The notes under the pieces are model-generated. The model ran no database searches and was not told the origin of the DNA. It saw nothing but the letters and a program-made list of their open reading frames with translations. Made by a program: the position numbers and the translations under genes. Below are positions 1 through 64,000 of a stretch of 64,000 bases of DNA, in pieces. How positions within the stretch are numbered: position 1 is the stretch's first letter; the number at the start of each line of letters is the position of its first letter. The DNA is from Candidatus Dormiibacterota bacterium (GTDB taxonomy: Bacteria; Acidobacteriota; Terriglobia; Acidiferrales; UBA7541): positions 561 through 64,560 of the forward strand of contig DATNNV010000031.1 in NCBI GenBank assembly GCA_035601655.1, given 5' to 3'.

Positions 1-897
1 CACTGAACACTGATCCGGCACTTTCACTCCGCCCTTGCTCAGCGCGCGTATCGCTCCCAAAGCCGTCAAATCGTCGAACGCCAGCACCGCAGTAAACTTT
101 TTCTTCCGCTGCAGCCATTCTTCCGTGAACCGGTAGCCGCCCTCGAATCCCGAATTAGGATCCAGCGATTCCGGCAACTGCGCCACCAGCGCCGGGTCGA
201 TCTCCAGCCCCGCCGAATGCGCGTATTTCTGAATCCCGCGCCACCGTGGCCCGCTGTCGATCAGCATCTTCGGCCCGCGAATGAACGCGATCTTGCGATG
301 CCCCAGTTGATGCAAGTGCTCCAGCGCCAGCCGCCCGCCCGTTTCGTTGTCCACCATCACCGAGTTCACCGTATCGCCCGGTAGCTCCCACCCGATCGTC
401 GCCGCCGGTATATTCCGCTTGGTCAAGTCCGCCAGCAGGTGAATGTCCACGAACAGCCAGTTGGCCACCAGGATCAGCGCTTCCACGTGATGCTCCAGCA
501 GCATCTCCAGGTACCGCTCGAACCGGTTTCTCAGATTGTGCGCGTCCGCGAAAATCGGCACGTACGAAACCGAATACAGCGCATTCTCGATGCCCCGGAG
601 AATCGGCGTGCAAAACGGATCGGTAATGTCGAAGAACATCACTCCCACGCTATGGCTCCGCTTGCTCCGCAGAAACCGCGCCATCGCGTTCGGCCGGTAC
701 CCCAGCTTCTTCGCCGCCTCCTCAATCCGCTTCTTCGTTGCCGGAGCGATGTACCGCGCCAGCGGCGCGTTGTTCAGCACGATCGAAACCGTCGCCGACG
801 AAAACCCGCTCGCCGTCGCCACGTCCCGCATCGTAACCGCCGCGCCCTTCTCGCTGCTCTTCCGCATCGGCCCCGTCCCGCCTACAAGTTCGCTCAT
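1..897 (-). CDS. LacI-family transcriptional regulator (3' end runs off the window; absent from ORF track)
   Basis: Manual minus-strand translation from ATG 897: MSELVGGTGPMRKSSEKGAAVTMRDVATASGFSSATVSIVLNNAPLARYIAPATKKRIEEAAKKLGYRPNAMARFLRSKRSHSVGV, a LacI HTH plus YRPN hinge. ATG 867 is an alternative start. Confidence 0.9.
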   Translation of the reverse strand, partial: MSELVGGTGPMRKSSEKGAAVTMRDVATASGFSSATVSIVLNNAPLARYIAPATKKRIEEAAKKLGYRPNAMARFLRSKRSHSVGVMFFDITDPFCTPILRGIENALYSVSYVPIFADAHNLRNRFERYLEMLLEHHVEALILVANWLFVDIHLLADLTKRNIPAATIGWELPGDTVNSVMVDNETGGRLALEHLHQLGHRKIAFIRGPKMLIDSGPRWRGIQKYAHSAGLEIDPALVAQLPESLDPNSGFEGGYRFTEEWLQRKKKFTAVLAFDDLTALGAIRALSKGGVKVPDQCSV

Positions 898-949
898 CCT
901 ACTCTATCCCGCCCCCAACCGTCGTCGTAAGGCCGGTGGGCCTGCGCCC

Positions 950-2389
950 CTACTCCGCCGGCACTTCAAACGTCAACGCCTTCCGGAACCACGACGTCTT
1001 CCACACTCCATACAAAATCCCCAGCGCCATCCAGATCGACCCCACAATAATCGCCGGCCGGCTCAAGTTCAGCCACAGCGCCAGACAAATCAGAAAGCCC
1101 AGCACCGGCGGCACCAGGTTCGTCAGCTTCTTCTCCGTCGCCCGCACGTAATAACGCAGGAACGCCGCCGCATTCACCCCCATGAACGCGATCAACGCCC
1201 CAAAATTCAGCATCTCCGCTCCCAGCCCGTACGCCTCGCCGCCATTCAAAATCTTCATGAACGTCCCAAACGTCAGCGGCGAACTCCCCAAAGCGTACGT
1301 CTTGTACCCAGCCACCAGCTCCAGCACGAAAGCGCCTCCCAGCGCAAAAGCCCCAACAACAAACACATTATTGCGCGGCACGCGACTCTTCTCGTCTACC
1401 GCGCCAAAAAACGATTTCGGCAGCGCGTTGCTGCGTCCCATCCCATAGAGCAGCCGCGCCGCCCCAATCTGCGCTCCCAGCCCGGACCCGAAATTCGCCA
1501 GCAGCAGCGTCAGATTCACCACCGTAAAGAGCGGCCCCCACATTCTTCCCGCCACATACGAATACGCGGTATTCACATCCGGAAAAGCCTGTGAAGCCGG
1601 CCACACCAGCTGCGCCACGTACGCCTCCGCCGCCGAAAGCACCCCGATCACTACGCACGTCAGCACCGTCGCCAGCAAAATGTTCCGCCGCGGATTCTCT
1701 GCCTCTTCCGACAGCGTCGAGATGCCGTCAAACCCGATATACGTCAGCACCGCGATCGACGTGCATCCAAACAACCCCCCCCAGCTGAACGTCTGCGCAT
1801 CATAGAACGGCCGCGTGAAATATAGCCCCTCGTGCGCGGGCTGCCCGAAGATGTAGCGCGCCGCGGCCACGAAAATCCCCACCACCACTATGCCCATCAC
1901 GATGGCCATGCCGGTATTGATCCGTGCCGAAGTCTTGATGCCGCGAATGTTCAGCAGCGTGAATACCACCGCAAAGAAAACCTTCCAGGTCCATGCCGGC
2001 ACTCCCGGAGCAAACTGGTGCGCCGCGCCGGCGCACCACACCGTGCAAATCAGCGGGTTCAGCATGTAGTCCATCACCATGCTCCATCCGGTGATATACC
2101 CCGCCGCCGGTGTGACCTCCTGAGCGACATACGTGAACGCGGACCCCGCGCTGGGGTACGCGCGCGCCATGCGCCCGTAGCTGATTCCGGTGAAGAGCAT
2201 CGCCACCATGGCGATCAAAATCGCGGTGACCACGTGCCCGCGCCCGCGGTCGCTCAGCACGCCGAAAATGGACATCGGCGCGACCGGCTGAATCACGATG
2301 ATTCCGTACAGAATCAGATCCCACAGCGTCAGCGTGCGCCGGAGCCGCGGCGCCGCGCCCGGCGCGTCTGTGCTCGCTTCCTTGGTCAC
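950..2389 (-). CDS. APC-family amino acid/polyamine permease
   Basis: LRRTLTLWDLILYG, YPSAGSAFTYV and YIGFDGISTLSEEAENP motifs with many hydrophobic helices. GTG 2389 follows GGAG. Confidence 0.9.
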   Translation of the reverse strand: MTKEASTDAPGAAPRLRRTLTLWDLILYGIIVIQPVAPMSIFGVLSDRGRGHVVTAILIAMVAMLFTGISYGRMARAYPSAGSAFTYVAQEVTPAAGYITGWSMVMDYMLNPLICTVWCAGAAHQFAPGVPAWTWKVFFAVVFTLLNIRGIKTSARINTGMAIVMGIVVVGIFVAAARYIFGQPAHEGLYFTRPFYDAQTFSWGGLFGCTSIAVLTYIGFDGISTLSEEAENPRRNILLATVLTCVVIGVLSAAEAYVAQLVWPASQAFPDVNTAYSYVAGRMWGPLFTVVNLTLLLANFGSGLGAQIGAARLLYGMGRSNALPKSFFGAVDEKSRVPRNNVFVVGAFALGGAFVLELVAGYKTYALGSSPLTFGTFMKILNGGEAYGLGAEMLNFGALIAFMGVNAAAFLRYYVRATEKKLTNLVPPVLGFLICLALWLNLSRPAIIVGSIWMALGILYGVWKTSWFRKALTFEVPAE

Positions 2390-2670
2390 GCGCTTCTCCG
2401 ATCTCCTGCCTTCATTAAATCGTTTCAATCGGCGTATTCTGCGGGAACCCGGCCCTTCCCGCAAGCGCAACATTTCAGCCGCACTCGCCGCACGTCCCTG
2501 CTACAGGTCCGCCGTGCACCTGTCCTTTCGTTCAGGTCCGGCAAATCCTTTAGACCTTTGGTCTGAGTATCTCTTGGTTCACGGCTTTGTCGAATCGCGG
2601 CAACGTCTTCGCCGCTCCCGTAGTCTAATTAATTGAGTTCCCAGCCAGAACTCTATCTAAGGGCCATCTC

Positions 2671-3981
2671 TTGGGCGAAACCTCTCGTTTCCGTAGTCGC
2701 AGCGCCACGACCGTCGTGCTCTGGAACGCGACGATCTTTCTGCTTATCTTTGTCGGTGCGTTTTGGCTCCGCCGCACTCCGCTCAGTCCGGACGCCGTCC
2801 TGCAAGGCTATCTGCAGGCCATCACCGGCCTCATTTCCTTCGTTTTCGCCGCCGTCACTCTGGTCCGCTTCCAGGGCACCCAGGACCGCATCTCGCTGAT
2901 CCTTGGTTCAGGTTTCTTGCTTTCTGGCGCGGTGCTCAGCGCTTCCAGTGTGCTGTTCTTCCAGTTTTCGCAAGAAACGCCGGTCTCGTTTCTATGGGCG
3001 CCGGTGGCGTGGTGGGCCAGCCGGATGGTCCTCGCGCTATTGCTGGTCGTCGCTCTGGTGGTCGAGCGCGTGCTGCCGCGGTCCCGCCATCCGCGCATGG
3101 AAATCGTAGGAGGGCTGCTCACCGTCGTCGGCCTCACGTATCTGATCACCGCGGCATTGCGCCACGCGCCGCCGGAGGAATCGCTGCATCCGGCTTCCTT
3201 GATTCCGAGTGCGCACCAGTTAATTCCTGCGGCGATTTTTGCGGTGAGCCTGGTGTGGTTTCGCCGCCGCTTGCATCTCGGGAATTCCGGGTTCGACAGT
3301 GCGCTGTACACTGCCGCTTGGCTCAATGTGGCCGCGCAGCTCTGCGCTTCGCAATCGGAGCGCATGCTCGATGCGCCCTTCGTCCTTGCGCAAGGTCTTA
3401 CCGTGCTTAGCTACACCATCGCGCTCGGCGGCGCGCTGCTCGATAACGCGCGCCTTTTCGAGCAGGTCCGCCACCTTTCGGTAAGTGACCCGCTCACCGG
3501 CCTGGCCAACTACCGCCGCCTGCTCGACGTTCTTGAGAATGAAACCGAGCGCACCAACCGCAATGCGCGCCCCTTCGCGCTTATCCTGCTCGACCTCGAT
3601 GGCCTGAAGAAAATCAACGATACCTTCGGCCATCTCGTGGGCAGCCGTGCGATCAGCCGCACCGCGGATATCCTGCGCATTCATTGCCGCACCATCGACA
3701 CCGCGGCGCGCTACGGCGGCGATGAATTTGCTCTCGTCTTGCCGGAAACGGAAGAAGAAGAAGCGCGCAAAGTCGCCGACCGCATTCGCGAAGTGATGGC
3801 CAAAGATGAGGAAAAGCCGCCGCTTTCCGCCAGCATCGGTATTTCGATTTATCGCGGCAGCGGCGAGCGCACCGAAAAACTCATCTCCGAAGCCGACGCC
3901 AAACTCTACGAAGAAAAAGGGCGCCGCGGCCACCGCCAGCCATTGCAACCGCAGCCCCGCGGACGCACTCACAAAGCCTGA
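2671..3981 (+). CDS. Membrane-anchored diguanylate cyclase (GGDEF)
   Basis: Multi-TM N-terminus, then DPLTGLANYR, DLDGLKKINDTFGHLVG, RxxD I-site (RTID) and RYGGDEF. Start approximate. Confidence 0.9.
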   Translation: MGETSRFRSRSATTVVLWNATIFLLIFVGAFWLRRTPLSPDAVLQGYLQAITGLISFVFAAVTLVRFQGTQDRISLILGSGFLLSGAVLSASSVLFFQFSQETPVSFLWAPVAWWASRMVLALLLVVALVVERVLPRSRHPRMEIVGGLLTVVGLTYLITAALRHAPPEESLHPASLIPSAHQLIPAAIFAVSLVWFRRRLHLGNSGFDSALYTAAWLNVAAQLCASQSERMLDAPFVLAQGLTVLSYTIALGGALLDNARLFEQVRHLSVSDPLTGLANYRRLLDVLENETERTNRNARPFALILLDLDGLKKINDTFGHLVGSRAISRTADILRIHCRTIDTAARYGGDEFALVLPETEEEEARKVADRIREVMAKDEEKPPLSASIGISIYRGSGERTEKLISEADAKLYEEKGRRGHRQPLQPQPRGRTHKA

Positions 3982-4011
3982 GCCGTCCCGGGTCCCAACG
4001 CGGTCAGAAGG

Positions 4012-5175
4012 CTAATATACGGCGCGCTGCTGCGCGGTCGCTTTGGTGGCGAGGGAGAAGCGCGGTTCCGCGGGCGTGGCGCCGAGCAGTTGCGCCGTAA
4101 CGTATTCACCCATTGCCGGGCCGTGCTTGAAGCCGTGGCCGGAGCCGCCGCCCACGAGCCATACGTTGTCCATTTGCGGATGACGGTCGATTAGGAAATC
4201 GCCGTTGGAGGTGTTTTCGTACTGGCAGACGCGGGTTTCCACGATGGGAGCGTCCGCGAGAGCAGGGAAGCGGCGCGCCACGTACTTGCGGGTTTTCTCC
4301 GTCATCGCCGGGCTGACGATGCGCGATTGTGTATCCGGATCGACGGCTTCGCCGTGATGGTCCCAAGCGATCTTGAAGCCGCGCGCTTCCAGGTCCGGCA
4401 TGCCGTAGAATTCGTCTTCCTGGAAAAGCCAGGTGGGCATGGTGGGCGGGGCAAAGCGCAAATCACCCGCGGGAACGCCGAAGAAAAAAACTTCCTGGCG
4501 CGTGGGGAAAATACGCTGGCCGAGAATGTCCGGAAATACTTTCGCGAGCCACGAACCGCAAGCGAAGACAAATTTTCCGGCGCTGATGATTTCGCCGGAA
4601 CTGCTTTTCACGCTGGCCACGCGGCCTTCGACTTGCGGCGCCGCGATTTGCGCGATGCGGTAGTCCACGCCGTGCGCGATACCATTGGCGACCACCGCGG
4701 CCACGGCGCGCCGCGCCAGCAACGCGCCGCTGTGCGTCTCGAGGATGCCGCGGGTTATGCCCTCGAAACGAATCTGCGGGTAGCTGTTCACCAGCGTGTC
4801 GTGGTCCATCTCCTGAAACGGCACATGCAAATTCGTCAGCGTGGTTTGCGTTTCGCGCAGACGCGTGTCGTCGCTGCTGGCCAGCCACAGCACTCCGGTT
4901 TCGTGAAACAGCGGCTGCCGCGTCGCGGCGAAGAGCGCTTTCCATTGATCGAGTGAACGCATGGACCAGCGCGTATAGATTTGGTCCGAGCCGTAGCCCA
5001 TGCGGATAATGCGCGATTCGCCGCCGGAGCTGGCGCGCGCATTTGCCGCGCCGTAAGCGTCCAGCAGCACCACGCGCTGCCCGCGTTTGGCGAGATGCCA
5101 CGCGGTCCATGCGCCAAAGACTCCGGCGCCGATGACCGCGACATCGAACGTATTGTGGCCAGCCGCCATAGGCAC
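4012..5175 (-). CDS. FAD-dependent oxidoreductase, monomeric sarcosine oxidase/SolA family
   Basis: VIGAGVFG Rossmann motif, SSGGESRIIR, VCQYENT and GGGSGHGFKHGP. Confidence 0.85.
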   Translation of the reverse strand: MPMAAGHNTFDVAVIGAGVFGAWTAWHLAKRGQRVVLLDAYGAANARASSGGESRIIRMGYGSDQIYTRWSMRSLDQWKALFAATRQPLFHETGVLWLASSDDTRLRETQTTLTNLHVPFQEMDHDTLVNSYPQIRFEGITRGILETHSGALLARRAVAAVVANGIAHGVDYRIAQIAAPQVEGRVASVKSSSGEIISAGKFVFACGSWLAKVFPDILGQRIFPTRQEVFFFGVPAGDLRFAPPTMPTWLFQEDEFYGMPDLEARGFKIAWDHHGEAVDPDTQSRIVSPAMTEKTRKYVARRFPALADAPIVETRVCQYENTSNGDFLIDRHPQMDNVWLVGGGSGHGFKHGPAMGEYVTAQLLGATPAEPRFSLATKATAQQRAVY

Positions 5176-5299
5176 AAATCCTACCGCACTACGTGCCCAA
5201 GTCTAAACCACTTCCCTCGGCGCTTGCCGCGCTGTTACCATTTCGCGGCTCCTATTTTCTGGTCACTCTTTCCGCTCATTATTTCTGGAGGTTGTTCTG

Positions 5300-8200
5300 A
5301 TGCTTCGTCCGGCCGTCCGCACTCTTTCGATTCTCGTGATGCTCGCGCTCAGTCTCGCAAGCATTTCTCTAGCGCAGCAAGTCGATCCGAAATCCTACGG
5401 AGGGATGAAGTGGCGATTGATCGGGCCGTTCCGCGGAGGCCGCGCGCTGGCGGTAACCGGTGTGCCCGGCCAGCCGCACACGTATTACTTCGGCGCGGTG
5501 TCCGGCGGCGTCTGGAAAACCACGGACGGCGGCATCACGTGGGATCCGATTTCGGACAAGCAGACGATTTCCTCGATTGGCGCGATCGCGGTTTCTGATT
5601 CCGATCCCAACATTCTTTATGCGGGCAGCGGAGAAGCGTGCATTCGCGGCAACATCTCGTATGGCGACGGCGTTTACAAATCGACAGACGCCGGAAAAAC
5701 GTGGGCGAACGTCGGCCTCAAAGATTCGCAGCATATCGGCAAAGTCATCATTCATCCGGCGAATCCGGACATCGTGTTTGTCGCGGCGCTGGGCCACGCT
5801 TACGGCGCGAACACCGAGCGCGGCATTTTCCGCACGCGCGACGGTGGCAAGAGCTGGGAGAAAGTTCTGTATGTCAACGACCGCACCGGCGGAATCGACA
5901 TCGTTTTCGATCCCAGTAATCCGCACGTGCTCTTCGCCGCGATGTGGGAAGGCTATCGCACGCCGTGGACGCTGAACAGCGGCGGCGACAAGAGCGGCTT
6001 GTACCGCTCCGGCGATGACGGCGCGACCTGGAAGCGCCTCGAAGGCAACGGCTTACCGGAAGGGCCGCTGGGCCGCATTGGCGTGGGCGTTTCCGGCGGG
6101 GATTCCAATGTGGTGTACGCGCTGATCGAAGCGAAGAAGGGCGGGCTGTATCGCAGCGACGATGGCGGCACGAAATGGACGCTCATCAATCCGGATCACC
6201 GCTTCCGGCAGCGCGCCTGGTATTTCACGCATGTGTGGGCCGATCCGAAGAACGCCAATACCGTTTACATCGCCAATACCGGATTGTTTCGCTCGATCGA
6301 TGGCGGCAAGAGCTTCGAGCGCCTCAACGCGCCGCACGGCGATCATCACGGATTGTGGGTCGATCCGCATGACACCAATCGCATGATCAATGGCAACGAT
6401 GGCGGCGCGACCATTTCCGTGGATGGCGGAAAGAACTGGACCACGCAGAACAATCAGCCCACCGCGCAGTTCTATCACGTCGTGGCCGACAACGATTTTC
6501 TCTACCGCGTCTACGGCTCGCAGCAGGACAACAGCAACGTGGCCATTCGCACGCGCAGCGACCACGGCTTCATCGATCGCGGTGATTGGGACGCGGTGGG
6601 CGGCGGCGAAAGCGGATACATTGCGCCTGATCCGCGCGACTCCAACATTGTTTATGCCGATGACGAAGGTCCGTTCCTGACGCGTTTCGACCGCACCACT
6701 GGCCAGGCGCAGAGCATTCAGCAATATCCGGACGATTTGAGCGGGCATCCCGCGTCCAGCCAGAAGTACCGCTATACCTGGACCATGCCGCTGATCGTTT
6801 CGTCGCACAATCCGGACGTCATCTATCACACCTCGCAGTATGTGCTGCGCTCGGCGGATGCTGGACGCACGTGGACGGAAATCAGCCCGGACCTGACGCG
6901 CAACGACAAATCGAAACAAGGCGATTCGGGCGGGCCGATCACCAAGGATCAGTACACCGTCGAATACTACGACGTGGTTTTTGCGCTGGCGGAATCGCCG
7001 AAGCAGGATGGCGTGTTGTGGGCGGGAACGGACGATGGACTGATTCACGTTACGCGGGACGCTGGGAAAAGCTGGTCGAAGGTTACGCCCAAGGATTTGC
7101 CAGAGTGGGGCATGGTCAGCCTGATCGACGCGTCGCCGTTCGATGCGGCGACGGCGTATGTGGCCGTCGATGCGCACAAGCTGGACAATTTCAAGCCGTA
7201 CATTTTCAAGACCGGCGATTTTGGGAAATCGTGGTCGAAAATCGTTGGCGGGCTTCCGGAGAATGATTACGTGCACGCAGTGCGCGAAGATCCGGCGCGC
7301 AAAGGCTTGCTGTATGCGGGGACGGAAACGGGTGTGTGGGTTTCCTTCGATGACGGGGGACATTGGCAGGCGCTGCAACTGAATCTGCCGAATACGCCGA
7401 TTCACGATTTGGTGGTTCATGGCAACGATTTGACCGTGGCCACACATGGTCGCTCGTTCTGGGTGCTGGACGATCTCGCGCCTCTGCGGCAGATGAGCGC
7501 GGCGATTGCGAGTGAAGACGCGCATCTGTTTGCGCCTTCTACTGCGACGCGCACGCGCATCGGACACGTCGAGCCGCGGCGTTATCCGATTGGCGAGAAT
7601 CCGCCGAATGGCGCGATCCTCTATTACTGGCTGAAGGAAGCGCCGAAAGAAGCTGCGAAACTCGAAGTGCTGGACGCGCAGGGGAAAGTGATTCGCGCGT
7701 TCACCAGCGAGCAGAAAAAAACGGCAGAAGCCCCCGACGAGGGCGAACACGACGAGCCGGCGGAGAACATTCCTGCTCTTGCCGGGCTGAACCGCTTTGC
7801 GTGGGACTTGCGCTACGAAGTACCGGCGAAAATTCCCGCGGCAATCTATGATGGCGGCAATGAACCGGCGGGCCCGCACGCCACGCCTGGGAAATACTCG
7901 GTGCGCTTGACGGTGGCTGGGAAAAGCTCGACGCAGCCGCTCGAAATTGCCATGGATCCGCGGGTGAAGACTTCCGCGGCGGATTTGCAGAAGCAGTTCG
8001 ATCTGCTGCTGAAGCTGCGGGACCGTCAGGAGGAGCTGAACAAAGCGGTGATGGGCATTCGCGATCTGCGCGGGCAGTTGCTGGGCATCGAGAAGCGCTT
8101 TGCAGTCAGCGACAGCGCGAAATCCGTGATCGCGTCAGCGGCTGACTTGCGCAAAAAGCTTACGGCGATTGAAGAGGAATTGATTCAGGCCAATGCCACG

Positions 8201-8452
8201 GCTTCGGAGGACGAAGCGAATTATCCGACCAGGCTGAACAGCAAGCTCAGCTATCTCAATGGCGTCACGGACAGCGCGGATGCCGCCCCCACGGCCGCCG
8301 AGGAAGCGGTTTTCGCCGATCTGAATCAGCAACTGGAAAAGCAGTTGGGGCAGTGGCGCGAAGTGCTGGCCAAAGATTTGCCCGCGCTCAATGAAGCCAT
8401 GCAGAAAAACAATGTGCCGCTGATCGCCGTAACGCCGGAAACCAAGCACTGA
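5300..8452 (+). CDS. Secreted BNR/Asp-box repeat (VPS10-like) glycosyl-hydrolase-like protein
   Basis: Signal peptide, WRLIGPFRGGR start and many SxDGGxTW Asp-box repeats. Confidence 0.85.
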   Translation: MLRPAVRTLSILVMLALSLASISLAQQVDPKSYGGMKWRLIGPFRGGRALAVTGVPGQPHTYYFGAVSGGVWKTTDGGITWDPISDKQTISSIGAIAVSDSDPNILYAGSGEACIRGNISYGDGVYKSTDAGKTWANVGLKDSQHIGKVIIHPANPDIVFVAALGHAYGANTERGIFRTRDGGKSWEKVLYVNDRTGGIDIVFDPSNPHVLFAAMWEGYRTPWTLNSGGDKSGLYRSGDDGATWKRLEGNGLPEGPLGRIGVGVSGGDSNVVYALIEAKKGGLYRSDDGGTKWTLINPDHRFRQRAWYFTHVWADPKNANTVYIANTGLFRSIDGGKSFERLNAPHGDHHGLWVDPHDTNRMINGNDGGATISVDGGKNWTTQNNQPTAQFYHVVADNDFLYRVYGSQQDNSNVAIRTRSDHGFIDRGDWDAVGGGESGYIAPDPRDSNIVYADDEGPFLTRFDRTTGQAQSIQQYPDDLSGHPASSQKYRYTWTMPLIVSSHNPDVIYHTSQYVLRSADAGRTWTEISPDLTRNDKSKQGDSGGPITKDQYTVEYYDVVFALAESPKQDGVLWAGTDDGLIHVTRDAGKSWSKVTPKDLPEWGMVSLIDASPFDAATAYVAVDAHKLDNFKPYIFKTGDFGKSWSKIVGGLPENDYVHAVREDPARKGLLYAGTETGVWVSFDDGGHWQALQLNLPNTPIHDLVVHGNDLTVATHGRSFWVLDDLAPLRQMSAAIASEDAHLFAPSTATRTRIGHVEPRRYPIGENPPNGAILYYWLKEAPKEAAKLEVLDAQGKVIRAFTSEQKKTAEAPDEGEHDEPAENIPALAGLNRFAWDLRYEVPAKIPAAIYDGGNEPAGPHATPGKYSVRLTVAGKSSTQPLEIAMDPRVKTSAADLQKQFDLLLKLRDRQEELNKAVMGIRDLRGQLLGIEKRFAVSDSAKSVIASAADLRKKLTAIEEELIQANATASEDEANYPTRLNSKLSYLNGVTDSADAAPTAAEEAVFADLNQQLEKQLGQWREVLAKDLPALNEAMQKNNVPLIAVTPETKH

Positions 8453-8478
8453 GCATTCGCGATCGCTGTGATCCCGGC

Positions 8479-8507
8479 GTAGGGGCGCAGCACTGCTGCG
8501 CCCCTAC
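8479..8507. repeat. GTAG-type REP-like palindrome between convergent genes
   Basis: GTAGGGGCGCAGCA-C-TGCTGCGCCCCTAC is a perfect inverted repeat. A half copy (CTGCGCCCCTAC) lies at 942-953. Confidence 0.7.
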
Positions 8508-8528
8508 TCGGCAAGGTCGTAGCGGTGC

Positions 8529-9290
8529 TCAGCGGCGAAACGCGGCGGCGAGCGCCTTCCCCCAATGCGAAAGATGATTCAGCGATTCCGTGTGCGTGGG
8601 ATCGAGATGCAGCGGCGTGACGGACACCGCTCCGGCAAAAATCGCGGCGTAGTCGGTGTCCGGCTCGACGTCGCGATCGATTTTCTGTTCGAAGAGCCAG
8701 AAATAGCTGCGCCCGCGCGGGTCTTTGCCTTCGCTTAGCTGATTGCGCGTGATTTTTTTCGATTGCCGTGTGAATTTCACTTCGCCGGTCCACGGTTGCG
8801 GCACATTGATGCTCAGGAGCACCTGATCCGGCAAGCCTTCTTTCAGAATCATTTCCGCGGTGGAGCGCGCGATGCGCGCCGAGTCTTCAAAATTGGCGCC
8901 GCGTGCTTTCGAGCACAGCGAAATCGCCACTGCCGGCAAATGATGCAGCGCCGCTTCCCGCGCCGCGCCTACGGTTCCGGAGTAGTAGACGTTCTCACCC
9001 AAATTCGCGCCAAAATTGATTCCGGAAATTACGAGATCCGGCTTGTCCGGTAAGAGCCTGTGCAGCGCCACGATCACGCAATCCGCCGGCGTTCCGTCCA
9101 CCGACCAGTGCCGCTCCGCCACTTGCTGCGCCACGATCGGTTGCCGCAGTGTCAGCGATTGCGCCGCCCCGCTCTTCTCCGAGCTCGGCGCCACGATGCT
9201 AACCTCCGCAAAATCCGCGAGCACCTCCGCCAGCGCACACAACCCCGGCGCCCCGTACCCATCATCATTCGTCAAAAGTATTTTCGGCAT
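8529..9290 (-). CDS. surE: 5'/3'-nucleotidase SurE
   Basis: ILLTNDDG, GTPADCV and SGINFGANLGENVYYSGTVGAA signatures. Confidence 0.95.
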   Translation of the reverse strand: MPKILLTNDDGYGAPGLCALAEVLADFAEVSIVAPSSEKSGAAQSLTLRQPIVAQQVAERHWSVDGTPADCVIVALHRLLPDKPDLVISGINFGANLGENVYYSGTVGAAREAALHHLPAVAISLCSKARGANFEDSARIARSTAEMILKEGLPDQVLLSINVPQPWTGEVKFTRQSKKITRNQLSEGKDPRGRSYFWLFEQKIDRDVEPDTDYAAIFAGAVSVTPLHLDPTHTESLNHLSHWGKALAAAFRR

Positions 9291-9314
9291 GTTTTATTGA
9301 GAGCGGAGAGAAAA

Positions 9315-9391
9315 TGGTCGGGGCGCCCGGATTTGAACCGGGGACCTCACGCACCCCAAGCGTGCGCGCTACCAGACTGCGCTACGCCCCG
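9315..9391 (-). tRNA. tRNA-Pro(GGG)
   Basis: Reverse complement CGGGGCGTAGCGCAGTCTGGTAGCGCGCACGCTTGGGGTGCGTGAGGTCCCCGGTTCAAATCCGGGCGCCCCGACCA: 77 nt, anticodon GGG, TTCAAAT T-loop, encoded CCA. Confidence 0.97.
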
Positions 9392-9442
9392 ACGGGCCAG
9401 CCGCGCCAGCCAACAGCGCCGCACGCAGCAATCTCAAGGCTA

Positions 9443-9889
9443 TCACCCGCGTTCGAGAAGCGTCAAGAAAGCGCGCAGGGAATCGCGCAAATCGAGCAGC
9501 ATTTTGCGGTTCAGGAGTTGCGGAGCGCTTTCGGCGTGCGCCAACTCGTGCGCGGCTCTGCCGAGGCCGATGCCTGCGGCGCTGATGCTCGCGCTACTGC
9601 CGGCCGTTTCTGAATCGCTCTTGCCCGCGTGGTCGCGCAAAAGCCGCCGCGCCCCGGCAATCGTAAAGCCTTCGTCGTAGAGCAGCCGCTTGATCTTGAG
9701 CACCAAGTCGACATCTTCCTGGCGGTACAACCGGTGCCCGATCGAGCTTTTCACTGGCTCGAGCATCGGGAATTCCGTCTCCCAGTAGCGCAGCACAAAC
9801 GGTTTCAGGTCGGTGAGACGGCTCACTTCTCTTATGCCGTAAAGGCCTTTCTCGATTGCGATTTGCGCGGCGGCGCCGTTGTTCGGCAT
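9443..9889 (-). CDS. MerR-family HTH transcriptional regulator
   Basis: YGIREVSRLTDLKPFVLRYWETEFP...GHRLYRQEDV...LLYDEGFTIAGA. Confidence 0.9.
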   Translation of the reverse strand: MPNNGAAAQIAIEKGLYGIREVSRLTDLKPFVLRYWETEFPMLEPVKSSIGHRLYRQEDVDLVLKIKRLLYDEGFTIAGARRLLRDHAGKSDSETAGSSASISAAGIGLGRAAHELAHAESAPQLLNRKMLLDLRDSLRAFLTLLERG

Positions 9890-9961
9890 CGATTTCAGTC
9901 CTGTCGAAAGAATACGGAGGGGACTTCGCTATCCTACCAGCTTGCGCGGTTTTCCTGTAGA

Positions 9962-9995
9962 TGTAGTGGCGCCCGCCGCGGGGGGGCTGCGCCAG
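9962..9995 (+). repeat. GTAG-type REP-like element, family A copy 1
   Basis: TGTAGTGGCGCCCGCCGCGGGGGGGCTGCGCCAG; closely related copies at 55375 and 60421. Confidence 0.75.
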
Positions 9996-10010
9996 CGTCA
10001 CTGATCGCAG

Positions 10011-11531
10011 CTATTCGTCGCCGTCGCTGCCGCCACGATTGCGCTCGCTACTGCCGCGTTCACGCTCGCTGCCGGCGCGGTCACGCTCACGCTCGCCGCG
10101 CTTCTTCATGCGCTGCACAAAGCGCACCGGCGTGCCGATAAACGCAAATTTATCGCGCAACTGATTTTCGAGAAAACGCTGGAAGCTGAAATGCAGCGGC
10201 TTCTGCTGATTGGTAAAAAGCAGAAAGGTCGGCGGCGCGATCTTCGCCTGCGTGATGTAGTAGATCCGTACCGGCCGCGCTTTCGGCGTCGTGCCGCGCT
10301 GCAAGTCCACGTCTTCCTTGAGCCAGCGATTCAGCTCCGGAGTGGCGATGCGCCGCCGCCGCGCCAGCGCCACCTGATCGATCAGCGAAAAAAGTTTGTC
10401 GGTGCGGTCGCCCGTTTTCGCGGAAAGAAAAATGATCGGCGCATAGCTCAGAAATCGCAGCTTCCCGCGAATCAGCTTTTCGTACTCAATCAGCAGCGTG
10501 CCTTTATCGAGGTCGCCGGGATTGCGCCCGCCCGCGCCTCCCGCTGCAACGCGCTTGGCTTTTCCTTTTGCGGTCGCCGCGTCACGCTGCGAAGCTTTTC
10601 GCGCCGCTTGCACCGCCAGATCCCATTTATTAATGACGATAATCACGGACCGCCCGGACTGCTCCGCATACATCGCAATCGTCGCGTCGCCCTGCGTCAC
10701 GCCCAGCTCGCCGTCGACAATCAGCAGCGCCACGTCCGCGCGCTCCAGCCCGCGCCGCGCCATCACCACGCTCAGCTTTTCCGCCACCAGCACGGTTTTT
10801 CCCTTGCGCCGGATTCCCGCCGTGTCCACGAAGCGATAAGTCTTGCCATCGCGCGTCACTTCCGTGTCCACGTTATCCATCGTGGTGCCGGGAATCGGTG
10901 AAACGATCGACCGCTCCTCCCCCGCCATGCGATTCAGCAAAGTGGACTTGCCCACATTCGGCCGCCCGATAATCGCGACCTCGACAATCTCCGGCTCAGC
11001 CTCGCCGTCCGCCTCCGCGCCAGCCTCGCCCGCGCCAATTTCTTCGAGCGCCGCGTCCAGCAAATCATCCACGCCAGTCCCATGCTCCGCCGCAATCGGA
11101 AATACCGGCGCGCCAAACGTGTGGAACGCCGCCGCATTCGCTTCCTGCGAAGTGGCGTCCACTTTGTTCGCCGCCACAAAAAAAGTTTTCCCGGTCCCGC
11201 GCAAAAGCTGCGCCAGCTCTTCATCCAGCGGCGTAACGCCCGCGTGCGAGTCCACCACCATCACCAGCAGCGCCGCTTTTTCAATCGCCACGCGTGCCTG
11301 GCGCAGAATTTCGCGCGGGATCAGCTCTTTATCGCGCGGAACAATCCCGCCGGTGTCCACGATCTCCAGTTCCCGCCCGCGCCACTCCGCCTTGCCGTAG
11401 ATGCGGTCGCGTGTAATTCCCGGCTCGTCGGTCACGATGGCGCGCCGCGTCCCTGTGAGCCTATTAAACAAGGTGGACTTGCCCACATTCGGCCGTCCGA
11501 CAATCACCAGCGATGGCAGTTGTTGAGACAT
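10011..11531 (-). CDS. der: Ribosome biogenesis GTPase Der (EngA)
   Basis: Two tandem GTPase domains (GRPNVGKS twice, DTGG/DTAG, NKVD/NKWD) and a C-terminal KH-like domain. ATG 11531 (MSQQLPS). Confidence 0.97.
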   Translation of the reverse strand: MSQQLPSLVIVGRPNVGKSTLFNRLTGTRRAIVTDEPGITRDRIYGKAEWRGRELEIVDTGGIVPRDKELIPREILRQARVAIEKAALLVMVVDSHAGVTPLDEELAQLLRGTGKTFFVAANKVDATSQEANAAAFHTFGAPVFPIAAEHGTGVDDLLDAALEEIGAGEAGAEADGEAEPEIVEVAIIGRPNVGKSTLLNRMAGEERSIVSPIPGTTMDNVDTEVTRDGKTYRFVDTAGIRRKGKTVLVAEKLSVVMARRGLERADVALLIVDGELGVTQGDATIAMYAEQSGRSVIIVINKWDLAVQAARKASQRDAATAKGKAKRVAAGGAGGRNPGDLDKGTLLIEYEKLIRGKLRFLSYAPIIFLSAKTGDRTDKLFSLIDQVALARRRRIATPELNRWLKEDVDLQRGTTPKARPVRIYYITQAKIAPPTFLLFTNQQKPLHFSFQRFLENQLRDKFAFIGTPVRFVQRMKKRGERERDRAGSERERGSSERNRGGSDGDE

Positions 11532-11821
11532 GAAAGTTTTCGCCCGGCATTCGCACAAGGAAGGAAGCGCGCTGCAGAAGCAACACTCCAATGTAGCCTA
11601 TGCCGCCGCCGAAGTCGAAAGCCACGCCCTGCCGCGAGCCCAGCCAGGCGCTCCGCAAGAGGTTACCGACTCGCATACCCATCTCTGCCAGCCGCATCAT
11701 TTCTCTCGCGCGGTGATAGCGTGGAAACATACAAGTTGCAAGGTTCGTTGCGGTGCGCCTGCGGAGCCAGTTCCCCGCGGGCCAGGACAAATAGCGACAA
11801 AAGCGTAAGGGGGAATTTTCC

Positions 11822-13405
11822 GTGAAGACTCTTTCCATGTGCCGGGCAGCCGCGATGTTCGCTGTATGTCTCGCTCCTGCAATCGCAGGTGCGCAAGGCT
11901 TCGGCACAAACGGCTCCTCCGTCGTTTCGCGCACCACCAAGGCCATCAACTACCGCAAGACCAGCGGCTCCACGAAAATTATCTTCCGCGGCACCGAACT
12001 GATGCAGCAGGCCAGTGGCGAAGCCAAAGTCGAAAACAAGAACGGCCGCATCGGCATCGAAGCCAAATTCGAAGGCTTCGAAGACGCCACCAAGTTCGGC
12101 CTCGAATACCTCACTTACGTTCTTTGGGCCATTTCTCCCCAAGGCCGTGCCGTCAATCTCGGCGAACTCGAGCTGAAAAACGGCGCCGGCAGAGTGAAAG
12201 CCATCACCGAGCTGCAAACCTTCGGCATGGTGGTCACTGCCGAGCCGTATTTCGGCGTCACGCAGCCCGGCAACATGGTCGTCCTCGAAAACGATCCCGC
12301 GCAAGGCGCCGCCAATGTCGAAAACATCGACGCCAAGTACGAACTCCTCGCGCGCGGCGTCTATTCTTCCTCGAACACCAAAATCGAAGGCGCCATCTTC
12401 GGCATTGACCGCAACACGCCGCTCGAACTTTTCGAAGCGCGCAACGCCGTGCGCATCGCGCGCAACGCTGGAGCCGACAAGTACGCCGCGTCTGCGCTCG
12501 CCAAAGCCGATCAGCAGCTCAAAGGCGCCGAGGACGTGTACCGCCAGAAGCGCGACCACAAGACTGTGGAATCCGCCGCGCGCGAGACCGTGCAGACCGC
12601 CGAAGAAGCCCGCGTCATGGCCGTAAAACAAAGAGCCGAAGAAGAAGCCAACGCCAAAGCCGCCGCGGACAAACGCGCCGCCGAAGACCGCGAAGCCCAA
12701 GCCCGCGCCGACGCGCAAGCCGAATCCCAGCGCCGTCAGGAAGCCGAGCAAGCCCGCCGCGACGCGGAAGCCGCCAAAGCTGATGCCGAACGCATGAAAG
12801 CGGAAGCCCAGCAGGCCGCCGCCGAAGCCGCCCGCCAGAAGCAGGAAGCCGAGCAAGCCCGCGCCGCCGCCGTCGCCGAGCAGCAAACCGCAGTGGAAAT
12901 GAAGCGCGCCGCGGAGGCAGACGCTCAGAAAGCGCGCGATGCCGCTGCGCAAGCCGAAGCAGAAAAAGCCCAGCTTCGCGCGCAGTTGCTGGACCAGCTC
13001 AATTCCATCCTGCAAACCCGCGATTCCGCCCGCGGCCTCATCGTCAATATGTCCGACGTGCTTTTCGACACTGGCAGCTACACGCTGAAGCCCGGCGCCC
13101 GTGAAAAGCTCGCCAAGATTTCAGGAATTGTCCTCGCGCATCCCGGCCTCACCCTGCAAATCGAAGGGCATACCGACAGCGTCGGCTCCGACGACTTCAA
13201 CCAGCAGCTTTCCGAACGCCGCGCCGATTCCGTCCGCGATTTCCTCGCCGAACAAGGCGTCCCCGCTTCTTCCATCACCGCCCACGGCTTCGGCAAAACC
13301 CAGCCCGTCGCCTCCAACGACACCGCCGAAGGCCGCCAGCGCAACCGTCGCGTCGAACTCGTAGTCAACGGCGCCGCCATCGGCTCCAACACTGCCTCCA
13401 AGTAG
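11822..13405 (+). CDS. OmpA-family peptidoglycan-binding protein with long Ala/Glu/Gln coiled coil
   Basis: Signal peptide, coiled-coil middle, C-terminal IEGHTDSVG...NQQLSERRA...NRRVE. Confidence 0.9.
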   Translation: MKTLSMCRAAAMFAVCLAPAIAGAQGFGTNGSSVVSRTTKAINYRKTSGSTKIIFRGTELMQQASGEAKVENKNGRIGIEAKFEGFEDATKFGLEYLTYVLWAISPQGRAVNLGELELKNGAGRVKAITELQTFGMVVTAEPYFGVTQPGNMVVLENDPAQGAANVENIDAKYELLARGVYSSSNTKIEGAIFGIDRNTPLELFEARNAVRIARNAGADKYAASALAKADQQLKGAEDVYRQKRDHKTVESAARETVQTAEEARVMAVKQRAEEEANAKAAADKRAAEDREAQARADAQAESQRRQEAEQARRDAEAAKADAERMKAEAQQAAAEAARQKQEAEQARAAAVAEQQTAVEMKRAAEADAQKARDAAAQAEAEKAQLRAQLLDQLNSILQTRDSARGLIVNMSDVLFDTGSYTLKPGAREKLAKISGIVLAHPGLTLQIEGHTDSVGSDDFNQQLSERRADSVRDFLAEQGVPASSITAHGFGKTQPVASNDTAEGRQRNRRVELVVNGAAIGSNTASK

Positions 13406-13493
13406 GGCCCGCCTTCTGAGGCGGGCCGCGCTGTAGCGCACGCGCGCCTTGTGCGCGGGTGCCTTTGGAGTGCGGCAGCTTGATGCCGCTTTT
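13402..13493 (+). repeat. Cluster of REP-like palindromes (two GTAG hairpins plus one family B copy)
   Basis: GTAGGGCCCGCCTTCTGAGGCGGGCC overlaps the OmpA stop codon, followed by GTAGCGCACGCGCG... and TTTGGAGTGCGGCAGCTTGATGCCGCTTTT (13464-13493). Confidence 0.65.
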
Positions 13494-13691
13494 CCTACGG
13501 CCGACCAACCCAATCACCGCACCTTGTTCGGTGCTTGGCATCGCCCGTGCCAACGCTTCCGCGGGCAGCGCCAGCTTTCATCAGCTGGCGTTCCTGCTTT
13601 TCTAGCGGCCGCGCGTCTTTCGCGCGGACCCGGGCGCCTACCCCCTCCCCGACCCACTCTTAACAATAAGCGCAACTTATGCGCACTTTTC

Positions 13692-13721
13692 TTGACGCTT
13701 TCTGGAACCCGCGGGTACTGT
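13692..13721 (+). promoter_or_regulatory. Possible sigma70-type promoter of the TonB-dependent receptor
   Basis: TTGACG-N18-TACTGT about 100 nt upstream of ATG 13823. Confidence 0.35.
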
Positions 13722-13822
13722 ACTCGTATTCGCAGGAGTGGTGTCGCTCGGTTCTCCGGGGAGAGCCGAAGAACGATTTGCCGGGGGGCGTCATGATTTC
13801 ACAAGAATTCAAGGAGAATTCG

Positions 13823-16800
13823 ATGAACAGGTCTATCCGCAGACTGGGCGGCGTGGTGTGCATATTTCTAGCGGCGCTGATGATCGCTGCGTCGGGCGGC
13901 GCGGTGCACGCGCAAACATTTCGTGGCACGATTTTGGGCACGGTGACGGACTCCACAGGCTTGGCCGTTTCCGGCGCCACCGTCACCATCAAGAACACCG
14001 GTACCGGCCTGACCCGCACTGTCAGCACCGGCGACGGCGGCGAGTATTCTGTACCGGAGTTGCCCATCGGCGTTTATAGCGTCACTGTCGAAAAAAGCGG
14101 CTTCAAGACCGGCGTAGTCAACGATATTCAAGTGGAAGTGGGCAGCGACCGCCGCGCCGATGTCAGCCTGCAGACCGGCGCCATCACCCAGAGAATCGAA
14201 GTCAGCGGCGACGAACTGCCCCAAGTCGAAGCCACCAATAACGTCCTCGGCGGAATCATCGAATCCAGAATCGTCACCTCGCTGCCGGTAAACGGGCGCG
14301 ACTACCAGAAACTGATCTTCCTGGTTCCCGGCGTCACCGGCTCGCCCGACCAAATCACGGACTCGCCGGGCTCCTTCGGCGTCTTCTCGGTCAACGGTGC
14401 GCGCGGCCGCGCCAACAACTTCCTGCTCGACGGCACGGATATGAATGACGGCTACCGCAACGATCCGGCGATCAACGAAGCGGGCGTCTTCGGCACCCCC
14501 GCGACCATCCTGCCTGTCGAAGCCATAGCAGAACTGCGCGTTTCCTCAAATTTTGAGGCCGAATATGGCCGTAGCGCCGGCGCCGTCATCAATATCGTCA
14601 CCAAAAGCGGCACTAACGCCTTCCACGGTTCAGGACTCGAGTTTTTCCGCAATACCAAGTTGAACGCCCGCAACTACTTCAACCCGGTTTCCGACGCCAA
14701 ACAGCCGTTCCACGACAACCAATTCGGCGGTTCCCTAGGCGGACCGATCGTTCACGACAAGACTTTCTTCTTCGTCGACTACGAGGCCATGCGCGAGAGC
14801 GGCAAGGAAGCCAGCCCCGCTTGCGTACCCACGGCGGCCGATATCTCGAACCACGCGCCGACAAAGGGTGACCTCACCAGCATCAATCCGGTGATACAGA
14901 ACCTGCTGGCGCTGAACCCATGGCCCACCGCTACTAGCAACAACGACTGCTACGAGAATGGCGGCATCCCTAACGCCGCGCTCGCCACGCCCTTTACCAA
15001 TCGCGTTGACAGCGCCATCGTTAAAATCGATCACGCCATCAACAAGGACAATCTGCTCACCGGCCGCTACTACATTGGCGACAGCCTGCAGAGCTTTCCG
15101 CTCGCTCTCGTTGGCGGTGGATTGCTGCCCAACTACAACACCATAACCCCCACCCGCGTGCAGCTCATTTCTCTCTCGTACGTGACTACCGTCACGCCTT
15201 CGGTTGTCAGCGAAGTGCGCCTCGGCTGGAATCGTTTCGCCGAGGGTTTTTTCCCGCAGGATCGCTCCTTTGATCCCGCTTCGATCGGGCTCAACACCGG
15301 CGTAACCAAGGCCGATTTTGGCCTTCCGGTCATCAACGTGGGCAGCATCAACGGCAGTTCCCTCGCGCAACTCGGCGCGGATAAAGGCGACCCGCGGCAG
15401 CGCGTCGACTCCAATTGGCACTTTGTCGACAATATCTCCTGGAAATTTGGACCCAACGACATCAGATTCGGCTACGAATTCCGCCGCACTTCCGTCTCCC
15501 AGACCTTCGACCGGCGCTTCCGCGGCGTGCTTAAATTCGACAATCTTGACACCTTCCTGCAGGGCCTTCCGAATGGCAGCAGCGTGCAATTCGCCGGCGA
15601 TACGGATCGCAATACCTTCGAGAACTCCCATGCCATCTACATTCAAGACAGCTCGCGCATTACCAGGCGCTTCACCCTCAATCTCGGCCTGCGCTACGAC
15701 TACTACGGAATCATCAGCGAGAAAAAACATCAGTTCAGTAACATCGATCCGGTTACCGGAGCCCTCATTCACCCGCAAGGGCACCTGTATGCTCCCGATT
15801 ACAACAACTGGAGCCCCCGCGTCAGCTTTGCCTGGGACCTAACCGGCAAAGGCAAAACCATCCTGCGTGCCGGATACGGCCTCTTTTACGATGCATTTTC
15901 CCAGGATCTTTTCATGGGTCACATTCCGTTCGGAAGCTTCTTTGCTCCCGGCCCGGCATACAGCGGTTTTGACAACATCTCCCAATTGAGCCCCCGAAGC
16001 ACGCCATTCAATCCCAACGTGCCTGTCTTTGCGTTTCCCACCCCCCTCCAGGACGCTTTCGGCGTCGACCAAAACCTGCGGACGCCGTATATGCAGAATT
16101 TCAACTTGAACCTGCAGCAGGAACTCGGCAAGCACACGGTTTTCCAAATCGGCTATGTCGGCTCCAACGGCCACAAACTCTTCCGCTTCCGCGACATCAA
16201 TCAGCCTTCGCAGGACAGAATCGATCAAATCGATCTGGGCTGTTCCTGCATTAGTTCTATCAACTCAAATCGCAACTTCTTCAATGGTTTGACGTACATC
16301 TACTTGCAGGAATCTTCCGGAAACTCCACCTACAATTCCTTGCAGACCAGCCTGCGTGTCAACAATTGGCACGGCCTGACCTCCACCGTGAACTACAACT
16401 GGTCGCATTCCATCGACGATTCCAGCGACGGCGAAGACTTCGTGCAAAACGCCGCGCAGCCCACCGACAGCACCCAGCCGTCCAGCAATCGCGGCAATTC
16501 CAATTTCGACGTCCGCAACCGCTTTACCTGGAATTTCATCTACGAATTCCCCAACCGCAAGGGCAACTGGCAGCGCCTCACCAACGGTTGGGGCCTCAAC
16601 GGCATCCTCACCGTGCAGTCCGGCCAACCCTTCCACTTGATCTTTTCGGAAGATGATTTCGATGGCTCCGGCCAGTTTTTCCCCAAGCCCGACGTGGTCG
16701 GCCCCATCGTTTACCATCCGCGCGACCCGAACAATTTCCTGGACCTCACCGCCTTCGCCGTCCCTTGCACTCCAGTCGCATCGGGGTTTGATGGAACGGC

Positions 16801-17149
16801 TGGTAGCTGCACTCCCGGCACCCGCCACTTCGGGAATCTGGGCCGCAACTCGTTGATCGGGCCAAACTTCCGCCAGTTTGACTTCTCCGTCTTCAAGATC
16901 ACCAACATCACCGAGAAACTCAAACTCGAACTGCGCCTCGAAGCCTACAACCTTCTGAACCGCCCCAACTTTGCGAATCCCTACCTGCCCAACTTCCTCG
17001 CCGACGGCGGCGGGAACGGCTTTGACGCGGCTGGCCGGGCTCAGGGCTCTCTAGCCTTGGGTGTCACCGGTGACGTAGGCGTAGGCTACCCGTACCTCGG
17101 CAGCGGCGGCCCGCGTTCGCTGCAACTCGCAGCCAAGTTCACCTTCTAA
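13823..17149 (+). CDS. Oar-like TonB-dependent outer-membrane receptor with carboxypeptidase-regulatory-like N-domain
   Basis: AAGGAG RBS before ATG 13823. AQTFRGTILGTVTD, LPVNGRDY, GAVINIVTKSGTN and C-terminal LQLAAKFTF. Confidence 0.92.
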   Translation: MNRSIRRLGGVVCIFLAALMIAASGGAVHAQTFRGTILGTVTDSTGLAVSGATVTIKNTGTGLTRTVSTGDGGEYSVPELPIGVYSVTVEKSGFKTGVVNDIQVEVGSDRRADVSLQTGAITQRIEVSGDELPQVEATNNVLGGIIESRIVTSLPVNGRDYQKLIFLVPGVTGSPDQITDSPGSFGVFSVNGARGRANNFLLDGTDMNDGYRNDPAINEAGVFGTPATILPVEAIAELRVSSNFEAEYGRSAGAVINIVTKSGTNAFHGSGLEFFRNTKLNARNYFNPVSDAKQPFHDNQFGGSLGGPIVHDKTFFFVDYEAMRESGKEASPACVPTAADISNHAPTKGDLTSINPVIQNLLALNPWPTATSNNDCYENGGIPNAALATPFTNRVDSAIVKIDHAINKDNLLTGRYYIGDSLQSFPLALVGGGLLPNYNTITPTRVQLISLSYVTTVTPSVVSEVRLGWNRFAEGFFPQDRSFDPASIGLNTGVTKADFGLPVINVGSINGSSLAQLGADKGDPRQRVDSNWHFVDNISWKFGPNDIRFGYEFRRTSVSQTFDRRFRGVLKFDNLDTFLQGLPNGSSVQFAGDTDRNTFENSHAIYIQDSSRITRRFTLNLGLRYDYYGIISEKKHQFSNIDPVTGALIHPQGHLYAPDYNNWSPRVSFAWDLTGKGKTILRAGYGLFYDAFSQDLFMGHIPFGSFFAPGPAYSGFDNISQLSPRSTPFNPNVPVFAFPTPLQDAFGVDQNLRTPYMQNFNLNLQQELGKHTVFQIGYVGSNGHKLFRFRDINQPSQDRIDQIDLGCSCISSINSNRNFFNGLTYIYLQESSGNSTYNSLQTSLRVNNWHGLTSTVNYNWSHSIDDSSDGEDFVQNAAQPTDSTQPSSNRGNSNFDVRNRFTWNFIYEFPNRKGNWQRLTNGWGLNGILTVQSGQPFHLIFSEDDFDGSGQFFPKPDVVGPIVYHPRDPNNFLDLTAFAVPCTPVASGFDGTAGSCTPGTRHFGNLGRNSLIGPNFRQFDFSVFKITNITEKLKLELRLEAYNLLNRPNFANPYLPNFLADGGGNGFDAAGRAQGSLALGVTGDVGVGYPYLGSGGPRSLQLAAKFTF

Positions 17150-17166
17150 TTTAGCCCGATTTAGCG

Positions 17167-17196
17167 AAAAAGCCCGGCAGCGATGCCGGGCTTTTT
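17167..17196. terminator. Rho-independent terminator (bidirectional)
   Basis: AAAAAGCCCGGCA-GCGA-TGCCGGGCTTTTT. Confidence 0.85.
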
Positions 17197-17345
17197 CATT
17201 TTCGGGCCCGTAACGTGCCGTCAGTCGCGATGCCAGCCCAATCCGCTCCGCTTAGGCTGTATTCCTCCATTTCTGGTACAGTGCTGCCTAACGTGTCGGT
17301 ATTCGAACCAAACTGCCCGGCCCTGCGCTGGGCGACTTTGCAATG

Positions 17346-17372
17346 TGTAATTTTGGGGCGGGTGGCTGCGTA
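17346..17372 (+). promoter_or_regulatory. Possible ECF-type promoter directly before the sigma gene
   Basis: TGTAAT-N17-CGTA ending 7 nt before ATG 17380. Confidence 0.3.
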
Positions 17373-17379
17373 CTAGTCC

Positions 17380-17988
17380 ATGGAAGCGCTGAGACCAGTC
17401 CGGATGAGTGCGCCGGGAATTTCGGAGCCTACAGAGGCGATCGCCAAGGCTCGGGCAGGGGATGCCGAGGCCTGGGGTACCCTCTTTCACGACTACGCGC
17501 CGGCGATGTTCCGGTTTTGCCGGAGGGCGCTGCCCACCCGGGAGGACGCCGAAGACGCCACCATGGAAATCTTCATCAAGCTGCGCCGGAACCTGGGGCA
17601 GTACGACAGTACGCGGTCGTTCTCGGCCTGGCTCTATAAGGTTGCCGCCAACCACTGCTGGGACATCCTGCGGCGGCGCAAAGTCCGGCAAGACAAAGAG
17701 ACCGAAGATGTGGAAAATGTGCCGCTGGAGCATCCGGACCCCAGTGCGCTGGACAAGATGATCGAAGAGCGTTCCAGCGAGGAAGTGCGCAAAGCGCTCG
17801 AGAAACTGGGCGCGCGGGCGCGCATGGCGCTGGTGATGCGCTATTACTCGGACATGAGTTACGACGAAATTGCGGACGAGTTGGGTGTGCGGCGGCAGTT
17901 TGTGGGCGTAGTACTGCTGCGCGCCCGGCACGAGCTGCGGAAGGCGCTGGAAGGCAATGCTGCGCTGACCGCGGGGGGAAGAGCATGA
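17380..17988 (+). CDS. ECF RNA polymerase sigma factor
   Basis: DAEDATMEIF, FSAWLYKVAANHCWD (region 2) and MSYDEIADELG (region 4). Confidence 0.92.
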   Translation: MEALRPVRMSAPGISEPTEAIAKARAGDAEAWGTLFHDYAPAMFRFCRRALPTREDAEDATMEIFIKLRRNLGQYDSTRSFSAWLYKVAANHCWDILRRRKVRQDKETEDVENVPLEHPDPSALDKMIEERSSEEVRKALEKLGARARMALVMRYYSDMSYDEIADELGVRRQFVGVVLLRARHELRKALEGNAALTAGGRA

Positions 17989-19676
17989 GCGAACCCGAAG
18001 ACGAAGTGAAATTGCCGGCGCGGCATCTCGACGAGATGACCTGCCTGCTGTATATCGACCGGCAACTGGAGCGCGCGCGGGGCCTCGAAGTTTCCGCGCA
18101 CGCGGCGGACTGTGCCAACTGCCGCACGCTGCTGCGCGCTCTCGAGCGCGAATCGCGGCTGATGACGCGATCCATGCTGGAAGAAGACGAGCCGCTGCCA
18201 TCGCGCCTGGCCGCATTCCAAGAGCAGGCGCGCAAGTCCATGCAGTGGATTTGGGGACTAGTGTTTGGCCTGGCGGCGACGGGAATTTATGCGCTGTATG
18301 AAGGGTACGTTCAGCCGTGGCAACAGAAGTTGGACGAGGCAGGATTTGGCGGATCGAATCTGCTGAGCCTGATGATCTTTCAAGGGGCCTTCTGGAAAGG
18401 GTGGCAGTCAATGCTTACGTTGATCGAAGTGCTGGCGTTAGTGACCGTCGGATTGTTTTGCGCGGCGTATTTCCGGCGGCGCATCCGGCGAGGGTCGGCG
18501 CTGGCGCTGGTGGTCGCGGGGCTGTGCGGCGTGATGGCGGTGCCCAGGCCGGTGGCGGCCACGGAGATGCGCCACGCGGACACCATAACGATCGGGAAGA
18601 GTGAAAAGATCAAGAGCGACTTGTTCCTGACGGCAGGGCGCTGCCGCATCGATGGCGACGTGGACGGCGATGTGTTTGCGTTTTGCCAGTCGGTGGACGT
18701 GAATGGGCACGTGACCGGGGATGTGATTGGGTTTGCGCAGAGTATTCACGTGAACGGCGTGGTGGACGGCAATATTCGCGTGGGCTGCAACAATCTGACG
18801 CTTAGCGGCACGGTCGGGAAGAATGTGCTGGCCTTCGGCGATTCCTTGCGCATCGATTCTGACGCCAAAGCCGGCGGGAGCGCGACGGTGTTTGGCGGGA
18901 CGACTTCGATCGATGGAACGGTAGGGCGCGATATTTTGTCGTTTGCGGGGCTGCTCAGTATCAATGGAACAGTAGGCGGCAACCTGAAGGCCAAGGGCGA
19001 GACGCTGGCCATTGGCTCGACGGCGAAAATCCAGGGGAGCTCGGAATTTGAGGGGAAGAAGGCGCCGGAGGTGGCGGCGGAGGCGAAGCTGGGATCGCCG
19101 GTGAAATTTACGAAGACGGAGCGGAAGCCGGAGTACCGCTCGGGGCACTATTATGTGTGGCAGGTGATTTGGGGGGCGGCGTTCGTGCTATTTGGGCTGG
19201 TTTTGTTTGTGCTGATGCCGGAATTTTCGAGGCAGGCGACGCGGTCTGCGGAGCGGATTGGGGCTTCGCTGGGATTGGGAGTGCTGGTGGGATGCGGACT
19301 GCCGATCGCGGCGGTGATTGCGTGCATCACGGTAGTGGGATTGTTCCTGGGCCTGAGCACGTTTTTCCTCTGGTATGCTTCACTTTATTTCGCGCAGATT
19401 ATTGTGGGGGCGCTGCTCGGGCAGTGGCTGATGGGACGGACGGATGAGCTTTGGCCACGGATTGGGCGGATGATCGTGGGACTGCTGGTGGTACGGCTGT
19501 GCTTCCTGATTCCGCATGTGGGCGGCTGGCTGAAGCTCGGAGTGATCATTTGGGGAATTGGAGCCATATCCTTGGCGCTGTACCGGAGAATGCAGCCGGT
19601 GGTGGCGGCGGGAATGCCGCCGATGGCGAGTCCGATGCCGCCTGCGGCACCGATTGGCGGAATGCAGCCGGCGTAA
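17985..19676 (+). CDS. Zinc-finger (zf-HC2) anti-sigma factor fused to a bactofilin-like beta-helix and multi-TM domain
   Basis: HxxxCxxC (HAADCANC), TM helices, repeated V/IxGxVxGD/N units, C-terminal TM bundle. ATGA overlap with the sigma gene. Confidence 0.75.
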   Translation: MSEPEDEVKLPARHLDEMTCLLYIDRQLERARGLEVSAHAADCANCRTLLRALERESRLMTRSMLEEDEPLPSRLAAFQEQARKSMQWIWGLVFGLAATGIYALYEGYVQPWQQKLDEAGFGGSNLLSLMIFQGAFWKGWQSMLTLIEVLALVTVGLFCAAYFRRRIRRGSALALVVAGLCGVMAVPRPVAATEMRHADTITIGKSEKIKSDLFLTAGRCRIDGDVDGDVFAFCQSVDVNGHVTGDVIGFAQSIHVNGVVDGNIRVGCNNLTLSGTVGKNVLAFGDSLRIDSDAKAGGSATVFGGTTSIDGTVGRDILSFAGLLSINGTVGGNLKAKGETLAIGSTAKIQGSSEFEGKKAPEVAAEAKLGSPVKFTKTERKPEYRSGHYYVWQVIWGAAFVLFGLVLFVLMPEFSRQATRSAERIGASLGLGVLVGCGLPIAAVIACITVVGLFLGLSTFFLWYASLYFAQIIVGALLGQWLMGRTDELWPRIGRMIVGLLVVRLCFLIPHVGGWLKLGVIIWGIGAISLALYRRMQPVVAAGMPPMASPMPPAAPIGGMQPA

Positions 19677-19679
19677 GAG

Positions 19680-19728
19680 CCGTTGACCGTGATCCGTTAT
19701 CCGTGTCTCGTGATCCGTGTTTCGTACT
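19680..19728 (+). repeat. Degenerate heptamer tandem repeat (YCGTNNN x7)
   Basis: CCGTTGA CCGTGAT CCGTTAT CCGTGTC TCGTGAT CCGTGTT TCGTACT. Confidence 0.7.
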
Positions 19729-19793
19729 CGTGTTCGGGATGGCCTTCTCTCGCCGGGTAGCACCGCTGCGCCGTACACATTGCGGCTGCCCCG

Positions 19794-20161
19794 CCCCCCC
19801 GCGTTTTGCGTAAGTGTTGATTCTAAAGGTAGTTAAAGTCCTTTGTTTTGACATACTTTTGTAAGTGTTCATGAAGGGGTTACGTGTGGTGCAGAGACGG
19901 CTAGGGCTGGGCCCGCAAAGGCCGCAGGGCTGCGCGGACTCCGCCCTGCGCTACAGAGGCAAGGCTGCCGCCCTAAAAGGACGGCGCCTACAGTTGGTTA
20001 CCGGCTTCAAGTAATACTTTAGAGCCCGGTGGAAAATGCGGGGTACACCCCCCATGTTTTTGCAAAGAGTGCGGAAACTATAGATTCCAAGAGACTTAGC
20101 TTGCACTCTGGTGCACAAGAGCGCAGCAAGAGTGCGCAACGCCTTGATTTTTAAGGGGTTA
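19794..20161. repeat. AT-rich intergenic element with degenerate ~24-bp units and GTAG hairpins
   Basis: Units TAAGTGTTGATTCTAAAGGTAGTTA, AAGTCCTTTGTTTTGACATACTTT, TAAGTGTTCATGAAGGGGTTA, AAACTATAGATTCCAAGAGACTTA and CAACGCCTTGATTTTTAAGGGGTTA. Confidence 0.6.
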
Positions 20162-20316
20162 AGTTTTGCGATTTTTTGCAGGAAGAGCGAAGGAGAGTGG
20201 GACTGCGTGCCCTCGCAGTATTACCCAGAAGTAAGTGTACCACAGAACGGGAAAAAGTCAAGGAAAATCGGAAGAGTGGGGGGCGGGTGGCGTGAGGGTG
20301 GTTGGTCGGTGGTAAG

Positions 20317-20347
20317 AAAAGCGGCGGCGAGCCGCCGCACTCCCAAA
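20317..20347. repeat. REP-like family B copy
   Basis: AAAAGCGGCGGCGAGCCGCCGCACTCCCAAA; relatives at 13464, 22225 and 24986. Confidence 0.75.
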
Positions 20348-20383
20348 AAAGACGGGCCGGGCACTTGCGTGCGCCGGCCCGTT
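20345..20383 (-). terminator. Rho-independent terminator of the lipoprotein gene
   Basis: GACGGGCCGG...CCGGCCCGTT hairpin followed by T6 on the minus strand. Confidence 0.6.
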
Positions 20384-20410
20384 TGCCTTTTGCGGAGGCG
20401 GGGAAAGTCG

Positions 20411-21895
20411 TTAGTGTTTGCGGACGGTGGCCGCGAGAAAGGGTTGCGAGACTTTAGTGGGGTTCAGGAAGAGAGCGCGAATGGAAACAGAGTCGCCAAC
20501 GGAGAGGCCGCCGATGTTGCCGCCGGTGACGTTGTCGAAGTTGGTCTGCGGAACGAAGGTCTGCACCTGGGGCGGGACGTTGGGGGTCCCAAAGAAGCTC
20601 TGGAAATTCTGGATGGTCAAGACATTGCCGGAGATAGTGGCGACGGTGCCGGTCAGGCGGCTGAAACGCAAGACCATGCGGTCAGCCAGGACGTTCACGA
20701 GGACGCCCGCGGCGGCCGGGGTCGCGGACTTCACGTGCACGAGCACGTTCTGGCCGTCGCTAATGTCGGTTGCGTCCAAGAAACCGGCGGGATTGGTAAT
20801 GCCCAGGTTACTGGTGTCTACTGCGAAAGTGGCGGCAGGGTCGAGAGTAACATTCAGAGTGAATCCCGGGCCCACAGGAGTAAGTACGGCGTTGGCGCTG
20901 GTCTGGATTTTGTCATTTACGATGAGGAGAAATTTGCCGGCCGTCGTGGTGTGGAAGATGGTGCCCTGGAGTTCGTCGGAAGCGGGAATATCGAGGAAAT
21001 CGACGTTGGTGAGGGCCACGGTACCGTCTGCGGCAACATTCCCGTCAACGCTTAGAGTTTGCCCGACAGCGACGCAGGCAAGGTTGAAATTGCCGCCGCA
21101 TGGCGCGGGGGTGGGCGGAAGGGGAGGCGGATCGAAGGTGGTGGTTGTGGAAGATGCCGTGCCGATGAAAGTGAGGCCAGCATTGTTTTGCAGGGTGATT
21201 TTGCCGCCGCTGACGGCGGTGACTTTTCCGAGGAAGTCCTGGAGGGTGTCGATGGTGCCGGAAGGCTGGCCGGTTCTCGGAAGGGTGATGGCGGTGAGGG
21301 CGCCGGTTTGTTTGAGGTCGAAGCTGAGGCCGCCGGTGGCAGTAAGGGCCTTGTTGAGATTGAGCTCGATGCCGAGCGAGGTGTTTTCGCCGCTGGTAAG
21401 GACGAGACCCTGACCGGAGAGGCCTGCCACCTTGGTAAGGTCAATCGAGAGTTGGCCTTGCGCACCGCCCGCAAAATTGCAGATCGTAAGGGTGTTGCAG
21501 CCGATGATGGTGGATCCGGAACCGTTGAACCAAACCCCGGACGGCGAATTGGTTACAAAGATGTTGAGCTTTGTGAAGGTGCCAGCGGGCACCTGGAACG
21601 TGCCGATGCCGGTAGAATCGCTTTGCAGACGAGTGAGCTCAAAGGTGGTGGAGGTGGAGAGCAGGTTCACGTCCGCGCCGGTGGTGGGCGTTAGGCTGAT
21701 GAGGCTGATCGGCATGTTGAGAGTTATGAAGGAGACGCCAGCCGGGGGTGCATCGAAGAGAGTGAGGGTGACGTTGGCGTTGCCGGCGACGTTGCAGTTG
21801 ACGGTGCAGACCTGTTGCTTTATGCCGCTGCAGGAAGACAGCGAGAGAGCTACGAGCGCTAGGAGCGCGAAGAGAAAAGAGTTCTTGCGGTTCAT
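20411..21895 (-). CDS. Putative lipoprotein, beta-rich (DUF4382/DUF5666-like)
   Basis: ATG 21895 gives MNRKNSFLFALLALVALSLSSC (lipobox-like), then VTLTLFDAPP and repeated GxVTAV/GTVATI strands. Domain names are by resemblance only. Confidence 0.7.
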   Translation of the reverse strand: MNRKNSFLFALLALVALSLSSCSGIKQQVCTVNCNVAGNANVTLTLFDAPPAGVSFITLNMPISLISLTPTTGADVNLLSTSTTFELTRLQSDSTGIGTFQVPAGTFTKLNIFVTNSPSGVWFNGSGSTIIGCNTLTICNFAGGAQGQLSIDLTKVAGLSGQGLVLTSGENTSLGIELNLNKALTATGGLSFDLKQTGALTAITLPRTGQPSGTIDTLQDFLGKVTAVSGGKITLQNNAGLTFIGTASSTTTTFDPPPLPPTPAPCGGNFNLACVAVGQTLSVDGNVAADGTVALTNVDFLDIPASDELQGTIFHTTTAGKFLLIVNDKIQTSANAVLTPVGPGFTLNVTLDPAATFAVDTSNLGITNPAGFLDATDISDGQNVLVHVKSATPAAAGVLVNVLADRMVLRFSRLTGTVATISGNVLTIQNFQSFFGTPNVPPQVQTFVPQTNFDNVTGGNIGGLSVGDSVSIRALFLNPTKVSQPFLAATVRKH

Positions 21896-22224
21896 TGGAT
21901 ACCCCATGGCGGAATTGATTTTGTTTGCCCACGTCCCATGGACACACGGATTCCCCGAATTAATGTAGCGCGGGAGGAGTGAAGGAGGCGGGGGTAAAAG
22001 GGAGCGGGTGTTCAAGTGTTAAATCAGGGAGGGGTGATGGGGAGTGGCGAGATGGGAGCTATGTGGGGGCGAATGGTGCGGCCAGGGTAAAGCCTGCGAT
22101 ACATAAGGCGGAATGGCGGCGACGGCTGGGTTGCGAATCTAAAGACTCGCCACTACGTGGGCTTGCTGTTTATGGTGGGAGGGTGGGAACGATTGGCGCT
22201 GCGGGATCGGGTTTCGGCGGACGG

Positions 22225-22254
22225 AAAAGCGGAGGCTAGCCTCCGCACTCCAAA
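22225..22254. repeat. REP-like family B copy
   Basis: AAAAGCGGAGGCTAGCCTCCGCACTCCAAA. Confidence 0.75.
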
Positions 22255-22301
22255 GGGGTGTGTTATGGTTGCGGATTCGATGGGATTGGGAAGGCTGGAC
22301 A

Positions 22302-24461
22302 TTGGCTAAGCGTGGGAATGGCAAGGGTGTGGTGGTGACGGGCGGCGCGGCGGGGGCGCGGGTGGAGCGGCGGTATGTGCCGTTAGAGGATGATCCGACG
22401 GTGGTTGGGGAGGGGATCGCGGATGGCGCCGGGGCAAACGGAAGCGCTGAGGATAACGGATCGCGGAGCACAGGCAAGAGTGCCTGTGCTACCGGGGCGG
22501 ACCCTGCAAAGGCGGGCGGCGGGGCGGGGGCGGTTACGATGCGGGAGGTGTTTGGGCCGGGGGGGTTGTTGGAGCGGTGCATGATGGGGGGGTATGAGCA
22601 CCGGGCTGGGCAGTTGGAGATGGCGGAGGCGGTGCATGATGCATTTGAGGGGCATCATCACGCGATTGTGGAGGCGGGAACGGGGACGGGGAAGACGCTG
22701 GCGTATTTGCTGCCGGCGATATGCAGCGGGCGGCGGGTGGTGATTTCGACGGCTACGAAATCGCTGCAGGAGCAGCTTTTTCAGAAGGATATTCCGTTTT
22801 TGCAGAAGCATTTTGCGCCGAACCTGAAAGTGGCGGTGATGAAGGGGCGGGCGAATTTCTTGTGCGTCGAGAAATTGAATCACATGCAGGACCAGGCTTT
22901 GCTGAAGGGCATGGACGAGATGGATGCGTTTCAGCAGATCAAAGGATGGTCGAAGCTGACGGAGACGGGAGACCGGGCGGAACTGACGTTTTTGCCGGAT
23001 GATTCGGAGTTGTGGTCGCGCCTCGATGCGCGCCGGGATACGTGCATGGGGCAGAAGTGTCCTTCGTTTGGGCCGTGTTTTGTGACGGGGATGCATCAAC
23101 GGGCCAAGGAAGCGGATTTGATTATCGTGAATCATCATTTGTTTTTCGCGGATCTAGCGCTGAAGCAGGACGATTTTGGGAGCATTTTGCCGGAGTATTC
23201 GGCGGTGGTGTTTGACGAAGCGCATGAGATGGAAGATGTGGCGAGCGATTATTTTGGGCGGCAGATTTCGAATTACCGGTTTGAGGAATTGGCGCGGGAT
23301 GCGGACATTGCGCTGCGATTGCTGAAATTGGGGACGCCGTCGTTGCTGCGTCGTACGCAGAAGATTCGGGAGAAGAGCCGGGCGTTTTTCGAGCTGTTTC
23401 CGGCGCGGGATGGGCGGTTTCCGTTTTCGCGGCAGGAACGCGAAGCGTTCTTGGAGCAGCATCGCGAGGGGTATGACGGGTTGGCATCGGCGCTGAAATC
23501 GGTGGAGACGGAATTTGCGGCCATGACGCAGAAGCCGGAGGAATTGCTGCGGCTGGGGCGGCGAAGCTTTGAGATGCGGCAGGAACTGGGGTTCTTGTTT
23601 GAATCGAATGAGAAGAATTATGTGTATTGGTACGAGCGGAGGAATAAGGGCGTGTTTCTGGCGGCGACGCCGATTGACGTGAGCCAGATTTTGCGGCAGC
23701 GGCTGTTCGAGCAGTTCGATACCGTGGTGCTGACATCGGCGACGCTGACGGTGGGAGGGCGATTTGAATTTATTCGGCAACGGCTGGGCATCGATCATGT
23801 GAAAGAGAATGCGTTGCCGCCGGAATTCGATTATCCGAAGCAGGCGCTGCTGTATTTGCCGCGGAATATGCCGGATGTGCGGAGTCCGGGATTTGCGGGT
23901 GGGGCGGCGGACGAAATTGTGAAGCTGCTGGAATTGAGCGAAGGGCGGGCGTTTTGTTTGTTCACGAGTTATTCGCAGATGAATGATTTGTACGAGCGGG
24001 TGCGCGGGCGGGTGAAGTTTCCGATGCTGCTGCAGGGGACGGCGCCGCGGTCGGCGCTGCTGGAACGGTTCAAGAATACAGATGGGGCGGTGTTGTTTGC
24101 CACGGCGAGCTTTTGGCAGGGAGTGGATGTGCCGGGGGAACAGCTTTCTTGCGTGATCGTGGACCGACTGCCGTTCGCGGTGCCCAGCGATCCGATCGTG
24201 GCGGCGCGAGTGGCGGCGTTGCAAGAGGAAGGGCGGAACGCGTTTGCGGAGTTTCAGGTGCCGGCGGCGGTGTTGGCGTTGAAGCAGGGATTTGGGCGGT
24301 TGATCCGGACGAAGACGGATCGCGGGGTGTTGGCGTTGCTCGATACGCGGATTCAGCGGATGCCGTATGGTAAAATTTTCTTGGCGTCGTTGCCGGGGTA
24401 TCGGGTGACGTCGGAGTTGGAGGATGTGGAGAGGTTTTTTGGGGTGGCTGGGCGCGGCTAG
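22302..24461 (+). CDS. DinG/YoaA-family ATP-dependent Fe-S DNA helicase
   Basis: EAGTGTGKT, DEAH, LTSATL, FWQGVDVPG, QGFGRLIR and Fe-S cysteines (NFLC...CMGQKC...C). Start uncertain (TTG 22302 or ATG 22539). Confidence 0.92.
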   Translation: MAKRGNGKGVVVTGGAAGARVERRYVPLEDDPTVVGEGIADGAGANGSAEDNGSRSTGKSACATGADPAKAGGGAGAVTMREVFGPGGLLERCMMGGYEHRAGQLEMAEAVHDAFEGHHHAIVEAGTGTGKTLAYLLPAICSGRRVVISTATKSLQEQLFQKDIPFLQKHFAPNLKVAVMKGRANFLCVEKLNHMQDQALLKGMDEMDAFQQIKGWSKLTETGDRAELTFLPDDSELWSRLDARRDTCMGQKCPSFGPCFVTGMHQRAKEADLIIVNHHLFFADLALKQDDFGSILPEYSAVVFDEAHEMEDVASDYFGRQISNYRFEELARDADIALRLLKLGTPSLLRRTQKIREKSRAFFELFPARDGRFPFSRQEREAFLEQHREGYDGLASALKSVETEFAAMTQKPEELLRLGRRSFEMRQELGFLFESNEKNYVYWYERRNKGVFLAATPIDVSQILRQRLFEQFDTVVLTSATLTVGGRFEFIRQRLGIDHVKENALPPEFDYPKQALLYLPRNMPDVRSPGFAGGAADEIVKLLELSEGRAFCLFTSYSQMNDLYERVRGRVKFPMLLQGTAPRSALLERFKNTDGAVLFATASFWQGVDVPGEQLSCVIVDRLPFAVPSDPIVAARVAALQEEGRNAFAEFQVPAAVLALKQGFGRLIRTKTDRGVLALLDTRIQRMPYGKIFLASLPGYRVTSELEDVERFFGVAGRG

Positions 24462-24477
24462 TGTCGCGTTGAGCTTC

Positions 24478-24539
24478 AGGGGCTAAAGCCCAGTTTGGTG
24501 GCTGGTTTAATGTCGGACCTAAAGGTCCGACCCCCTAAA
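24478..24539 (+). repeat. Paired REP-like hairpins (family C)
   Basis: GGGCTAAAGCCC and GTCGGACCTAAAGGTCCGAC-CCCCTAAA. A related inverted copy (GGGGGCTGAAAGCCCCCGCCTCCTAAA) lies at about 59540-59568. Confidence 0.6.
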
Positions 24540-24571
24540 GAGAACTGCGGCGGAGTTTCGATAGGAGAGAA

Positions 24572-24952
24572 ATGTTTCAGGTTAGCGTGGAAGAGACGTT
24601 TTCGGCGGGGCATGCGCTGCGGGGGTATCGCGGGAAGTGCGAGAACGTGCATGGACATAATTATCGTGTGCGGGTGACGCTGGAAGGGCCGGAGCTGGAT
24701 GGGATCGGCTTGCTGGTGGATTTTACGCGGGTGAAGCAGGTGGTGCGGGGGATTATGGGGGAGCTGGATCATCAGTTTATGAATGATCTGGAACCGTTCA
24801 AGACGGTGAATCCATCGGCGGAAAATGTGGCGAAGTATTTTTATGATGAGATTACGAGGCAGTTGACGGATTTGCCGGTGGGGGCGCGGGTGCGGGATGT
24901 GATTTTGTGGGAGACGGATACGAGCCGGGCGCAGTATCGGCCGGCGGTTTAG
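24572..24952 (+). CDS. queD: 6-carboxy-5,6,7,8-tetrahydropterin synthase
   Basis: FSAGH...KCENVHGHNY...LDHQFMN...NPSAEN...WET; AGGAG RBS. Confidence 0.93.
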   Translation: MFQVSVEETFSAGHALRGYRGKCENVHGHNYRVRVTLEGPELDGIGLLVDFTRVKQVVRGIMGELDHQFMNDLEPFKTVNPSAENVAKYFYDEITRQLTDLPVGARVRDVILWETDTSRAQYRPAV

Positions 24953-24985
24953 AAGCGCGCAGAACGGACGACGGCCGGGCGTCGG

Positions 24986-25015
24986 AAAAGCGGCGGCGAG
25001 CCGCCGCAGCCCAAA
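24986..25015. repeat. REP-like family B copy abutting the queE start codon
   Basis: AAAAGCGGCGGCGAGCCGCCGCAGCCCAAA directly followed by ATG 25016. Confidence 0.7.
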
Positions 25016-25693
25016 ATGTTTATAACGGAAATATTTAAGTCGATTCAGGGGGAGGGGACGCGGGCTGGGTTGCCGTGTGTGTTCGTGCGTTTGACGGGAT
25101 GCAATTTGCGGTGTACGTGGTGCGATACGGCGTATGCGTTTCATGGCGGGAAGAAGATGACGGTGGAAGAGGTGGTGGGGCGGGTGGGGGAGTTGGCGGG
25201 GCGCGATACGAGAGTGGTGCCGTTGGTGGAGTTGACTGGGGGGGAGCCGCTTTTGCAGGAGGGGATTTATCCGCTGGCGGAGCGGCTGGTGGCGGCGGGA
25301 TATACGGTGATGATGGAGACTAGCGGGGAACGGTTTGTGGGGCGGTTGCCGCGGGCGGTGATCAAGATTGTGGATGTGAAGTGTCCGGACTCGGGGGAGG
25401 CGGATACTTTTGAGTTGAAGAATCTCGCGGAGTTGAGCGGCGAGGATGAAGTTAAATTTGTGATTTCTTCGCGGCGGGATTATGAGTTTGCGCGGGAGTT
25501 TACGCGGGAGCATGGGTTGGCGGAGAAGGTAAAGGCGGTTTTGTTTTCGCCGGTGTTTGATGATCCGGAAGGGAAATGGAAAGGGTTGGAGGCGCGGACT
25601 TTGGTGGAATGGATTCTGGAGGATGGGTTGGCGGTGCGGCTGGGATTGCAGTTGCATAAGTTTGTTTGGGATCCGGCGACGAAAGGCGTGTGA
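25016..25693 (+). CDS. queE: 7-carboxy-7-deazaguanine synthase (radical SAM)
   Basis: EIFKSIQGEG, RLTGCNLRCTWCDT (CxxxCxxC), TGGEP and QLHK. Confidence 0.95.
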   Translation: MFITEIFKSIQGEGTRAGLPCVFVRLTGCNLRCTWCDTAYAFHGGKKMTVEEVVGRVGELAGRDTRVVPLVELTGGEPLLQEGIYPLAERLVAAGYTVMMETSGERFVGRLPRAVIKIVDVKCPDSGEADTFELKNLAELSGEDEVKFVISSRRDYEFAREFTREHGLAEKVKAVLFSPVFDDPEGKWKGLEARTLVEWILEDGLAVRLGLQLHKFVWDPATKGV

Positions 25694-25727
25694 AGTAAAG
25701 GAAGTACAGGATGTAAAGGAAATACAG
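25692..25727 (+). repeat. 9-bp tandem repeat x4
   Basis: GAAGTAAAG GAAGTACAG GATGTAAAG GAAATACAG. Confidence 0.75.
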
Positions 25728-25741
25728 GAACAGAGGGAATT

Positions 25742-26533
25742 GTGAGTAGCGGGAACGATCAGAGAAAAGCGGTGGTGCTGTTGAGCGGGGGGATGGATTC
25801 GTGTGTTTGCGCGGGGATGGCGATTGAGCGGCATAGGGCGGGGAATGTGGCGCTGGTGCATGCGAGCTATGGGCAGAGGACGGAAGCGCGGGAGCGGCGG
25901 GCGTTTAGCGAGATTGCGGATTTTTATGGCGTGGGGGAACGCGAGCGGCTAGTGGTGCGGCTGGAGCATTTTCGAGCGATTGGCGGGTCGGCGTTGACGG
26001 ATGAACGGATTGAGGTGCCGGAGAATGAGTTGGGCGCGGCGGCGGTGCGCGCGGATGGCGGCGGAGCGGCGAGCGCTGGTGCTATTCCGGTGACGTATGT
26101 GCCGTTTCGCAATGCGCATTTTCTTTCGGTGGCGGTGAGTTGGGCGGAAGCGATTGGGGCGGGGGCGATTTATATTGGAGCGGTGGAAGAAGATAGTTCG
26201 GGATATCCGGATTGCCGGCCGGAATATTACCGGGTGTTTCAGGAATTGATACGGGTGGGAACGAAGCCGGAGACGGAGATTGAGATAGTGACGCCGGTGA
26301 TCGGGATGAGGAAGAGCGAGATCGTGCGGTGCGGGGTGGCGCTGGGTGCGCCGCTGCATCTGACGTGGTCGTGCTATCAGAGCCAAGGTTGCCAAGGGGG
26401 CCAAGGTGGCCAAGGTGGCGAGGATTTGGCGTGCGGAGTGTGCGATAGTTGCGCGCTGCGGCTGCGCGCTTTTGCGGAAGCTGGAGTGGCGGACGCGATT
26501 TCGTACCGGCGGGCGATGGCGGCAGAGGGCTAG
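25742..26533 (+). CDS. queC: 7-cyano-7-deazaguanine synthase
   Basis: SGGMDS, YGQR, TYVPFRN, GYPDCR and TWSCY...CGVCDSC. Confidence 0.95.
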   Translation: MSSGNDQRKAVVLLSGGMDSCVCAGMAIERHRAGNVALVHASYGQRTEARERRAFSEIADFYGVGERERLVVRLEHFRAIGGSALTDERIEVPENELGAAAVRADGGGAASAGAIPVTYVPFRNAHFLSVAVSWAEAIGAGAIYIGAVEEDSSGYPDCRPEYYRVFQELIRVGTKPETEIEIVTPVIGMRKSEIVRCGVALGAPLHLTWSCYQSQGCQGGQGGQGGEDLACGVCDSCALRLRAFAEAGVADAISYRRAMAAEG

Positions 26534-26622
26534 GCTTGGAATTCGGGCAGGATGAGAGATAATAGGGCACACGCCAGCCGGAAGACGGGCAGGGGCTCCC
26601 CCAGCGAAAAGGAGAATCAGGC

Positions 26623-27792
26623 ATGAAGCGAATGGTGAAAACTTGGGTGCTCGCGGTGGCCGCGATTGCGGCGATCGCGTGTGCGTTTGCGCCGCGCGCG
26701 GCGGCACAGGGTGATGGATCGATCGCGGGACAAGTGATTGATGTGGCCGGAAAGCCGTGGGCGAATATCGGCATGCAAGCGGTGAGCGAGCAAGGCGTTA
26801 AGCAAGAAACGAAGACGGACAAAGATGGGAACTACGCGTTTCGCAGTTTGCGGAGCGGCGTTTATACGGTGATGGTGATTTTGCCGGCGCCGAACCCGCC
26901 GTTTGAGATCAAGTGCCGGGTGCAGGGCGGTCAAGAGACGAAAGTGAGCCCGAACTTCAAAGAGATCGTGGGCAAACAGGGAGCGGAAGCTGCGGAGCAG
27001 GTGAAGAAGCAGGAAGAGGAAAAGCAAAAGTTTGAGGGGATGAAAGGGCACTTCAGCGCGGGGACGGCGCTGTTAGAGCAGGAAAAGGCGGCGAAGGCGG
27101 AGTTGCAGAAAGCGGCGCCGGATCAACGGGATGCGGCGAAGCAGAAGTTGACGGAGCTTTCGAATCAGGCGTCGGCGGAATTTTCCGCGGCGCAGAAGGC
27201 GGCGCCGGAGAAAGACACGAACCAGCATTTGTTGTGGGCGAAGCTGGGGGAAAGCTACGACGTGGCGGGGCGGAATGACGAAGCGGCGCAAGCGTACCAG
27301 CAAGCGGTGACGGCGGCGGAAGCGATACCGAGCTTGAAGGGGCCGCAACTGGCGGGGTATTACAACAATTTGGGCAATGTGCTGGCGCGGGCTGGGAAGG
27401 TGGATGAAGCCAAAGTGGCGTACACGAAGAGCGCGGAAGTGGATCCGGCGAATGCGGCGACGGCGTGGCGGAACTTCGGGATCAGCTTGTACAACGCGAA
27501 CCGGCTGGCGGATGCGATCGAGCCGTTGCAGAAGGCGACGGAGATTGATCCGAAAAATGCGCAAGCGTGGTACTTGCTGGGAGCGTCGTTGCTGATGAAG
27601 ATGACGACGAAGCGAGTGGGAGACAAGGATCAGGTGCAACTAGCGCCGGGAACGATCGAGGCGTACCAGAAGGCGGTGGACCTGGATCCGAGCGGACCTT
27701 GGGGAGCCCAGGCGAAGCAAGGTCTGACGGACTTGCAAGCGATGGGCGCGGGCATCGACGTGAAAGTGAATATGAAAAAGAAAAAGTCGTAA
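26623..27792 (+). CDS. Secreted TPR protein with N-terminal carboxypeptidase-regulatory-like domain
   Basis: Signal peptide, GSIAGQVID...TKTDKDGNY and TPR motifs (YYNNLGNVLA, AWRNFGISLY, AWYLLG). Confidence 0.85.
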   Translation: MKRMVKTWVLAVAAIAAIACAFAPRAAAQGDGSIAGQVIDVAGKPWANIGMQAVSEQGVKQETKTDKDGNYAFRSLRSGVYTVMVILPAPNPPFEIKCRVQGGQETKVSPNFKEIVGKQGAEAAEQVKKQEEEKQKFEGMKGHFSAGTALLEQEKAAKAELQKAAPDQRDAAKQKLTELSNQASAEFSAAQKAAPEKDTNQHLLWAKLGESYDVAGRNDEAAQAYQQAVTAAEAIPSLKGPQLAGYYNNLGNVLARAGKVDEAKVAYTKSAEVDPANAATAWRNFGISLYNANRLADAIEPLQKATEIDPKNAQAWYLLGASLLMKMTTKRVGDKDQVQLAPGTIEAYQKAVDLDPSGPWGAQAKQGLTDLQAMGAGIDVKVNMKKKKS

Positions 27793-27813
27793 GAGAAAAG
27801 AGAAGTTCGAACG

Positions 27814-27851
27814 AGGCCGGCTTGCGGGAATGGAGCCGGCCTTTTCTTTTT
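27814..27851 (+). terminator. Rho-independent terminator; left boundary of the RiPP cluster
   Basis: AGGCCGGCT...AGCCGGCCT followed by TTTCTTTTT. Confidence 0.7.
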
Positions 27852-27872
27852 GGGATGGACGGCGGTTGCGGG

Positions 27873-28688
27873 CTATTTGTGGGTGAGGGTGCCGGTTGTT
27901 TTGGTGCGGCGGACGGCCCAAGCGAAAGCGCTCATGGATAGGGGAAGAAGAATCGCGGCGAAGAGGAGGAGAGCGACGAGCGGGCGCCAGAGTGAGGCGA
28001 GGGTGGCGCCTGTCAGCAGGGCGGCGCGCATGGCGTCGAGCGCGTAGGTGACGGGGTTGAGACGCGCGATTACTTGAAGCCACGCAGGAAGAATGGAAAC
28101 GGGAAAGAGCGTGCCTCCTACGATGCCGGTGATTCCGAGCACGAACCACTTCGCGGGATTGCCGCGCTTGAAGACGAGCAGGTAGCTGGAGGAGAGAATG
28201 CCGAGTCCGGAGAAGGCCAGCAGGGAAGCGAGAAGGACGGCGAAGACGGAAAGCCAATTCGCGGAACGCAGCGGGAAACCGAAGAGAATGGCGGACCAGA
28301 AGAAATAGACGGCGATGCGGAGAGTGGTGGCGACGAAAGGATAGAGCGCGGAACCGGCCACGAAAATGGGCAGGGAAGTTTGCGTGATGAGCAGGTGCTC
28401 GAGGGTGCCGGAATCGCGGGCTTCTTCGAGGCTATGATCGAAAGTGTCGAGGGCGGCGTTGAGATAGTCCAGAAAGACGAAACCGATAAGGGAGAAGGTG
28501 AAGTAGCTGCCGCCTTGCGGGAGAGCTTGCTGGAGTCCGGGGCTGTCGACGAAGCGCGCGACGTAATAGAAGGTGGCGGCACCGAAAAGGGCCTCGACGG
28601 CTTCGACGATAAACACGGTGCGATAGGAGCGCGCAATGGTTAGATCGCGCCAAAAGAACAGCCACATCTGGCGGAGTGCGGCGATCAT
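27873..28688 (-). CDS. ABC-2 type exporter permease (lasso cluster)
   Basis: About 6 TM helices, EEARDSGTLEHLL and FPVSILPAWLQVIARLNPVTYALDAMR. Confidence 0.9.
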   Translation of the reverse strand: MIAALRQMWLFFWRDLTIARSYRTVFIVEAVEALFGAATFYYVARFVDSPGLQQALPQGGSYFTFSLIGFVFLDYLNAALDTFDHSLEEARDSGTLEHLLITQTSLPIFVAGSALYPFVATTLRIAVYFFWSAILFGFPLRSANWLSVFAVLLASLLAFSGLGILSSSYLLVFKRGNPAKWFVLGITGIVGGTLFPVSILPAWLQVIARLNPVTYALDAMRAALLTGATLASLWRPLVALLLFAAILLPLSMSAFAWAVRRTKTTGTLTHK

Positions 28689-29533
28689 TCGACGGAAGCC
28701 TCGGTGTGAGGTTCGCCGCCGCGGCCGGTGAGGCGGAGAAAGACTTCTTCGAGCGTGGGCGCTGATGTGCGTCGCTGCAAAGCAGAGAGCGAGTCGCAGG
28801 CGAGCAAACGGCCGTGATCGATGATGGCAATGCGATCGGCGAGGCTTTCGACTTCGGGGAGGGTGTGGGAGGCGAAGAGAATGGAAGTGGCGCCGGGCTG
28901 AAGTACTTGCGTTTTGAGAAAGCGGCGGAACTCGGCGGCGGCGATGACGTCGATGCTGCGGGTGGGCTCGTCCAAGAGGAGTACGCGAGGACGATGGAGG
29001 AGAGCGCGGGCGAGGCTGAGGCGCTGAACGGTGCCGGAAGAAAGGGTGCGGACCTGGCGATCGAGGAATTCGCCAAGGGCGAACTGGGTGGCCAGCGTAG
29101 CGATGCGCTCTCGAGCCATGGAAAGGGAAAGGCCATTGAGCTGGCCGAAGAAAAGGAGATTTTGGCGAGCGGAGAGGCGCGGATAGAGGCCATGATCGGT
29201 GCCGGCGTGATAGCCGAGCTGGCGGCGGACGTCCCGCGAATGCGTGAGAGTGTCGTAGCCGGCGACGCGCGCGCGGCCGGCGGTGGGAAGGAGCAGGGTG
29301 GCGATAATGCGCAGGAGCGTGGACTTGCCTGCACCGTTGGCTCCGAGGAGGGCGACGGACTCGCCTTCGCGGACTTGCAGGGACACCTCCGCCAAGGCGG
29401 CGACGCTGGCTTTTTCAAAGGGCTGAAGGAAGGCGCGCCAACCGCTGCGCGCTGGCGGGAAGGACTTGTCGAGCGATTCGACGGAAATGGCGGGTGAAGT
29501 CACCAGGAGACTTATAGCGTGAGTGACGGGCAC
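28685..29533 (-). CDS. ABC exporter ATP-binding subunit (lasso cluster)
   Basis: GANGAGKST, LSSGTVQR, LLLDEP and SH switch. Start may be GTG 29503. Confidence 0.92.
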   Translation of the reverse strand: MPVTHAISLLVTSPAISVESLDKSFPPARSGWRAFLQPFEKASVAALAEVSLQVREGESVALLGANGAGKSTLLRIIATLLLPTAGRARVAGYDTLTHSRDVRRQLGYHAGTDHGLYPRLSARQNLLFFGQLNGLSLSMARERIATLATQFALGEFLDRQVRTLSSGTVQRLSLARALLHRPRVLLLDEPTRSIDVIAAAEFRRFLKTQVLQPGATSILFASHTLPEVESLADRIAIIDHGRLLACDSLSALQRRTSAPTLEEVFLRLTGRGGEPHTEASVE

Positions 29534-29691
29534 AAGACAATGCGGTTAGGGATGCGAAGTGGTGCGTGCCGGGGCGGACGGATGGCGCGTAGCGGAGCGC
29601 GCGAAACATGGATAGAATAGAGAACCGGACATCGCAAACCCCAGCCCCTGCAATGTCTTCGACCGCGGAGTGCCCGCGCAGGAGCCGAGAC

Positions 29692-29997
29692 ATGGTTTCA
29701 TTTACAGATCGTGCCAAAGTGCCCTCGCATGTGCTGATACGTTTCCTCGAGGAAGAGTCGGTGCTGCTGAACCTGGACACGGAGCGTTATTTCGGGCTGG
29801 ACGGGACGGGAACGCGGATGTGGCAGGCGGTCACCGCGGCGCCCAATATCTCCGTGGCTTACGGGGAGTTGCTCCAGGAGTTTGATGTCGAGCCGGAATT
29901 GCTGCGCACGAATTTGACGGATTTGCTCGGGCGGCTGCTGGACAACGGACTGCTCGAGGTGCGTCCTGGGGATGTGGGAACGGCTGCGGCGGTTTAG
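29692..29997 (+). CDS. PqqD-family RiPP recognition element (lasso B1)
   Basis: AGGAG RBS; ESVLLNLDTERYFGLDGTGTRMW...LLQEFDVEPELLRTNLTDLLGRLLDNGLL. Confidence 0.92.
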   Translation: MVSFTDRAKVPSHVLIRFLEEESVLLNLDTERYFGLDGTGTRMWQAVTAAPNISVAYGELLQEFDVEPELLRTNLTDLLGRLLDNGLLEVRPGDVGTAAAV

Positions 29998-30430
29998 CGC
30001 GCTGGATGGACAAGCGCAAAGGATGTTTCTGTGGGCGATGTTCGCGTTGCCACTGGTGTCGCAGAGCCTGAGGTGGCGCGGGCTTCGCGCGACGCAAGAA
30101 AGCCTGCAGCGGCGCCAAGCGCCGGGCAGGAAGCCTACTAAGTCCGAAAGCCAAAAGTTGGAAGTGACTGTGCGGATGGTGAAGGCCGCGGTGCGCCACG
30201 GCCTGGGTCATCCCACGTGTCTGGAAGAATCCTTGACGCTTTGGTGGCTGCTGGCGAGTCAGGGGATTCCCTCGGAAGTACGGATCGGCATCCGCAAACA
30301 GGCGGAGAATTTTGAGGCGCACGCGTGGGTGGAGCGCGATGGCATCGCGTTGAACGAGCCCGAAGCAAAGCACCGGCATTACGAGGCCTTTGCATCAGAA
30401 TTTCCCCCGGCTGGAGGAGAGATACGATGA
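29972..30430 (+). CDS. Lasso peptide leader peptidase (B2, transglutaminase-like)
   Basis: PTCLEESL (catalytic Cys), RIGIR and FEAHAWVE (catalytic His). Overlaps the RRE and cyclase genes. Confidence 0.92.
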   Translation: MWERLRRFSALDGQAQRMFLWAMFALPLVSQSLRWRGLRATQESLQRRQAPGRKPTKSESQKLEVTVRMVKAAVRHGLGHPTCLEESLTLWWLLASQGIPSEVRIGIRKQAENFEAHAWVERDGIALNEPEAKHRHYEAFASEFPPAGGEIR

Positions 30431-32274
30431 GCGGGTTCGCGGGCGTGGTCAGCAGCGATGGCGCACCCGTGGACGCGGGCCTATTGGGGCGGATGGCGGA
30501 GCAGCTGGCGTTTCGCGGACCGGACGCAAGCGCCGTACGAATACTGGATGGCGCGGGGTTCTGCTTTACATTGATGCGCACCGGTCCCGCGCCGCAAGAG
30601 GAAGTGCAGCCACTCAGTCTTGACGGACGGCAGTGGCTGATCGGGGACATCCGTTTGGACGGGCGCGAGGATCTGCGTAAAGCGCTGAGCCAAGCCGGCC
30701 AAGAAACTCCTGCGACGATGGCGACGGATGAAGAGCTGACGCTGCGGGCCTGGCAGTTGCGCGGCGCAGAATCCGGCGAGCTGCTGATGGGGGACTACGC
30801 GTTCGCCGTATGGGAGCCGGGTGTCCGGCGGCTGGTCTGCGTGCGCGATGTGATTGGAGTGCGGCCGTTCTTTTATGGCCAGGTGGGCAACACGCTGTGC
30901 TTCAGCAACACGCTGGAGGTGTTGCGGATGGTGCCGGGCATGGATCTGCGGGTGGATGCGCATTTTGTCGGCGACTTTCTGCTGGAGGGCTGGTGCTTGG
31001 ACCCGGAACGGACGGTGCATCGAGGCATCCGGCGGCTGAAGGCCGGACACCTGGTGCAATTTGAGAATGGAGTTGCGGCAACGCGGCGCTTTGCCGAGTT
31101 GCCGATGAGAGCGCCGCTGACGTACCGGCGGGCTGAGGACTACGTCGAACAGTTTCAATCGCTCTTGCAAGCTGCGGTGCGCGAACGGATGCCGCGAGCC
31201 CCTGCTGCTTTCTTCATGAGCGGAGGGTTGGACTCCACGAGCGTGGCTGCGACGGCGGCGCAGACCGCGGAGGGCGCTGGTGCGAAAGGAAGTTTTCGCG
31301 CGTATACGGTCGATTTTCGTCCGATCCTGGAGGACGACGAGGCACGGTTTGCAATAAAGGCGGCCGGGTATATTGAAATGTCCATCGAGATCGTGCGGGT
31401 AGGCGACGAGCGGCCGTTCGGCTGTTGGACTGATAACAGTCTTCGATGGCCTGAGCCGCTGCATGAACCGTTTCAATCGCGACACGTGCAGATGTGCCGG
31501 GAAGTGAGTGGGTTTGCCCGAGTGAGTATGTCGGGCGACGGAGGCGACGACATTCTTTCGGGAACGGCGACACCATATGCCCGCTATTTAGCGAGGGACG
31601 GGCAGTTCCTGAAGTTGGCGACGGCCTTCACCGGATTCCTGTGGCGCCAAAAACGGCTGCCGACAATGGGTACCGGACTAAGAGCCCGCTTGCGGAAATG
31701 GAGAACCGCAGAGCGGGAGGAGGGCTCGCTACCGCAGTGGCTGCAACCCGAATTCGCCAGGAAGCTGGGCCTCCGGGAGAGGCAGAAAGAGCTGAGGCGC
31801 GGGTTGCGATACACGCATGCGTTTCATCCCGGAGGATACGCTGCGTTGTCGCAGGGGTACTGGGCAGGGGTTTTGGAAGATGAGGACGCCGCGTGGACCG
31901 GGGTGCCGCTAGAACGGAGAGCGCCGTTTCTGGACCGGCGGCTGGTGGAATTTCTGCTGCAAGTGCCGCCAGTGCCCTGGTGCATGGATAAAGAGCTTCT
32001 GCGCGAGGCCATGCGAGGATTACTGCCCGAGGAAGTGCGTACCCGGCCGAAGACGCCGCTCCGGCAGGAGCCGTTTGCGGCTCAGGCAGAGCGGTTGAAG
32101 TGGAGCCCGTTGCCGCTGGAGCGGAATCATCCCATTCTGGACGAATTTGTGGACTGGAAAAAACTGGAAGCAACTTTGCAAAGGGTCCCGGGTTCGCAAT
32201 TATGGGACGAATTGACGCCGGTCTCGCTGCACCACTGGGCGAAAGCCGTTGAAAATGACGGGGTAATTCTGTAG
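30427..32274 (+). CDS. Lasso cyclase (asparagine-synthetase-like C protein)
   Basis: Begins MSGFAG, so the glutaminase Cys of AsnB is replaced by Ser. RGPD, RDVIGVRPFFY, SGGLDSTS, SGDGGDD and RAPFLDRRLVEF. ATGA coupling to B2. Confidence 0.92.
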   Translation: MSGFAGVVSSDGAPVDAGLLGRMAEQLAFRGPDASAVRILDGAGFCFTLMRTGPAPQEEVQPLSLDGRQWLIGDIRLDGREDLRKALSQAGQETPATMATDEELTLRAWQLRGAESGELLMGDYAFAVWEPGVRRLVCVRDVIGVRPFFYGQVGNTLCFSNTLEVLRMVPGMDLRVDAHFVGDFLLEGWCLDPERTVHRGIRRLKAGHLVQFENGVAATRRFAELPMRAPLTYRRAEDYVEQFQSLLQAAVRERMPRAPAAFFMSGGLDSTSVAATAAQTAEGAGAKGSFRAYTVDFRPILEDDEARFAIKAAGYIEMSIEIVRVGDERPFGCWTDNSLRWPEPLHEPFQSRHVQMCREVSGFARVSMSGDGGDDILSGTATPYARYLARDGQFLKLATAFTGFLWRQKRLPTMGTGLRARLRKWRTAEREEGSLPQWLQPEFARKLGLRERQKELRRGLRYTHAFHPGGYAALSQGYWAGVLEDEDAAWTGVPLERRAPFLDRRLVEFLLQVPPVPWCMDKELLREAMRGLLPEEVRTRPKTPLRQEPFAAQAERLKWSPLPLERNHPILDEFVDWKKLEATLQRVPGSQLWDELTPVSLHHWAKAVENDGVIL

Positions 32275-32277
32275 AGT
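32249..32277 (+). promoter_or_regulatory. Putative internal sigma70-type promoter for the precursor gene
   Basis: TTGAAA-N17-TAGAGT overlapping the cyclase stop codon, followed by GGGAGA RBS and ATG 32296. Confidence 0.5.
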
Positions 32278-32295
32278 CGAGGCAGGGAGAACCGA

Positions 32296-32451
32296 ATGAG
32301 TCGGCCGGCAGAGGCTTCTGCGAAGAAACCATACCAGGCGCCGAAATTGCTCGTTTACGGCAACTTGACAGAGATAACCCAGGCACGCTCCACCAAGCCG
32401 AGTTCAAAAGACGGAGCGACCATGGGTGTGAAGCGCAAGACAGGCCGATAG
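32296..32451 (+). CDS. Lasso peptide precursor (51 aa; absent from ORF track)
   Basis: MSRPAEASAKKPYQAPKLLVYGNLTEITQ-ARSTKPSSKDGATMGVKRKTGR*: a full YxxPxLxxxGxxxxxT leader motif, GGGAGA RBS, located between cyclase and kinase. Confidence 0.92.
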   Translation: MSRPAEASAKKPYQAPKLLVYGNLTEITQARSTKPSSKDGATMGVKRKTGR

Positions 32452-32492
32452 AGTTCCCCAGCCAACTTGTCCAGCGTCTTACTACGCTTCCC

Positions 32493-33509
32493 GTGAGTTA
32501 TCGCTATCGCTTATACGGATTGAGCCTTGAGGCAGAAGAAAGCCTGCCGGGACTCGAAGACAATAGCGCAGCTCGCGAGGAAAGCTTTGTCCGTTTGCAG
32601 CTTGGCGCGGAGCCGGACTGGGTCCGGCACGCGCGCAGCCTTGCCTCTCGCCGCGTCCATCAGCTGGAGGCCAAGGCCGAAAGCGACGATCCCGCCCTTG
32701 TTATAACCTCGTACGGAGAAGACCGTTTTTTTGGGTTGGCGTATACGGACGGAACCCAATTTTTGACCGATGCGGATGGCGGGCGCCTGTGGGGTGCATG
32801 GGCGGAGCCGTGGACCAAGGAAGATTTCGCAACGTATCTGTTGGGGCCGGTATTGGGCTTCGTGCTCCGGCGGAGAGGTGTGACGCCGCTGCACGCGAGC
32901 GCCGTTTGTGTTGCGGGGAAGGCCGTCGTTTTCTGCGGCGATGCGCAAGCGGGTAAATCAACGACAGCGGCGGCACTGGGACTGCGCGGCGTGCTGGTCC
33001 TATGCGAAGATATCGCGGCGCTGAGGTTGGCCGACAATCGCTACTGGGTGGAGCCGGGTTATCCGCGCGTTTGCCTGTGGCCCGACAGCGTGGAAAAGCT
33101 GCTGGGACGCGGCGATGCGCTGCCGCTCTTGACGCCGAATTGGGAGAAGCGCTACTTGCCGCTGGACGGAGTGCTGGCGGGCTTCCAACGGGAAAGATGC
33201 CCGGTGGGCGCGGTTTATATGCTGGCTGAGCGAGCGGCGGAGGGGCGCGCGCCCCGCGTCGAAAAGATGACTCCGAAAGAGGCGCTGCTGGAATTAGTGC
33301 AGAATACGTACATGAATTGGCTGCCGGATCGCGAACAGCGGGCGCGGGAGTTCGAGGCGCTGGCGAAATTGGTTGCGCAGGTACCGGTGCGACGGATGGT
33401 GGCGCACTGCGATGCGAGGCGCATGGACGATCTGTGCCGCGTCATCCTGGCGGATGCCGCGAGCTTGCTCACGGGCCGGATCGCAGCTTCTGAGCCGGTG
33501 CAGCGCTGA
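32493..33509 (+). CDS. HPr-kinase-like RiPP kinase
   Basis: PLHASAV, Walker A GDAQAGKSTTAA, LCEDIAAL and PGYPRVCLWPDS, in lasso cluster context. Confidence 0.85.
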   Translation: MSYRYRLYGLSLEAEESLPGLEDNSAAREESFVRLQLGAEPDWVRHARSLASRRVHQLEAKAESDDPALVITSYGEDRFFGLAYTDGTQFLTDADGGRLWGAWAEPWTKEDFATYLLGPVLGFVLRRRGVTPLHASAVCVAGKAVVFCGDAQAGKSTTAAALGLRGVLVLCEDIAALRLADNRYWVEPGYPRVCLWPDSVEKLLGRGDALPLLTPNWEKRYLPLDGVLAGFQRERCPVGAVYMLAERAAEGRAPRVEKMTPKEALLELVQNTYMNWLPDREQRAREFEALAKLVAQVPVRRMVAHCDARRMDDLCRVILADAASLLTGRIAASEPVQR

Positions 33510-33510
33510 A

Positions 33511-34656
33511 ATGTACGATCTCGATCAATACGGCGCAATGATCGTGGACGGCACGCGAACTTCCGCGTACATGCAAGCGATCGCGCGGGCGGTGCGGCCG
33601 GGCGACGTGGTCGTGGATCTGGGATGCGGTCCTGGGCTGCTTGCGTTGCTGGCATGCCGCGCGGGAGCGAAGCGGGTGTACGCGATTGAAGGCAACGAAA
33701 GTGTGGCGTTCGCGAGAGAGCTGGCAGCGGCCAACGGCTATGCCGACCGGATCGAAATCCTACACGGGTCGTCGCGGCGGATGGAATTGCCGGAGCGCGC
33801 GAACGTAATCGTTTCTGATTTGCGCGGCGTGCTGCCGCTTCTTGGCGATGCCATCGCTTCTATCGATGATGCGCGGGAGCGGTTTCTTGCTCCCGGTGGC
33901 GCGATGATCCCGGCGTCGGATCGTTTGCATGGAGCGCTGGCGGGCGCGGCGGAGTTCTACGCGCAAATCGTCTCACCGTGGAAGGACTCGCTGGACGGCG
34001 TGCGGCTATCGCCGATGCGGGAACGCGCGCTCAACACAACGTACAGCGTGCGCTTCGACGCCGGAAAGATGATGAGCGAAGCTCAGGAATGGGGCCGGTT
34101 TGAGTATCCGTTGGGCGCGAAAGGGCGAGCAGCCGCGAACTTGAGATTTGAGGCATTGCGCGATGGCACGGTGCATGGGATTTGCTTGTGGTTCGATACG
34201 GTCCTGTTTCAGGAGATCGGCTATTCGAGTGCGCCGGCCGCGCCTGGCGCGCCGGAAACCGTCTACGGACAATTGTTTCTGCCGTGGATCGAGCCCGTGA
34301 AGGTTGAGGCAGGCCAGGAGATTTTGGTTGATTTACACGCGGACCCGGTCGGGGACGGCTACATCTGGCGGTGGGACACGACGATTCCGGGAGAAGAGAA
34401 TGCGCGAACACTTCGGCAGTCCACGATGGAAGGCGTGCCGTTTTCGCTCGAGGTGCTGCGAAGGCGCGCCACGGAATTTGTGCCGAAGGCGTCGCCGTTC
34501 GGTCAGGCGGAAGCGTGGGTGCTGCAGAGCATGAATGGAACGACCTCGCTGCAAGAAATTGCGGACGGAGCGGCAGCGCGGTTTCCGAAAGTGTTCCGCA
34601 ATTCGCAGGAAGCGCTGCAGCTGGTTTCCAGGCTTTCGGACGAGTTTGCGCTGTAA
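33511..34656 (+). CDS. SAM-dependent methyltransferase with PRMT-like fold and C-terminal PqqD/RRE-like helices
   Basis: MIVDGTRTSAY, VVDLGCGPGLL, AGAKRVYAIE, VIVSDLRG, ARERFLAPGGAMIP and HGICLWFD. Tail WVLQSMNGTTSLQEIADGAAARFP. ATG 33511. Confidence 0.85.
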   Translation: MYDLDQYGAMIVDGTRTSAYMQAIARAVRPGDVVVDLGCGPGLLALLACRAGAKRVYAIEGNESVAFARELAAANGYADRIEILHGSSRRMELPERANVIVSDLRGVLPLLGDAIASIDDARERFLAPGGAMIPASDRLHGALAGAAEFYAQIVSPWKDSLDGVRLSPMRERALNTTYSVRFDAGKMMSEAQEWGRFEYPLGAKGRAAANLRFEALRDGTVHGICLWFDTVLFQEIGYSSAPAAPGAPETVYGQLFLPWIEPVKVEAGQEILVDLHADPVGDGYIWRWDTTIPGEENARTLRQSTMEGVPFSLEVLRRRATEFVPKASPFGQAEAWVLQSMNGTTSLQEIADGAAARFPKVFRNSQEALQLVSRLSDEFAL

Positions 34657-34684
34657 TCTGAAGTGGCCCAAGACGGACGGCAGC

Positions 34685-35851
34685 TTGCGAACGACATCGC
34701 CATTAAGCGAACTCGGAGCTTCCGCGGAGTGGCAGATTCTGCTGGAGTGCGCTGCGACGCGCGGTGATCCGGCTGGCTTGAACGAACTGCTGCGGAAGGC
34801 GAATTGGGATTTTCTGATCGAGCTTGCCGAAGAGCACGGCGTTATTGGCATGGTTGCGGCGCGGCTCCGCGAGTGCGACGAGACGATCGTGCCGGCGGCG
34901 TTTCGCGGGCAATTACTGGAACGACAGCGATCTCACGTGCTTTCCGCATTGAGCTTGATCGCGGAAATGATTCGCATCCTGAACCGCTTCGGCGAGGCGG
35001 GCATTCAGGCGCTGGTGCTGAAAGGGCCGGCGCTTTCGCTGCAGGCCTACGGCGATGCGACGGCGCGGCAATATGGCGACGTGGATCTGCTGGTGAGGCA
35101 AAAAGACATTTATCGGGCCACGGAGATCATGACGCTGGCTGGATTTGACGCGGACGTGCCGCTAGCGGCTGTTGCTGCCGGCAAGATTCCCGGCGAGTAC
35201 CTATTCTTGCGGACGAATACCAAAGTGATCGTGGAGTTGCACACCGAAAAAACGCTGCGCTACTTTCCGAATACCCTGGCGATGGAAAGATTGTTCGACC
35301 AGCATACGACGTTGGATTTTAACGGGCATGCGGTGCCGACGCTGTCGAGCGAAGATGCGCTGGTGGCGATGTGCACGCATGGAGCGAAGCATTGTTGGGA
35401 GCGGCTGATGTGGATCGCGGATGTTTCGGCAATGTTGAGGCGGCAGACGGGAATGGATTGGGAAGGTGTCGCGCGGATCGCGGAGAGTTTGGGTGCGCAG
35501 CGCATTGTTTACACGGGGTTGTTGCTGTCGCGCGAGCTTTTGCGTGCGCCGGTGCCTGCTGCTGTGGAAGAGCAGGCGCGTGCGGACCGGTGGGCGTGCA
35601 AGTTGGCGAGGAGGATCGAGGCGTGGCTGCCGGCTGCTGGAGAGGCATCGCCGGGATTGCTGCGCCGCGCTGTCTTTCGGGCGCAGATGCGCGGCGGGTT
35701 TTTGCACGGGATCGGCTACCTCGCGAGACTTTTGTTTTCACCGACTGAAGAGGATTGGAGAGAGGGTCACGAGCACAAGAGTTCGCGGCTTCTGGAAACG
35801 GGGCGGCGGCTGGTTCGTCTGGCCGGAAAATACGGACGAGATCCCAATTAG
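34685..35851 (+). CDS. Nucleotidyltransferase family protein (NTP_transf_5-like, RiPP-associated)
   Basis: LVLKGPALS, RQYGDVDLLV, VELH and HGAKHCWERLMWIADV. Start uncertain (TTG 34685). Confidence 0.85.
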   Translation: MRTTSPLSELGASAEWQILLECAATRGDPAGLNELLRKANWDFLIELAEEHGVIGMVAARLRECDETIVPAAFRGQLLERQRSHVLSALSLIAEMIRILNRFGEAGIQALVLKGPALSLQAYGDATARQYGDVDLLVRQKDIYRATEIMTLAGFDADVPLAAVAAGKIPGEYLFLRTNTKVIVELHTEKTLRYFPNTLAMERLFDQHTTLDFNGHAVPTLSSEDALVAMCTHGAKHCWERLMWIADVSAMLRRQTGMDWEGVARIAESLGAQRIVYTGLLLSRELLRAPVPAAVEEQARADRWACKLARRIEAWLPAAGEASPGLLRRAVFRAQMRGGFLHGIGYLARLLFSPTEEDWREGHEHKSSRLLETGRRLVRLAGKYGRDPN

Positions 35852-35881
35852 CAGCGGGACGACGGCAGGAAGGACAAAAGG

Positions 35882-35915
35882 AAAAGGCCCGGAGCATTTG
35901 TTCCGGGCCTTTTTT
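35882..35915. terminator. Bidirectional rho-independent terminator; right boundary of the RiPP cluster
   Basis: AAAAGGCCCGGAGC-ATTT-GTTCCGGGCCTTTTTT. Confidence 0.85.
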
Positions 35916-35932
35916 GTTGTGATGGATGGAAA

Positions 35933-36949
35933 TTAGATGTTAGTGCGGTGCATAATCGTGCGCTTCGCTCTGGGAGCAGGCGCCGGGAGTTCGACGGTCA
36001 GCGAAATCTCGCTCTTGTTGCGCAGGACGCCCAGCCTGACGGTGGCGCCTTTCTCATTGCGCTTGGCAGAGAGCTTTTCGCGAAGCTCGCCGATGGTGCG
36101 GAGACGTTCGCCGTTGAGCGAAGTGATGACGTCGCCCGCTTTCAGGCCGGCTTTCTCGGCTGGCGAGCCGGAATTGACGCCGCGCACTAGTATTCCTTCC
36201 CCATCCGGCACGCCGAAGAAAGTGCCAAGCTGGCCGCTCAGATCTTCCGCGTCGATGCCGAGGCGCGGCTGGCCGCCCAGGAGCAGGCCGTTGCCCCATT
36301 CGACGCGCGGGAGCTCTGCGACTTCGGGCATGTCCGGCACTTCGGGTATGCGAAATGCGAAAGCGCCGGGCGTCGCGGGTGCGGACCACACGCGCTGACC
36401 TTGTTCTGTGTTGCCCAAGGTGACGCTGAGGGTCTGCGCGCGGCCGTCGCGCACGACCGTGAGTTGCACGGTGCGGCCGGCGGGAATCTCGCGGATCATG
36501 CGCCGGAACTGTGCGGTGCCTTCCACGCGCTGGCCGTTGATTTCCGTGACGACGTCATTTTCCTTCAGCCCGCCTTTTGCGGCGGGGCTGTCCGAAATGA
36601 TCTTGCCGAGAACCACGCCGCGTTCCGCGGATAGTTTGTGTTCTTTGGCGAAATCGGAATCGACTTCGTGGGTTTCCACGCCGAGCCAGCTGGCGCCCTC
36701 GTCGCCCAGCATAACCGTAAAGTCTCGGACCTCCGGCTCCTGCACGCGCACCAGCGTTCGCGCGGACTCTTGAAGTTCGCGGTCGCTGATCGCGGAATCG
36801 GCTTGAGATTGCACCTTTTGAAGTTTTTCCTCGAGCTTCGCTTTGTCTTCTTGTCCGGGGGAGCGCGTAGCCGAAGGACTGGGTAAGGCGATCAAGCCGA
36901 CGCTGAGCGCCGCGATGCCCGCACCGATTGTAAGGATTTGTTTGTTCAT
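35933..36949 (-). CDS. Exported tandem-PDZ protein with no visible protease domain
   Basis: WLGV...DSPAAKGGLKENDVV and RLGI...GSPAEKAGLKAGDVI. Confidence 0.85.
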   Translation of the reverse strand: MNKQILTIGAGIAALSVGLIALPSPSATRSPGQEDKAKLEEKLQKVQSQADSAISDRELQESARTLVRVQEPEVRDFTVMLGDEGASWLGVETHEVDSDFAKEHKLSAERGVVLGKIISDSPAAKGGLKENDVVTEINGQRVEGTAQFRRMIREIPAGRTVQLTVVRDGRAQTLSVTLGNTEQGQRVWSAPATPGAFAFRIPEVPDMPEVAELPRVEWGNGLLLGGQPRLGIDAEDLSGQLGTFFGVPDGEGILVRGVNSGSPAEKAGLKAGDVITSLNGERLRTIGELREKLSAKRNEKGATVRLGVLRNKSEISLTVELPAPAPRAKRTIMHRTNI

Positions 36950-36992
36950 TTTGTTTGCAATACCTCCCTCGATGCCTTAGACGCGGCAAAAC

Positions 36993-37757
36993 TCAAACCG
37001 TCGACCGGAGAATGGTCACGCGTATGCCGCCGTTGATGGTGCGCAGATGGATGGGAGTCCCGCCGCGGCCGATTTTGCCGCGCTGTTCGCGAGGCCGCAG
37101 GGTGCTCTCCATGCGCACTGGGAGTTCCGAGTAGAAGTTGCCGTTCATGCAGCGCGTTTCCAGGTCGGCCTGGGTGTCAGATGGCAGCGCGAGGACCACG
37201 GAGCCGTTGGTCGTCTCGGCGGTCACGCCGTCCTTGTCGCGAATGTGCGCCACTTCCATTTGCACGTTGCCGTTGGTGGTGTGTGCGTGGAGCGCGCCGC
37301 CGCCTTCAAAGACTTCAATGTTGCCGTTGACGGTGTGCAACTCCTCGATGTTGTCCACGCTGGCGATGCGCAGCGAGCCATTGACGGTACCAATGTGCTC
37401 GACGTGAGCGCCGCGCGGCACGTGGATTGTGTATTCCACGGAGACTTCCACGCCTTCGTCCTGCGGATAATGGGTGGCCACTGAGACGGCGTTGGGTTTG
37501 GCGTCGACCTCGATGGAGACGCGCTCGAGGTCAGACTCGCGGTGTTTGGCGATCTTGACGGCGTGGACTTCCACGACGTCGCGGTCCCAACCTTGCACCT
37601 CGACGGTGCCGTTTACATTTTGCAACTCGAAGGTTCCGCCGGGAGCCAGCGGATAGTTTTTGTCGAACTCCTTGCTGATGCCGTAGCTGGGCGCGGCCCA
37701 GATGGCGGCCAGAGTTAGAACGGCGAGAGCAGTCGTGCGCAGAGCGTTGCGGAGCAT
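36993..37757 (-). CDS. DUF4097-like beta-repeat (putative adhesin) protein
   Basis: Signal peptide and repeated TVNGxI/TTNGxV units. Confidence 0.8.
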   Translation of the reverse strand: MLRNALRTTALAVLTLAAIWAAPSYGISKEFDKNYPLAPGGTFELQNVNGTVEVQGWDRDVVEVHAVKIAKHRESDLERVSIEVDAKPNAVSVATHYPQDEGVEVSVEYTIHVPRGAHVEHIGTVNGSLRIASVDNIEELHTVNGNIEVFEGGGALHAHTTNGNVQMEVAHIRDKDGVTAETTNGSVVLALPSDTQADLETRCMNGNFYSELPVRMESTLRPREQRGKIGRGGTPIHLRTINGGIRVTILRSTV

Positions 37758-37900
37758 GGGCTACCTCCCCTTCGAGTTGCACTAGACCTTATACACGTAC
37801 GCGAATTTCGGACCCGAACTACACCCAAGAACTGAGCTGTGACCCGAACAAGTGACCTGAACTGCAAAATCGTGCTAAACGCGGCTCGACGCGCCCAATC

Positions 37901-39715
37901 TCAATGCAACTGAAAGTTAAACGTCACAACCGAAATCACTTCGACCGGTTTGCCGTTGATCCAAATGGGCTGCGCGCGCCAATTCTTCACCGTCGTGATC
38001 GCGGCATCTGCGAGCGACGGTTCGCCTTCCAACATTTTCTGCACTTCGACGCGGCCGTCCTTGAGCACGCGGACTTGCAGCTTGACGATGCCATGGACCC
38101 CCGCGCGTTGCGACAGCGACGGATAGGAAGGGGGCGGGCAATACGTGAGCCGCTTGCGAAAATCGATTGGATTTTCGCGCAAGCCGCCTGTGACCGCTAC
38201 TTCCAACGAGTTGATCCAGCTTTCCAGCCAGTCGCTCTTGGCATCGGGCGACTCCGGCGCCACTAATGGCGGTGGCGGCGGTTGTGGTGTGACCGAGGCC
38301 GCCGAAACGGGGACCACATTCTGTAGTCTCAACTGCTGCTCGTGTATCAGCGATTCGCGCAGTGCCGTTTGCGAATCCAAAAACTGCAAACGAATCTTGC
38401 CGCCGGTGGTCCGCAGCCGCAGCGGCGCGCCCCCGCCGTTCAGCGTTCCCACGGCACGAACCGCGGGTGAGCCGTTTGGCTGAACCGGCTGCATCGCCAT
38501 ATGCAAGGAAGGATCCGCCTCAATCCTGTGTATGTCGCCGGAGGTCACCACCGCTTCGATCGTAGCGGCGAGATTGCGCGGGAGGAAAACGATCAAGTCG
38601 CCGTTGCCCGAGGAGAGCTGCGAAGCCCCGGCAAGCTGCACATTTCCACCGGAGGACGGCGAATCTGGGTTGATCCACGCGGTGATCGTGCCTTCCCGCG
38701 TTGACGCTTGCACCGTGCCGGCGACTTTCGTGAGACAAATACTCCCGCTGCTCGATTCCACCTGCATGGGGCCCGAGACGTACAGCACGCGGATGCCACC
38801 GCCGCCCGTTTGCGCGCGTACTGAGCCGCGCACTTCGCCGAAATCAATCTGTCCGCCGCCGGTGCGCACGCTGACAAAACTGTTCGCGCCGCCCACCGTG
38901 ATGTTGCCGCCTGCGGTATCGAGATCTGCGCGCCCGCCGATTTGTCCGGCAACACGAATGTGGCCGCCGCCCGTGCGCAATGACGCGTCGCCGGCGACGT
39001 TTCCGATGATGATGTGTCCGCCCGCGGTAAACGCTGTCAGATCGCCCGCCACGTCCTGCACTTGGATATGTCCACCGTCTGTCTCCAGGCGCGCCACCTG
39101 GTGTCCCGCTGAGCCGGTGCGTGCCCAGTTCACACCGATACTTCCCGCGTGGATGGTACCTCCCTGCGTGGAAAGCACCGCGGTGCCGCCGATATCCGAC
39201 GTGTCGATGTCGCCCCCTTCAGTCTTGATCTCGACGCTGAAGGTTGCAGGCACCGCCACCTCATATTGCACCCAGAATTGCGCGCCCGAAGCGGCGTTGC
39301 GCAGCGCAGGGGAAGGCAGCGCTCCGACAATTTCAATTCCCGTAGGAGTGGTTTTCGCGCGCAGCGAATAGGCCTGCAGCAAACGCTGCGCCAGTGGAGC
39401 GCGCGCGTCCGTTTCGATGTGTACGGAGTACCGCACGGTTGGAGGGGCGCCCGGATCGAGCGGCACGATGCGCACCGAGCCGAGGTCCGTGGTGAGCCGC
39501 AGCGTAAGCTTGTCTTTTGTTTCGAGAACGCCGGTGCGGTCTGCCGCAAAGTGCGCCGGACCCGGCTGCGGGTCCCTCACCGGAGCAACCTCCGCCGTAC
39601 GCTCGCCCGGGCCAGCCAGCGCGATTCCTGCGCCACAGAGCCACGCTGCAGCCGCGCCGCAAAGCACCATGCCCCGCGCCATACGAACTGATTCGTTGAT
39701 GAACAGTCTCTTCAT
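37901..39715 (-). CDS. DUF4097-like beta-repeat protein fused to a TonB C-terminal domain
   Basis: Many TxGGxI repeats, a Pro-rich linker, and PSYPSLSQRAGVHGIVKLQV...AAITTVKNWR...VTFNF. ATG 39715. Confidence 0.8.
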   Translation of the reverse strand: MKRLFINESVRMARGMVLCGAAAAWLCGAGIALAGPGERTAEVAPVRDPQPGPAHFAADRTGVLETKDKLTLRLTTDLGSVRIVPLDPGAPPTVRYSVHIETDARAPLAQRLLQAYSLRAKTTPTGIEIVGALPSPALRNAASGAQFWVQYEVAVPATFSVEIKTEGGDIDTSDIGGTAVLSTQGGTIHAGSIGVNWARTGSAGHQVARLETDGGHIQVQDVAGDLTAFTAGGHIIIGNVAGDASLRTGGGHIRVAGQIGGRADLDTAGGNITVGGANSFVSVRTGGGQIDFGEVRGSVRAQTGGGGIRVLYVSGPMQVESSSGSICLTKVAGTVQASTREGTITAWINPDSPSSGGNVQLAGASQLSSGNGDLIVFLPRNLAATIEAVVTSGDIHRIEADPSLHMAMQPVQPNGSPAVRAVGTLNGGGAPLRLRTTGGKIRLQFLDSQTALRESLIHEQQLRLQNVVPVSAASVTPQPPPPPLVAPESPDAKSDWLESWINSLEVAVTGGLRENPIDFRKRLTYCPPPSYPSLSQRAGVHGIVKLQVRVLKDGRVEVQKMLEGEPSLADAAITTVKNWRAQPIWINGKPVEVISVVTFNFQLH

Positions 39716-39743
39716 TTCAAGCAAGCGTTTTCGGTCCGCCCGG

Positions 39744-40847
39744 TTACTGCAATTCCCGTGGGCCGATCTGGCGCAAAGCCGCGGCACTGCGCAGGCGGAC
39801 ATAGCGGCTGGGGTCCTGCCGCTGCAATCTCTCGAGCGCGCGAAGGGTGCGGTCGACCGAGGCATCTTCCGCAAGAGCGGCGGCATTTGCGTTCTCAGGG
39901 GCCACCATCGCCGCACCGGGCAGCGGCCCACCCGCAGAATCGTGTCCCAGCGAGCGAACCAGTAGATTCACGGCCTCCACGCGTACGCCCGGATTCGCAT
40001 CGCGTTGCAAGACATCGAGCAGCACTTCGCGCACCGGCTCATCGGCCACCGAATCGCGCAGCGCTTCAAGGGCCTTCATGCGCACCGCGGGATTGGAATC
40101 TTTTTGCGCCGCCGTCAGCAGCGCCGTCCGTACTTCGCGTTCGCGTGCCACCGCTTTCAGCGCGTCCAGGCAATCGAGGCGCACACCCGGATCGAAGCGC
40201 TCGCCATTTTCCACTACGTAGGTCAGCACGCGCCGCACGCCCAAATCTTCCAGATTACCGGACATCTCCAGCGGTTCCGCGGCGCTCAACTGCAGCCGCA
40301 CCGTTGCCGACGCCGGGTCACTCGAAGGCAGCACATTCACGCGCGCCACTGCCATATTCGCGAGTTGATCGTTGCTGAGCTTTGGCGCGGCCATCACTTT
40401 CACAGCCTGCCCGTTGGCATCATCCGAATCGCCGGAGTGAATCCACGGAACCACCTGCGTGCCGACCATCACGCCGAAGATGACCAAAAATGCGCCGCTC
40501 CACGCGGGGCGCAGCGCCATCCAGCGCCGCAGCCAGCCTAGCGGCTCCCAGCGCGGTCGCGCAGCTGCCACGGCCATATCATCCAGCTTTTCCGCAAATT
40601 CGCTGCGGCATTGCGCCAGCAAAATTCCTGTCGCGTCGATCTCATCCGCCGCCTGCGCCGCCGCGCCTACAACTTCCGTCAGGCTCTGCTCTTCCGCCAA
40701 CTGCTTCGAGCAAGCGGCGCAAGCCGCCAAATGCGTTGCAATCTGTTGGCGTTCCGATTCCGAAACTTCCTGGCAGACGTAGAAAACCAGTAGCTCCGCC
40801 ACTTCCCGGCAGTTTGCGCCGCTCTTTGGCGCCGGGTTCGGACTCAT
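39744..40847 (-). CDS. zf-HC2 anti-sigma factor with C-terminal HEAT repeats
   Basis: HLAACAAC, one TM helix, and DPGVRLDCLDAL/NPAVRMKALEAL/NPGVRVEAVNLL repeats. Confidence 0.85.
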   Translation of the reverse strand: MSPNPAPKSGANCREVAELLVFYVCQEVSESERQQIATHLAACAACSKQLAEEQSLTEVVGAAAQAADEIDATGILLAQCRSEFAEKLDDMAVAAARPRWEPLGWLRRWMALRPAWSGAFLVIFGVMVGTQVVPWIHSGDSDDANGQAVKVMAAPKLSNDQLANMAVARVNVLPSSDPASATVRLQLSAAEPLEMSGNLEDLGVRRVLTYVVENGERFDPGVRLDCLDALKAVAREREVRTALLTAAQKDSNPAVRMKALEALRDSVADEPVREVLLDVLQRDANPGVRVEAVNLLVRSLGHDSAGGPLPGAAMVAPENANAAALAEDASVDRTLRALERLQRQDPSRYVRLRSAAALRQIGPRELQ

Positions 40848-41518
40848 CGCAGCTCTCCCAGCTCGCTGCGGAGCTTCCGAGTCGCGCGAAACAGCGAATT
40901 CTTAACCGTCTCCTCGGTCGTCCCCAGTGCGTCCCCGATCGCCCGCAGCTTCAGCCCTTGATAGTGCTTCATCTCAAACACGATGCGCTCGCGCGGCGAC
41001 AGCCGCTCCATGGCCCGGGCGATGCGCACGCGAATCTCGTTGCCCATCAGCCGCCGTTCCGGATCCTGCGTGGCACGATACTCTCGCTGCCGCTCGAAAA
41101 AGTCCGTGATGCCGTCCTCATGCGCGGAGTGTACCTCGGGAGCCTGATCTTCGGGGCGGGCTTGCCGGCGACGCAGTTGGTCCAGGCAAACGTTGGTGAC
41201 GATGCGGTACAGCCAGGTATAAAAGCTGCACTCGAAACGGAACCGGTGGAGATTGCGGTAAACCTTCAGGAAGGCTTCCTGATAAACGTCTCGGGCGTCC
41301 TCTGGCCGCTTCATCAGGTTCAGCGCCAGCCGCAGGACGTCGCGGTCGTAGCGGCGCACCAATTCCTCAAACGCAGCGCGGCTACCCGCCTGCGCCTCTG
41401 CCACCAGCGCCCGTTCCTCGAGGTGCGGCAAAGAGGTCACCGCGGCCAAGGCTGCGTCAGTACCGCCCGAACGGCCTGATTCATTAGCCAAAGCCAGAGC
41501 CCACTGAGGGAGCGGCAT
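40844..41518 (-). CDS. ECF RNA polymerase sigma factor
   Basis: AFEELVRRY, DARDVYQEAF, FYTWLYRIVTN and TVKNSLFRA. Confidence 0.93.
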   Translation of the reverse strand: MPLPQWALALANESGRSGGTDAALAAVTSLPHLEERALVAEAQAGSRAAFEELVRRYDRDVLRLALNLMKRPEDARDVYQEAFLKVYRNLHRFRFECSFYTWLYRIVTNVCLDQLRRRQARPEDQAPEVHSAHEDGITDFFERQREYRATQDPERRLMGNEIRVRIARAMERLSPRERIVFEMKHYQGLKLRAIGDALGTTEETVKNSLFRATRKLRSELGELR

Positions 41519-41670
41519 GTTTCGCTTTCTCTTCGTGCGTGGCAGTCTTACTGCTTGTACAGCAGCCTCTTAGCCTCGCATGTGCCTTCAGGCTAAGAGC
41601 CGGACGAAACGTCCTCCAATTTGGACGCACGACCAGACCCCTGGGTGAGCACCGCTTCCCTAACCCTATT

Positions 41671-41696
41671 AACGTTTCGCCTGTGGAATTGTTTCC
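41671..41696 (-). promoter_or_regulatory. Putative ECF-dependent (autoregulatory) promoter
   Basis: Minus strand GGAAAC-N16-CGTT, about 150 nt upstream of the ECF sigma start. Confidence 0.55.
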
Positions 41697-41747
41697 GTCA
41701 AGCTTGGACACTGCGATGCACAGGGGTAGGTCGGGGATGCCCTTGAC

Positions 41748-44700
41748 CTACGCAGTAGTCTCCGCTGGCGCCCGCAGCCAGCCTGCCAGTGGCCACAACA
41801 GCACAAGGACTAGCGCAGCCACAACCGCATACCCGTTTGTCCGATAAAAGCCATCTGGCTGGCGCAGCAATTCGCCCGCTCCGGCCACTAGGGAAAGCAA
41901 CATCAGAATCAGGAAGGAGCCCATTAGATTGAACCGGGCGACGTAGCGCACACCGAACACCACAACCGCCAGGAAAAGGATCTGTGCCGCCAGTTGCTTG
42001 GCAAAGTCGGCGGGATCTCCCCAATGCCCTCCGACCAGAGAAACTGCACCTAGCGCGAAGGCAAGGTAGCGCAGCCATTTCTGCCGCAGCGTGTTGGCCA
42101 CGAAACTCGCCGCCAGCGCCACCAAACCTGACGTCACCAGGCTGTGCTGTAACGCCGCTCCGAGAATCGCTATCGCCGGAACCTTCGCACCGAAGTCCGC
42201 CCCAAATACAGCTTCGGCTGTGCGGTGCGCTGTCGGCCAGTGCTGGGACAGGATTTGCAGCGCGGTTTCGAGTCCTAGCAGTCCCGCAGCGCCGCCGAGC
42301 CCGATCATCAGCGCATCCCGATAGTACGCAGGCGGCATTCGCGTCCAACCGGGCAAGCGCTCCTGCCCAAAGGCGCGCACTGCGAAATACCACGCCATGC
42401 CGAAAACCAGCAGCGCATAGCCGAACACGAACGGTGCTCCCAGCAGCGCGCCAATTCCCAACACTCCGAACATCGTCTTCAAGGGAATGGCAGTGTTGTA
42501 TTGGTTGAGCGCCGTCGCCACCCGATCGCCGAATGCAAACACCATGGCGAACGCCCCCAGGCTCCACAGCGCCCAGCGCGACAAACGCTTCCATGGAATC
42601 GACCGCGCTGCATCCGAACGCAAGTCCTTCAGAAACAAAATGAGGGCTGTGAGTCCAAAGGCACCGGCAAAACCGACGGGAATTCCGTAGTTCGCGAGGG
42701 TCCGGCCAAACGTGAGTTCCTGCCGTTTGCGCCGCCACTCGTCGGGAATTTTTACGAACGTCCAGAACGAGCCGCCCTCTTTTTCTTCCGCTTGTTCCCG
42801 ATCCAGGGGTTTCGGGTAGTACGACGAGCGGTATTCCGTCACTTCATCGCCGATCACCGCCATCTTCAAACGCACATACGCTGGGCTCGAGGGTTCCATC
42901 GACTTGGTATATTCCGTGTAACCATCCAGCGGCGCATTTTGTTGCCACGTCAATTCATGGTCCACGCGGTGCGCCCGCTTGTCCGAGTCTGCCTCCACCA
43001 GCGTCCACTGGTTTAAGTCCATCTTTTTTTGGTTCCGGAGATAAGCCTCCGCTTTGGCCTGGGCTTCTTCTTTGCTCAGCGAAGCGCCCGGCGTTTCTTC
43101 CGCCAATTTGTGGCTGAACGCTAGAAACTCTCCGTCTGGCCCCAGCTTGACGGAATACTCTTCCGGTTGGCTGTCTCGGAAGTAGCGTACCTGCCACACT
43201 GCTCCGGGGACTTCCTTTGCATAGATTTGATTCGTGCGGGCAATGCCCACGCTCTCACGCAGACATTCGTTGACGATTGGATCCGTGAGATTCGCGAAAA
43301 TGGTTACCCGGCGATACCGACTCGGGTCCACTCCGCGGGCTCGCATCACTTCATCCGCTTTCGCTTCCGCGGTCTTGGCGTCCACCGAAAGCTTCAGGTA
43401 GTCTCCGATGGCTTCCGGCTTCAGTCGCCACGCGACCGTACCGCCAACCACGACGCACAGCGCCAGAAATCCGATCATCGCCGGTCGCAGCGCTTCATAT
43501 CGGCCGGTCGCAACAACAGCCTGGGCTGCAGGTCCCGTCTGCAAGGAAATCTCCGGCTTCGGCGCGGCTGCATTTAGGAGATCTGCATCGGCTTCGAAAC
43601 GTCGCCGGGTGAGGTACGAAACCGCCGCGAACAGCAACGGCGCCACCGCCGCTGCTGCCACGAGCCCACCGGAGATCCTGAAGTACCAGCTGTGCGACCG
43701 AATCAGAAACAATCCGACCAGCGAGGCATCTACGGTGTAATGCCAGATCAGTGTCGCCAGAATTCCCCAGCGCAACATCACGATACCCGCCACCACGCCG
43801 AAAAGGCCAATCTCAATCCCGCGGATGTAGGCCGGCTCCTGCGGATAATTGCTGTGCAGAAAACTCCACAGAAACGCCGGAACAATCACCGCAATCCATC
43901 GCGATCCCGTAAGCCTCTTCAAGAAGGGAATTGCGAACAGGCGAAACGTAAATTCTTCGTTCGTCGAAGCCACCAGTCCGATCGCTGCTCCTGAAATCCA
44001 GGGGAACAGCGTATTTATGGAATCTTCATAGTTCAGTTCCTGCGGAGCCCAGGCGCCAAGCCTGCTGGCGATGATGTAAAACCCCACGACGTAACCGATA
44101 TGCACCGCTGCGAGCGATAGTCCCACGATGGCCGCGGAGAAAAATTCCTTCGACCGCAGCCCCCGCAGCGTGAAAGCCTTGTACAGTTGCAGCCGCTCCG
44201 GCTGCGATTCGCGATACAGCGGCTCCGCTGCCGGAAGCACCAGAGTGATCGTGATGGCAGTCACCACCGCGAGCCCCAGCGCTCCGGCAATCCGCAGCGC
44301 CAGGAAAGCTGCGTAGGAACTGTTCGTGTCATAGGTCGCGGCCCAAAGCGGCCAGGTGTTCAGGCCCTGCAAGAACAGTACGACCGCGACAACCAGCCCC
44401 AGGATGATCGCGGTGCGCCACTTCGTCTGCCCCTGCTTGCTCAGCCGAATGCCAAGCCGGACAGCCAACACCAGCAGCAGCAGGTACGGCAGTACGAACG
44501 CCAGCGCCAGCGTGTCGTTGCCCGAACGCATTCGCGCGAAGCCGCGATTCCATTCCTCGGGAACCCGCAGATAGTGCTTCGCCAGGCCAATCCGATCGCC
44601 AAGCACCGTCACCTGCAGCCGGTACGGCGCATCCTTCGCGTGGAAGCCGCGCTTTTCGTAAGTGAACGACCAGTCCGTTCGCTTGGTACGCTTGGTCGAG

Positions 44701-45230
44701 TTCGCTTCTTCCGGCAGCAGCTCCCAGGTATTCAAATCGTCGGCCAGCTTCGCCGCCGCGAACGCCTGCGCAATTCGCAGCGCGGCATCGCGGTCCAGAG
44801 TCGCGCCCGCGCGTGCCTCTTCCAGCCGATGCTCGTAACCCACCACTTGCCCGGCCGGATTCACTCGAACCCGAAATTCTTCTTCCTGCAACGGGCGAAA
44901 AAACCGCACGTCCCAATACCAGACGTTCAGCGTCGAAGACATCAGTTGGTTGGCTTGCTGCAGACCCAGTTCGCGTTCCAGGTACGTCTTCGCGTTCTCG
45001 TCCACGTCGAAAACGATCGCGGACCGGTAGCCCTCGACGTTCTCGCCCAGCCCGGCAATAAATTGTTGCGCCCGCGCTTGCGCTTCGCTCCGCGAAATCT
45101 GGAAATTCACCGAGGCTTCCGGAAACGCCTGAAAATAAAATTTGTACGCGAACAGCGCGCCCAGCACGCCGGCCACCACCCACAACACTAGCGCGCGCTT
45201 ATCTGAACCTGTTAAGCGGTCTCCAGCCAC
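41748..45230 (-). CDS. Large CPBP (CAAX protease/Abi) family intramembrane metalloprotease with internal duplication
   Basis: EEFTFR, FLWSFLH and HYTVD motifs, with two homologous extracytoplasmic-plus-TM modules. Confidence 0.85.
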   Translation of the reverse strand: MAGDRLTGSDKRALVLWVVAGVLGALFAYKFYFQAFPEASVNFQISRSEAQARAQQFIAGLGENVEGYRSAIVFDVDENAKTYLERELGLQQANQLMSSTLNVWYWDVRFFRPLQEEEFRVRVNPAGQVVGYEHRLEEARAGATLDRDAALRIAQAFAAAKLADDLNTWELLPEEANSTKRTKRTDWSFTYEKRGFHAKDAPYRLQVTVLGDRIGLAKHYLRVPEEWNRGFARMRSGNDTLALAFVLPYLLLLVLAVRLGIRLSKQGQTKWRTAIILGLVVAVVLFLQGLNTWPLWAATYDTNSSYAAFLALRIAGALGLAVVTAITITLVLPAAEPLYRESQPERLQLYKAFTLRGLRSKEFFSAAIVGLSLAAVHIGYVVGFYIIASRLGAWAPQELNYEDSINTLFPWISGAAIGLVASTNEEFTFRLFAIPFLKRLTGSRWIAVIVPAFLWSFLHSNYPQEPAYIRGIEIGLFGVVAGIVMLRWGILATLIWHYTVDASLVGLFLIRSHSWYFRISGGLVAAAAVAPLLFAAVSYLTRRRFEADADLLNAAAPKPEISLQTGPAAQAVVATGRYEALRPAMIGFLALCVVVGGTVAWRLKPEAIGDYLKLSVDAKTAEAKADEVMRARGVDPSRYRRVTIFANLTDPIVNECLRESVGIARTNQIYAKEVPGAVWQVRYFRDSQPEEYSVKLGPDGEFLAFSHKLAEETPGASLSKEEAQAKAEAYLRNQKKMDLNQWTLVEADSDKRAHRVDHELTWQQNAPLDGYTEYTKSMEPSSPAYVRLKMAVIGDEVTEYRSSYYPKPLDREQAEEKEGGSFWTFVKIPDEWRRKRQELTFGRTLANYGIPVGFAGAFGLTALILFLKDLRSDAARSIPWKRLSRWALWSLGAFAMVFAFGDRVATALNQYNTAIPLKTMFGVLGIGALLGAPFVFGYALLVFGMAWYFAVRAFGQERLPGWTRMPPAYYRDALMIGLGGAAGLLGLETALQILSQHWPTAHRTAEAVFGADFGAKVPAIAILGAALQHSLVTSGLVALAASFVANTLRQKWLRYLAFALGAVSLVGGHWGDPADFAKQLAAQILFLAVVVFGVRYVARFNLMGSFLILMLLSLVAGAGELLRQPDGFYRTNGYAVVAALVLVLLWPLAGWLRAPAETTA

Positions 45231-45344
45231 AAATCCCTCCCGGAAGATGGCACCAGAAGAGTCACTCTAATGCTACGCGGCGAACCGGTGCAAGTATCGC
45301 CTTAGCAAGGACTTCCGTGCGCCAAATGATATAAAGGAAAGCTC

Positions 45345-47459
45345 ATGCCGATGGGTCTCACTTCGGAAGTTCGCATGATCAAGGGCGTCGGCCCGCAGCG
45401 CGCCGAGCTCCTGGCCAAGCGTGGCATTCACACCCTCGAAGATTTGCTCGCCTATCTTCCGTTCCGCTACGAAGATCGCATCCATTTCACCAACATCAAG
45501 GACGTTCAGCCCAACGATACGTACACCGTTCGCGCCCGTGTCATGAGCGGCCAGGCTGTTCGCAGCATGCGCGGACGCGATGCCATCTACCATCTGCTCG
45601 TGCAGGATGAAACCGGCTCGCTCCCGGTCAAATTCTTTCACGGCGGTTATCTCGAAGGACGCCTCAAGCCCGGCCAGTTGCTCGTCCTGCACGGCAAGGT
45701 TGAAATCGACAAGCTTCGCCCGGCGCGCCGCGAAATGATCAACCCGCAGATGGAGCTGCTGAGCACGGAAGGACTGGACTCGACTGAAGTCGGCCGCATT
45801 GTTCCCATCTACGAAGCCATCGGCACTTTCGGCTCGCGCTCGATTCGCCGCGCCATGTATGCGGCCGTTCAACTAATTGATTCTAGCCTGCCGGAAGTTC
45901 TTACGCCCGAGCTGCGCGCCCGACTCCATTTTCCCTCGCGCCGCGATGCCGTGATTTACACCCATTTTCCGCCGCCCGGCACATCGCTCGATGCGCTCAA
46001 TGCTTTCCGTTCTCCCGCGCAGCAGCGGCTCATTTTCGAGGAATTCTTCCTCTACCAGCTCAGTATGGCGCTCGATCGCAAACAAACCCGCAAGGAAAAC
46101 GCCATCGCCTTCCGCATTCGCGAAGATTCCATCCGCGAAGCTCTCAAGCGCATGTTGCCCTTTAAGCCCACCGGGGCGCAAAAGCGCGTGCTCGCGGAAA
46201 TCGCCGCCGACCTCGAAAAACCAACGCCCATGAATCGCCTGCTGCAAGGCGACGTCGGCAGCGGCAAAACCATCATCGCGCTGCAAGCCGCGGTCATCGC
46301 CATCGAGAACAAGACGCAAGCCGCGCTCATGGCGCCTACCGAAATTCTCGGCGTGCAGCATTTCCTCGGCGCGCGCCGCATTCTCGAACGCTCCGGCTAC
46401 CGCCTCGAGCTACTCATCAGTGGCATGAAGCACGCCGAGAAATCCGCGGCCCTTGCGCGCATCGCCTCCGGCGAAGCGCAGCTCGTCATCGGCACACACG
46501 CGCTGATCGAAGACAACGTCGCCTTCGCCCGCCTCGGCTTCGTGGCTATCGACGAGCAGCACCGCTTCGGTGTCCTCCAGCGCAAGCGCCTGATGGACAA
46601 AGCCGCATCGCACGGCCATGCACCCCATGTCCTGGTGCTAACTGCTACGCCAATTCCGCGCACTCTCTCACTGACGCTCTACGGCGATCTCGACGTCTCC
46701 GTTCTCGACGAGCTTCCGCCCGGCCGCACTCCCATTGTCACTCGCACCACCACCGAGCCGCATCTCCCCGGCGTCTGGGAAGCGCTCCGGCGCGAAGTCG
46801 CCGCCGGCCATCAGGGCTACATCGTGTATCCGGTCATCGAAGAATCGAAACTGGAGCTCAAAGCCGCCATCGACGAATTTGAGCGTCTCTCGAGACAAGT
46901 TTTCCCCAATCTCAAGCTCGGCCTTCTTCACGGCCGGCTTTCCAGCGAAGAAAAAGAAGACGTCATGCAGCGCTTCCGAAAAAACGAAGTGCAAATCCTC
47001 GTCTCCACTACGGTAGTAGAAGTAGGCGTCGACGTTCCCAACGCCACAGTAATGATCATCGAGCACGCCGAGCGTTTCGGCCTCTCTCAATTGCACCAGC
47101 TCCGTGGACGCATCGGCCGCGGCGCTGAAAAATCCCACTGCGTCCTCGTCGCTCCCATCCGCACCACCGAGGAAGCCCGCGCCCGCCTCGACACCATGGT
47201 CCGCACCAACAATGGATTCGAAATCGCCGAAACCGATCTGCAGCTGCGCGGCCCGGGCGAATTCTTCGGCACCCGCCAATCCGGCGACCTCGGCTTCCAG
47301 GTAGCCAACCCGCTCCGCGACCGCGAATTCCTCGAGCAAGCCCGCCGCGAAGCCTTCGCCCTGGCCGAAAACTCCGACCAAGCCGCTACCCTCCAGCGCA
47401 CTTTGCACACCCTCCCCCCACACTGGCAGCGCCGTTACCATCTCGCGAGAGTAGGCTGA
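45345..47459 (+). CDS. recG: ATP-dependent DNA helicase RecG
   Basis: IKGVGP, RLLQGDVGSGKT, DEQHRFGV, TATPIPRTL, QLHQLRGRIGRG and DLQLRGPGE. Confidence 0.97.
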   Translation: MPMGLTSEVRMIKGVGPQRAELLAKRGIHTLEDLLAYLPFRYEDRIHFTNIKDVQPNDTYTVRARVMSGQAVRSMRGRDAIYHLLVQDETGSLPVKFFHGGYLEGRLKPGQLLVLHGKVEIDKLRPARREMINPQMELLSTEGLDSTEVGRIVPIYEAIGTFGSRSIRRAMYAAVQLIDSSLPEVLTPELRARLHFPSRRDAVIYTHFPPPGTSLDALNAFRSPAQQRLIFEEFFLYQLSMALDRKQTRKENAIAFRIREDSIREALKRMLPFKPTGAQKRVLAEIAADLEKPTPMNRLLQGDVGSGKTIIALQAAVIAIENKTQAALMAPTEILGVQHFLGARRILERSGYRLELLISGMKHAEKSAALARIASGEAQLVIGTHALIEDNVAFARLGFVAIDEQHRFGVLQRKRLMDKAASHGHAPHVLVLTATPIPRTLSLTLYGDLDVSVLDELPPGRTPIVTRTTTEPHLPGVWEALRREVAAGHQGYIVYPVIEESKLELKAAIDEFERLSRQVFPNLKLGLLHGRLSSEEKEDVMQRFRKNEVQILVSTTVVEVGVDVPNATVMIIEHAERFGLSQLHQLRGRIGRGAEKSHCVLVAPIRTTEEARARLDTMVRTNNGFEIAETDLQLRGPGEFFGTRQSGDLGFQVANPLRDREFLEQARREAFALAENSDQAATLQRTLHTLPPHWQRRYHLARVG

Positions 47460-47463
47460 TCAA

Positions 47464-47712
47464 ATGACCATTTCCCTTATGCTCTGGATTCGTCTCGCGG
47501 ACGTCTCGCAACCATCTCTGCCGCGCCTCGCCCGCCTAGCTGTGCTATGTCTTCTTCTTGCGACAGGCGTGTGGTCCCTCGTTTCCGCTGTCCGTGAGAA
47601 GAGTTTTCACTGGCGGGGTGGAGGGCCAATGCCCACCTGGCTCGGCCGCACTATGTCGATCCTCTTCGGTCTCTTCCTGATCTGCGTCATTTTCGCGCTT
47701 TGGAATAAATAG
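47464..47712 (+). CDS. Small hypothetical membrane protein
   Basis: 82 aa with two hydrophobic helices, directly after recG. Confidence 0.5.
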   Translation: MTISLMLWIRLADVSQPSLPRLARLAVLCLLLATGVWSLVSAVREKSFHWRGGGPMPTWLGRTMSILFGLFLICVIFALWNK

Positions 47713-47716
47713 CCCC

Positions 47717-48280
47717 TCATGCGCTCACAGCTTCGACTCGCCGTGAACCTGGCCCCGTATTTCCGCTCACCAGATCGGTCAGAACTTCGCGAAGGCGGTA
47801 CCGCGCACGCGATAGACTCGACATCACCGTGCCTACCGGCATGCCCATGATGGCTGCGATTTGTTTGTAGGACATGCCCTCGAGTTCGCGAAGGACGAGT
47901 ACTTCCCGATAATTCGGCGGCAGCTTCTCCAGCGCCTTGTGCACCAGAATCCCGCTGTCGTTTTGCAGTAAAACGTCTTCGGCATTGGCAGCCTCGGAGT
48001 CAGGATGGAAAACGTTCTCGTCAAATTCCGTGGCATCCTGCAGTGGCCGGTTGGTGTGCAACCATGTATAGCAAGTATTGCGGACAATTCTCAGCAGCCA
48101 TGCGCGCGCATCACCGCCGCGGAAGCCCGGAAAGAATCGGAAAGCGCGCAAGGAAGCTTCCTGTACCACGTCTTCGGCGTCCTGCGCGTTGTGTGTCAAC
48201 CATCGGGCGAGGTTGTAGGCGGTATCAAGATGCGGTAAGACCGCCTGCTCAAAGTTCAAAAGGTCCTTGTGCTCGAGCAT
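47717..48280 (-). CDS. ECF RNA polymerase sigma factor (no adjacent anti-sigma)
   Basis: LPHLDTAYNLARWLT, DAEDVVQEA, AWLLRIVRN and GTVMSSLSRAR. Confidence 0.92.
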   Translation of the reverse strand: MLEHKDLLNFEQAVLPHLDTAYNLARWLTHNAQDAEDVVQEASLRAFRFFPGFRGGDARAWLLRIVRNTCYTWLHTNRPLQDATEFDENVFHPDSEAANAEDVLLQNDSGILVHKALEKLPPNYREVLVLRELEGMSYKQIAAIMGMPVGTVMSSLSRARYRLREVLTDLVSGNTGPGSRRVEAVSA

Positions 48281-48508
48281 TGGAAGCCCCTCTACGAGCG
48301 CTACCGCCTCCGGCCCGCGTCGCTTCAGCGTCTCACTATGGTTCGCACCGCAGACTGCTGCAATGGACGGCCAGTTCTTTCCCGCTGGAACGCGGGTCCC
48401 CTGCTAACCGCCGGTCAATAAAAGACTTACTTAAAACTATCCCCGCCTTTGTTTCCGCAAGCTCGGGTCCGGTGGTAGACTGCCCCTTCCGACTGAAGTT
48501 GCCTGTCC

Positions 48509-50437
48509 ATGCCAGAAGACCATCAGCTTCGCGACCGGTTCCGTTTCGGGGTTTTCGAGCTGGATCTCTGCACCGGCGAACTGCGCAAACACGGCCTCCG
48601 TATTCGCCTTCAGGAACAGCCGTTCCAAGTGCTGGCGACGCTCCTTGAGCACCCCGGCGAAGTCGTAACCCGCGAGGAACTCCAGAAGAAACTCTGGCCT
48701 GCAGACACGTTCGTGGATTTCGATCACGGGCTCAACAAAGCGATCAACAAAATCCGCGACGCTCTCGGCGATTCCGCCGACAGTCCTCGTTTTGTGGAAA
48801 CGATCGCACGTCGCGGGTACCGCTTCCTTGCGGAGGTTAAAATCACCGAAGGACCAGCGGTTCGCAGTCCGGAATCCGCTATGCAGTCTCATCCAGCGAC
48901 AGAAGGCGCCGATCCCCGGGATGTCTCTGAAAAATTTGCAACGCCCAAGAATCTGCGCCCATCGTATGCGTGGAAAATATCGGCGTTCGTGCTGCTCCTA
49001 CTGGTGGTATCTCTCGTCGCCTGGCAGTTCCATTCTCGGAAGCGCGCATCCACTGTCATTCGCTCCTTAGCTGTTCTTCCCCTCGAAAGTCTCTCCAGCG
49101 ACGCCTCTCAGGAGTACTTCGCCGATGGCATGACCGACGAGTTGATTTCGGACCTCGGCCAGATCAGCGCGTTGCGGGTCATCTCGCGTACCTCCGTCAT
49201 GGCTTACAAACACGCGCGCAAGCCTCTGCCGCAGATTGCTCGTGAACTCGACGTCGACGCCGTGGTGGAAGGCACCGTGCTCCGTTCCGGCGATCGGGTC
49301 CGCATCACCGCGCAGTTGATCGAAGCCTCTTCGGACAAACACTTATGGTCTCAGAGCTATGAGGGTGAATTGCGGGATACCTTGGCGCTCCAGAACAAAG
49401 TAGCGAAAGCCATCGCCGATCAAATTCGCATCAATTTGAATCCACACGAACAGGCTGCGTTGAAAACCGCCAGAGTTGTCAATCCGGAAGCTTACGAGTC
49501 CCTCCTCAAAGGCCGCTACTTCTGGAATAAGCGCACGGCAAACGGTTTGCAGGTGGCCCTGGCTTATTTCCATCAGGCCATCGACGAAGACCCGAAATAC
49601 GCCCAAGCTTATTCTGGCTTAGCCGACACTTATGCTTTGTTGGGAGACTGGCAGTATGCGGTGATGACTCCCAAGGAGGCACTCCCCAAAGCGAAGGCCG
49701 CGGCGATCAAAGCTCTAGAATTGGACAACACGCTCGGCGAAGCCCACAACTCGCTTGCATTCTGCTTGGATGGCTTCGACTGGGATTTTGACTCGGCCGG
49801 GAAGGAATTCCGGCGGGCCATTGAACTGAACCCAGGCTACGCAACCGCTCACCATTGGTATGCCTGGCATTTGAGTCTCTTGGGTCGGTACGACGAAGCC
49901 ATCGCGGAAATGAGAAAAGCGCAAAACCTGGATCCGCTCTCTCTTATCATTAACGCCGATTTGGCCGAGGTTCTTCTCTTGGCGCATTCTTATGACGACT
50001 CGATTCGCCAGAGCCGCAAGACCATCGAAATGGACGCTAATTTTGCTCTCGCTCACACGCAGCTGGGTCAGGCCTACCTCCAAAAAAACATGCCTGCCGA
50101 AGCGGTCGCGGAATTGCAAAAAGCCGTCCAGCTTTCAGGCAGCAGCACGGCGTGCATAGCCAATCTCGCTCGCGCCTACGTCGCCTCCGGTAAACGCGCG
50201 GAAGCACTGAAACTGCTGAGCGATCTGAAGAAGCGCTCCAATTCTGGTTATTCCGATGCCGCGGACATGGCCGTCATTTATGTGGCTCTTGGAGATATCG
50301 ATGAAGCCATGCGTTGGCTCGAAAAGGGCTACGAAGAACGGCTTAACCCGGGCGTCCTGCTGCGGCCGGGCTTCGATGCTCTTCGCGCCGACCCGCGCTT
50401 TGCAGACTTTCTGCGCCGCGTTGGCCTGCCGCACTGA
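48509..50437 (+). CDS. CadC-like winged-helix / TolB-like / TPR transmembrane regulator
   Basis: RFGVFELD...QPFQVL...ETIARRGYRF, a TM helix, SLAVLPLE...YFADGMTDELI and TPRs. Confidence 0.9.
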   Translation: MPEDHQLRDRFRFGVFELDLCTGELRKHGLRIRLQEQPFQVLATLLEHPGEVVTREELQKKLWPADTFVDFDHGLNKAINKIRDALGDSADSPRFVETIARRGYRFLAEVKITEGPAVRSPESAMQSHPATEGADPRDVSEKFATPKNLRPSYAWKISAFVLLLLVVSLVAWQFHSRKRASTVIRSLAVLPLESLSSDASQEYFADGMTDELISDLGQISALRVISRTSVMAYKHARKPLPQIARELDVDAVVEGTVLRSGDRVRITAQLIEASSDKHLWSQSYEGELRDTLALQNKVAKAIADQIRINLNPHEQAALKTARVVNPEAYESLLKGRYFWNKRTANGLQVALAYFHQAIDEDPKYAQAYSGLADTYALLGDWQYAVMTPKEALPKAKAAAIKALELDNTLGEAHNSLAFCLDGFDWDFDSAGKEFRRAIELNPGYATAHHWYAWHLSLLGRYDEAIAEMRKAQNLDPLSLIINADLAEVLLLAHSYDDSIRQSRKTIEMDANFALAHTQLGQAYLQKNMPAEAVAELQKAVQLSGSSTACIANLARAYVASGKRAEALKLLSDLKKRSNSGYSDAADMAVIYVALGDIDEAMRWLEKGYEERLNPGVLLRPGFDALRADPRFADFLRRVGLPH

Positions 50438-50806
50438 ATCACCAAACGGACATTCAGAATGATGCGTGCGGCGGAGCCGCGGAGTGCCTCCCACGCTCGC
50501 TTATTCAGTTGCTGGCGCTAATCTTTAGATCGGCTGCGATAGGCCGCGCGGCCCTGCATTCGAATTTCGCTAGTTATGCGCACTTGTCTGCGCGGCGAAA
50601 AGACGACAGCGCTGTTACCACTAATCCTTCACTTAGAAGACCTCCCGAGCGGCAATTTTATTCGCGACTCGGGCCTCTTTTTTTTGAGTACCAGCGAAAA
50701 CAACGCAACGCAATAAATGTGGAATACGGCAGGCACCGCGGCGGTCGAGATAAATGTGAGCACGCTAGTCAAGAGCGCGTAGAGATACTCAAGAAAGAGA
50801 AAAACG

Positions 50807-51265
50807 ATGAAACTGTTCTGTGCAGTGATGGCCCTGGCCTGCGTGCCGGCGGCGCTGGCAAAGAATGATGCGCCTTATCCCAAGGAAAAGGTCGCGGAGT
50901 TTGTGGTCGCGAAGCTGGATGTCACGACGCTCCCGGCTGCGATGCAGCCGAAACGCGACAAGGGCAAGAAGACCTTCGGCGATTATGGCTACGTGACGCG
51001 GCAACTGGACGAGAACGAAGCGCTTGTCGAGGCGGCATCCGGCGGTTCGCAAATCAACATCAAGATCCTCGAGCAAAAATCAGCTGGAATTTACGTTTGC
51101 ATCGCCGGGCCTGGGAAGGGTGCGCGCGAGGGCCAGATCCAGCGCGTGTACCTACTCAAGCTGAAAAGTGCCAGCGGACTTCTCAAGGGCACGGAGTCCT
51201 GGAAGGAATTCGAAGGCTGCCCGGTGAGCGGCGGTGATTCTGGCGGTGGCTCGTACGGCGGTTGA
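50807..51265 (+). CDS. Hypothetical secreted protein
   Basis: MKLFCAVMALACVPAALA signal peptide and two mature-region Cys; no family recognised. Confidence 0.65.
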   Translation: MKLFCAVMALACVPAALAKNDAPYPKEKVAEFVVAKLDVTTLPAAMQPKRDKGKKTFGDYGYVTRQLDENEALVEAASGGSQINIKILEQKSAGIYVCIAGPGKGAREGQIQRVYLLKLKSASGLLKGTESWKEFEGCPVSGGDSGGGSYGG

Positions 51266-51367
51266 TCCGCTGGCACAATCTTGCCGATCCATCTGCTCTG
51301 ATGTTCGTCACGCTGAGGGAGCCTCAGAGGCTTCCTTGGCGTGTCCTCTTTCATTCGGCACTCTCTG

Positions 51368-53065
51368 CTAATTTCCTTCAGCATCGTCTGAAGCGCATCC
51401 TGCTGTTTTGTGCTGCAGCGCCGGAAAGTCCTGCAACGCTCGTTCCTGCAACTTATATTTCTGCAGCTTGCCGCTGGCAGTTTGCGGAAACTCGGAAACG
51501 AACTGAATGTATTTCGGAATCTTGAACGACGCAATCTGTCCCTTGCAGAACGCGGCAATCTCCTCCGGCGTAGAGGATGCACCTTGTTTCAGCCGAATCG
51601 CGGCCGCCACCTCCTCTCCAAATTTCCGATGCGGCACGCCGTACACCGCCACGTCGCTGATTTTTGGGTGGCTTCGCAGGAATTCCTCGACCTCCCTCGG
51701 ATAAATATTCTCGCCCCCGCGAATCATCATCTCCTTCTTGCGTCCGCGAATCTTCAGATATCCGTCCGCATCTTGGGAAGCCAGGTCTCCGGTGCGCAGC
51801 CAACCGTCATCGGTGATCGCTTCTCGCGTGGCTTCCGGCTTGTTGTAGTAGCCCTTCATCACCAGATATCCGCGCACCCACAATTCGCCGGTTTCGCCGC
51901 AAGGCATGGGCTCGCCGGTGTCCCGATCGACGATTTTCACTTCAGCGCCACGAAGAGGCTTGCCGACCGTCTGTGTCCGGCGCGTCATGTCGTCGTCAAT
52001 CTCCGTCATGGTCACCACCGGCGACGCTTCCGTAAGCCCGTAAGCGATGGTGATTTCCGGCAGATGCATGTCGTGAATCACTCGGCGCATCAGCGATTCC
52101 GGACACGGAGCGCCGGACATGATTCCCGTGCGCAAGCTGCTCAAGTCGTACTTGCCGAACGACGGATGCTCGAGTTCCGCGATGTACATCGTGGGCACTC
52201 CATAGAGAGCAGTGCAGCGCGCGCTAGCCACGGCGTGCAAGACCGTTTCCGGATCGAACGAAGTGAGCGGAACGATAGCCGCGCCCCAGGTGTAGGCTCC
52301 CAGAATCCCCAGCACGCAGCCGAAGCAATGAAAAAACGGAACAGGCAGGCAGACGCGATCTTCGGCAGAGAATCGCTGCGTATGTCCGATCCAGTGTCCG
52401 TTGTGGACGATATTGTGGTGGGAGAGCATCGCTCCTTTCGGGAATCCCGTCGTGCCAGAGGTGTACTGGATATTGATTACATCATGGACGTCGAGCGCGA
52501 TGCCGCTAAGCAAATCATCCGGCGCTTCCTTTCCCAACGTCTGAACCTGTTTGTAAGTGATCATTCCGCCCGGAGCTTCTTCTCCCAGAAAAACGACGTG
52601 GCGCAGGCTAGGCAGCTTGGCGCTATGCAGTTGGGCTTCGGGATTGTGGTTGCGCAATTCCGGAACGATCTCATAAAGGGTCTCCGCATAATCCACATCG
52701 CGAAATCCGGCACTGAGAATCAGAGTGCACGACTCCGATTGCGAAAGCAGGTACTCCACCTCATGTTTCCGCAACAAAGTGTTGACAGTAACCATCACCG
52801 CGCCGATCTTCGCCAGGCCGAAAAACAGCATCACCCATTCCGGAAGATTCGTGGACCACAGCGCGACTCGCTCCCCCTTACGAATACCCAGGCTCGCCAG
52901 CCCTCGCGCGCACGTTTGCGCCAACTCTTCCAATTGCCGGAACGTCCAGCGCAATCCCAGTTCCGGGTAAATCAAGGCGTCTCTATCCGGATACTGCGCC
53001 GCCTGCCGCGCAAGAACATCGCCCAGCAAACTGGATGAGATGGGTTGCGGCCCTGCCGTAGCCAT
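51368..53065 (-). CDS. AMP-dependent acyl-CoA synthetase
   Basis: YTSGTTGFPKG, AYGLTEASP, GWLRTGDL and TASGKLQK. Confidence 0.93.
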   Translation of the reverse strand: MATAGPQPISSSLLGDVLARQAAQYPDRDALIYPELGLRWTFRQLEELAQTCARGLASLGIRKGERVALWSTNLPEWVMLFFGLAKIGAVMVTVNTLLRKHEVEYLLSQSESCTLILSAGFRDVDYAETLYEIVPELRNHNPEAQLHSAKLPSLRHVVFLGEEAPGGMITYKQVQTLGKEAPDDLLSGIALDVHDVINIQYTSGTTGFPKGAMLSHHNIVHNGHWIGHTQRFSAEDRVCLPVPFFHCFGCVLGILGAYTWGAAIVPLTSFDPETVLHAVASARCTALYGVPTMYIAELEHPSFGKYDLSSLRTGIMSGAPCPESLMRRVIHDMHLPEITIAYGLTEASPVVTMTEIDDDMTRRTQTVGKPLRGAEVKIVDRDTGEPMPCGETGELWVRGYLVMKGYYNKPEATREAITDDGWLRTGDLASQDADGYLKIRGRKKEMMIRGGENIYPREVEEFLRSHPKISDVAVYGVPHRKFGEEVAAAIRLKQGASSTPEEIAAFCKGQIASFKIPKYIQFVSEFPQTASGKLQKYKLQERALQDFPALQHKTAGCASDDAEGN

Positions 53066-53141
53066 TGCTGCCTCAAAAAATCAGTCGTGCAATTTTGTCA
53101 ATGCAAATCCGCGTCAGGCTCTGCGTCGCGTCTGATGTTTA

Positions 53142-54668
53142 TCAGCGCAGCCGCCAGTCTGTCGTTTCCTCAAAAGCTTTGGCGGCGCTGATCAACGTCG
53201 TCTCGTCGAAATGCTTCCCTACCAGCATCATCCCGATTGGCAGTCCATCCACTTTGCCGCAGGGAATGGTGAACGCCGGATGGCCGGAAACATCGAAAGG
53301 ACAGGTGTTCTGCTGCATGTTGAGCGCGGCATCCACGTAGACTTCTCGAGAAGCGTCTGCCGGAGGAATGCGCGTCGCCGGAAAAGGAATCGTCGGCATC
53401 GCGATAAAGTCATAATTCTTGAGCACCGCGTCGTAGGCATCGCGCAGAAGCACGCGCAGATTCTGCGCCTTGGCGTGATAGCGATTGTGGTAGACGCGAT
53501 GCATGTATTCGCCCAGCAGCAGCACCAGTTTTACGGTCTCGGACACGTCGTCCGGTCTGGAAGTCCACCCCTTGGCAAATGCTTCCTGAAGCGACGTCGT
53601 GTAGTAGCCCATCCAATTGTTGCCCATTGCGTAGCCTTTTATCATCATCTCGGCAGCGCCTTCGAGAATCACCCCAGCCCAGATGTGCGGTCCGTCGTAG
53701 TGCAGTGGCACGGAGACTTCTTCCACCGTCGCACCCAGGCCTTTGAATTCGTCGATCGCCGCGCGAACCTTCGCGTCCGTCGCGGCACTGCGCGGATCAG
53801 TCGTGGGATGGCCGAATCCTTCGCGCAGCACCGCAACCTTCAGTCCTCTAGCGCCTTTGCTAAGCGCGCCCATGTAATCGCCAGTCCGCGCGCTGATCGT
53901 CCGCGGGTCCAGCGCATCGGCTCCCGCAATCGCGGTCAGAAGCCGCGCCACATTTTCCACGCTGTTGCAGATAGGCCCGCAGTGATCCACGGAATAGGAA
54001 ATCGGCATGCCACCCGTCATCGGCACCAATCCCCAAGTCGGTTTCAATCCATAAACGCCGCACCATGCGGAAGGTGTGCGGATCGAGCCGCCCTGATCTC
54101 CGCCAAGCGCCATCTCCACATCGCCCGCAGCCACCACCGCCGCACTTCCGCCCGATGATCCGCCTGTGCTGTACTCCGGACTATGCGGATTGCGGATCGG
54201 CCCGGTCGCGCAGGTGTGGCTTCCCGCGGAGAAACACAAATCCTCGCAAGCCGCTTTCCCCGCGACAATTCCGCCATTATCCAGAATGCGTGTCACGACC
54301 GTGGCGTCCACGTCCGGCACGTAGCCTTCCAGCACCCGCGAGCCGTTCATCATCGGCACTCCGGCCACGCAAATGTTGTCCTTGATCGCCACCTTCTTCC
54401 CAGCCAGCACGCCGCTGGCAGAACCGCGAATGTCCGTCTTCCAGTACCATGCGTTCCAAGGATTTTCCTCCTTGCTCGGACGATAACCCGCAGACCGTGG
54501 GTACTTCACCGGCAGCTTCGGCTCGGTCAGCTCATCCAATCGGTCATACGACGCAATGGTTCCCGCCATCAATCCCCGAAAACTCGCGGCGTCTTCTGAC
54601 GTGAGCGTCATGCCAAAGGATCCGGCAATTTCCAGAAGCTGCTTTACTGTGGGAGGACGCACAGGCAT
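53142..54668 (-). CDS. Amidase-signature family amidase
   Basis: IKDN, GGSSGGSA and GGDQGGSIRTPS (Lys/Ser/Ser triad). Confidence 0.93.
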   Translation of the reverse strand: MPVRPPTVKQLLEIAGSFGMTLTSEDAASFRGLMAGTIASYDRLDELTEPKLPVKYPRSAGYRPSKEENPWNAWYWKTDIRGSASGVLAGKKVAIKDNICVAGVPMMNGSRVLEGYVPDVDATVVTRILDNGGIVAGKAACEDLCFSAGSHTCATGPIRNPHSPEYSTGGSSGGSAAVVAAGDVEMALGGDQGGSIRTPSAWCGVYGLKPTWGLVPMTGGMPISYSVDHCGPICNSVENVARLLTAIAGADALDPRTISARTGDYMGALSKGARGLKVAVLREGFGHPTTDPRSAATDAKVRAAIDEFKGLGATVEEVSVPLHYDGPHIWAGVILEGAAEMMIKGYAMGNNWMGYYTTSLQEAFAKGWTSRPDDVSETVKLVLLLGEYMHRVYHNRYHAKAQNLRVLLRDAYDAVLKNYDFIAMPTIPFPATRIPPADASREVYVDAALNMQQNTCPFDVSGHPAFTIPCGKVDGLPIGMMLVGKHFDETTLISAAKAFEETTDWRLR

Positions 54669-54803
54669 CGGATCTCCTTACGTGAATCGGCGCTCAGACG
54701 AAAAGCGCGTCAGTGTACGCGACACCACCGCAAAAACCAATTCGTGCCGCTGCAGTCGCTTTACTCAACACTCTACCGCCCGCTGTGCTAATTTCATCCA
54801 TCC

Positions 54804-55382
54804 ATGCGTGTTATCGCAGGCCAATACCGCTCCCGCATTCTCAAATCGCTTAAGGGCTTAGCCCTCCGTCCCACCAGCGACAAGCTTCGCGAAACCCTCT
54901 TCAACGTCCTCGCTCAGGAAATCGCCGGCTCGCATTTCGTCGACCTCTTCGCCGGCACCGGCGCCGTCGGCATCGAAGCCCTCAGCCGTGGCGCCGCGGA
55001 AGTCGTCTTCATCGAAAACCACGCGCCCGCCGCCGCCCTCATCCGCAAAAATCTCGAATCCCTCGCCATCCGCTCCGGCGCAACGGTTCTTTCCTCCGAC
55101 GCCCTTCGCGGCCTGCAAACCATGGCCTCTCGCTACGCCACTCAGCCAACGTTCGGCTACGTCTTCCTCGACCCGCCCTACGCCGCCGCCGATGACTATC
55201 TCCGCGTGCTCCGCTACCTCGGCTCCGCCGAATTTCTCACCCCCAACGCCATTGTCATCGCCGAACACCGCAAGACCTTCCCCCTCCCAGACCAAATCGA
55301 AAACCTCCACCAAGTCCGCCTCCTGAAACAAGGTGACGCCGCCCTGACTTTCTACCGCCGCACTCCCGCAACTTCTTTGTAG
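54804..55382 (+). CDS. rsmD: 16S rRNA m2G966 methyltransferase
   Basis: MRVIAG, LRPTSDKLRETLFN, DLFAGTGAVGIEALSRGA and FLDPPY. Confidence 0.95.
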   Translation: MRVIAGQYRSRILKSLKGLALRPTSDKLRETLFNVLAQEIAGSHFVDLFAGTGAVGIEALSRGAAEVVFIENHAPAAALIRKNLESLAIRSGATVLSSDALRGLQTMASRYATQPTFGYVFLDPPYAAADDYLRVLRYLGSAEFLTPNAIVIAEHRKTFPLPDQIENLHQVRLLKQGDAALTFYRRTPATSL

Positions 55383-55416
55383 TGGCGCCCGCCGCGGCGG
55401 GCTGCGCCAGAATCGC
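55375..55416 (+). repeat. GTAG-type REP-like family A copy 2 (supplies the rsmD TAG stop)
   Basis: CTTTGTAGTGGCGCCCGCCGCGGCGGGCTGCGCCAGAATCGC; one mismatch to 60421-60462. Confidence 0.85.
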
Positions 55417-55560
55417 CGCTCGCACGATTCCGCCTTCGCTAGGTTCCCATGCGTCCTTCCGCGGACCTCGTGTCCTCCGCTGCAACCTCCGCAACCCCAA
55501 ACGCGGCAATCCGCATCCCATTCAAGTCCCGCCGTTCCCTCGCGTATACTGGTGCTATCG

Positions 55561-57267
55561 ATGTCGTCGAATCAGGTCATCAACGCCTTCGACCTCCTGG
55601 GTCAGGCCGAAGCTCCCAAGGATCTCGTCCGCCTCCACGGCGCGCAAGAACCCAATCTCCGCGTCGGCTGGGGCGAATTCCGCCAAAGCCTCGGCAGCAG
55701 CATCCGCGCACTCGTTGCCGGTCCCTCCGCTCCAAGAAGATTTCTCAGCGGCGGCTTTTTCAAGGATTGCTGGGTCGAGCGCCGCATTCCCCGCCGCGCC
55801 GTTGTCGCCGCATGCCTCTGGCATATCGTTTTCCTCGCCATGCCATTTCCCAACCTACCCGCCGCCCCGCGCACGAATTCTGCTTTCGAAAACACCCAAC
55901 TCACCTGGTCCGGCCTCATCAACGATCTTCCTCTCGTCGAACTCCGCGCCGAAAAGCCCAAGCCCAGTCCGCGCGGCGAGCCCAACAAGCCTCTTCCCGC
56001 CCAAGGTGCCGACGCTTTCCATCCGCGCCAGCGTATTTTCACCGATCCCGCCCATCCCACGCATCCGCGACAAACGCTTATCAACTCCGCCGCGCCCCCT
56101 GAACCGCCGAAAATCCTCCCCACTCTCCCCAACATGGTCCAGCTGGCGCCAACTCTCGCTCCCCCGCGCCCGCATCTCGAAATCAGCGAAAAGACTCTCG
56201 CCAAACTCCGCCCACGCGAACGCCGCCGCGCCACCGTAACCGAAGCTCCCGCGCCCGATCTCCCAACCTTCGAGCAGAAACCCGGCGAAATCGTCCTCGC
56301 CACTCCCGCGAACGCACCCGCGCGCCCCAAGCTCGAGCTCAACGCCGGTGCCGCCCCTCGCCAAGCCGACCGCAAACAAACCGGCGATGTAGGTCCCGCA
56401 CCCGAACTCTCGCAATCCCAATCCGCCGCCAACGGCAATTCCGCCACGTTCATCGCGCTCTCCGCTACCCCCGGCCCCGCGGCTCCCGTACAACTCCCCC
56501 AAGGCAATCTCTCCGCCCGCATCTCCATCTCGCCGGAAGGTAAGCAACCCGGCGTTCCCGGAGGCGTGCCGGCAAATCCGACCGCTAACAACGGCGGCAG
56601 CGGCGGCGATCCCGAAAGCCATGGCGGAAACAATGGTGGCGCGGGGAAAAATGTCACGGGTGTGAGCATCAGCGGCGGGAATCCGCCGGCAAAGAATGGC
56701 ATCTCCGGCCTCGGCGGCGGCACGCCCAAGGTCACTGCTCCTTCGCTGCGCCTATCCATCGCGCGGCCCGACCCGCGCGCCCGTCCCGACGACGAGCCGC
56801 AGCGCACCGGCCCGCCGAATTTTGCAGCGCTTCCGCCTGGCGCAAAACCGGAAGCGGCGCTCATCGGCAAGAAGGTTTACACGCTGTACGTCAACATGCC
56901 GAATCTGAACAGCGCGACAGGTAGCTGGATTCTGAATTTTTCCGAATTGCGCGCGAATGCCGATGCTCCACACGTCACTTCAGCCGATTTGGCTGCGCCT
57001 TCGCCGCTGAAGAAAGTCGACCCCAAGTATCCGCCCACGCTCATCAGCGATCACGTCGAGGGCGAAGTAGTTCTGTACGCGGTAATTCGCCGCGACGGTT
57101 CCGTCGACAGCATTCAGCTTGTTCGCGGCATCGACGAGCAGCTCGACAACAACGCCATGCTAGCCCTCAGCCAGTGGAAATTCCGCCCTGCCGAAAAAGC
57201 CGGCGCCACCATCGATCTCGAAGCCATCGTGCATATCCCCTTCCACGCTCCGCCCGATCGCTACTAG
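55561..57267 (+). CDS. TonB-family energy transducer with long Pro-rich region
   Basis: One TM helix, Pro-rich spacer, and VDPKYPP...VEGEVVLYAVIRRDGSV...ALSQWKFRPA. Start approximate. Confidence 0.85.
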   Translation: MSSNQVINAFDLLGQAEAPKDLVRLHGAQEPNLRVGWGEFRQSLGSSIRALVAGPSAPRRFLSGGFFKDCWVERRIPRRAVVAACLWHIVFLAMPFPNLPAAPRTNSAFENTQLTWSGLINDLPLVELRAEKPKPSPRGEPNKPLPAQGADAFHPRQRIFTDPAHPTHPRQTLINSAAPPEPPKILPTLPNMVQLAPTLAPPRPHLEISEKTLAKLRPRERRRATVTEAPAPDLPTFEQKPGEIVLATPANAPARPKLELNAGAAPRQADRKQTGDVGPAPELSQSQSAANGNSATFIALSATPGPAAPVQLPQGNLSARISISPEGKQPGVPGGVPANPTANNGGSGGDPESHGGNNGGAGKNVTGVSISGGNPPAKNGISGLGGGTPKVTAPSLRLSIARPDPRARPDDEPQRTGPPNFAALPPGAKPEAALIGKKVYTLYVNMPNLNSATGSWILNFSELRANADAPHVTSADLAAPSPLKKVDPKYPPTLISDHVEGEVVLYAVIRRDGSVDSIQLVRGIDEQLDNNAMLALSQWKFRPAEKAGATIDLEAIVHIPFHAPPDRY

Positions 57268-57283
57268 CCGCGTTCACACATTC

Positions 57284-58249
57284 TCAGGCGCTCGTCTTTT
57301 TCTGCGCCGCCGCGGTGGATTCGGCCGCCGCTTCCGCAAGTTTTACCAGCGCCCACAACGTATGGTTGGCCGGCGCCGGAATACCCAAAGCCATGCCCCG
57401 CCGCGCGATGAATCCGTTCAACGAATCAATCTCCGTACGCTTGCCGCGCATCAGGTCCTGCCCGGTAGAAGAAATCGCCTCCGGCAGTTGCGCGGCGATT
57501 TTCCGCGCCAGCTCAAACGCTTTCTCAGCGTCCGCCAGCGGTCCCAAATCCACCTGGCAAGCTCTCGCCACATCCAAAACCTCGACAACCGCGCCTTCTA
57601 CGAGCTTCCAGGTCTCCGCGTCGCCCGCGATCTGCCCATACTTCGCGCGGCTCAGTGCCGAGATCGCATTCAGCGCGCAATTCGCGATGAATTTCGTCCA
57701 CAGCTCACCCTCGATGTTTGACGAAACCCGCACCGGAACTCCCGCGCGCGTAAACAAATCTGCCAGCTTCTTCGTCTGCTCGCTCTCCGGACCAAAAACC
57801 AGATCCCCGCGCCCGGTATGCTTCACGCGCCCCGGCTCCGGCACAAACGCTCCGATGTACACCACCGACGGCAGCGCATTCGCGATTCCCGCCGCGCGAA
57901 TCTGCTCCACATTGTCCACGCCGTTCTGCATGCTCACAACCATTGCGCCAGGCGCGAGCAGCGGCCCCAGCGCCGCCGCCGTCGCCGCATTGTCCGTAGT
58001 CTTCACGCAAAAAAGCACAATTTCCGCTCCGCGCGCCGCGCTCAAATCTGCCGACGCCTCCACTTTCACCCGCTCCTGGAATTGCAGCGCATCCAGAAAC
58101 AATCCCCCGCGTTTCACCGCTTCCACAAACGCCGTCCGTCCGATCATCACCACCGGCGCGCCCGCGCGCGCCAGCATTCCGCCAAAATAGCCGCCTACCG
58201 CTCCTGCGCCCACCACCGCAACTTTCGGCCAATCTGCCGGAGCGGTCAT
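57284..58249 (-). CDS. panE: 2-dehydropantoate 2-reductase
   Basis: GAGAVG, SMQNGV, LWTKFIANC and SSTGQDL...TEIDSLNG. Confidence 0.88.
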   Translation of the reverse strand: MTAPADWPKVAVVGAGAVGGYFGGMLARAGAPVVMIGRTAFVEAVKRGGLFLDALQFQERVKVEASADLSAARGAEIVLFCVKTTDNAATAAALGPLLAPGAMVVSMQNGVDNVEQIRAAGIANALPSVVYIGAFVPEPGRVKHTGRGDLVFGPESEQTKKLADLFTRAGVPVRVSSNIEGELWTKFIANCALNAISALSRAKYGQIAGDAETWKLVEGAVVEVLDVARACQVDLGPLADAEKAFELARKIAAQLPEAISSTGQDLMRGKRTEIDSLNGFIARRGMALGIPAPANHTLWALVKLAEAAAESTAAAQKKTSA

Positions 58250-59412
58250 GCCGTAACCACCGCAATCAGACGGTCGATATCTTGCTCCGTGTTGTAAAGA
58301 TACGGCGACACGCGAATATTCCCGTCGCGCAAACTCACGATCACATTTTCTTTTCGCAGTTTGTCATACAGTCCCGCAGTCTTTTCTGGCGACCGTGCCG
58401 CGAAGCAGCCGTACGGCCCGCGGTGCGTCGCGTCCAGCGGGCTCGCAATCACGCAACGATCCTTCGGCAGCCGCGCAAAAAGCAAATCGATCAATTTGCG
58501 ATTGTGCGCCGCCACGGTTTCCGCGCCAACACTCGCCGCAAAATCCACTGAAGTGTCCATGGCCACCAGATTGAAATTGAAATAGCTCGCCCATTCCGCC
58601 GCATCCCAACGCTTGGCGCTGGCCGCAGGCTTCGGATCGGCAAAGTTCAGCGCCGCAAAATTGTCCGAGCCTTCCACCGCCATCCAGTAATAAGGGTCCG
58701 GCCGCACCATGGCCAGATGCTCCTGCTTGACCCAGAAAAATCCCGTGCCAAACGGCCCGAGCAGCCATTTATATCCCGCACAAATCAGAAAATCCGCGCC
58801 CAGTTCATTCACGTCCATCGGCACCGCGCCGCAGCTCTGGCTCACGTCCAGCAGCAGCAGCGCCCCTTGCGCATGGCACGCCTTCGCCACCCGCGCCGCA
58901 TCCAGCATCGATCCATCGTTGTAGCGCACATGGCTCACCGAAACCACCCGCGTCCTCGGCGTCATCGCCGCAATCAAGTCCTCCGCCGTAATAAACCGCT
59001 CACGCGCCGCCACCACTTTCAGTTTCAAGCCTTCCCGCTCTTCCATCGGCTTCCACGTCGTGTACTGCAGCGGAAACTCACTCTTCGCGGTGATCACTTC
59101 GTCGCCCGGCTTCCATTGCAGCGCATGCGCCACCGCCGCCGCGCCGCTGCTCGCCCCGCTGGTGACCGCAATCTCCTCAGCCTTCGCGCCGATAATCTTT
59201 GCAATGCCCGCGCGAATCCGCGCCGGCACCTCGAAGAACGTCTCATCTGCCTTGTGATGCGGGAACTTCTTCGCCTCCAGCGCCGCCTGCACCGCTTTCA
59301 GCGACACCTTCGGCATCGGCGACTGCCCCGCCAGATTCAAATACGTCGCGTCCTCAAACTCAAACCACTCCTGCCGCCAATCCGTACGAACCGTAGCCGA
59401 CGCTGTGCTCAT
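58246..59412 (-). CDS. Class V PLP-dependent aminotransferase/lyase
   Basis: YLNLAGQSP, LDVSQSCG, AGYKWLLGP (PLP Lys) and RVSPYLYN. No obvious desulfurase catalytic Cys loop. Confidence 0.85.
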   Translation of the reverse strand: MSTASATVRTDWRQEWFEFEDATYLNLAGQSPMPKVSLKAVQAALEAKKFPHHKADETFFEVPARIRAGIAKIIGAKAEEIAVTSGASSGAAAVAHALQWKPGDEVITAKSEFPLQYTTWKPMEEREGLKLKVVAARERFITAEDLIAAMTPRTRVVSVSHVRYNDGSMLDAARVAKACHAQGALLLLDVSQSCGAVPMDVNELGADFLICAGYKWLLGPFGTGFFWVKQEHLAMVRPDPYYWMAVEGSDNFAALNFADPKPAASAKRWDAAEWASYFNFNLVAMDTSVDFAASVGAETVAAHNRKLIDLLFARLPKDRCVIASPLDATHRGPYGCFAARSPEKTAGLYDKLRKENVIVSLRDGNIRVSPYLYNTEQDIDRLIAVVTA

Positions 59413-59589
59413 CTCCAGCCTCCTGCTCATTCCCGAACACACATAGATTCCCGCCCATACTACCGGTTACAACGGCCAATTTGGAAAATTACCAGCGCGT
59501 AAGGAGATGTGGGGAGCGCTACGGGAGACCTTCATTCTCTTTAGGAGGCGGGGGCTTTCAGCCCCCCACAAAGCCGCGCCCACTCCAGG

Positions 59590-59672
59590 GTCATTCCGAA
59601 CGGAGCAGGCCGACGTTTTTTCTTGCGACTTCGCTCCTGCGAAGTCGTCGGCCAGCGCAGTGAGGAATCTCT
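59590..59672 (+). repeat. GTCATTCCGA...GAGGAATCT-type palindromic repeat with nested hairpin
   Basis: GTCATTCCGAACGGAG ... GGCCGACG ... CGACTTCGC-TCCT-GCGAAGTCG-TCGGCC ... GTGAGGAATCTCT. Confidence 0.55.
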
Positions 59673-59704
59673 CCGGTCTTGGCTCTTGTGTGACAGCCGG
59701 TCGC

Positions 59705-60391
59705 CTAAAAATGCCCGCGCAGTTCGCGGAACGCCGGCAAGATCACCAGCTTGCCGGAACCGGACATGACCGGTTCATGTTCCAGGTGCCACGTGTGCTG
59801 GTGCGGGATGTACACGGCGTTCAGCCCGATCTTCATCGCGGGATTGATATCGCTTCGCGGGCTGTTCCCGATCATCCACCCTTGCGCCTTCACGATCTTG
59901 TGCTTATGCACCAGCGCGCCGTAAGTCTGCGGATCTTTTTCCATTACGATTTCGATGGATTCGAAAAAGCCTTGCAAGCCCGAGCGTTCCACCTTTGCCG
60001 CCTGCTCTGCGGGCTCGCCCTTCGTGAAGAGAATCAGCCGGTGCCGTTCCGTGAGATAAGCAAGCGTTTCCGGCACGCCATCCAGAATTTTCGGCGGCGT
60101 GCGCTCCAGGTCGACCACCCGTTCATGAATCAGCGCAAGAGTCTCCCTCTTGGCCATGTGCTCCGCGAGCTTCAAGTAAGTCTCTTCGAGCGAGCGGCCG
60201 AAGCTCCGCGCCCCATAACCGTATTGCCGAATATTTTTGCGTTCGGTTTCATTGAGCACGTGCCGGATGTACGTCCGTGTGTAGCCGCACGGCTCCACCA
60301 CGCTGATGAAATCCTCGATCAGCTTCTCAAAGAAGACGTTGTTCTCCCACAGCGTGTCGTCCGCATCGATCAGCAGCGTGTGGCGTCGCAT
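59705..60391 (-). CDS. HAD-family hydrolase
   Basis: IDADDTLWEN, FTKG and MIGNSPRSDI. Confidence 0.9.
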   Translation of the reverse strand: MRRHTLLIDADDTLWENNVFFEKLIEDFISVVEPCGYTRTYIRHVLNETERKNIRQYGYGARSFGRSLEETYLKLAEHMAKRETLALIHERVVDLERTPPKILDGVPETLAYLTERHRLILFTKGEPAEQAAKVERSGLQGFFESIEIVMEKDPQTYGALVHKHKIVKAQGWMIGNSPRSDINPAMKIGLNAVYIPHQHTWHLEHEPVMSGSGKLVILPAFRELRGHF

Positions 60392-60420
60392 CGTCCTCGC
60401 TTTCGTACTCTGGTTTTTTC

Positions 60421-60462
60421 CTTTGTAGTGGCGCCCGCCGCTGCGGGCTGCGCCAGAATCGC
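60421..60462 (+). repeat. GTAG-type REP-like family A copy 3
   Basis: CTTTGTAGTGGCGCCCGCCGCTGCGGGCTGCGCCAGAATCGC. Confidence 0.85.
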
Positions 60463-60482
60463 TACGTCGCCGATCCGAACCG

Positions 60483-61661
60483 TCAGTCTACCAGCCCCAG
60501 CGCATCTCCCGCGATCTCAGCCGCCGCTTTGGGCCGTCCCATAGCTCGCGCAGCGTCTCGCATCCTCGCTAGCCGCGGCAAATCATCAAGCAACTTCGCG
60601 ATCTTCCAAGCCGCCGCAGGAAAATTGTTGCACCGGATCGCCGCCCCCTCCTCCAACAAATGGTCCGCATTACGCTCTTCCTGCCCAGGAATCGGCTCGA
60701 TCAACGCCATCGGCAGCCCCCGCGCCAGCGCCTCCGAAGTCGTCAGACCGCCCGCTTTTCCCACCAGCAAATCAGCCGCCGCCATATAACGATCCATTTC
60801 CTGCGTAAAGCCCACCGGAATTAGACGCTGCCCACCGCCCGGCAGCGCCCCAGCACTTTCCGCAAGCTTCGTCATGCGCAGCCGCAACTTCTCCGCCTTC
60901 CCGGCAATGGCCACAATCTGCCACCCTCGCTTCAGATTCAGCAGCGCACCCACGAGTTGTTCCATTGGCCCAACGCCATACCCGCCCGCCGCGACGAGCA
61001 GCACCGTGGCCGCAGGATCCAGCCCGAATTTGCGCCGCACTTCCGCGCGATCCAAAACCGTCGCGAAGACTGGATCGACCGGAATGCCGGTCACGCGAAT
61101 GATTTCGCGCGGCACTCCGACCTGCGCCAGGTATTCCACCGATTCGTCCAACGCCACGTAGTAGCGGTCCACCGCCTTGCATAACCACATGGCGTGCACA
61201 TCGTAGTCGGTAACGACAATGGCACTCCGCGCGCTTAGTTGTTTCTTCGCGGTCAGCCACGCAATAATCTCCGCCGGAAGAAAATGCGTCGCGACGCACA
61301 GGTCCGGCTGCACGCGCTTCAGCAGGCGCACCATCGGCGCCGTATTCAAGCGGTCGAACGCCAGCCGCCGCTTCATGCTTTGCCAGGGCTGATCCGTGCG
61401 GTCGTAGAGTACGCCCATCAGGTTCGGCGCGCGGCGCACCATCGAAATGTAAGCTTTGTCGTAAATGCGCTGGAAGAGTTTGCTCGCGTATTCCATCGCG
61501 TCGATGTGCTCGACAACGCAATCCCCGCGCGCCGTGAAAGCCTTCTCCAGCGCTTGCGCCGCTCGCACGTGCCCGGCTCCGGAAGACGCCGAGAGCAGCA
61601 GCACGCGAGGCTTCCACTTCACCGCGCGCCCCGCCGTTTCACCCAATGGCAGGCTGCGCAA
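60483..61661 (-). CDS. MGDG synthase/UgtP-family glycosyltransferase (GT28)
   Basis: SASSGAGHVRAA, THFLP, VVTDY, TGIPV, KAGGLT and PIPGQEERNA. Confidence 0.9.
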   Translation of the reverse strand: MRSLPLGETAGRAVKWKPRVLLLSASSGAGHVRAAQALEKAFTARGDCVVEHIDAMEYASKLFQRIYDKAYISMVRRAPNLMGVLYDRTDQPWQSMKRRLAFDRLNTAPMVRLLKRVQPDLCVATHFLPAEIIAWLTAKKQLSARSAIVVTDYDVHAMWLCKAVDRYYVALDESVEYLAQVGVPREIIRVTGIPVDPVFATVLDRAEVRRKFGLDPAATVLLVAAGGYGVGPMEQLVGALLNLKRGWQIVAIAGKAEKLRLRMTKLAESAGALPGGGQRLIPVGFTQEMDRYMAAADLLVGKAGGLTTSEALARGLPMALIEPIPGQEERNADHLLEEGAAIRCNNFPAAAWKIAKLLDDLPRLARMRDAARAMGRPKAAAEIAGDALGLVD

Positions 61662-61889
61662 TCAGGACGCCTTGCGCTTGCTCGACGCCAGCTGCTCGAG
61701 AATAGCGCGGCCAAGTTTCTGCAGATCGCCGAAGCGCGTCAGATAATCCTGAAACTCCTGGTTAAGGATTTGCGCTTCCTTCGGTCCCAGTTGCGTGCGC
61801 AGAATCATGTCGCGCAGCTTCACCGGGTGCGGCAGCAGCGCTTCTTCCTGCAGTTCTTCGAGCGCGGTTTTTGCGTCGTAGTGATACAT
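61662..61889 (-). CDS. Small hypothetical protein (75 aa)
   Basis: ATG 61889 after a GGGGA RBS: MYHYDAKTALEELQEEALLPHPVKLRDMILRT...; abuts the glycosyltransferase gene. Confidence 0.7.
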   Translation of the reverse strand: MYHYDAKTALEELQEEALLPHPVKLRDMILRTQLGPKEAQILNQEFQDYLTRFGDLQKLGRAILEQLASSKRKAS

Positions 61890-61998
61890 GGCGTCCCCCG
61901 AAGCGAACGATGCTCTTAGTGGATTGTACTCGGAGAACCACAAGAAGAAAGAAAGGAATCCGCTCGTGCCGGCAACGCTGCCGCCGTCGCTCCCAGCC

Positions 61999-62331
61999 TC
62001 AGGCCGCGGACGCGGCGGGAACAAATTCGTATCGGTTGATTTTTGCCGCGACCCCAATGCGTCCGTTGCCCGTGGGTTCCACGCGGATGATCTGGCCCTG
62101 GCACCGGATGTTGACGTCGCCGTTGGGCGAAACCTGCTGCGGAAGCGTCAGTACAAAATCGATTTCCGTGCCCGGCTCGAATTTGGCGTCGGAAAGAAAA
62201 TACAGGCCCCGGTAGCTGACGTCGCGGGTCTGCCCTTGCAGCTCCTGCTCGTGGCGTTGCCGTGGCAGCACACGCATCGGAAGCGTCATGTTGAAGCGCC
62301 GCGCTTCCCGGCGTTCGGATCCGTCAGACAT
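61999..62331 (-). CDS. PilZ-domain protein
   Basis: RxxxR (ERREARR) and DxSxxG (DVSYRG); GGAGG RBS. Confidence 0.88.
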   Translation of the reverse strand: MSDGSERREARRFNMTLPMRVLPRQRHEQELQGQTRDVSYRGLYFLSDAKFEPGTEIDFVLTLPQQVSPNGDVNIRCQGQIIRVEPTGNGRIGVAAKINRYEFVPAASAA

Positions 62332-62573
62332 CAAGCCTCCGCGTCTTTGCCAACTGGCGCAAAACTATCATCCGCGCACCGCGCTCGCAACGCGAAAATA
62401 CAACAATTTAGACCTAGTACGAGGTTTTGGCAGTTTCAGTACTCGCCCCCTATACTGCACAGGTACTATCCGTTTGCTTGCCGTGGCCTGGCCCACACTG
62501 GCCCCGTGCTGGCCACGTACTGACAACGTGGTGCCCCAAAATATTGGGAGTTAACTTCACCACGAGCGCAACG

Positions 62574-63218
62574 ATGAGCGCAGGACACGATTCGCGCAGC
62601 TTGCGGTTGCAGGGCCCGGCAGGGCCGCTGGAGGCGATTCTGTGGACGCCCGCCGGCGGCGCGCTGCCGCCAAAGGCAGCGGTGGTCTGCCATCCGCATC
62701 CGCTCTTTGGCGGCACCATGCATAACAAGGTGGTGTACCAGGCGGCGAAATCGCTGGACTCGCTCGGGCTCGCGGTGCTGCGCTTCAATTTTCGCGGCGT
62801 GGGAAAAAGCGCCGGCACCCACGATCGCGGAGTGGGCGAGCGAGATGACGTCAGCGCGGCGCTGGATTTTTTGGCGGCGGAATTTGCGGGGGTGCCGCTG
62901 CTAGTGGCGGGATTCAGTTTTGGTTCTGTAACCGGCTTGCTCGTCGGCGGCGTGGATGCGCGCGTTACGGAATTGATCGGACTGGGAATTCCGGTGAACG
63001 GCACCGATTTTTCTTTCCTGGCGGAGTGCACTAAACCGAAGCTTTTTGTGCAGGGCGGGAACGACCAGTACGGTGCGATTGAGAAAACCAGAGAAGTAGT
63101 GGCAGGTTTTCCGGAGCCGAAGCGGCTGGTTGAAATTCCGGACGCGGATCATTTTTTTGCCGGCAAGCTCGACCAAGTGAACACGGCCATCGTCTCGTGG
63201 ATGCGCGAACGCGTTTGA
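62574..63218 (+). CDS. Alpha/beta hydrolase
   Basis: CHPHPLFGGTMHNKVV, RFNFRGVG, GFSFG nucleophile elbow and ADHFF. Confidence 0.9.
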   Translation: MSAGHDSRSLRLQGPAGPLEAILWTPAGGALPPKAAVVCHPHPLFGGTMHNKVVYQAAKSLDSLGLAVLRFNFRGVGKSAGTHDRGVGERDDVSAALDFLAAEFAGVPLLVAGFSFGSVTGLLVGGVDARVTELIGLGIPVNGTDFSFLAECTKPKLFVQGGNDQYGAIEKTREVVAGFPEPKRLVEIPDADHFFAGKLDQVNTAIVSWMRERV

Positions 63219-63239
63219 CGCACCGAGCGGAATGCGGAA

Positions 63240-64000
63240 TCACGCGGATTCGCCCCGCGCGAACAGCTTGCTGAATTGATCGACGCTGGCTGGCGCGATG
63301 TTGACGAGACGCGCGTTGGCGCGCACGTGGTCGACGCGGGACATTCCCACCAGCGCCGTGGTGATTCCCGGAGACGAGCGCACGAATTGCAGCGCGCGTT
63401 CGGCGTCATCTTCGAGTCCGAAAGCTTCGGCGACGAAGGCCGGAAGATTGCGCGCCACCTGCCCTTGCAGCAGGGAAGCGCTGGCGATCAGCGTGATGTC
63501 CAGCTCGCTGGCCGCTTCCATCACCGTTTTCAATTGTCCTTTGACCGATTGATTGCCCAGGGTCAGCGCTTCCGTCATCCCAAGATTGAAAGGAAGCTGC
63601 ACGAAGCGGAAACGATGCGTGCCTCCGGCTAGCTGGTGCGCAATCTCTTCAATTTCCGCGAGCTGCATGGAGTCGCGGGCATGCGCGTCCTGGCGGAAAC
63701 CGTTCCAGGTGGCCATGCCGTAGAACTGGATTTTGCCTCGCAGCGCGGCGGATTCAAGAAACTCGAAGGCGTCGCGGACGCGCTTCAGAAAATCCGGCTT
63801 GGAAATCTCCGCCAGCTGCGTTTCCGGATTGTGCAGGTAGTAGACGTCGAGGCAATCGACGCCCAGATTGCGCAGGCTGCGGTCCAGCTGATTCTCCAGG
63901 AAGCGCGGCGTCATGCAGTGGCTGCCCGCGACGATATCTTTTGCGGTGAAGATTCCGGGCTGCATGTATTCGCGAAAAAAATATTCGTTGGCATCGGCGG
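63240..64000 (-). CDS. Aldo/keto reductase (5' end outside window)
   Basis: SLRNLGVDCLDVYYLHNPE, QLPFNL and ALVGMS. Confidence 0.88.
   Translation of the reverse strand, partial: ADANEYFFREYMQPGIFTAKDIVAGSHCMTPRFLENQLDRSLRNLGVDCLDVYYLHNPETQLAEISKPDFLKRVRDAFEFLESAALRGKIQFYGMATWNGFRQDAHARDSMQLAEIEEIAHQLAGGTHRFRFVQLPFNLGMTEALTLGNQSVKGQLKTVMEAASELDITLIASASLLQGQVARNLPAFVAEAFGLEDDAERALQFVRSSPGITTALVGMSRVDHVRANARLVNIAPASVDQFSKLFARGESA

Follow-up and report, generated by a model that had tools for sequence, protein, structure and literature searches.

What kind of peptide is made by a bacterial locus in which the core genes of lasso-peptide biosynthesis adjoin genes for a kinase, a nucleotidyltransferase and a methyltransferase with the fold of the protein arginine methyltransferases (PRMTs)? 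The locus lies in a 64,000-nucleotide stretch of DNA from Candidatus Dormiibacterota bacterium (henceforth the window), where profile matches at positions 27873–35851 delineate an operon of seven genes in the order B1–B2–C–A–K–MT–NT (A, precursor; K, kinase; MT, methyltransferase; NT, nucleotidyltransferase), with an ABC-2 exporter pair diverging from it. A preliminary description of this DNA had presented it as a candidate undescribed subclass of RiPPs. Profile searches recovered all nine genes at the positions it had assigned to them with significant family matches, thereby bearing out its gene assignments; in place of a new RiPP class, we see here a tailored subfamily of lasso peptides. We consider it likely that this is a functional lasso cluster of a widespread, uncharacterized K/MT/NT subfamily, for which we advance a biosynthetic pathway below.

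The locus is a compact unit, with hairpins at both ends as initially described. A G+C-rich hairpin with an 8-bp stem followed by a T tract (TTTTCTTTTT; 27815–27851, the hairpin itself at 27815–27841), which was read from the sequence since the terminator scan omitted it on account of a loop longer than 8 nt, sits between a convergent TPR gene (+ strand) and the ABC permease gene (− strand) and forms the left boundary. On the right, the scan reported a hairpin at 35882–35913 with a 12-bp stem between a run of A and a run of T, which, as judged from its sequence, is a bidirectional terminator separating the nucleotidyltransferase gene (+) from a PDZ gene (−). The genes beyond these boundaries, coding for a helicase, QueC and the TPR protein on one side and the PDZ protein, DUF4097 and TonB_C on the other, are by these affinities unrelated to lasso biosynthesis; none of them resembles an isopeptidase, in agreement with the earlier reading. 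The tight packing noted at the outset is likewise seen in the ATGA shared by B2 and C (30427–30430), and further in a 4-nt overlap of the ABC gene pair, a 26-nt overlap of B1 and B2 and a methyltransferase ATG 1 nt from the kinase stop.

The exporter pair consists of an ABC-2 type permease of 271 aa (27873–28688, −; ABC2_membrane PF01061, E = 4e-16), a putative exporter or immunity subunit that is syntenic in the related loci L050, L051, L053 and L059–L061, and a DrrA-like ABC ATPase of 282 aa (28685–29533, −; ABC_tran PF00005, E = 2e-31), which matches the drrA model TIGR01188 with E = 4e-61, under its cut-off. On the opposite strand, B1 (29608–29997, +; PF05402, E = 4e-12) is a PqqD-like leader-recognition protein (RRE); its frame from the ATG at 29608 codes for 129 aa, and the versions in L050, L051 and L053 were called at 101 aa, equivalent to a start at the ATG at 29692. 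B2 (29972–30430, +; 152 aa) is a transglutaminase-like leader peptidase (Transglut_core3 PF13471, E = 4e-21) that clears the lasso-specific model NF033537 (E = 9e-23, 81 bits against a cut-off of 33) and displays Cys, His and Asp in its translation. C (30427–32274, +; 615 aa) is an asparagine-synthetase-like macrolactam cyclase (Asn_synthase PF00733, E = 9e-38), whose top-scoring NCBIfam model is that of lasso cyclases, NF033535 (E = 7e-73, under the model cut-off, as is the score with the NCBIfam lasso-PqqD model); it begins with Met-Ser and consequently lacks the glutaminase Cys.

The precursor gene (32296–32451, +; 51 aa), preceded by a GGGAG Shine-Dalgarno motif 8 nt upstream, marginally exceeds the cut-off of the lasso-peptide family NF033528 (33.9 bits against 33). 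Its 29-aa leader fits YxxPxLx3Gx5Tx with Thr at −2, and both the motif and this Thr are invariant across 24 aligned precursors (that of the window and 23 relatives). The 22-aa core, ARSTKPSSKDGATMGVKRKTGR, is indeed atypical, as had been claimed: Asp10 is its sole acidic residue. Across the subfamily an Asp is kept at position 9, 10 or 11, predicting rings of 9–11 residues, with 10 in the window. Lasso reviews and tools consider rings of 7–9 residues, a 10-residue macrolactam being without characterized precedent, and our literature search found no paper describing such a ring. It could then be argued that the B2 cleavage site lies one or two residues deeper in the precursor, yielding a conventional 8- or 9-residue ring, or that the product is an unthreaded branched-cyclic peptide. 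This is in keeping with the ceiling of nine residues in characterized lassos and with a tail devoid of aromatic plug residues; the lack of obvious bulky plugs in the core leaves threading uncertain, and pseudomycoidin is reported to be unthreaded when produced in the absence of its kinase and nucleotidyltransferase (PMC6993621). Nevertheless, we regard it as rather unlikely: no variation is seen at Thr(−2), the shift of the Asp from 9 to 10 or 11 results from indels inside the ring segment and not at its N-terminus, two close relatives both start with Ala while bearing Asp9 and Asp10, respectively, and a Thr near the C-terminus with a bulky phospho-glycosyl or phospho-nucleotidyl group could itself be the plug. 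We hence retain a threaded 10-residue ring as the preferred structure.

Such a modified Thr is suggested by the kinase and nucleotidyltransferase. The HprK-like peptide kinase (32493–33509, +; 338 aa; TIGR04352, E = 2e-7), whose family profile finds HPr kinase as its best PDB match (E = 5e-5), has His134, Gly149, Gly154-Lys155-Ser156-Thr157 and Asp173 invariant in 18 relatives, matching the residues proven essential in BsfK (PMC10368454). Its substrate site may be discerned in the cores, which throughout the subfamily bear a C-terminal [KR][TS] motif, RKT in the window. In the sample of the window's own family, all recovered precursors of methyltransferase-bearing loci have this motif 0–3 residues from the C-terminus, and so do most loci of other phyla. 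As most kinase-only clusters of that family, which are devoid of the methyltransferase, have it too, the motif tracks the kinase. From this conservation of the motif we infer phosphorylation at Thr20, while noting that the core offers other hydroxyl acceptors (Ser3, Thr4, Ser7, Ser8 and Thr13) and that BsfK, which targets Ser3, illustrates the capacity of kinases of this type to act at other positions (PMC10368454). The nucleotidyltransferase (34685–35851, +; PF14907, NTP_transf_5, E = 1e-58), of the PsmN/BsfN type, probably starts at the TTG at 34685 within a frame open from 34535, giving 388 aa in agreement with relatives of 388–389 aa; its Lys-Gly, Tyr-Gly, Arg, Asp-x-Asp (DxD) and two His do not vary among 11 relatives. 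By analogy with pseudomycoidin, it is inferred to extend the phosphate on Thr20.

As the preliminary description recognized, this pairing has precedents in paeninodin- and pseudomycoidin-type clusters (PMC9266682, PMC6993621); it occurs also in the bsf cluster of Bradymonas (PMC10368454). The pseudomycoidin cluster of Bacillus pseudomycoides DSM 12442 (psmA, C, K, B1, B2, N and D) shares with the window the lasso core machinery, an HprK-like kinase, a PF14907-type nucleotidyltransferase and a modification (here predicted) at or near the C-terminus; there, PsmK and PsmN act to phosphorylate and then hexosylate the C-terminus, which its authors proposed to serve as a topological lock (PMC6993621). 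It differs in coming from Bacillota, in lacking a methyltransferase and a 10-residue ring, in its type of exporter, and in its acceptor, a C-terminal Ser as against the predicted Thr of RKT two residues from the end. The paeninodin-type kinases PadeK, ThcoK and SyanK phosphorylate a C-terminal Ser (reviewed in PMC9266682); their clusters resemble that of the window in the split B1/B2 and an HprK-related kinase acting on the leader-bearing precursor, but have no PRMT-like enzyme. The bsf genes of Bradymonas sediminis FA350 (bsfA, B1, B2, C, D, K and N; PMC10368454) likewise come from a Gram-negative bacterium and include both enzymes, with the same kinase catalytic motif and phosphorylation (here predicted) away from a C-terminal Ser; they differ in having Ser3 as the target, Ile at −2 of the leader and no methyltransferase.

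The methyltransferase (33511–34656, +; 381 aa; PrmA PF06325, PRMT5_C PF17286) has no counterpart in these systems. Its family profile retrieves PRMT1/6 from the PDB (E = 1e-45), and Foldseek searches with its AlphaFold model (pLDDT 85.9) recover PRMT6, CARM1 and PRMT1 (E = 1e-28, TM 0.77–0.84). Its sequence and predicted structure establish it as a true type-I PRMT homolog, with the Rossmann domain and β-barrel of eukaryotic PRMT1, PRMT6 and CARM1 (~26% identity). It departs from them in its remodeled substrate loop (SDLRG and VYG), which carries an Arg, and in an additional PqqD-like C-terminal tail of four helices (approximately residues 306–381). Motif comparison reveals that throughout the lasso-linked clade Asp replaces the first catalytic Glu of the double-E loop, the second position is variable (Asp, His, Arg, Gln or Gly) and THW has become VYG; lasso-linked versions thus display S-D-x-R-G and [VI]-Y-G as against S-E-W/T...E and T-H-W in the non-lasso relatives L032, L034–L036 and L038. 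Many cognate cores contain no Arg (e.g., L001 and L004; that of L011 has neither Lys nor Arg), and those of L021 and L024 have no Ser or Thr. From the altered catalytic motifs and the many Arg-less cores, the methyl acceptor is probably something other than arginine. Hence, the earlier designation of the enzyme as PRMT-like holds for homology and fold, whereas the arginine-binding signature is lost, which cautions against assuming arginine methylation.

The strength of this homology, together with the match to PrmA, a lysine and α-amine methyltransferase, does raise the possibility that the enzyme still N-methylates basic side chains, be it Arg18/Lys19 before the phospho-acceptor Thr or other core Arg/Lys, which would yield a methyl-arginine or methyl-lysine lasso peptide from a very cationic core. 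In the sub-clade to which the window belongs, an acidic residue occupies each of the two double-E positions (Asp103 and Asp113) and all four cognate cores carry a terminal Arg-Lys-Thr/Ser; moreover, nearly all methyltransferase-bearing precursors have a basic residue before the Thr/Ser. However, the occurrence of [KR][TS] in kinase-only clusters explains that residue independently of the methyltransferase, and the cores and motif changes described above also speak against it; we therefore rate basic-side-chain methylation as possible, though on the unlikely side. Among known methylated lassos, lassomycin and the product of StspM bear a C-terminal methyl ester, and a PIMT homolog generates aspartimide in cellulonodin-2/lihuanodin. 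These share SAM-dependent tailoring with the window, for which carboxylate O-methylation is one candidate reaction, but their methyltransferases have O-methyltransferase or PIMT folds, not that of PRMTs, and no coupling to a kinase. We found no paper tying a PRMT-like enzyme to lasso peptides, a lasso-modification review of June 2026 (PMC13352647) included.

Briefly, we propose the following pathway with a non-arginine acceptor. B1 would bind the YxxPxL leader, and B2 would cleave after Thr(−2)-Gln(−1). C would then link the Ala1 amine to Asp10, closing a 10-residue macrolactam around a 12-residue tail. The kinase would phosphorylate Thr20, probably while the leader is still attached, as is the case for paeninodin and BsfA, and the PF14907 enzyme, like PsmN, would add a hexose or nucleotide to this phosphate; the resulting bulky C-terminal group may be the lower lock for an unusually wide ring. 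The neofunctionalized PRMT-fold enzyme would place one or more methyl groups on an acceptor for which our best guess is an anionic oxygen, i.e., the C-terminal carboxylate or the phosphate, with Lys/Arg N-methylation as the alternative. The ABC-2 pair would export the product.

The phyletic pattern bears on whether the system is operative. The B1–B2–C–A–K–MT–NT order recurs in approximately 28 of 47 loci, or about 30, from at least six phyla, with representatives in Acidobacteriota, Cyanobacteria, Alphaproteobacteria, Deinococcota, Gemmatimonadota, Chloroflexota and Desulfobacterota; that dozens of genomes retain the arrangement in full rules out a chance assembly of genes. Full synteny, including the housekeeping flanks, persists in relatives down to 56% methyltransferase identity. 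The named relatives are Acidobacteriota MAGs and Candidatus Acidoferrum, which accords with the preliminary reading of this soil bacterium as a probable acidobacterium. Genomic comparisons thus indicate that the arrangement is conserved vertically in the window's lineage and present in several phyla. Against this backdrop, the notion that the tailoring genes or the entire cluster are silent or decaying, with the methyltransferase there by accident, appears very improbable. It might draw on the patchy presence of the methyltransferase within the window's own family (28 of the 200 species in the sample) and on homologs of ~52–53% identity outside lasso clusters (L052, L055–L057), one beside a transposase gene. 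Yet, all nine frames are open with their catalytic motifs intact, the kinase–methyltransferase adjacency is kept across phyla and the synteny endures over deep divergence. Further, soil metatranscriptome contigs 90–98% identical across C–A–K, B1 and NT give a weak hint of expression; contigs from RNA libraries may, however, stem from contaminating DNA.

The claim of an undescribed enzyme combination stands insofar as we found no paper describing a lasso enzyme set of a kinase, a nucleotidyltransferase and a PRMT-like enzyme; being distributed over multiple phyla, the combination extends beyond both this genome and Acidobacteriota. In conclusion, the locus points to an apparently unstudied lasso-peptide subfamily, combining a kinase and a nucleotidyltransferase with a remodeled PRMT-like enzyme, that is widespread across bacteria.

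We conclude that the lasso-peptide cluster of the window belongs to a large, cross-phylum subfamily of uncharacterised lasso clusters, which combine a PRMT homologue that is probably re-aimed, a conserved C-terminal motif for putative tailoring and rings predicted to be over-size. The cluster comprises nine tightly packed genes, each with a significant Pfam or NCBIfam match, and is bounded by hairpin terminators at 27815-27851 (recognised directly in the sequence) and 35882-35913. An ABC-2 permease (27873-28688, minus strand) and an ABC ATPase (28685-29533, minus) are divergent from seven plus-strand genes. The first of these encodes the PqqD-like RRE, B1 (from 29608 or 29692 to 29997), which matches PF05402 above cut-off (E 4e-12) and the NCBIfam lasso_PqqD models below theirs. 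It is followed by the leader peptidase B2 (29972-30430; NF033537, 81 bits against a cut-off of 33; PF13471, E 4e-21), a transglutaminase-like Cys protease with Cys, His and Asp all present in its translation, and by the macrolactam cyclase C (30427-32274; PF00733, E 9e-38), whose best NCBIfam match is the lasso cyclase (E 7e-73, under that model's cut-off) and whose N-terminus reads Met-Ser-Gly, the glutaminase Cys being absent. The precursor A (32296-32451, 51 codons) scores above the curated cut-off of NF033528, and is succeeded by an HprK-like kinase (32493-33509), the PRMT-fold methyltransferase (MT, 33511-34656) and a PF14907 nucleotidyltransferase (NT, probably 34685-35851; E 1e-58). Thus, the preliminary description of a lasso cluster with three tailoring genes is borne out in every particular, with nine genes matched and hairpins at both ends, and its reading of the cluster is supported. 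The core machinery agrees with every feature of lasso clusters that we checked, except the position of the ring acceptor.

On one flank lie genes for a helicase, QueC and a TPR protein, and on the opposite flank those for a PDZ protein, DUF4097 and TonB_C; these neighbours are unrelated to lasso biosynthesis, and none of them is isopeptidase-like. The 3' end of the cyclase gene contains, 19 nt ahead of the precursor ATG, a sigma-70-like TTGAAA-17-TAGAGT (32249-32277, plus strand). This may be an internal promoter from which the precursor is transcribed; such matches are no more frequent in the region than chance would have it (2 found against 1.3 expected). The plus strand also carries a very strong excess of G over C between 18000 and 36000 (GC skew +0.15 to +0.44 per 2 kb), which peaks at 24-26 kb; the skew is unbroken over the minus-strand ABC genes and reverses its sign on both sides. 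In the region of highest skew, a 461-aa open frame (24476-25861, minus) without a Pfam match runs antisense to several frames of the plus strand and is possibly not a genuine gene.

The leader of the precursor is an exact match to the lasso consensus YxxPxLx3Gx5Tx, which predicts cleavage behind Thr(-2)-Gln(-1); the Pro, Gly and Thr of the motif do not vary among the aligned precursors. The resulting 22-residue core, ARSTKPSSKDGATMGVKRKTGR, has seven basic residues, three of them Arg, a C-terminal end reading RKTGR and a single acidic residue, Asp10; the usual acceptor positions 7-9 are thus devoid of an acidic side chain. If cleavage falls at the position set by the invariant Thr(-2), the ring must run from Ala1 to Asp10 and comprise ten residues. 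In characterised lasso peptides the ring has 7-9 residues, the range used by a 2025 structure-prediction tool and a 2026 review (PMC13352647), and a literature search for a lasso peptide with a 10-membered ring, in which most subscription journals were not covered, returned unrelated uses only. Among the ~55 cognate cores that we gathered for comparison, the ring-acceptor Asp is at position 9 in most, at 10 in many and at 11 in two, with the differences in core length falling within the ring segment; Asp10 is found in all but one of the closest relatives of the window. Six loci (L001, L002, L003, L005, L006 and L070) carry two different precursors side by side, and the last of these also has two kinase-methyltransferase pairs.

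At the other end of the core, a [KR][TS] motif stands 0-3 residues from the C-terminus across the subfamily (RKT followed by GR in the window), in place of the C-terminal Ser that is the phospho-acceptor in paeninodin and pseudomycoidin. In the family of the window's own genome, most of the kinase clusters lacking the MT (n=20, many of them also lacking the NT) keep Asp9 and [KR]T, and the motif therefore goes with the kinase; on these sequence grounds we take Thr20 as the likely phospho-acceptor. The core is quite different, His-rich and Cys-containing, in one genus-level group (L086, L087, L091 and L092). The kinase itself, whose family profile finds HPr kinase as its best PDB match, has a His, a Gly...Gly-Lys-Ser-Thr P-loop and an Asp that are invariant among its relatives, and thereby keeps the His, P-loop Gly/Lys/Ser and Asp residues essential in BsfK (PMC10368454). 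Likewise, the NT keeps a Lys-Gly...Asp-x-Asp motif, of which the DxD is invariant among relatives; we found no mention of PF14907 in the lasso-peptide literature, most subscription journals lying outside the search.

The kinase and NT place the cluster beside those of paeninodin, pseudomycoidin and bsf, from which it differs in that its acceptor is not a C-terminal Ser, its ring is larger and a PRMT-fold enzyme has been added. In pseudomycoidin the homologous pair phosphorylates and then hexosylates the C-terminus, and the phospho-hexosyl C-terminus was proposed by its authors as a third way of lasso locking (PMC6993621). By analogy, a similar C-terminal plug might be especially useful for a 10-residue ring lacking aromatic tail residues. 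We also considered lariocidin/triculamin, but the resemblance, judged from their description and not from a sequence alignment, is compositional only: these peptides (preprint) have 18 residues and Ser1-Asp8, and their cluster differs in encoding a GNAT and a clostripain-like peptidase. Elsewhere in the window's own genome, a contig bears a second cassette (C77:20337-23358, corresponding to L094:5338-8358, minus strand) coding for a B1 (99 aa), a B2 (153 aa), an HprK-like kinase (327 aa) and a PF14907 NT (407 aa), which are 23-30% identical to their counterparts in the window; neither a cyclase gene nor a YxxPxL precursor was found within the 11.9 kb examined, the contig ending 3.4 kb upstream.

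By profile and by predicted structure, the MT is a genuine type-I PRMT homologue. Its family profile matches PRMT1/6/2/CARM1 with E ~1e-45, and its AlphaFold model (pLDDT 85.9), which displays the Rossmann and beta-barrel PRMT fold, retrieves PRMT6, CARM1, PRMT1 and Hmt1 with Foldseek (E 1e-28 to 1e-26, TM 0.72-0.84). The active site has been rewired in both of its signature loops. In the double-E loop, Asp takes the place of the first catalytic Glu, without exception in a 28-sequence alignment and at every tabulated lasso-linked locus, and the second position is Asp in the window and Asp, His, Arg, Gln or Gly across the lasso-linked clade; this clade thus has S-D-x-R-G in place of S-E-W-M-G, with an Arg newly present in the loop. 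The THW loop reads VYG in the window and [VI]YG in nearly all of the clade. Most of the non-lasso relatives retain THW, and the more distant L032, L034-L036 and L038 keep both Glu residues as well. Four same-genus genomes (L052, L055, L056 and L057) encode MT homologues outside lasso clusters at 51-54% identity: three of these five copies have VHG in place of VYG, one adjoins a Transposase_mut gene, and the two in L057 are each paired with an NT, with no kinase or cyclase nearby.

What the MT might modify is constrained by the cognate cores, among which we found no residue type shared by all. Arg is absent from many, the core of L011 has neither Lys nor Arg, and those of L021 and L024 have neither Ser nor Thr; hence, no side chain can be the universal acceptor. 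Met is frequent in the core tails and absent in several, including that of the close relative L050. The new loop Arg suggests an anionic methyl acceptor, a reading we hold loosely; the C-terminal carboxylate is the only anionic group common to all cores, with a phosphate as the alternative. Methylation of Arg or Lys is a live rival for the window's own lineage, since its sub-clade has Asp at both double-E positions and all four of its cores end in Arg-Lys-Thr/Ser. A complex prediction of the MT with precursor and SAM scored 0.02 and is uninformative in either direction. Known lasso methylations use enzymes unrelated to the MT, namely StspM/LasF, which form the C-terminal ester, and PIMT homologues, which give the aspartimide, and we found no relevant paper linking a lasso peptide to a PRMT or arginine methyltransferase in a search reaching a minority of subscription journals.

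The C-terminal ~75 residues of the MT are modelled as four helices without strands (pLDDT 88). The top match of this tail with VIA-align, which is independent of Foldseek, is to PqqD 3g2b (Z 5.9, rmsd 2.2 A over 49 residues, 29% identity), with the lasso B1-leader complex 6jx3 lower at Z 4.4; the Pfam PqqD model finds three of five MT tails at sub-threshold E of 0.02-0.04. Foldseek against the PDB gave nothing at E 0.001, its highest probability again being PqqD 3g2b (0.60, E 2.8), and profile-profile comparison detected no similarity to the B1 family of the cluster itself (probability 1.9%). Judging from the model, an RRE-like, leader-binding role of the tail is plausible, though not established.

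A scan for the MT across one genome per prokaryotic species recovered 47 loci, of which ~28 have the order B1-B2-C-A-K-MT-NT (K being the kinase); these come from Acidobacteriota, Cyanobacteria, Sphingomicrobium, Trueperaceae, Gemmatimonas, Anaerolineae and Desulfobaccales. The protein database holds >2,200 relatives of ~380 aa, many automatically named 'protein arginine N-methyltransferase 1'. Three long metagenome contigs share the order QueC-TPR-ABC-B1-B2-C-A-K-MT-NT-PDZ-DUF4097-TonB with MT identity down to 56%, and such synteny of the whole neighbourhood indicates that the cluster is old and vertically kept in the window's lineage. Among 200 species sampled from the window's own GTDB family, the kinase is present in 103 and the MT in 28 (14%; 11 of 20 within the genus), kinase-bearing lasso clusters without the MT (L074-L093) being far commoner than those with it. 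The genome is a 3.64-Mb MAG, 81% complete, whose DNA occurs in soil metagenomes, and one soil metatranscriptome has contigs that match B1, the kinase, the NT and the C-precursor-kinase junction at 90-98% identity; stretches of the cluster left uncovered in this RNA run (in parts) and in runs X3 and X7 were not counted as absence. The matching contigs hint, if weakly, at transcription of close relatives in soil, carry-over of DNA being another possible source.

As to novelty, 8.4 million full texts, the June 2026 review (PMC13352647) among them, yielded no account of this enzyme set, subscription-only papers excepted; acidobacterial lasso clusters from soil metagenomes have been described (PMC9064862), but not with this set. 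What is new lies in a large lasso subfamily spread across phyla, and not in one odd cluster.

Beyond this, we advance a speculative proposal, which we consider improbable as it stands: that these are the first lasso peptides with 10- and 11-residue rings, threaded by an enzyme-built plug. Such a plug, rather than bulky side chains, would hold the wide ring threaded; it would consist of the Thr next to the C-terminus, phosphorylated and then nucleotidyl- or glycosyl-extended, and the PRMT homologue, having shifted from arginine to an anionic acceptor, would cap it by O-methylation.

Lasso peptides are valued as scaffolds both for antibiotics and in engineering, and to our knowledge few tailoring reactions are known for them. 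Three features of the subfamily deserve note in this regard: a PRMT fold with a rewired active site predicted to act on a RiPP, the conserved C-terminal [KR][TS] motif as a putative tailoring site and the predicted 9-11-residue rings. Until a product has been obtained, its interest is solid without being exceptional. Given the very cationic core of the window's lineage, an activity directed at RNA or membranes would merit a test. Elucidation of the product would bring a new enzyme chemistry into RiPP biosynthesis, put to the test the idea that post-translational groups can stand in for steric-lock residues and reveal how bacteria re-purposed an arginine-methyltransferase fold that is typically eukaryotic.

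Follow-up and report, generated by a model that had tools for sequence, protein, structure and literature searches.

The 64-kb window (the whole stretch of DNA that was analyzed) contains a complete lasso peptide cluster with genes for an ABC exporter, B1, B2, a cyclase, a precursor, a kinase, a methyltransferase, and a nucleotidyltransferase. We read the last three as enzymes that would tailor a cationic lasso peptide in a pathway directed at Thr20 of the core, and we assign this reading a probability of roughly 0.58. Judged from sequence comparison, Thr20, the third-last residue of the core, is the likely phosphorylation site because a near-C-terminal Thr/Ser is conserved among homologous cores, while position 3 and the ring serines are not. 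The tailoring genes are genuine: more than 2,000 homologues were found for the kinase, and about 150 loci keep the gene order.

A cationic lasso peptide cluster

The genes and the predicted site are located as follows.
27873–29533, minus strand: ABC-2 exporter, divergently transcribed (PF00005 and PF01061)
28685–29533 and 27873–28688, minus strand: exporter ATPase and permease, respectively; most related loci have both genes in this place
29608–29997, plus strand: B1, PqqD-type RiPP recognition element (PF05402, E = 4e-12; NCBIfam lasso PqqD models)
29972–30430, plus strand: B2, transglutaminase-like leader peptidase (NF033537, lasso_biosyn_B2, E = 9e-23)
30427–32274, plus strand: C, asparagine-synthetase-like lasso cyclase (NF033535, E = 9e-73; PF00733)
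32296–32451, plus strand: lasso precursor, 51 amino acids (NCBIfam lasso leader models; NF033528, E = 2e-8)
32440–32442, plus strand: codon ACA of Thr20, predicted phosphorylation site, inside the conserved R-K-T-G motif
32493–33509, plus strand: HprK-like peptide kinase, 338 amino acids (TIGR04352, E = 2e-7)
33511–34656, plus strand: PRMT-fold SAM-dependent methyltransferase, 381 amino acids (Pfam PrmA and PRMT5_C; Foldseek)
34646–35851, plus strand: NTP_transf_5 nucleotidyltransferase, a PsmN-like “N” gene (PF14907, E = 1e-58)

The B1, B2, and C genes and the precursor with its YxxPxL...T(−2) leader are all present, adjacent, and on one strand. The cyclase likely starts at ATG 30427, overlapping the B2 stop codon, and the nucleotidyltransferase at TTG 34646 or TTG 34685. 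The kinase starts 42 nt 3′ of the precursor stop codon, and the methyltransferase starts 1 nt past that of the kinase. The three tailoring genes and the precursor all lie where the initial annotation had placed them; its title does not name the methyltransferase.

The precursor consists of a 29-amino-acid leader and a 22-amino-acid core, ARSTKPSSKDGATMGVKRKTGR. The leader fits YxxPxLx3Gx5Tx exactly (Y at −17, P at −14, L at −12, T at −2) and ends in T-Q, with Thr at −2 in place of the Ile/Val of BsfK-type precursors. Hydroxyl residues are found at S3, T4, S7, S8, T13, and T20, as had been listed, and the core ends in KTGR rather than in the Ser that terminates paeninodin- and pseudomycoidin-type precursors. 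A search of the rest of the genome, which is 81% complete, found neither another lasso-type leader nor an additional precursor ending in Ser. The sole acidic core residue is Asp10, one position beyond the 7 to 9 usual for a lasso ring acceptor; of the 132 homologous cores, 74 have the acceptor at position 9, 52 at position 10, and 6 at position 8. The count rests on an inferred leader cleavage site, and the 10-residue ring is accordingly a prediction.

Tailoring enzymes and their characterized relatives

Paeninodin-type kinases phosphorylate the C-terminal Ser of linear precursors (PMC9266682), and in pseudomycoidin a hexose is added to the phosphate in a PsmN-dependent manner (PMC6993621); the initial annotation, which had built on these two systems, described them correctly. 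The window’s kinase gives a weak sequence match to HprK-related kinase A (the TIGR04352 match listed above). Its AlphaFold model (pLDDT of 90) matches the HPrK/P structures 1ko7 and 1jb1 (Z = 15.1, rmsd of 2.7 to 3.0 over 137 to 138 residues) and, over its whole length, PEPCK (Z = 15.4), while a profile of the kinase family matches HPr kinase 3tqf (E = 2.8e-5). Residues H134, G149, G154-K155-S156, and E172-D173 are invariant in the family, and the spacing of H134, G154-K155-S156, and E172-D173 is that of H148, G168-K169-S170, and D186-D187 in BsfK, which have been validated by mutation (PMC10368454). The first catalytic Asp is replaced by Glu, a conservative change that is itself invariant across the family. 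Because an HPrK/P fold is combined with invariant catalytic residues at the BsfK spacing, the kinase looks active as far as sequence and model can tell.

The nucleotidyltransferase gene is found together with the kinase gene in 101 of the 104 related loci with enough flanking sequence. Residues K163, G164, R178, D182, D184, E234, and H236 are at least 97% conserved among 99 unique homologues, and the D182-x-D184 metal site is retained as the counterpart of D134/D136 in PsmN, which are essential (PMC6993621). A sequence search of solved structures returned no relatives of this enzyme. The methyltransferase gene is present in 55 of the same 104 loci. Foldseek relates its product to PRMT6, CARM1, PRMT8, and Hmt1 (E of about 1e-24, 22 to 27% identity, TM of 0.6 to 0.67), Pfam detects PRMT5_C (E = 3e-8), and a Rossmann SAM-binding domain is followed by a PRMT beta-barrel. 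Its helical C-terminal tail looks PqqD/RRE-like by motif resemblance; Pfam detected no such domain there.

In its split B1/B2, HprK-like kinase, NTP_transf_5 enzyme, His/P-loop Lys-Ser/acidic pair motif, and hydroxyl residue at or near the C terminus, the cluster resembles the paeninodin/pseudomycoidin type (PadeK, ThcoK, SyanK, and PsmK; PsmN), and by analogy the linear precursor is the expected substrate here too. Unlike in that type, the hydroxyl residue is Thr rather than Ser and is followed by two residues (0 to 3 in the family), the core is not acidic but strongly cationic, with Asp10 as the only ring acceptor, the first catalytic Asp is Glu, and a PRMT-fold methyltransferase is encoded between kinase and nucleotidyltransferase. 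BsfK of Bradymonas sediminis phosphorylates Ser3 of BsfA; the BsfA precursor has a C-terminal Asp, and a nucleotidyltransferase is encoded in that cluster as well (PMC10368454). The window shares with the Bsf cluster the kinase-nucleotidyltransferase pair, the missing C-terminal Ser, the identical catalytic spacing, and Ser3 itself. However, the BsfA core starts with GTS behind a leader with Ile(−2) and is modified at Ser3, whereas Ser3 is not conserved in the window’s family and the near-C-terminal Thr is.

The linear polyphosphorylated peptides of Bacillota made by LppK/LppN likewise involve an HprK-like kinase, an NTP transferase, a recognition element, and a leader-bearing peptide, with LppK acting on Ser3 of LppA (PMC13381572). 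In contrast to the window, Lpp clusters lack a cyclase and use a signal-peptidase-like leader protease; the LppA core starts with AQS, and Thr is not accepted at the Ser3 site (PMC13381572). Elsewhere in the genome, a separate contig (C77) carries a cassette without a cyclase that is closer to this logic than the window’s cluster is. By description, lariocidin and triculamin are similar in their Lys/Arg-rich core, Gly-flanked ring-closing Asp, and short basic R-G-like tail, but their clusters carry a GNAT acetyltransferase for self-resistance and neither a kinase nor a nucleotidyltransferase, and lariocidin is described as ending in Arg17-Gly18 without mention of a near-C-terminal Thr motif. 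A literature search found no biochemically characterized member of the window’s own family.

A conserved near-C-terminal threonine and its alternatives

We compared 149 related loci, whose kinases are 35 to 93% identical to that of the window and which encode 132 unique cores. The precursor gene lies 12 to 62 nt upstream of the kinase gene in all 149. A Thr/Ser is found 0 to 3 residues from the C terminus in 128 of the 132 cores, compared with 70 on average and never more than 88 for shuffled cores, a test whose significance is overstated because related loci share ancestry. The distance from the last Ser/Thr to the end is 0 residues in 35 cores, 1 in 40, 2 in 46, and 3 in 7, and the four remaining cores retain a K-T-G or S-T-G motif ahead of longer tails. 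The motif, (R/K)(R/K)-T/S and then G, A, or no further residue, thus occurs in 132/132, with Thr in 125, Ser in 7, and nothing else at the hydroxyl position; elsewhere the core is variable. The final residue itself is Thr in 34 cores and Ser in 1. Conservation of the terminal KTG motif in homologous precursors, the check that the initial annotation had suggested, therefore came out strongly positive.

The motif Thr/Ser is the sole Ser/Thr/Tyr in 11 of these cores (19 if position 1 is set aside), so that if the kinases paired with these 11 cores phosphorylate the core at all, the motif residue must be the site. The initial annotation had proposed phosphorylation at an internal residue, T20 or the ring serines: the conserved motif favors T20, but positions 3 to 8 carry Ser/Thr in just 3 to 17% of the 132 cores, which speaks against the ring serines. 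Its suggestion of a new regiochemistry is not supported, since phosphorylation away from the C terminus had already been demonstrated at Ser3 of BsfA (PMC10368454) and LppA (PMC13381572). On the sequence evidence, Thr20 would also lie close to the classical C-terminal site, 0 to 3 residues off across the family and at the very last residue in 35/132 cores.

Kinase-bearing lasso clusters of Acidobacteriota that are more distantly related (30 to 43% identity) encode cores with the same kind of ending: KTD, RTRV, YTEP, MTG, VSR, KSVG, KTGN, and RT. A phylum-wide cyclase search for related clusters without a kinase, in which most matches were ordinary asparagine synthases, recovered only two, with the ends SSGN and GNT; as both have Ser/Thr near the C terminus, the presence or absence of a kinase provides no contrast. 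Two unpublished genomes, G152 and G024, are not used as a basis for any claim. Conservation of the Thr could instead reflect target binding or folding. The Acidobacteriaceae precursors of Duan et al. (Granulicella and others, with ...ADE or ...SDE ends) were considered and set aside as a different, acidic family.

The main rival to Thr20 is Ser3, which would be selected by its fixed distance from the leader, Thr20 being conserved for another reason. The cores of the window and of its five closest relatives (kinases 56 to 93% identical) all begin with ARS, and two characterized HprK-like RiPP kinases, one of them from a cluster that also encodes a nucleotidyltransferase, act on Ser3. Across the family, however, position 3 is Ser/Thr in only 17% of the 132 cores, with Gly there in another 64, yet every locus has the kinase; the 11 cores whose only hydroxyl residue is near the C terminus offer no alternative target, and the Thr(−2) of the window’s leader differs from the Ile(−2) that Bsf-group leaders typically have. 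We therefore regard Ser3 as unlikely. If instead Gly21-Arg22 were trimmed before or after phosphorylation, the product would carry a classical C-terminal phosphoresidue of ordinary regiochemistry, with Thr replacing Ser. The Thr is followed by a short stretch that differs between cores (G, GR, GA, or GGG) and by nothing in the 35 cores in which this residue is already final, and there are documented cases, lariocidin and triculamin, in which a C-terminal Gly or Arg is removed. But lariocidin needs a dedicated clostripain-like enzyme, LrcF, for this step, neither the window’s cluster nor its relatives encode a peptidase besides B2, and known lasso kinases use the full linear precursor ahead of any processing (PMC9266682), which makes trimming quite improbable.

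It is also improbable that the kinase and nucleotidyltransferase are not dedicated to a single core site and modify several hydroxyls (T13, T4, or the ring serines), the leader, or some other substrate, for instance in immunity or regulation. The cassette on contig C77, with B1, B2, kinase, and nucleotidyltransferase genes, indicates that pairs of this kind function beyond lasso pathways as well, and LppN was without activity on its presumed substrate in a heterologous host (PMC13381572). This is countered by the coupling of the kinase gene to a precursor gene in about 150 loci, by the conservation of just one hydroxyl position across the cores, and by the fact that every characterized homologue phosphorylates the adjacent precursor at one residue.

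Proposed pathway and its meaning

From the gene identities, folds, catalytic residues, linkage, and motif conservation described above, we infer a site, a step order, and a chemistry for Thr20-directed tailoring. The HprK-like kinase would bind the leader-bearing linear precursor, probably with the help of B1, which accelerates phosphorylation by BsfK (PMC10368454), and would phosphorylate Thr20 within (R/K)(R/K)-T/S-(G/A/end). The NTP_transf_5 enzyme would then build on this phosphate; a hexose, the group added through PsmN in pseudomycoidin, is the likeliest addition, and a different NTP- or NDP-sugar-derived group is the alternative. The PRMT-fold methyltransferase probably N-methylates a nearby Arg or Lys of the same linear precursor. 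B2 would cut off the leader, the cyclase would link Ala1 to Asp10, and the ABC pump would export the product. The initial annotation had envisaged tailoring either as a mask on the cationic peptide that would protect the producer or as a steric lock; the second role has a precedent in pseudomycoidin (PMC6993621). In a more far-reaching and rather doubtful version of the lock idea, the phosphohexosyl- or phosphonucleotidyl-Thr beside methylated basic residues would be an obligatory lower plug that holds a Gly/Ala-rich tail in an oversized ring of 9 to 10 residues, such that tailoring is needed for lasso topology across the very large cationic Acidobacteriota family; it might also mask charge in the producer.

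Phosphorylation at Thr20 would be a modest variant of a known modification and would leave the current understanding of the HprK-like enzyme family unchanged. If Thr20 is the site, a subterminal Thr would add a third positional logic for HprK-like RiPP kinases beside the C-terminal Ser and Ser3, and (R/K)(R/K)-T-(G/A/end) would provide a simple genome-mining rule with which to predict modified products. The family concerned is seemingly one of the commonest lasso families of soil Acidobacteriota, with more than 400 metagenome matches and 79 species genomes in the scans, and modification at Thr20 would connect phospho-glyco tailoring with cationic peptides for which RNA or the ribosome is a possible binding partner.

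Cluster, precursor, and tailoring enzymes

ORF listing and family scans show that the window holds a complete lasso-peptide cluster on the forward strand.

27873-29533, divergent ABC-2 exporter
29608-29997, + strand, B1/PqqD
29972-30430, + strand, B2
30427-32274, + strand, lasso cyclase
32296-32451, + strand, lasso precursor, 51 aa
32493-33509, + strand, HprK-related kinase, 338 aa
33511-34656, + strand, methyltransferase, 381 aa, PRMT fold
about 34646/34685 to 35851, + strand, NTP_transf_5 nucleotidyltransferase (PF14907, E = 1e-58)

The three tailoring genes (kinase, methyltransferase, and nucleotidyltransferase) directly follow the precursor gene with tight junctions: 42 nt from the precursor stop to the kinase start, 1 nt from the kinase stop to the methyltransferase start, and then either an overlap or a gap of ∼30 nt. 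The leader carries Y(-17), P(-14), L(-12), and T(-2), and the core boundary was therefore set as ARSTKPSSKDGATMGVKRKTGR. The initial annotation had correctly described this core as ending in KTGR, lacking a C-terminal Ser, and having hydroxyl residues S3, T4, S7, S8, T13, and T20. Its net positive charge comes from seven Lys/Arg residues.

The AlphaFold model of the kinase is confident (pLDDT 90, pTM 0.89). Residues 130 to 332 align with the catalytic domain of HPrK/P (1ko7 and 1jb1, Z = 15.1; 3tqf, Z = 14.6), and the full-length model aligns with PEP carboxykinase (276 residues, Z = 15.4), in agreement with Foldseek; a kinase profile of 23 homologues also matched the HPr kinase 3tqf (E = 2.8e-5). 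Because residues 1 to 128 (window 32493-32880) also align with the N-terminal part of PEP carboxykinase, the modeled kinase resembles a miniature PEPCK rather than an HPrK/P catalytic domain alone. H134, G149, G154-K155-S156-T157, and E172-D173 are invariant in the kinase family, with exactly the spacing of BsfK H148, G163, G168-K169-S170, and D186-D187, which are important by mutagenesis (PMC10368454); the first Asp of BsfK (D186) is conservatively replaced by Glu (E172).

In the nucleotidyltransferase, K163-G164, R178, D182-x-D184, E234, and H236 are at least 97% conserved among 99 unique homologues, and these residues, including D182-x-D184, fit the metal site of PsmN, whose D134A/D136A mutant is dead (PMC6993621). 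The methyltransferase has a PRMT fold, with Foldseek matches to PRMT6, CARM1, PRMT8, and Hmt1 (E about 1e-24), and a helical C-terminal tail whose likeness to the helical portion of PqqD domains is one of motif only. All three enzymes appear functional. Where at least 3.6 kb of sequence was available downstream (104 loci), the kinase occurs together with the nucleotidyltransferase in 101, and 55 have the methyltransferase.

Conservation of a Thr near the C terminus

A kinase profile search found 79 loci in species genomes, nearly all Acidoferrales, Acidoferrum, and other Terriglobia MAGs, and a single kinase query found 80 further loci in metagenomes. In 149 loci, a precursor gene encoding this leader motif stops 12 to 62 nt upstream of the kinase gene; these loci yield 132 unique cores, cationic and variable save for a C-terminal motif and the D-G/N ring end. 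The final Ser/Thr is the last residue in 35 cores, and it is separated from the C terminus by one residue in 40, two in 46, and three in 7 (128/132); the other 4 retain K-T-G or S-T-G with a longer tail behind it. Thr occupies this conserved position in 125 cores and Ser in 7. The residue at -1 is R in 65 and K in 44, and that at -2 is R in 87; on the C-terminal side comes G in 75, A in 16, and the stop codon in 35. When each core was shuffled, on average 70 of the 132 (88 at most) had a Ser/Thr among the last four residues; this is a descriptive control and not a probability because the loci are related. More telling are eleven sequence-diverse cores in which the conserved residue is the sole Ser, Thr, or Tyr (nineteen when position 1 is disregarded). 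A cyclase search added fifteen more distant Acidobacteriota lasso loci, thirteen with a kinase (30 to 43% identity) and core ends of ...KTD, ...RTRV, ...YTEP, ...MTG, ...VSR, ...KSVG, ...KTGN, and ...RT. None of the conclusions drawn here depends on the unpublished genomes G152 and G024.

The terminal KTG motif, which the initial annotation had suggested checking in homologous precursors, is thus conserved. Thr20 of the window's core belongs to it (R18-K19-T20-G21-R22) and is the leading candidate for phosphorylation. The ring serines, also proposed initially, are unsupported: positions 3 to 8 carry Ser/Thr in only 3 to 17% of the 132 cores, 64 of which have Gly at position 3.

The cores vary in other respects. 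The Asp that closes the ring occupies position 9 in 74, 10 in 52, and 8 in 6 of them (window 32383-32412), counts that depend on the inferred leader cleavage site; with Asp at position 10 in 52/132, the window's predicted 10-residue ring is common to a large subgroup and not a one-off. Across species genomes and metagenomes, methyltransferase presence goes with core composition: Met per core is 2.2 with the gene versus 0.16 without, Lys immediately precedes the conserved Thr in 32/60 versus 0/43 cores, and the ring Asp is at position 10 in 34/60 versus 4/43. This could reflect shared ancestry or point to the methylation site. Ten loci (L007, L098, L101, L102, L105, L112, L118, L140, L152, and L154) form a subgroup with cores ending ...(K/R)RT or ...MRT and a nucleotidyltransferase gene upstream of the cyclase; tblastn at E 1e-8 found no B1, B2, or ABC genes within their fetched flanks. 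Some related clusters encode two precursors (L063:7446-7990; L164, L166, L171, and L173), one of which, in L063, extends 15 residues beyond the K-T-G motif.

Alternative sites and proposed pathway

PadeK, ThcoK, SyanK, and PsmK act on linear precursors, (poly)phosphorylating the C-terminal Ser (PMC9266682), and addition of one or two hexoses to that phosphate requires PsmN (PMC6993621), as the initial annotation had accurately summarized. Its view of an internal site as a new regiochemistry has been overtaken: BsfK, sped up by B1, phosphorylates Ser3 of BsfA, whose precursor ends in Asp and whose cluster also has a nucleotidyltransferase gene (PMC10368454), and LppK polyphosphorylates a linear peptide at Ser3 (PMC13381572). 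Its observation of the core holds, and its interpretation is supported in part, for T20. Our literature search found no paper on the window's kinase-linked acidobacterial lasso family.

These precedents, together with the A-R-S start that the window's core has in common with its five closest relatives (kinases 56 to 93% identical), make Ser3 (established experimentally in BsfA and LppA) a real alternative, or a second site, in this subclade. We consider this unlikely, because Ser3, unlike the kinase, does not occur throughout the family. A C-terminal Thr could possibly be exposed by removal of the Gly-Arg that follows Thr20, but B2 is the only peptidase that the cluster encodes and known lasso kinases act before precursor processing (PMC9266682). 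As to other substrates, the 81%-complete genome has no lasso-type leader besides the window's. On another of its contigs, C77 (about 20340-23360; L162:5338-8358, minus strand), B1/PqqD-like, B2-like, kinase-like (about 27 to 29% identity), and NTP_transf_5-like genes lie in a row beside an RHS-core gene, with no lasso cyclase or recognizable precursor; this cassette may be a relative of linear phosphorylated peptide systems.

Gene identities, folds, catalytic residues, linkage, and motif conservation being established, we propose a pathway by analogy. The kinase, assisted by B1, would phosphorylate Thr20 on the leader-bearing precursor, and the nucleotidyltransferase would then extend the phosphate with a hexose or another group. 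The PRMT-like enzyme may N-methylate a neighboring basic residue, an Arg/Lys modification absent from those given in the lasso-peptide reviews consulted. Leader removal, Ala1-Asp10 cyclization, and export would follow. A role as steric plug is plausible for a peptide with a 9- to 10-residue ring, because pseudomycoidin produced without its kinase and nucleotidyltransferase is unthreaded (PMC6993621). For charge masking, the other role initially suggested, a single phosphate would cancel little of the net positive charge on the core. The tailoring chemistry is of a known kind; what would be new is the predicted site, a sub-terminal Thr in place of the terminal Ser of the known system, in a large uncharacterized acidobacterial family.

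Follow-up and report, generated by a model that had tools for sequence, protein, structure and literature searches.

A widespread PRMT-fold methyltransferase family with altered arginine-clamping residues, encoded in kinase-type lasso peptide gene clusters

The 64,000-nucleotide stretch of DNA analyzed here (the window) carries a complete set of lasso peptide biosynthetic genes, arranged on the plus strand in the order B1-B2-C-A-kinase-methyltransferase-nucleotidyltransferase. The first-pass annotation had placed the methyltransferase in a lasso peptide cluster, and the co-occurrence of a precursor gene with B1, B2 and C bears this out. The features of the locus, including the subdivisions of the methyltransferase (MT), are as follows.

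27873..29533, minus strand: divergent ABC-2 exporter upstream of the operon (permease 27873-28688, ATPase 28685-29533)
29608..29997, plus strand: B1, stand-alone PqqD-type RRE (PF05402, 47.8 bits, above cut-off)
29972..30430, plus strand: B2, transglutaminase-core leader peptidase (PF13471, 75.9 bits)
30427..32274, plus strand: C, asparagine-synthetase-like lasso cyclase (Asn_synthase, 8.9e-38)
32296..32451, plus strand: A, precursor peptide of 51 aa (NF033528 lasso_cyano, 33.9 bits, just above the cut-off of 33)
32493..33509, plus strand: K, HprK-like P-loop peptide kinase (weak HprK_rel_A match)
33511..34656, plus strand: MT, PRMT-fold SAM-dependent methyltransferase gene, 381 aa (homology, model and fold search)
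33511..33930, plus strand: MT residues 1-140, N-terminal helices and Rossmann SAM-binding domain (CARM1 alignment, 71 relatives)
33931..34395, plus strand: MT residues 141-295, PRMT beta-barrel with helical arm (PRMT5_C, model, Foldseek)
34396..34494, plus strand: MT residues 296-328, conserved linker (71 relatives, models)
34495..34653, plus strand: MT residues 329-381, tail of three helices, similar to alpha1-alpha3 (the helical half) of PqqD/RRE domains (profile and fold searches)
34685..35851, plus strand: N, PF14907 nucleotidyltransferase-like protein (NTP_transf_5, 1e-58)
35882..35913, no strand assigned: GC-rich 12-bp hairpin with A/T runs on either side, lying between N and a convergent gene

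The start of C overlaps the stop codon of B2 by 4 nt, and the NCBIfam model that its product matches best is NF033535, for lasso cyclases (E 7.3e-73, below the cut-off of that model). The leader of A carries Tyr-17, Pro-14, Leu-12 and Thr-2; the predicted core of 22 aa begins with Ala-Arg-Ser, ends in KRKTGR and contains Asp10 as its sole acidic residue, which would make an unusual ring acceptor. Residues H134, G149, G154-K155-S156 and D173 of the kinase are conserved among 17 relatives. For N, the first start past the MT stop codon is the in-frame TTG at 34685, an uncertain assignment, and the hairpin probably marks the end of the operon. Lasso clusters of this type are compact, with seven genes in about 6 kb.

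The split B1/B2, the cyclase, the HprK-like kinase and the PF14907 protein are shared with the Bsf cluster of Bradymonas sediminis (BsfA/B1/B2/C/D/K/N) and with the paeninodin and pseudomycoidin clusters. The Y-17, P-14, L-12 spacing of the window leader is the same as that established experimentally for BsfA (PMC10368454). Kinases of the Bsf/paeninodin type have been described (PMC10368454), and the B1 protein of the Bsf system has the additional role of stimulating the kinase (PMC10368454; PMC9266682). Two differences set the window cluster apart from these described kinase-type clusters. The latter lack a methyltransferase, and they phosphorylate Ser3 or a C-terminal Ser, whereas the window core has a [KR][TS] motif 1-4 residues from its C-terminus, namely the K-T of KRKTGR.

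The MT gene starts at the ATG at 33511, one base past the TGA stop codon of the kinase (33507-33509), and ends with a TAA at 34654-34656. A longer, TTG-initiated frame from 33373 is unsupported, all homologues beginning at M-Y-(S/D), which matches 33511. Among all PDB sequences, the top phmmer matches of MT are PRMTs only, including CARM1 (E 2.2e-25, residues 4-269), PRMT6 (E 5e-24) and yeast Hmt1 (E 4e-22). The Pfam family PRMT5_C is matched at 34.5 bits against a cut-off of 30.3 and PRMT_C weakly, and the matches to PrmA, Methyltransf_25 and other generic Rossmann families are confined to residues ~17-133. The AlphaFold2 model, for which 71 relatives were used, has a pLDDT of 96.1 and a pTM of 0.89. 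Foldseek comparison of this model with the PDB returned PRMTs only (E ~1e-28), with PRMT8, PRMT1 and Hmt1 giving TM scores, normalized by target, of 0.86-0.87 and rmsd values of 2.3-2.5 Å over ~315 columns. The PRMT fold that had been proposed from motifs, beta-barrel included, is thereby confirmed.

Every motif listed in the first-pass annotation is present and in the PRMT order. The N-terminal helices carry M10..D13..R16..Y20, which align to CARM1 and are conserved in the relatives, and motif I reads VVDLGCGPG, with G38, G40 and G42 invariant among the 71 relatives. At the post-I acidic position, Glu60, 60 of these 71 have E and the other 11 have D. Further downstream, the modeled secondary structure places the arm helices of the barrel at 147-157 and 167-174, and the barrel contains H222-G..W227-F228-D as well as T250-V251-Y252 in the position of the THW loop. 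Judged by alignment and model, MT is a SAM-dependent methyltransferase with a complete type I PRMT architecture and with all SAM-binding motifs intact.

Public records name members of this family either "50S ribosomal protein L11 methyltransferase" or "protein arginine N-methyltransferase 1". The former name raises the question of whether MT spares the peptide and instead methylates a cellular protein, for example ribosomal protein L11 or a target of self-protection; folded proteins are, after all, the normal substrates of PRMT-fold enzymes. However, the PrmA profile PF06325 is matched only at positions 148-257 of 296, corresponding to the Rossmann part, and TIGR00406 scores 31 bits, far below its cut-off of 183. 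Annotation of MT as PrmA was rejected on the partial profile match, the missing L11-binding domain and the PRMT fold. In addition, the clade to which MT belongs is tied to lasso genes and bears a PqqD-like tail, and the genome contains one other weak class-I methyltransferase match to the MT query. Methylation of a cellular protein in place of the peptide is therefore extremely improbable. A PrmA-like or small-molecule methyltransferase lacking the beta-barrel, the outcome that would have spoken against the original reading, is dismissed because the PRMT homology is statistically supported (PRMT5_C above its cut-off), the model is confident and Foldseek finds PRMTs alone.

PRMTs are held to be essentially eukaryotic and to have a fixed arginine-clamping active site. 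It is in this site that MT departs from the type I enzymes. Conservation was counted over the 71 MT relatives, which range from 35 to 82% identity. In the CARM1 alignment, the first Glu of the double-E loop corresponds to Asp103, as had been read from the sequence at the outset, and Asp occupies this column in 69 of the 71 relatives. The second Glu, which had been reported as not evident, aligns with Gly112 and has Asp113 adjacent to it; column 112 is G, Q, E, A or D among the relatives and column 113 is variable, such that the second Glu is unconserved. The T-H-W of CARM1 aligns with T-V-Y (250-252), again as first noted, and this substitution is family-wide in the form x-(I/V)-Y: the middle position is I in 36 and V in 27 of the 71, followed by Y (Tyr252) in 62 and G in 62. 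Two residues are newly conserved relative to PRMTs, Arg105 (60/71) and Pro109 (71/71), so that Asp103-Leu-Arg105-Gly..Pro109 stands where PRMTs have the double-E loop. Column 114 is His in 36 of the 71 and Ala in the window MT. Because the double-E and THW loops are two defining features of type I PRMTs and both differ in MT, the enzyme was not filed as an arginine methyltransferase. The position of the residue-103 carboxylate also matches the Asp/Asn of (D/N)PPY amino-methyltransferases.

The comparison with known enzymes is consistent with this placement. Type I PRMTs (CARM1/PRMT4, PRMT6, PRMT1/Hmt1, PRMT8 and PRMT2) share with MT the MxxDxxRTxxY helices, the Rossmann domain, the post-I Glu and the barrel with its arm. 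In contrast to them, MT has S-D-L-R-G-x-L-P, no conserved second Glu and (I/V)-Y-G, adds a conserved linker and a PqqD-like tail, and is encoded in a bacterial RiPP operon. A second comparison is offered by canonical PRMT-like genes from Zetaproteobacteria, Haliangiales, Planctomycetia and Polyangiaceae (L038, L040-L042, L044 and L045), which belong to the same fold family and align to MT over residues ~5-280 with 31-35% identity. These bacterial proteins of ~305-325 aa have no tail and no lasso genes near them, and they retain both Glu residues and the THW loop, in the form S-E-x-x-G...(D/H/A)-E-x-M and T-H-W, whereas the lasso-linked members have S-D-L-R-G-x-L-P and (V/I)-Y-G. In a quick maximum-likelihood tree, a branch with SH-aLRT 98 separates the 32 lasso-linked proteins from the rest, and the canonical proteins fall outside this clade. 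Since the non-lasso homologues keep the canonical residues and the tree resolves a single clade, the altered residues characterize the clade as a whole and go with its lasso context; they do not reflect the drift of a single gene. More specifically, the aligned sequences show that the lasso-linked clade has exchanged the arginine-clamping residues: Glu has become Asp103, the second Glu has been lost, THW has been replaced by (I/V)YG, and Arg105 and Pro109 have been gained.

The distribution of the family is broad. The indexed search returned at least 2201 homologues of MT; the best 120 of these are nearly all ~380 aa long and match over 97-100% coverage. At E<=1e-30 the family comprises 1275 representative clusters. 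The order B1-B2-C-A-K-MT-N recurs in at least seven phyla (Acidobacteriota, Cyanobacteriota, Chloroflexota, Deinococcota, Gemmatimonadota, Pseudomonadota and Thermodesulfobacteriota), and a kinase is present in 27 of 32 MT-anchored loci. Reciprocally, among 80 kinase-anchored metagenome loci, 54 contain MT, 15 are MT-less, defined as extending at least 1.5 kb past the kinase without MT, and the other 11 do not extend far enough for a decision, leaving 69 decidable loci. The gap between K and MT is at most 118 nt in 52 of the 54 MT-bearing loci. Members of the MT clade are thus components of lasso clusters, usually encoded directly 3' of the HprK-like kinase gene. The closest relative of the window cluster (L057; identities of 71% for B1, 61% for K and 73-76% for the ABC exporter) runs from K directly to N, and this absence of MT between K and N indicates that MT behaves as an optional cassette.

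C-terminal to the catalytic domain, whose beta-barrel ends near residue 295, MT carries a linker with conserved F301, Q303 (70/71), S304, L316 and P325. The linker is retained in tail-less relatives as well and, being confidently modeled in the full-length model only, is likely to pack against the catalytic domain. The remaining residues had been described as a PqqD-like winged helix, a description that is upheld for the helices and not for the wing. The tail forms three helices (329-340, 347-357 and 365-379), preceded by a beta3-like segment, F-x-P-x-L-S/N. According to DSSP, the beta1-beta2 sheet of a winged helix is absent from both the full-length and the tail-only models.

Four partly independent tests agree on a PqqD-like identity, the score of each alone being below significance. 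A profile of the 71 tails has the PqqD structure 3g2b as its best PDB match (E 0.058). In a Foldseek search with the tail-only model, 3g2b is the top match (probability 0.87, E 0.93). The same structure also leads a VIA-align comparison with 48,161 chains (Z 6.7, rmsd 2.2 Å, 49 residues, 29% identity), in which the tail helices superpose on residues 38-86 of the 3g2b chain. When scanned singly, 29 of the 71 family tails match Pfam PqqD weakly (best E 2e-4), followed by PKMT_2nd with 8 matches and PaaA-like_N with 5; the latter family may itself be an RRE. The tail of the window MT alone has no Pfam match even at E<=10. Three C-terminal helices of PqqD and of lasso B1 RREs (3g2b, 6jx3) superpose on the tail; in contrast to these domains, it lacks the beta1-beta2 strands, and its similarity to the B1 of its own cluster is insignificant. 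BLASTP detected no similarity between the tail and that B1, and when the tail profile was compared by hhalign with 18 cluster B1 proteins, the helices fell into correct register, but at an insignificant score (E 0.043, probability 1%). The hydrophobic-x-x-x-D/N-G-x-x-S/T-x-x-E-I-A pattern typical of PqqD/B1 is present in the tail.

A winged helix of the PKMT type was also considered as the identity of the tail, on the basis of an atlas lead (0.81) and the 8 of 71 Pfam matches, and was set aside as less supported than PqqD. The C-terminal domain of Rv2067c aligns to the tail with Z 5.0 (VIA-align), and Rv2067c and PKMT have a catalytic architecture different from that of MT (PMC10739865). Taken together, profiles and models suggest that the tail is probably a PqqD-derived half-domain, consisting of a beta3-like segment and alpha1-alpha3 without beta1-beta2. 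The tail is dispensable in some lineages: among 42 complete MTs from kinase-anchored loci it is present in 27 and missing in 15, enzymes of the Pyrinomonadaceae type terminate just past the linker, and the ESM Atlas contains separate clusters of ~316-326 residues.

Evidence on the methyl acceptor comes from the partner cores. Precursors were extracted from all loci by the Tyr-17 register, giving 73 distinct cores from MT-bearing clusters and 12 from MT-less clusters, with the following composition.

Core contains Arg: MT-bearing 31/73; MT-less 10/12
Core contains Lys: MT-bearing 68/73; MT-less 9/12
Core contains Lys or Arg: MT-bearing 72/73; MT-less 12/12
Core contains Met: MT-bearing 49/73 (67%); MT-less 2/12 (17%)

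Arginine, named among the acceptors in the first-pass annotation, fares poorly in this comparison. MT could be a true protein-arginine methyltransferase acting on Arg residues of the core (R2, R18 and R22 in the window), with Asp103 substituting for the first Glu. In keeping with such an activity, MT has the full PRMT fold and the SAM motifs, the window core contains three Arg, and some members are acidic at column 112 or 113, as is the window MT at D113. Nevertheless, Arg is absent from 42 of the 73 partner cores and is rarer in MT-bearing cores than in the cores of MT-less sister clusters, and the clade has given up both the second Glu and the THW loop, which the non-lasso bacterial homologues keep. 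Because 42 of the 73 cores lack it, Arg is improbable as a family-wide acceptor, and canonical arginine methylation by MT is accordingly very unlikely. Of the two alternatives originally offered, an N-methyltransferase acting on the Arg/Lys-rich core and one with a new acceptor specificity, the second is the better supported.

Other features of the cores are less discriminating. The C-terminal [KR][TS] motif occurs in 63 of 73 MT-bearing and 10 of 12 MT-less cores; being equally frequent in MT-less clusters, it is assigned to the kinase rather than to MT, and was ruled out as the MT site. Five MT-bearing cores lack Lys, and one of these (L017) lacks both Lys and Arg. Enrichment of Met and depletion of Arg were rejected as diagnostic of MT, being neither universal nor free of phylogenetic confounding. 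Most MT-less cores share one leader type, for which reason the contrasts in K, R and M composition may be phylogenetic. No core feature cleanly separating MT-bearing from MT-less clusters was found among the 73 and 12 cores, and a search for correlation between MT loop residues 110-117 and the C-termini of the partner cores revealed no pattern. A complex prediction of MT with SAM and the precursor scored 0.03 against a mark of 0.32 and was not counted for or against any reading.

The tight coupling of K and MT, with a gap of a single nucleotide in the window, also bears on a different chemistry, in which MT would be an O-methyltransferase acting on phospho-Thr/Ser made by the kinase, on a group added by the PF14907 protein or on the C-terminal carboxylate. 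The conserved Arg105 replaces the active-site Met of PRMTs and could bind an anion, and no group other than the C-terminal carboxylate is shared by all cores. Against this chemistry stands the conserved acidic Asp103 at the acceptor-binding position. Moreover, MT is found in clusters without a kinase match (L024, L027 and L030) and in clusters without an N-gene match in the fetched flanks (L017, L022, L023 and L025), which argues against an obligatory phospho- or glyco-acceptor. In Pfam searches MT has no similarity to known lasso O-methyltransferases or PIMT, and neither O-methyltransferase nor PCMT families are among its Pfam and NCBIfam matches. O-methylation is thus regarded as unlikely.

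Known lasso methyltransferases were initially described as either carboxyl O-methyltransferases or PIMT-like aspartimide formers, in agreement with reviews of 2022 and 2026, which list C-terminal O-methyl esters and PIMT-type aspartimide formation only (PMC9266682; PMC13352647). LasF and StspM, of the first kind, and TceM and LihM, of the second, resemble MT in being SAM-dependent lasso tailoring enzymes, and the substrate of StspM is the linear precursor (PMC9266682). They differ from MT in belonging to unrelated folds and families, and the chemistry predicted for MT is N- and not O-methylation. No description of a PRMT-like lasso enzyme was found in the papers searched; genome-mining papers beyond these may contain a passing bioinformatic mention.

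MT is therefore best described as an uncharacterized, widespread and derived PRMT-fold methyltransferase of lasso clusters. The family itself is a real feature of these clusters, and its role is very probably that of a tailoring enzyme, which would methylate the precursor or the lasso peptide at least once. That its specificity differs from canonical arginine methylation is likely. The carboxylate at position 103, which hydrogen-bonds the acceptor nitrogen in PRMTs, is kept, so N-methylation would be the most probable chemistry and is favored over O-methylation of an anion. The fuller statement, that MT is an accessory, N-methylating tailoring enzyme of the kinase-type lasso peptide pathway with non-canonical specificity, is favored on balance, the identity of the acceptor being left aside.

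With most partner cores lacking Arg and nearly all containing Lys, the epsilon-amine of Lys is the best single guess for that acceptor, a tentative and somewhat doubtful one; the candidates in the window core would be K5, K9, K17 and K19. The PqqD-like tail may help to dock MT onto the leader peptide or onto a B1-leader complex. Leader-guided action of this kind has to be weighed against the facts that the tail represents the helical half of an RRE only, that a complete, separate B1 is encoded in the cluster and that 15 of 42 MTs are tail-less. The composite picture, in which a PRMT-fold clade has been converted to act on another nitrogen, most plausibly that of Lys, on lasso precursors and docks via a vestigial half-RRE, is plausible, if short of being the expected outcome. 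The position of the family beside a peptide kinase in lasso clusters makes a methyl mark new to lasso peptides probable.

The significance of the finding lies in a large bacterial clade that keeps the PRMT fold, alters exactly those residues that clamp arginine, and is wired into RiPP biosynthesis. Were the acceptor identified, lasso peptides, whose scaffold is of pharmaceutical interest, would gain a new type of modification, a natural experiment in PRMT substrate specificity would be at hand, and the widespread mis-annotation as an L11 methyltransferase would be corrected. The compactness of the clusters makes this question directly accessible to heterologous expression. If the proposed activity is correct, its products would be lasso peptides N-methylated on a side chain, the first of their kind, in combination with phosphorylation, and the clade, with more than 1000 sequence clusters in many bacterial phyla, would provide a new model for rewired PRMT specificity.

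Predicted core peptides from lasso-peptide clusters with the PRMT-fold methyltransferase (MT) gene differ in composition from those of clusters that lack it. Met is present in 67% of the former and in 17% of the latter (73 and 12 distinct cores, respectively), while the reverse holds for Arg, which is found in 42% of the MT-associated cores versus 83% of the others. Several MT-associated cores are extremely Met-rich, for example ...G-M-M-T-M-M-M-M-P. This difference in Met and Arg content may be phylogenetic in origin. The first residue of the MT-associated cores is often not Gly, Ala, Ser or Cys; it is predicted to be Asn in 22 of 73 and Thr in 15 of 73, including precursors at the homologous loci L017, L021, L028, L039, L076 and others. 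An Asn1 lasso peptide has been demonstrated experimentally once, in metanodin (PMC12670498).

A further feature of the cores is the position of their first acidic residue.

Window 32383-32448: predicted precursor core, with Asp10 as its sole acidic residue

When precursors are aligned by leader Tyr-17, the earliest acidic residue, counted from position 7 onward, falls at position 10 in 23 of the 73 MT-associated cores and in 3 of the 12 cores without MT, and the extra residue of such cores is inserted after Gly6. The pattern suggests that these cores are candidates for 10-residue macrolactam rings or, alternatively, for cleavage one residue later.

The MT itself varies among the homologous loci.

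L027:3458-7125 and L030:3466-7125: Polyangiaceae loci, two paralogous PRMT-fold MTs each
L028:3360-4340 (likewise L029, L031, L032, L083, L089 and others): Pyrinomonadaceae-type MT without tail

No kinase match was obtained in the two Polyangiaceae loci, and their short core (G-I/L-R-x-G-G-x-E...G-M-V-G-M-M-V) is without Lys. In these loci the MT can probably act without phosphorylation, and its predicted acceptor must be Arg3 or some other group. The Pyrinomonadaceae-type MTs, of about 315-329 aa, end just past the conserved Q-S-T linker and are missing the PqqD-like helices; the cores of their clusters are almost invariant (N-A-G-P-K-G-N-L-D-G-G-G-G...P-K-T-G-x) and contain neither Met nor Arg. 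Public records automatically name members of the MT family '50S ribosomal protein L11 methyltransferase' or 'protein arginine N-methyltransferase 1', neither of which is backed by tests in the present analysis.

A second lasso-type set is found on contig C77 of the genome that carries the window (G000), and a hairpin lies in the window itself.

L056:6600-9450, minus strand: B1, B2, HprK-like kinase and PF14907 gene
Window 35882-35913: GC-rich 12-bp hairpin bordered by runs of A and of T

Neither the MT nor the cyclase had a match within the L056 stretch fetched, and a leader-like ORF near this set has a stop codon three residues past Thr-2. The window hairpin follows the window's lasso operon, in the space that separates it from a convergent PDZ-protein gene, and looks like a bidirectional terminator.

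The nearest relative of the window cluster is L057 (identity of 71% for B1, 61% for the kinase and 73-76% for ABC), whose core starts with the same Ala-Arg-Ser.

L057:4802-7252: kinase followed directly by the PF14907 gene, without MT between them

The MT is a cassette that was gained or lost between these two clusters, which therefore provide a natural plus/minus MT pair for experiments.
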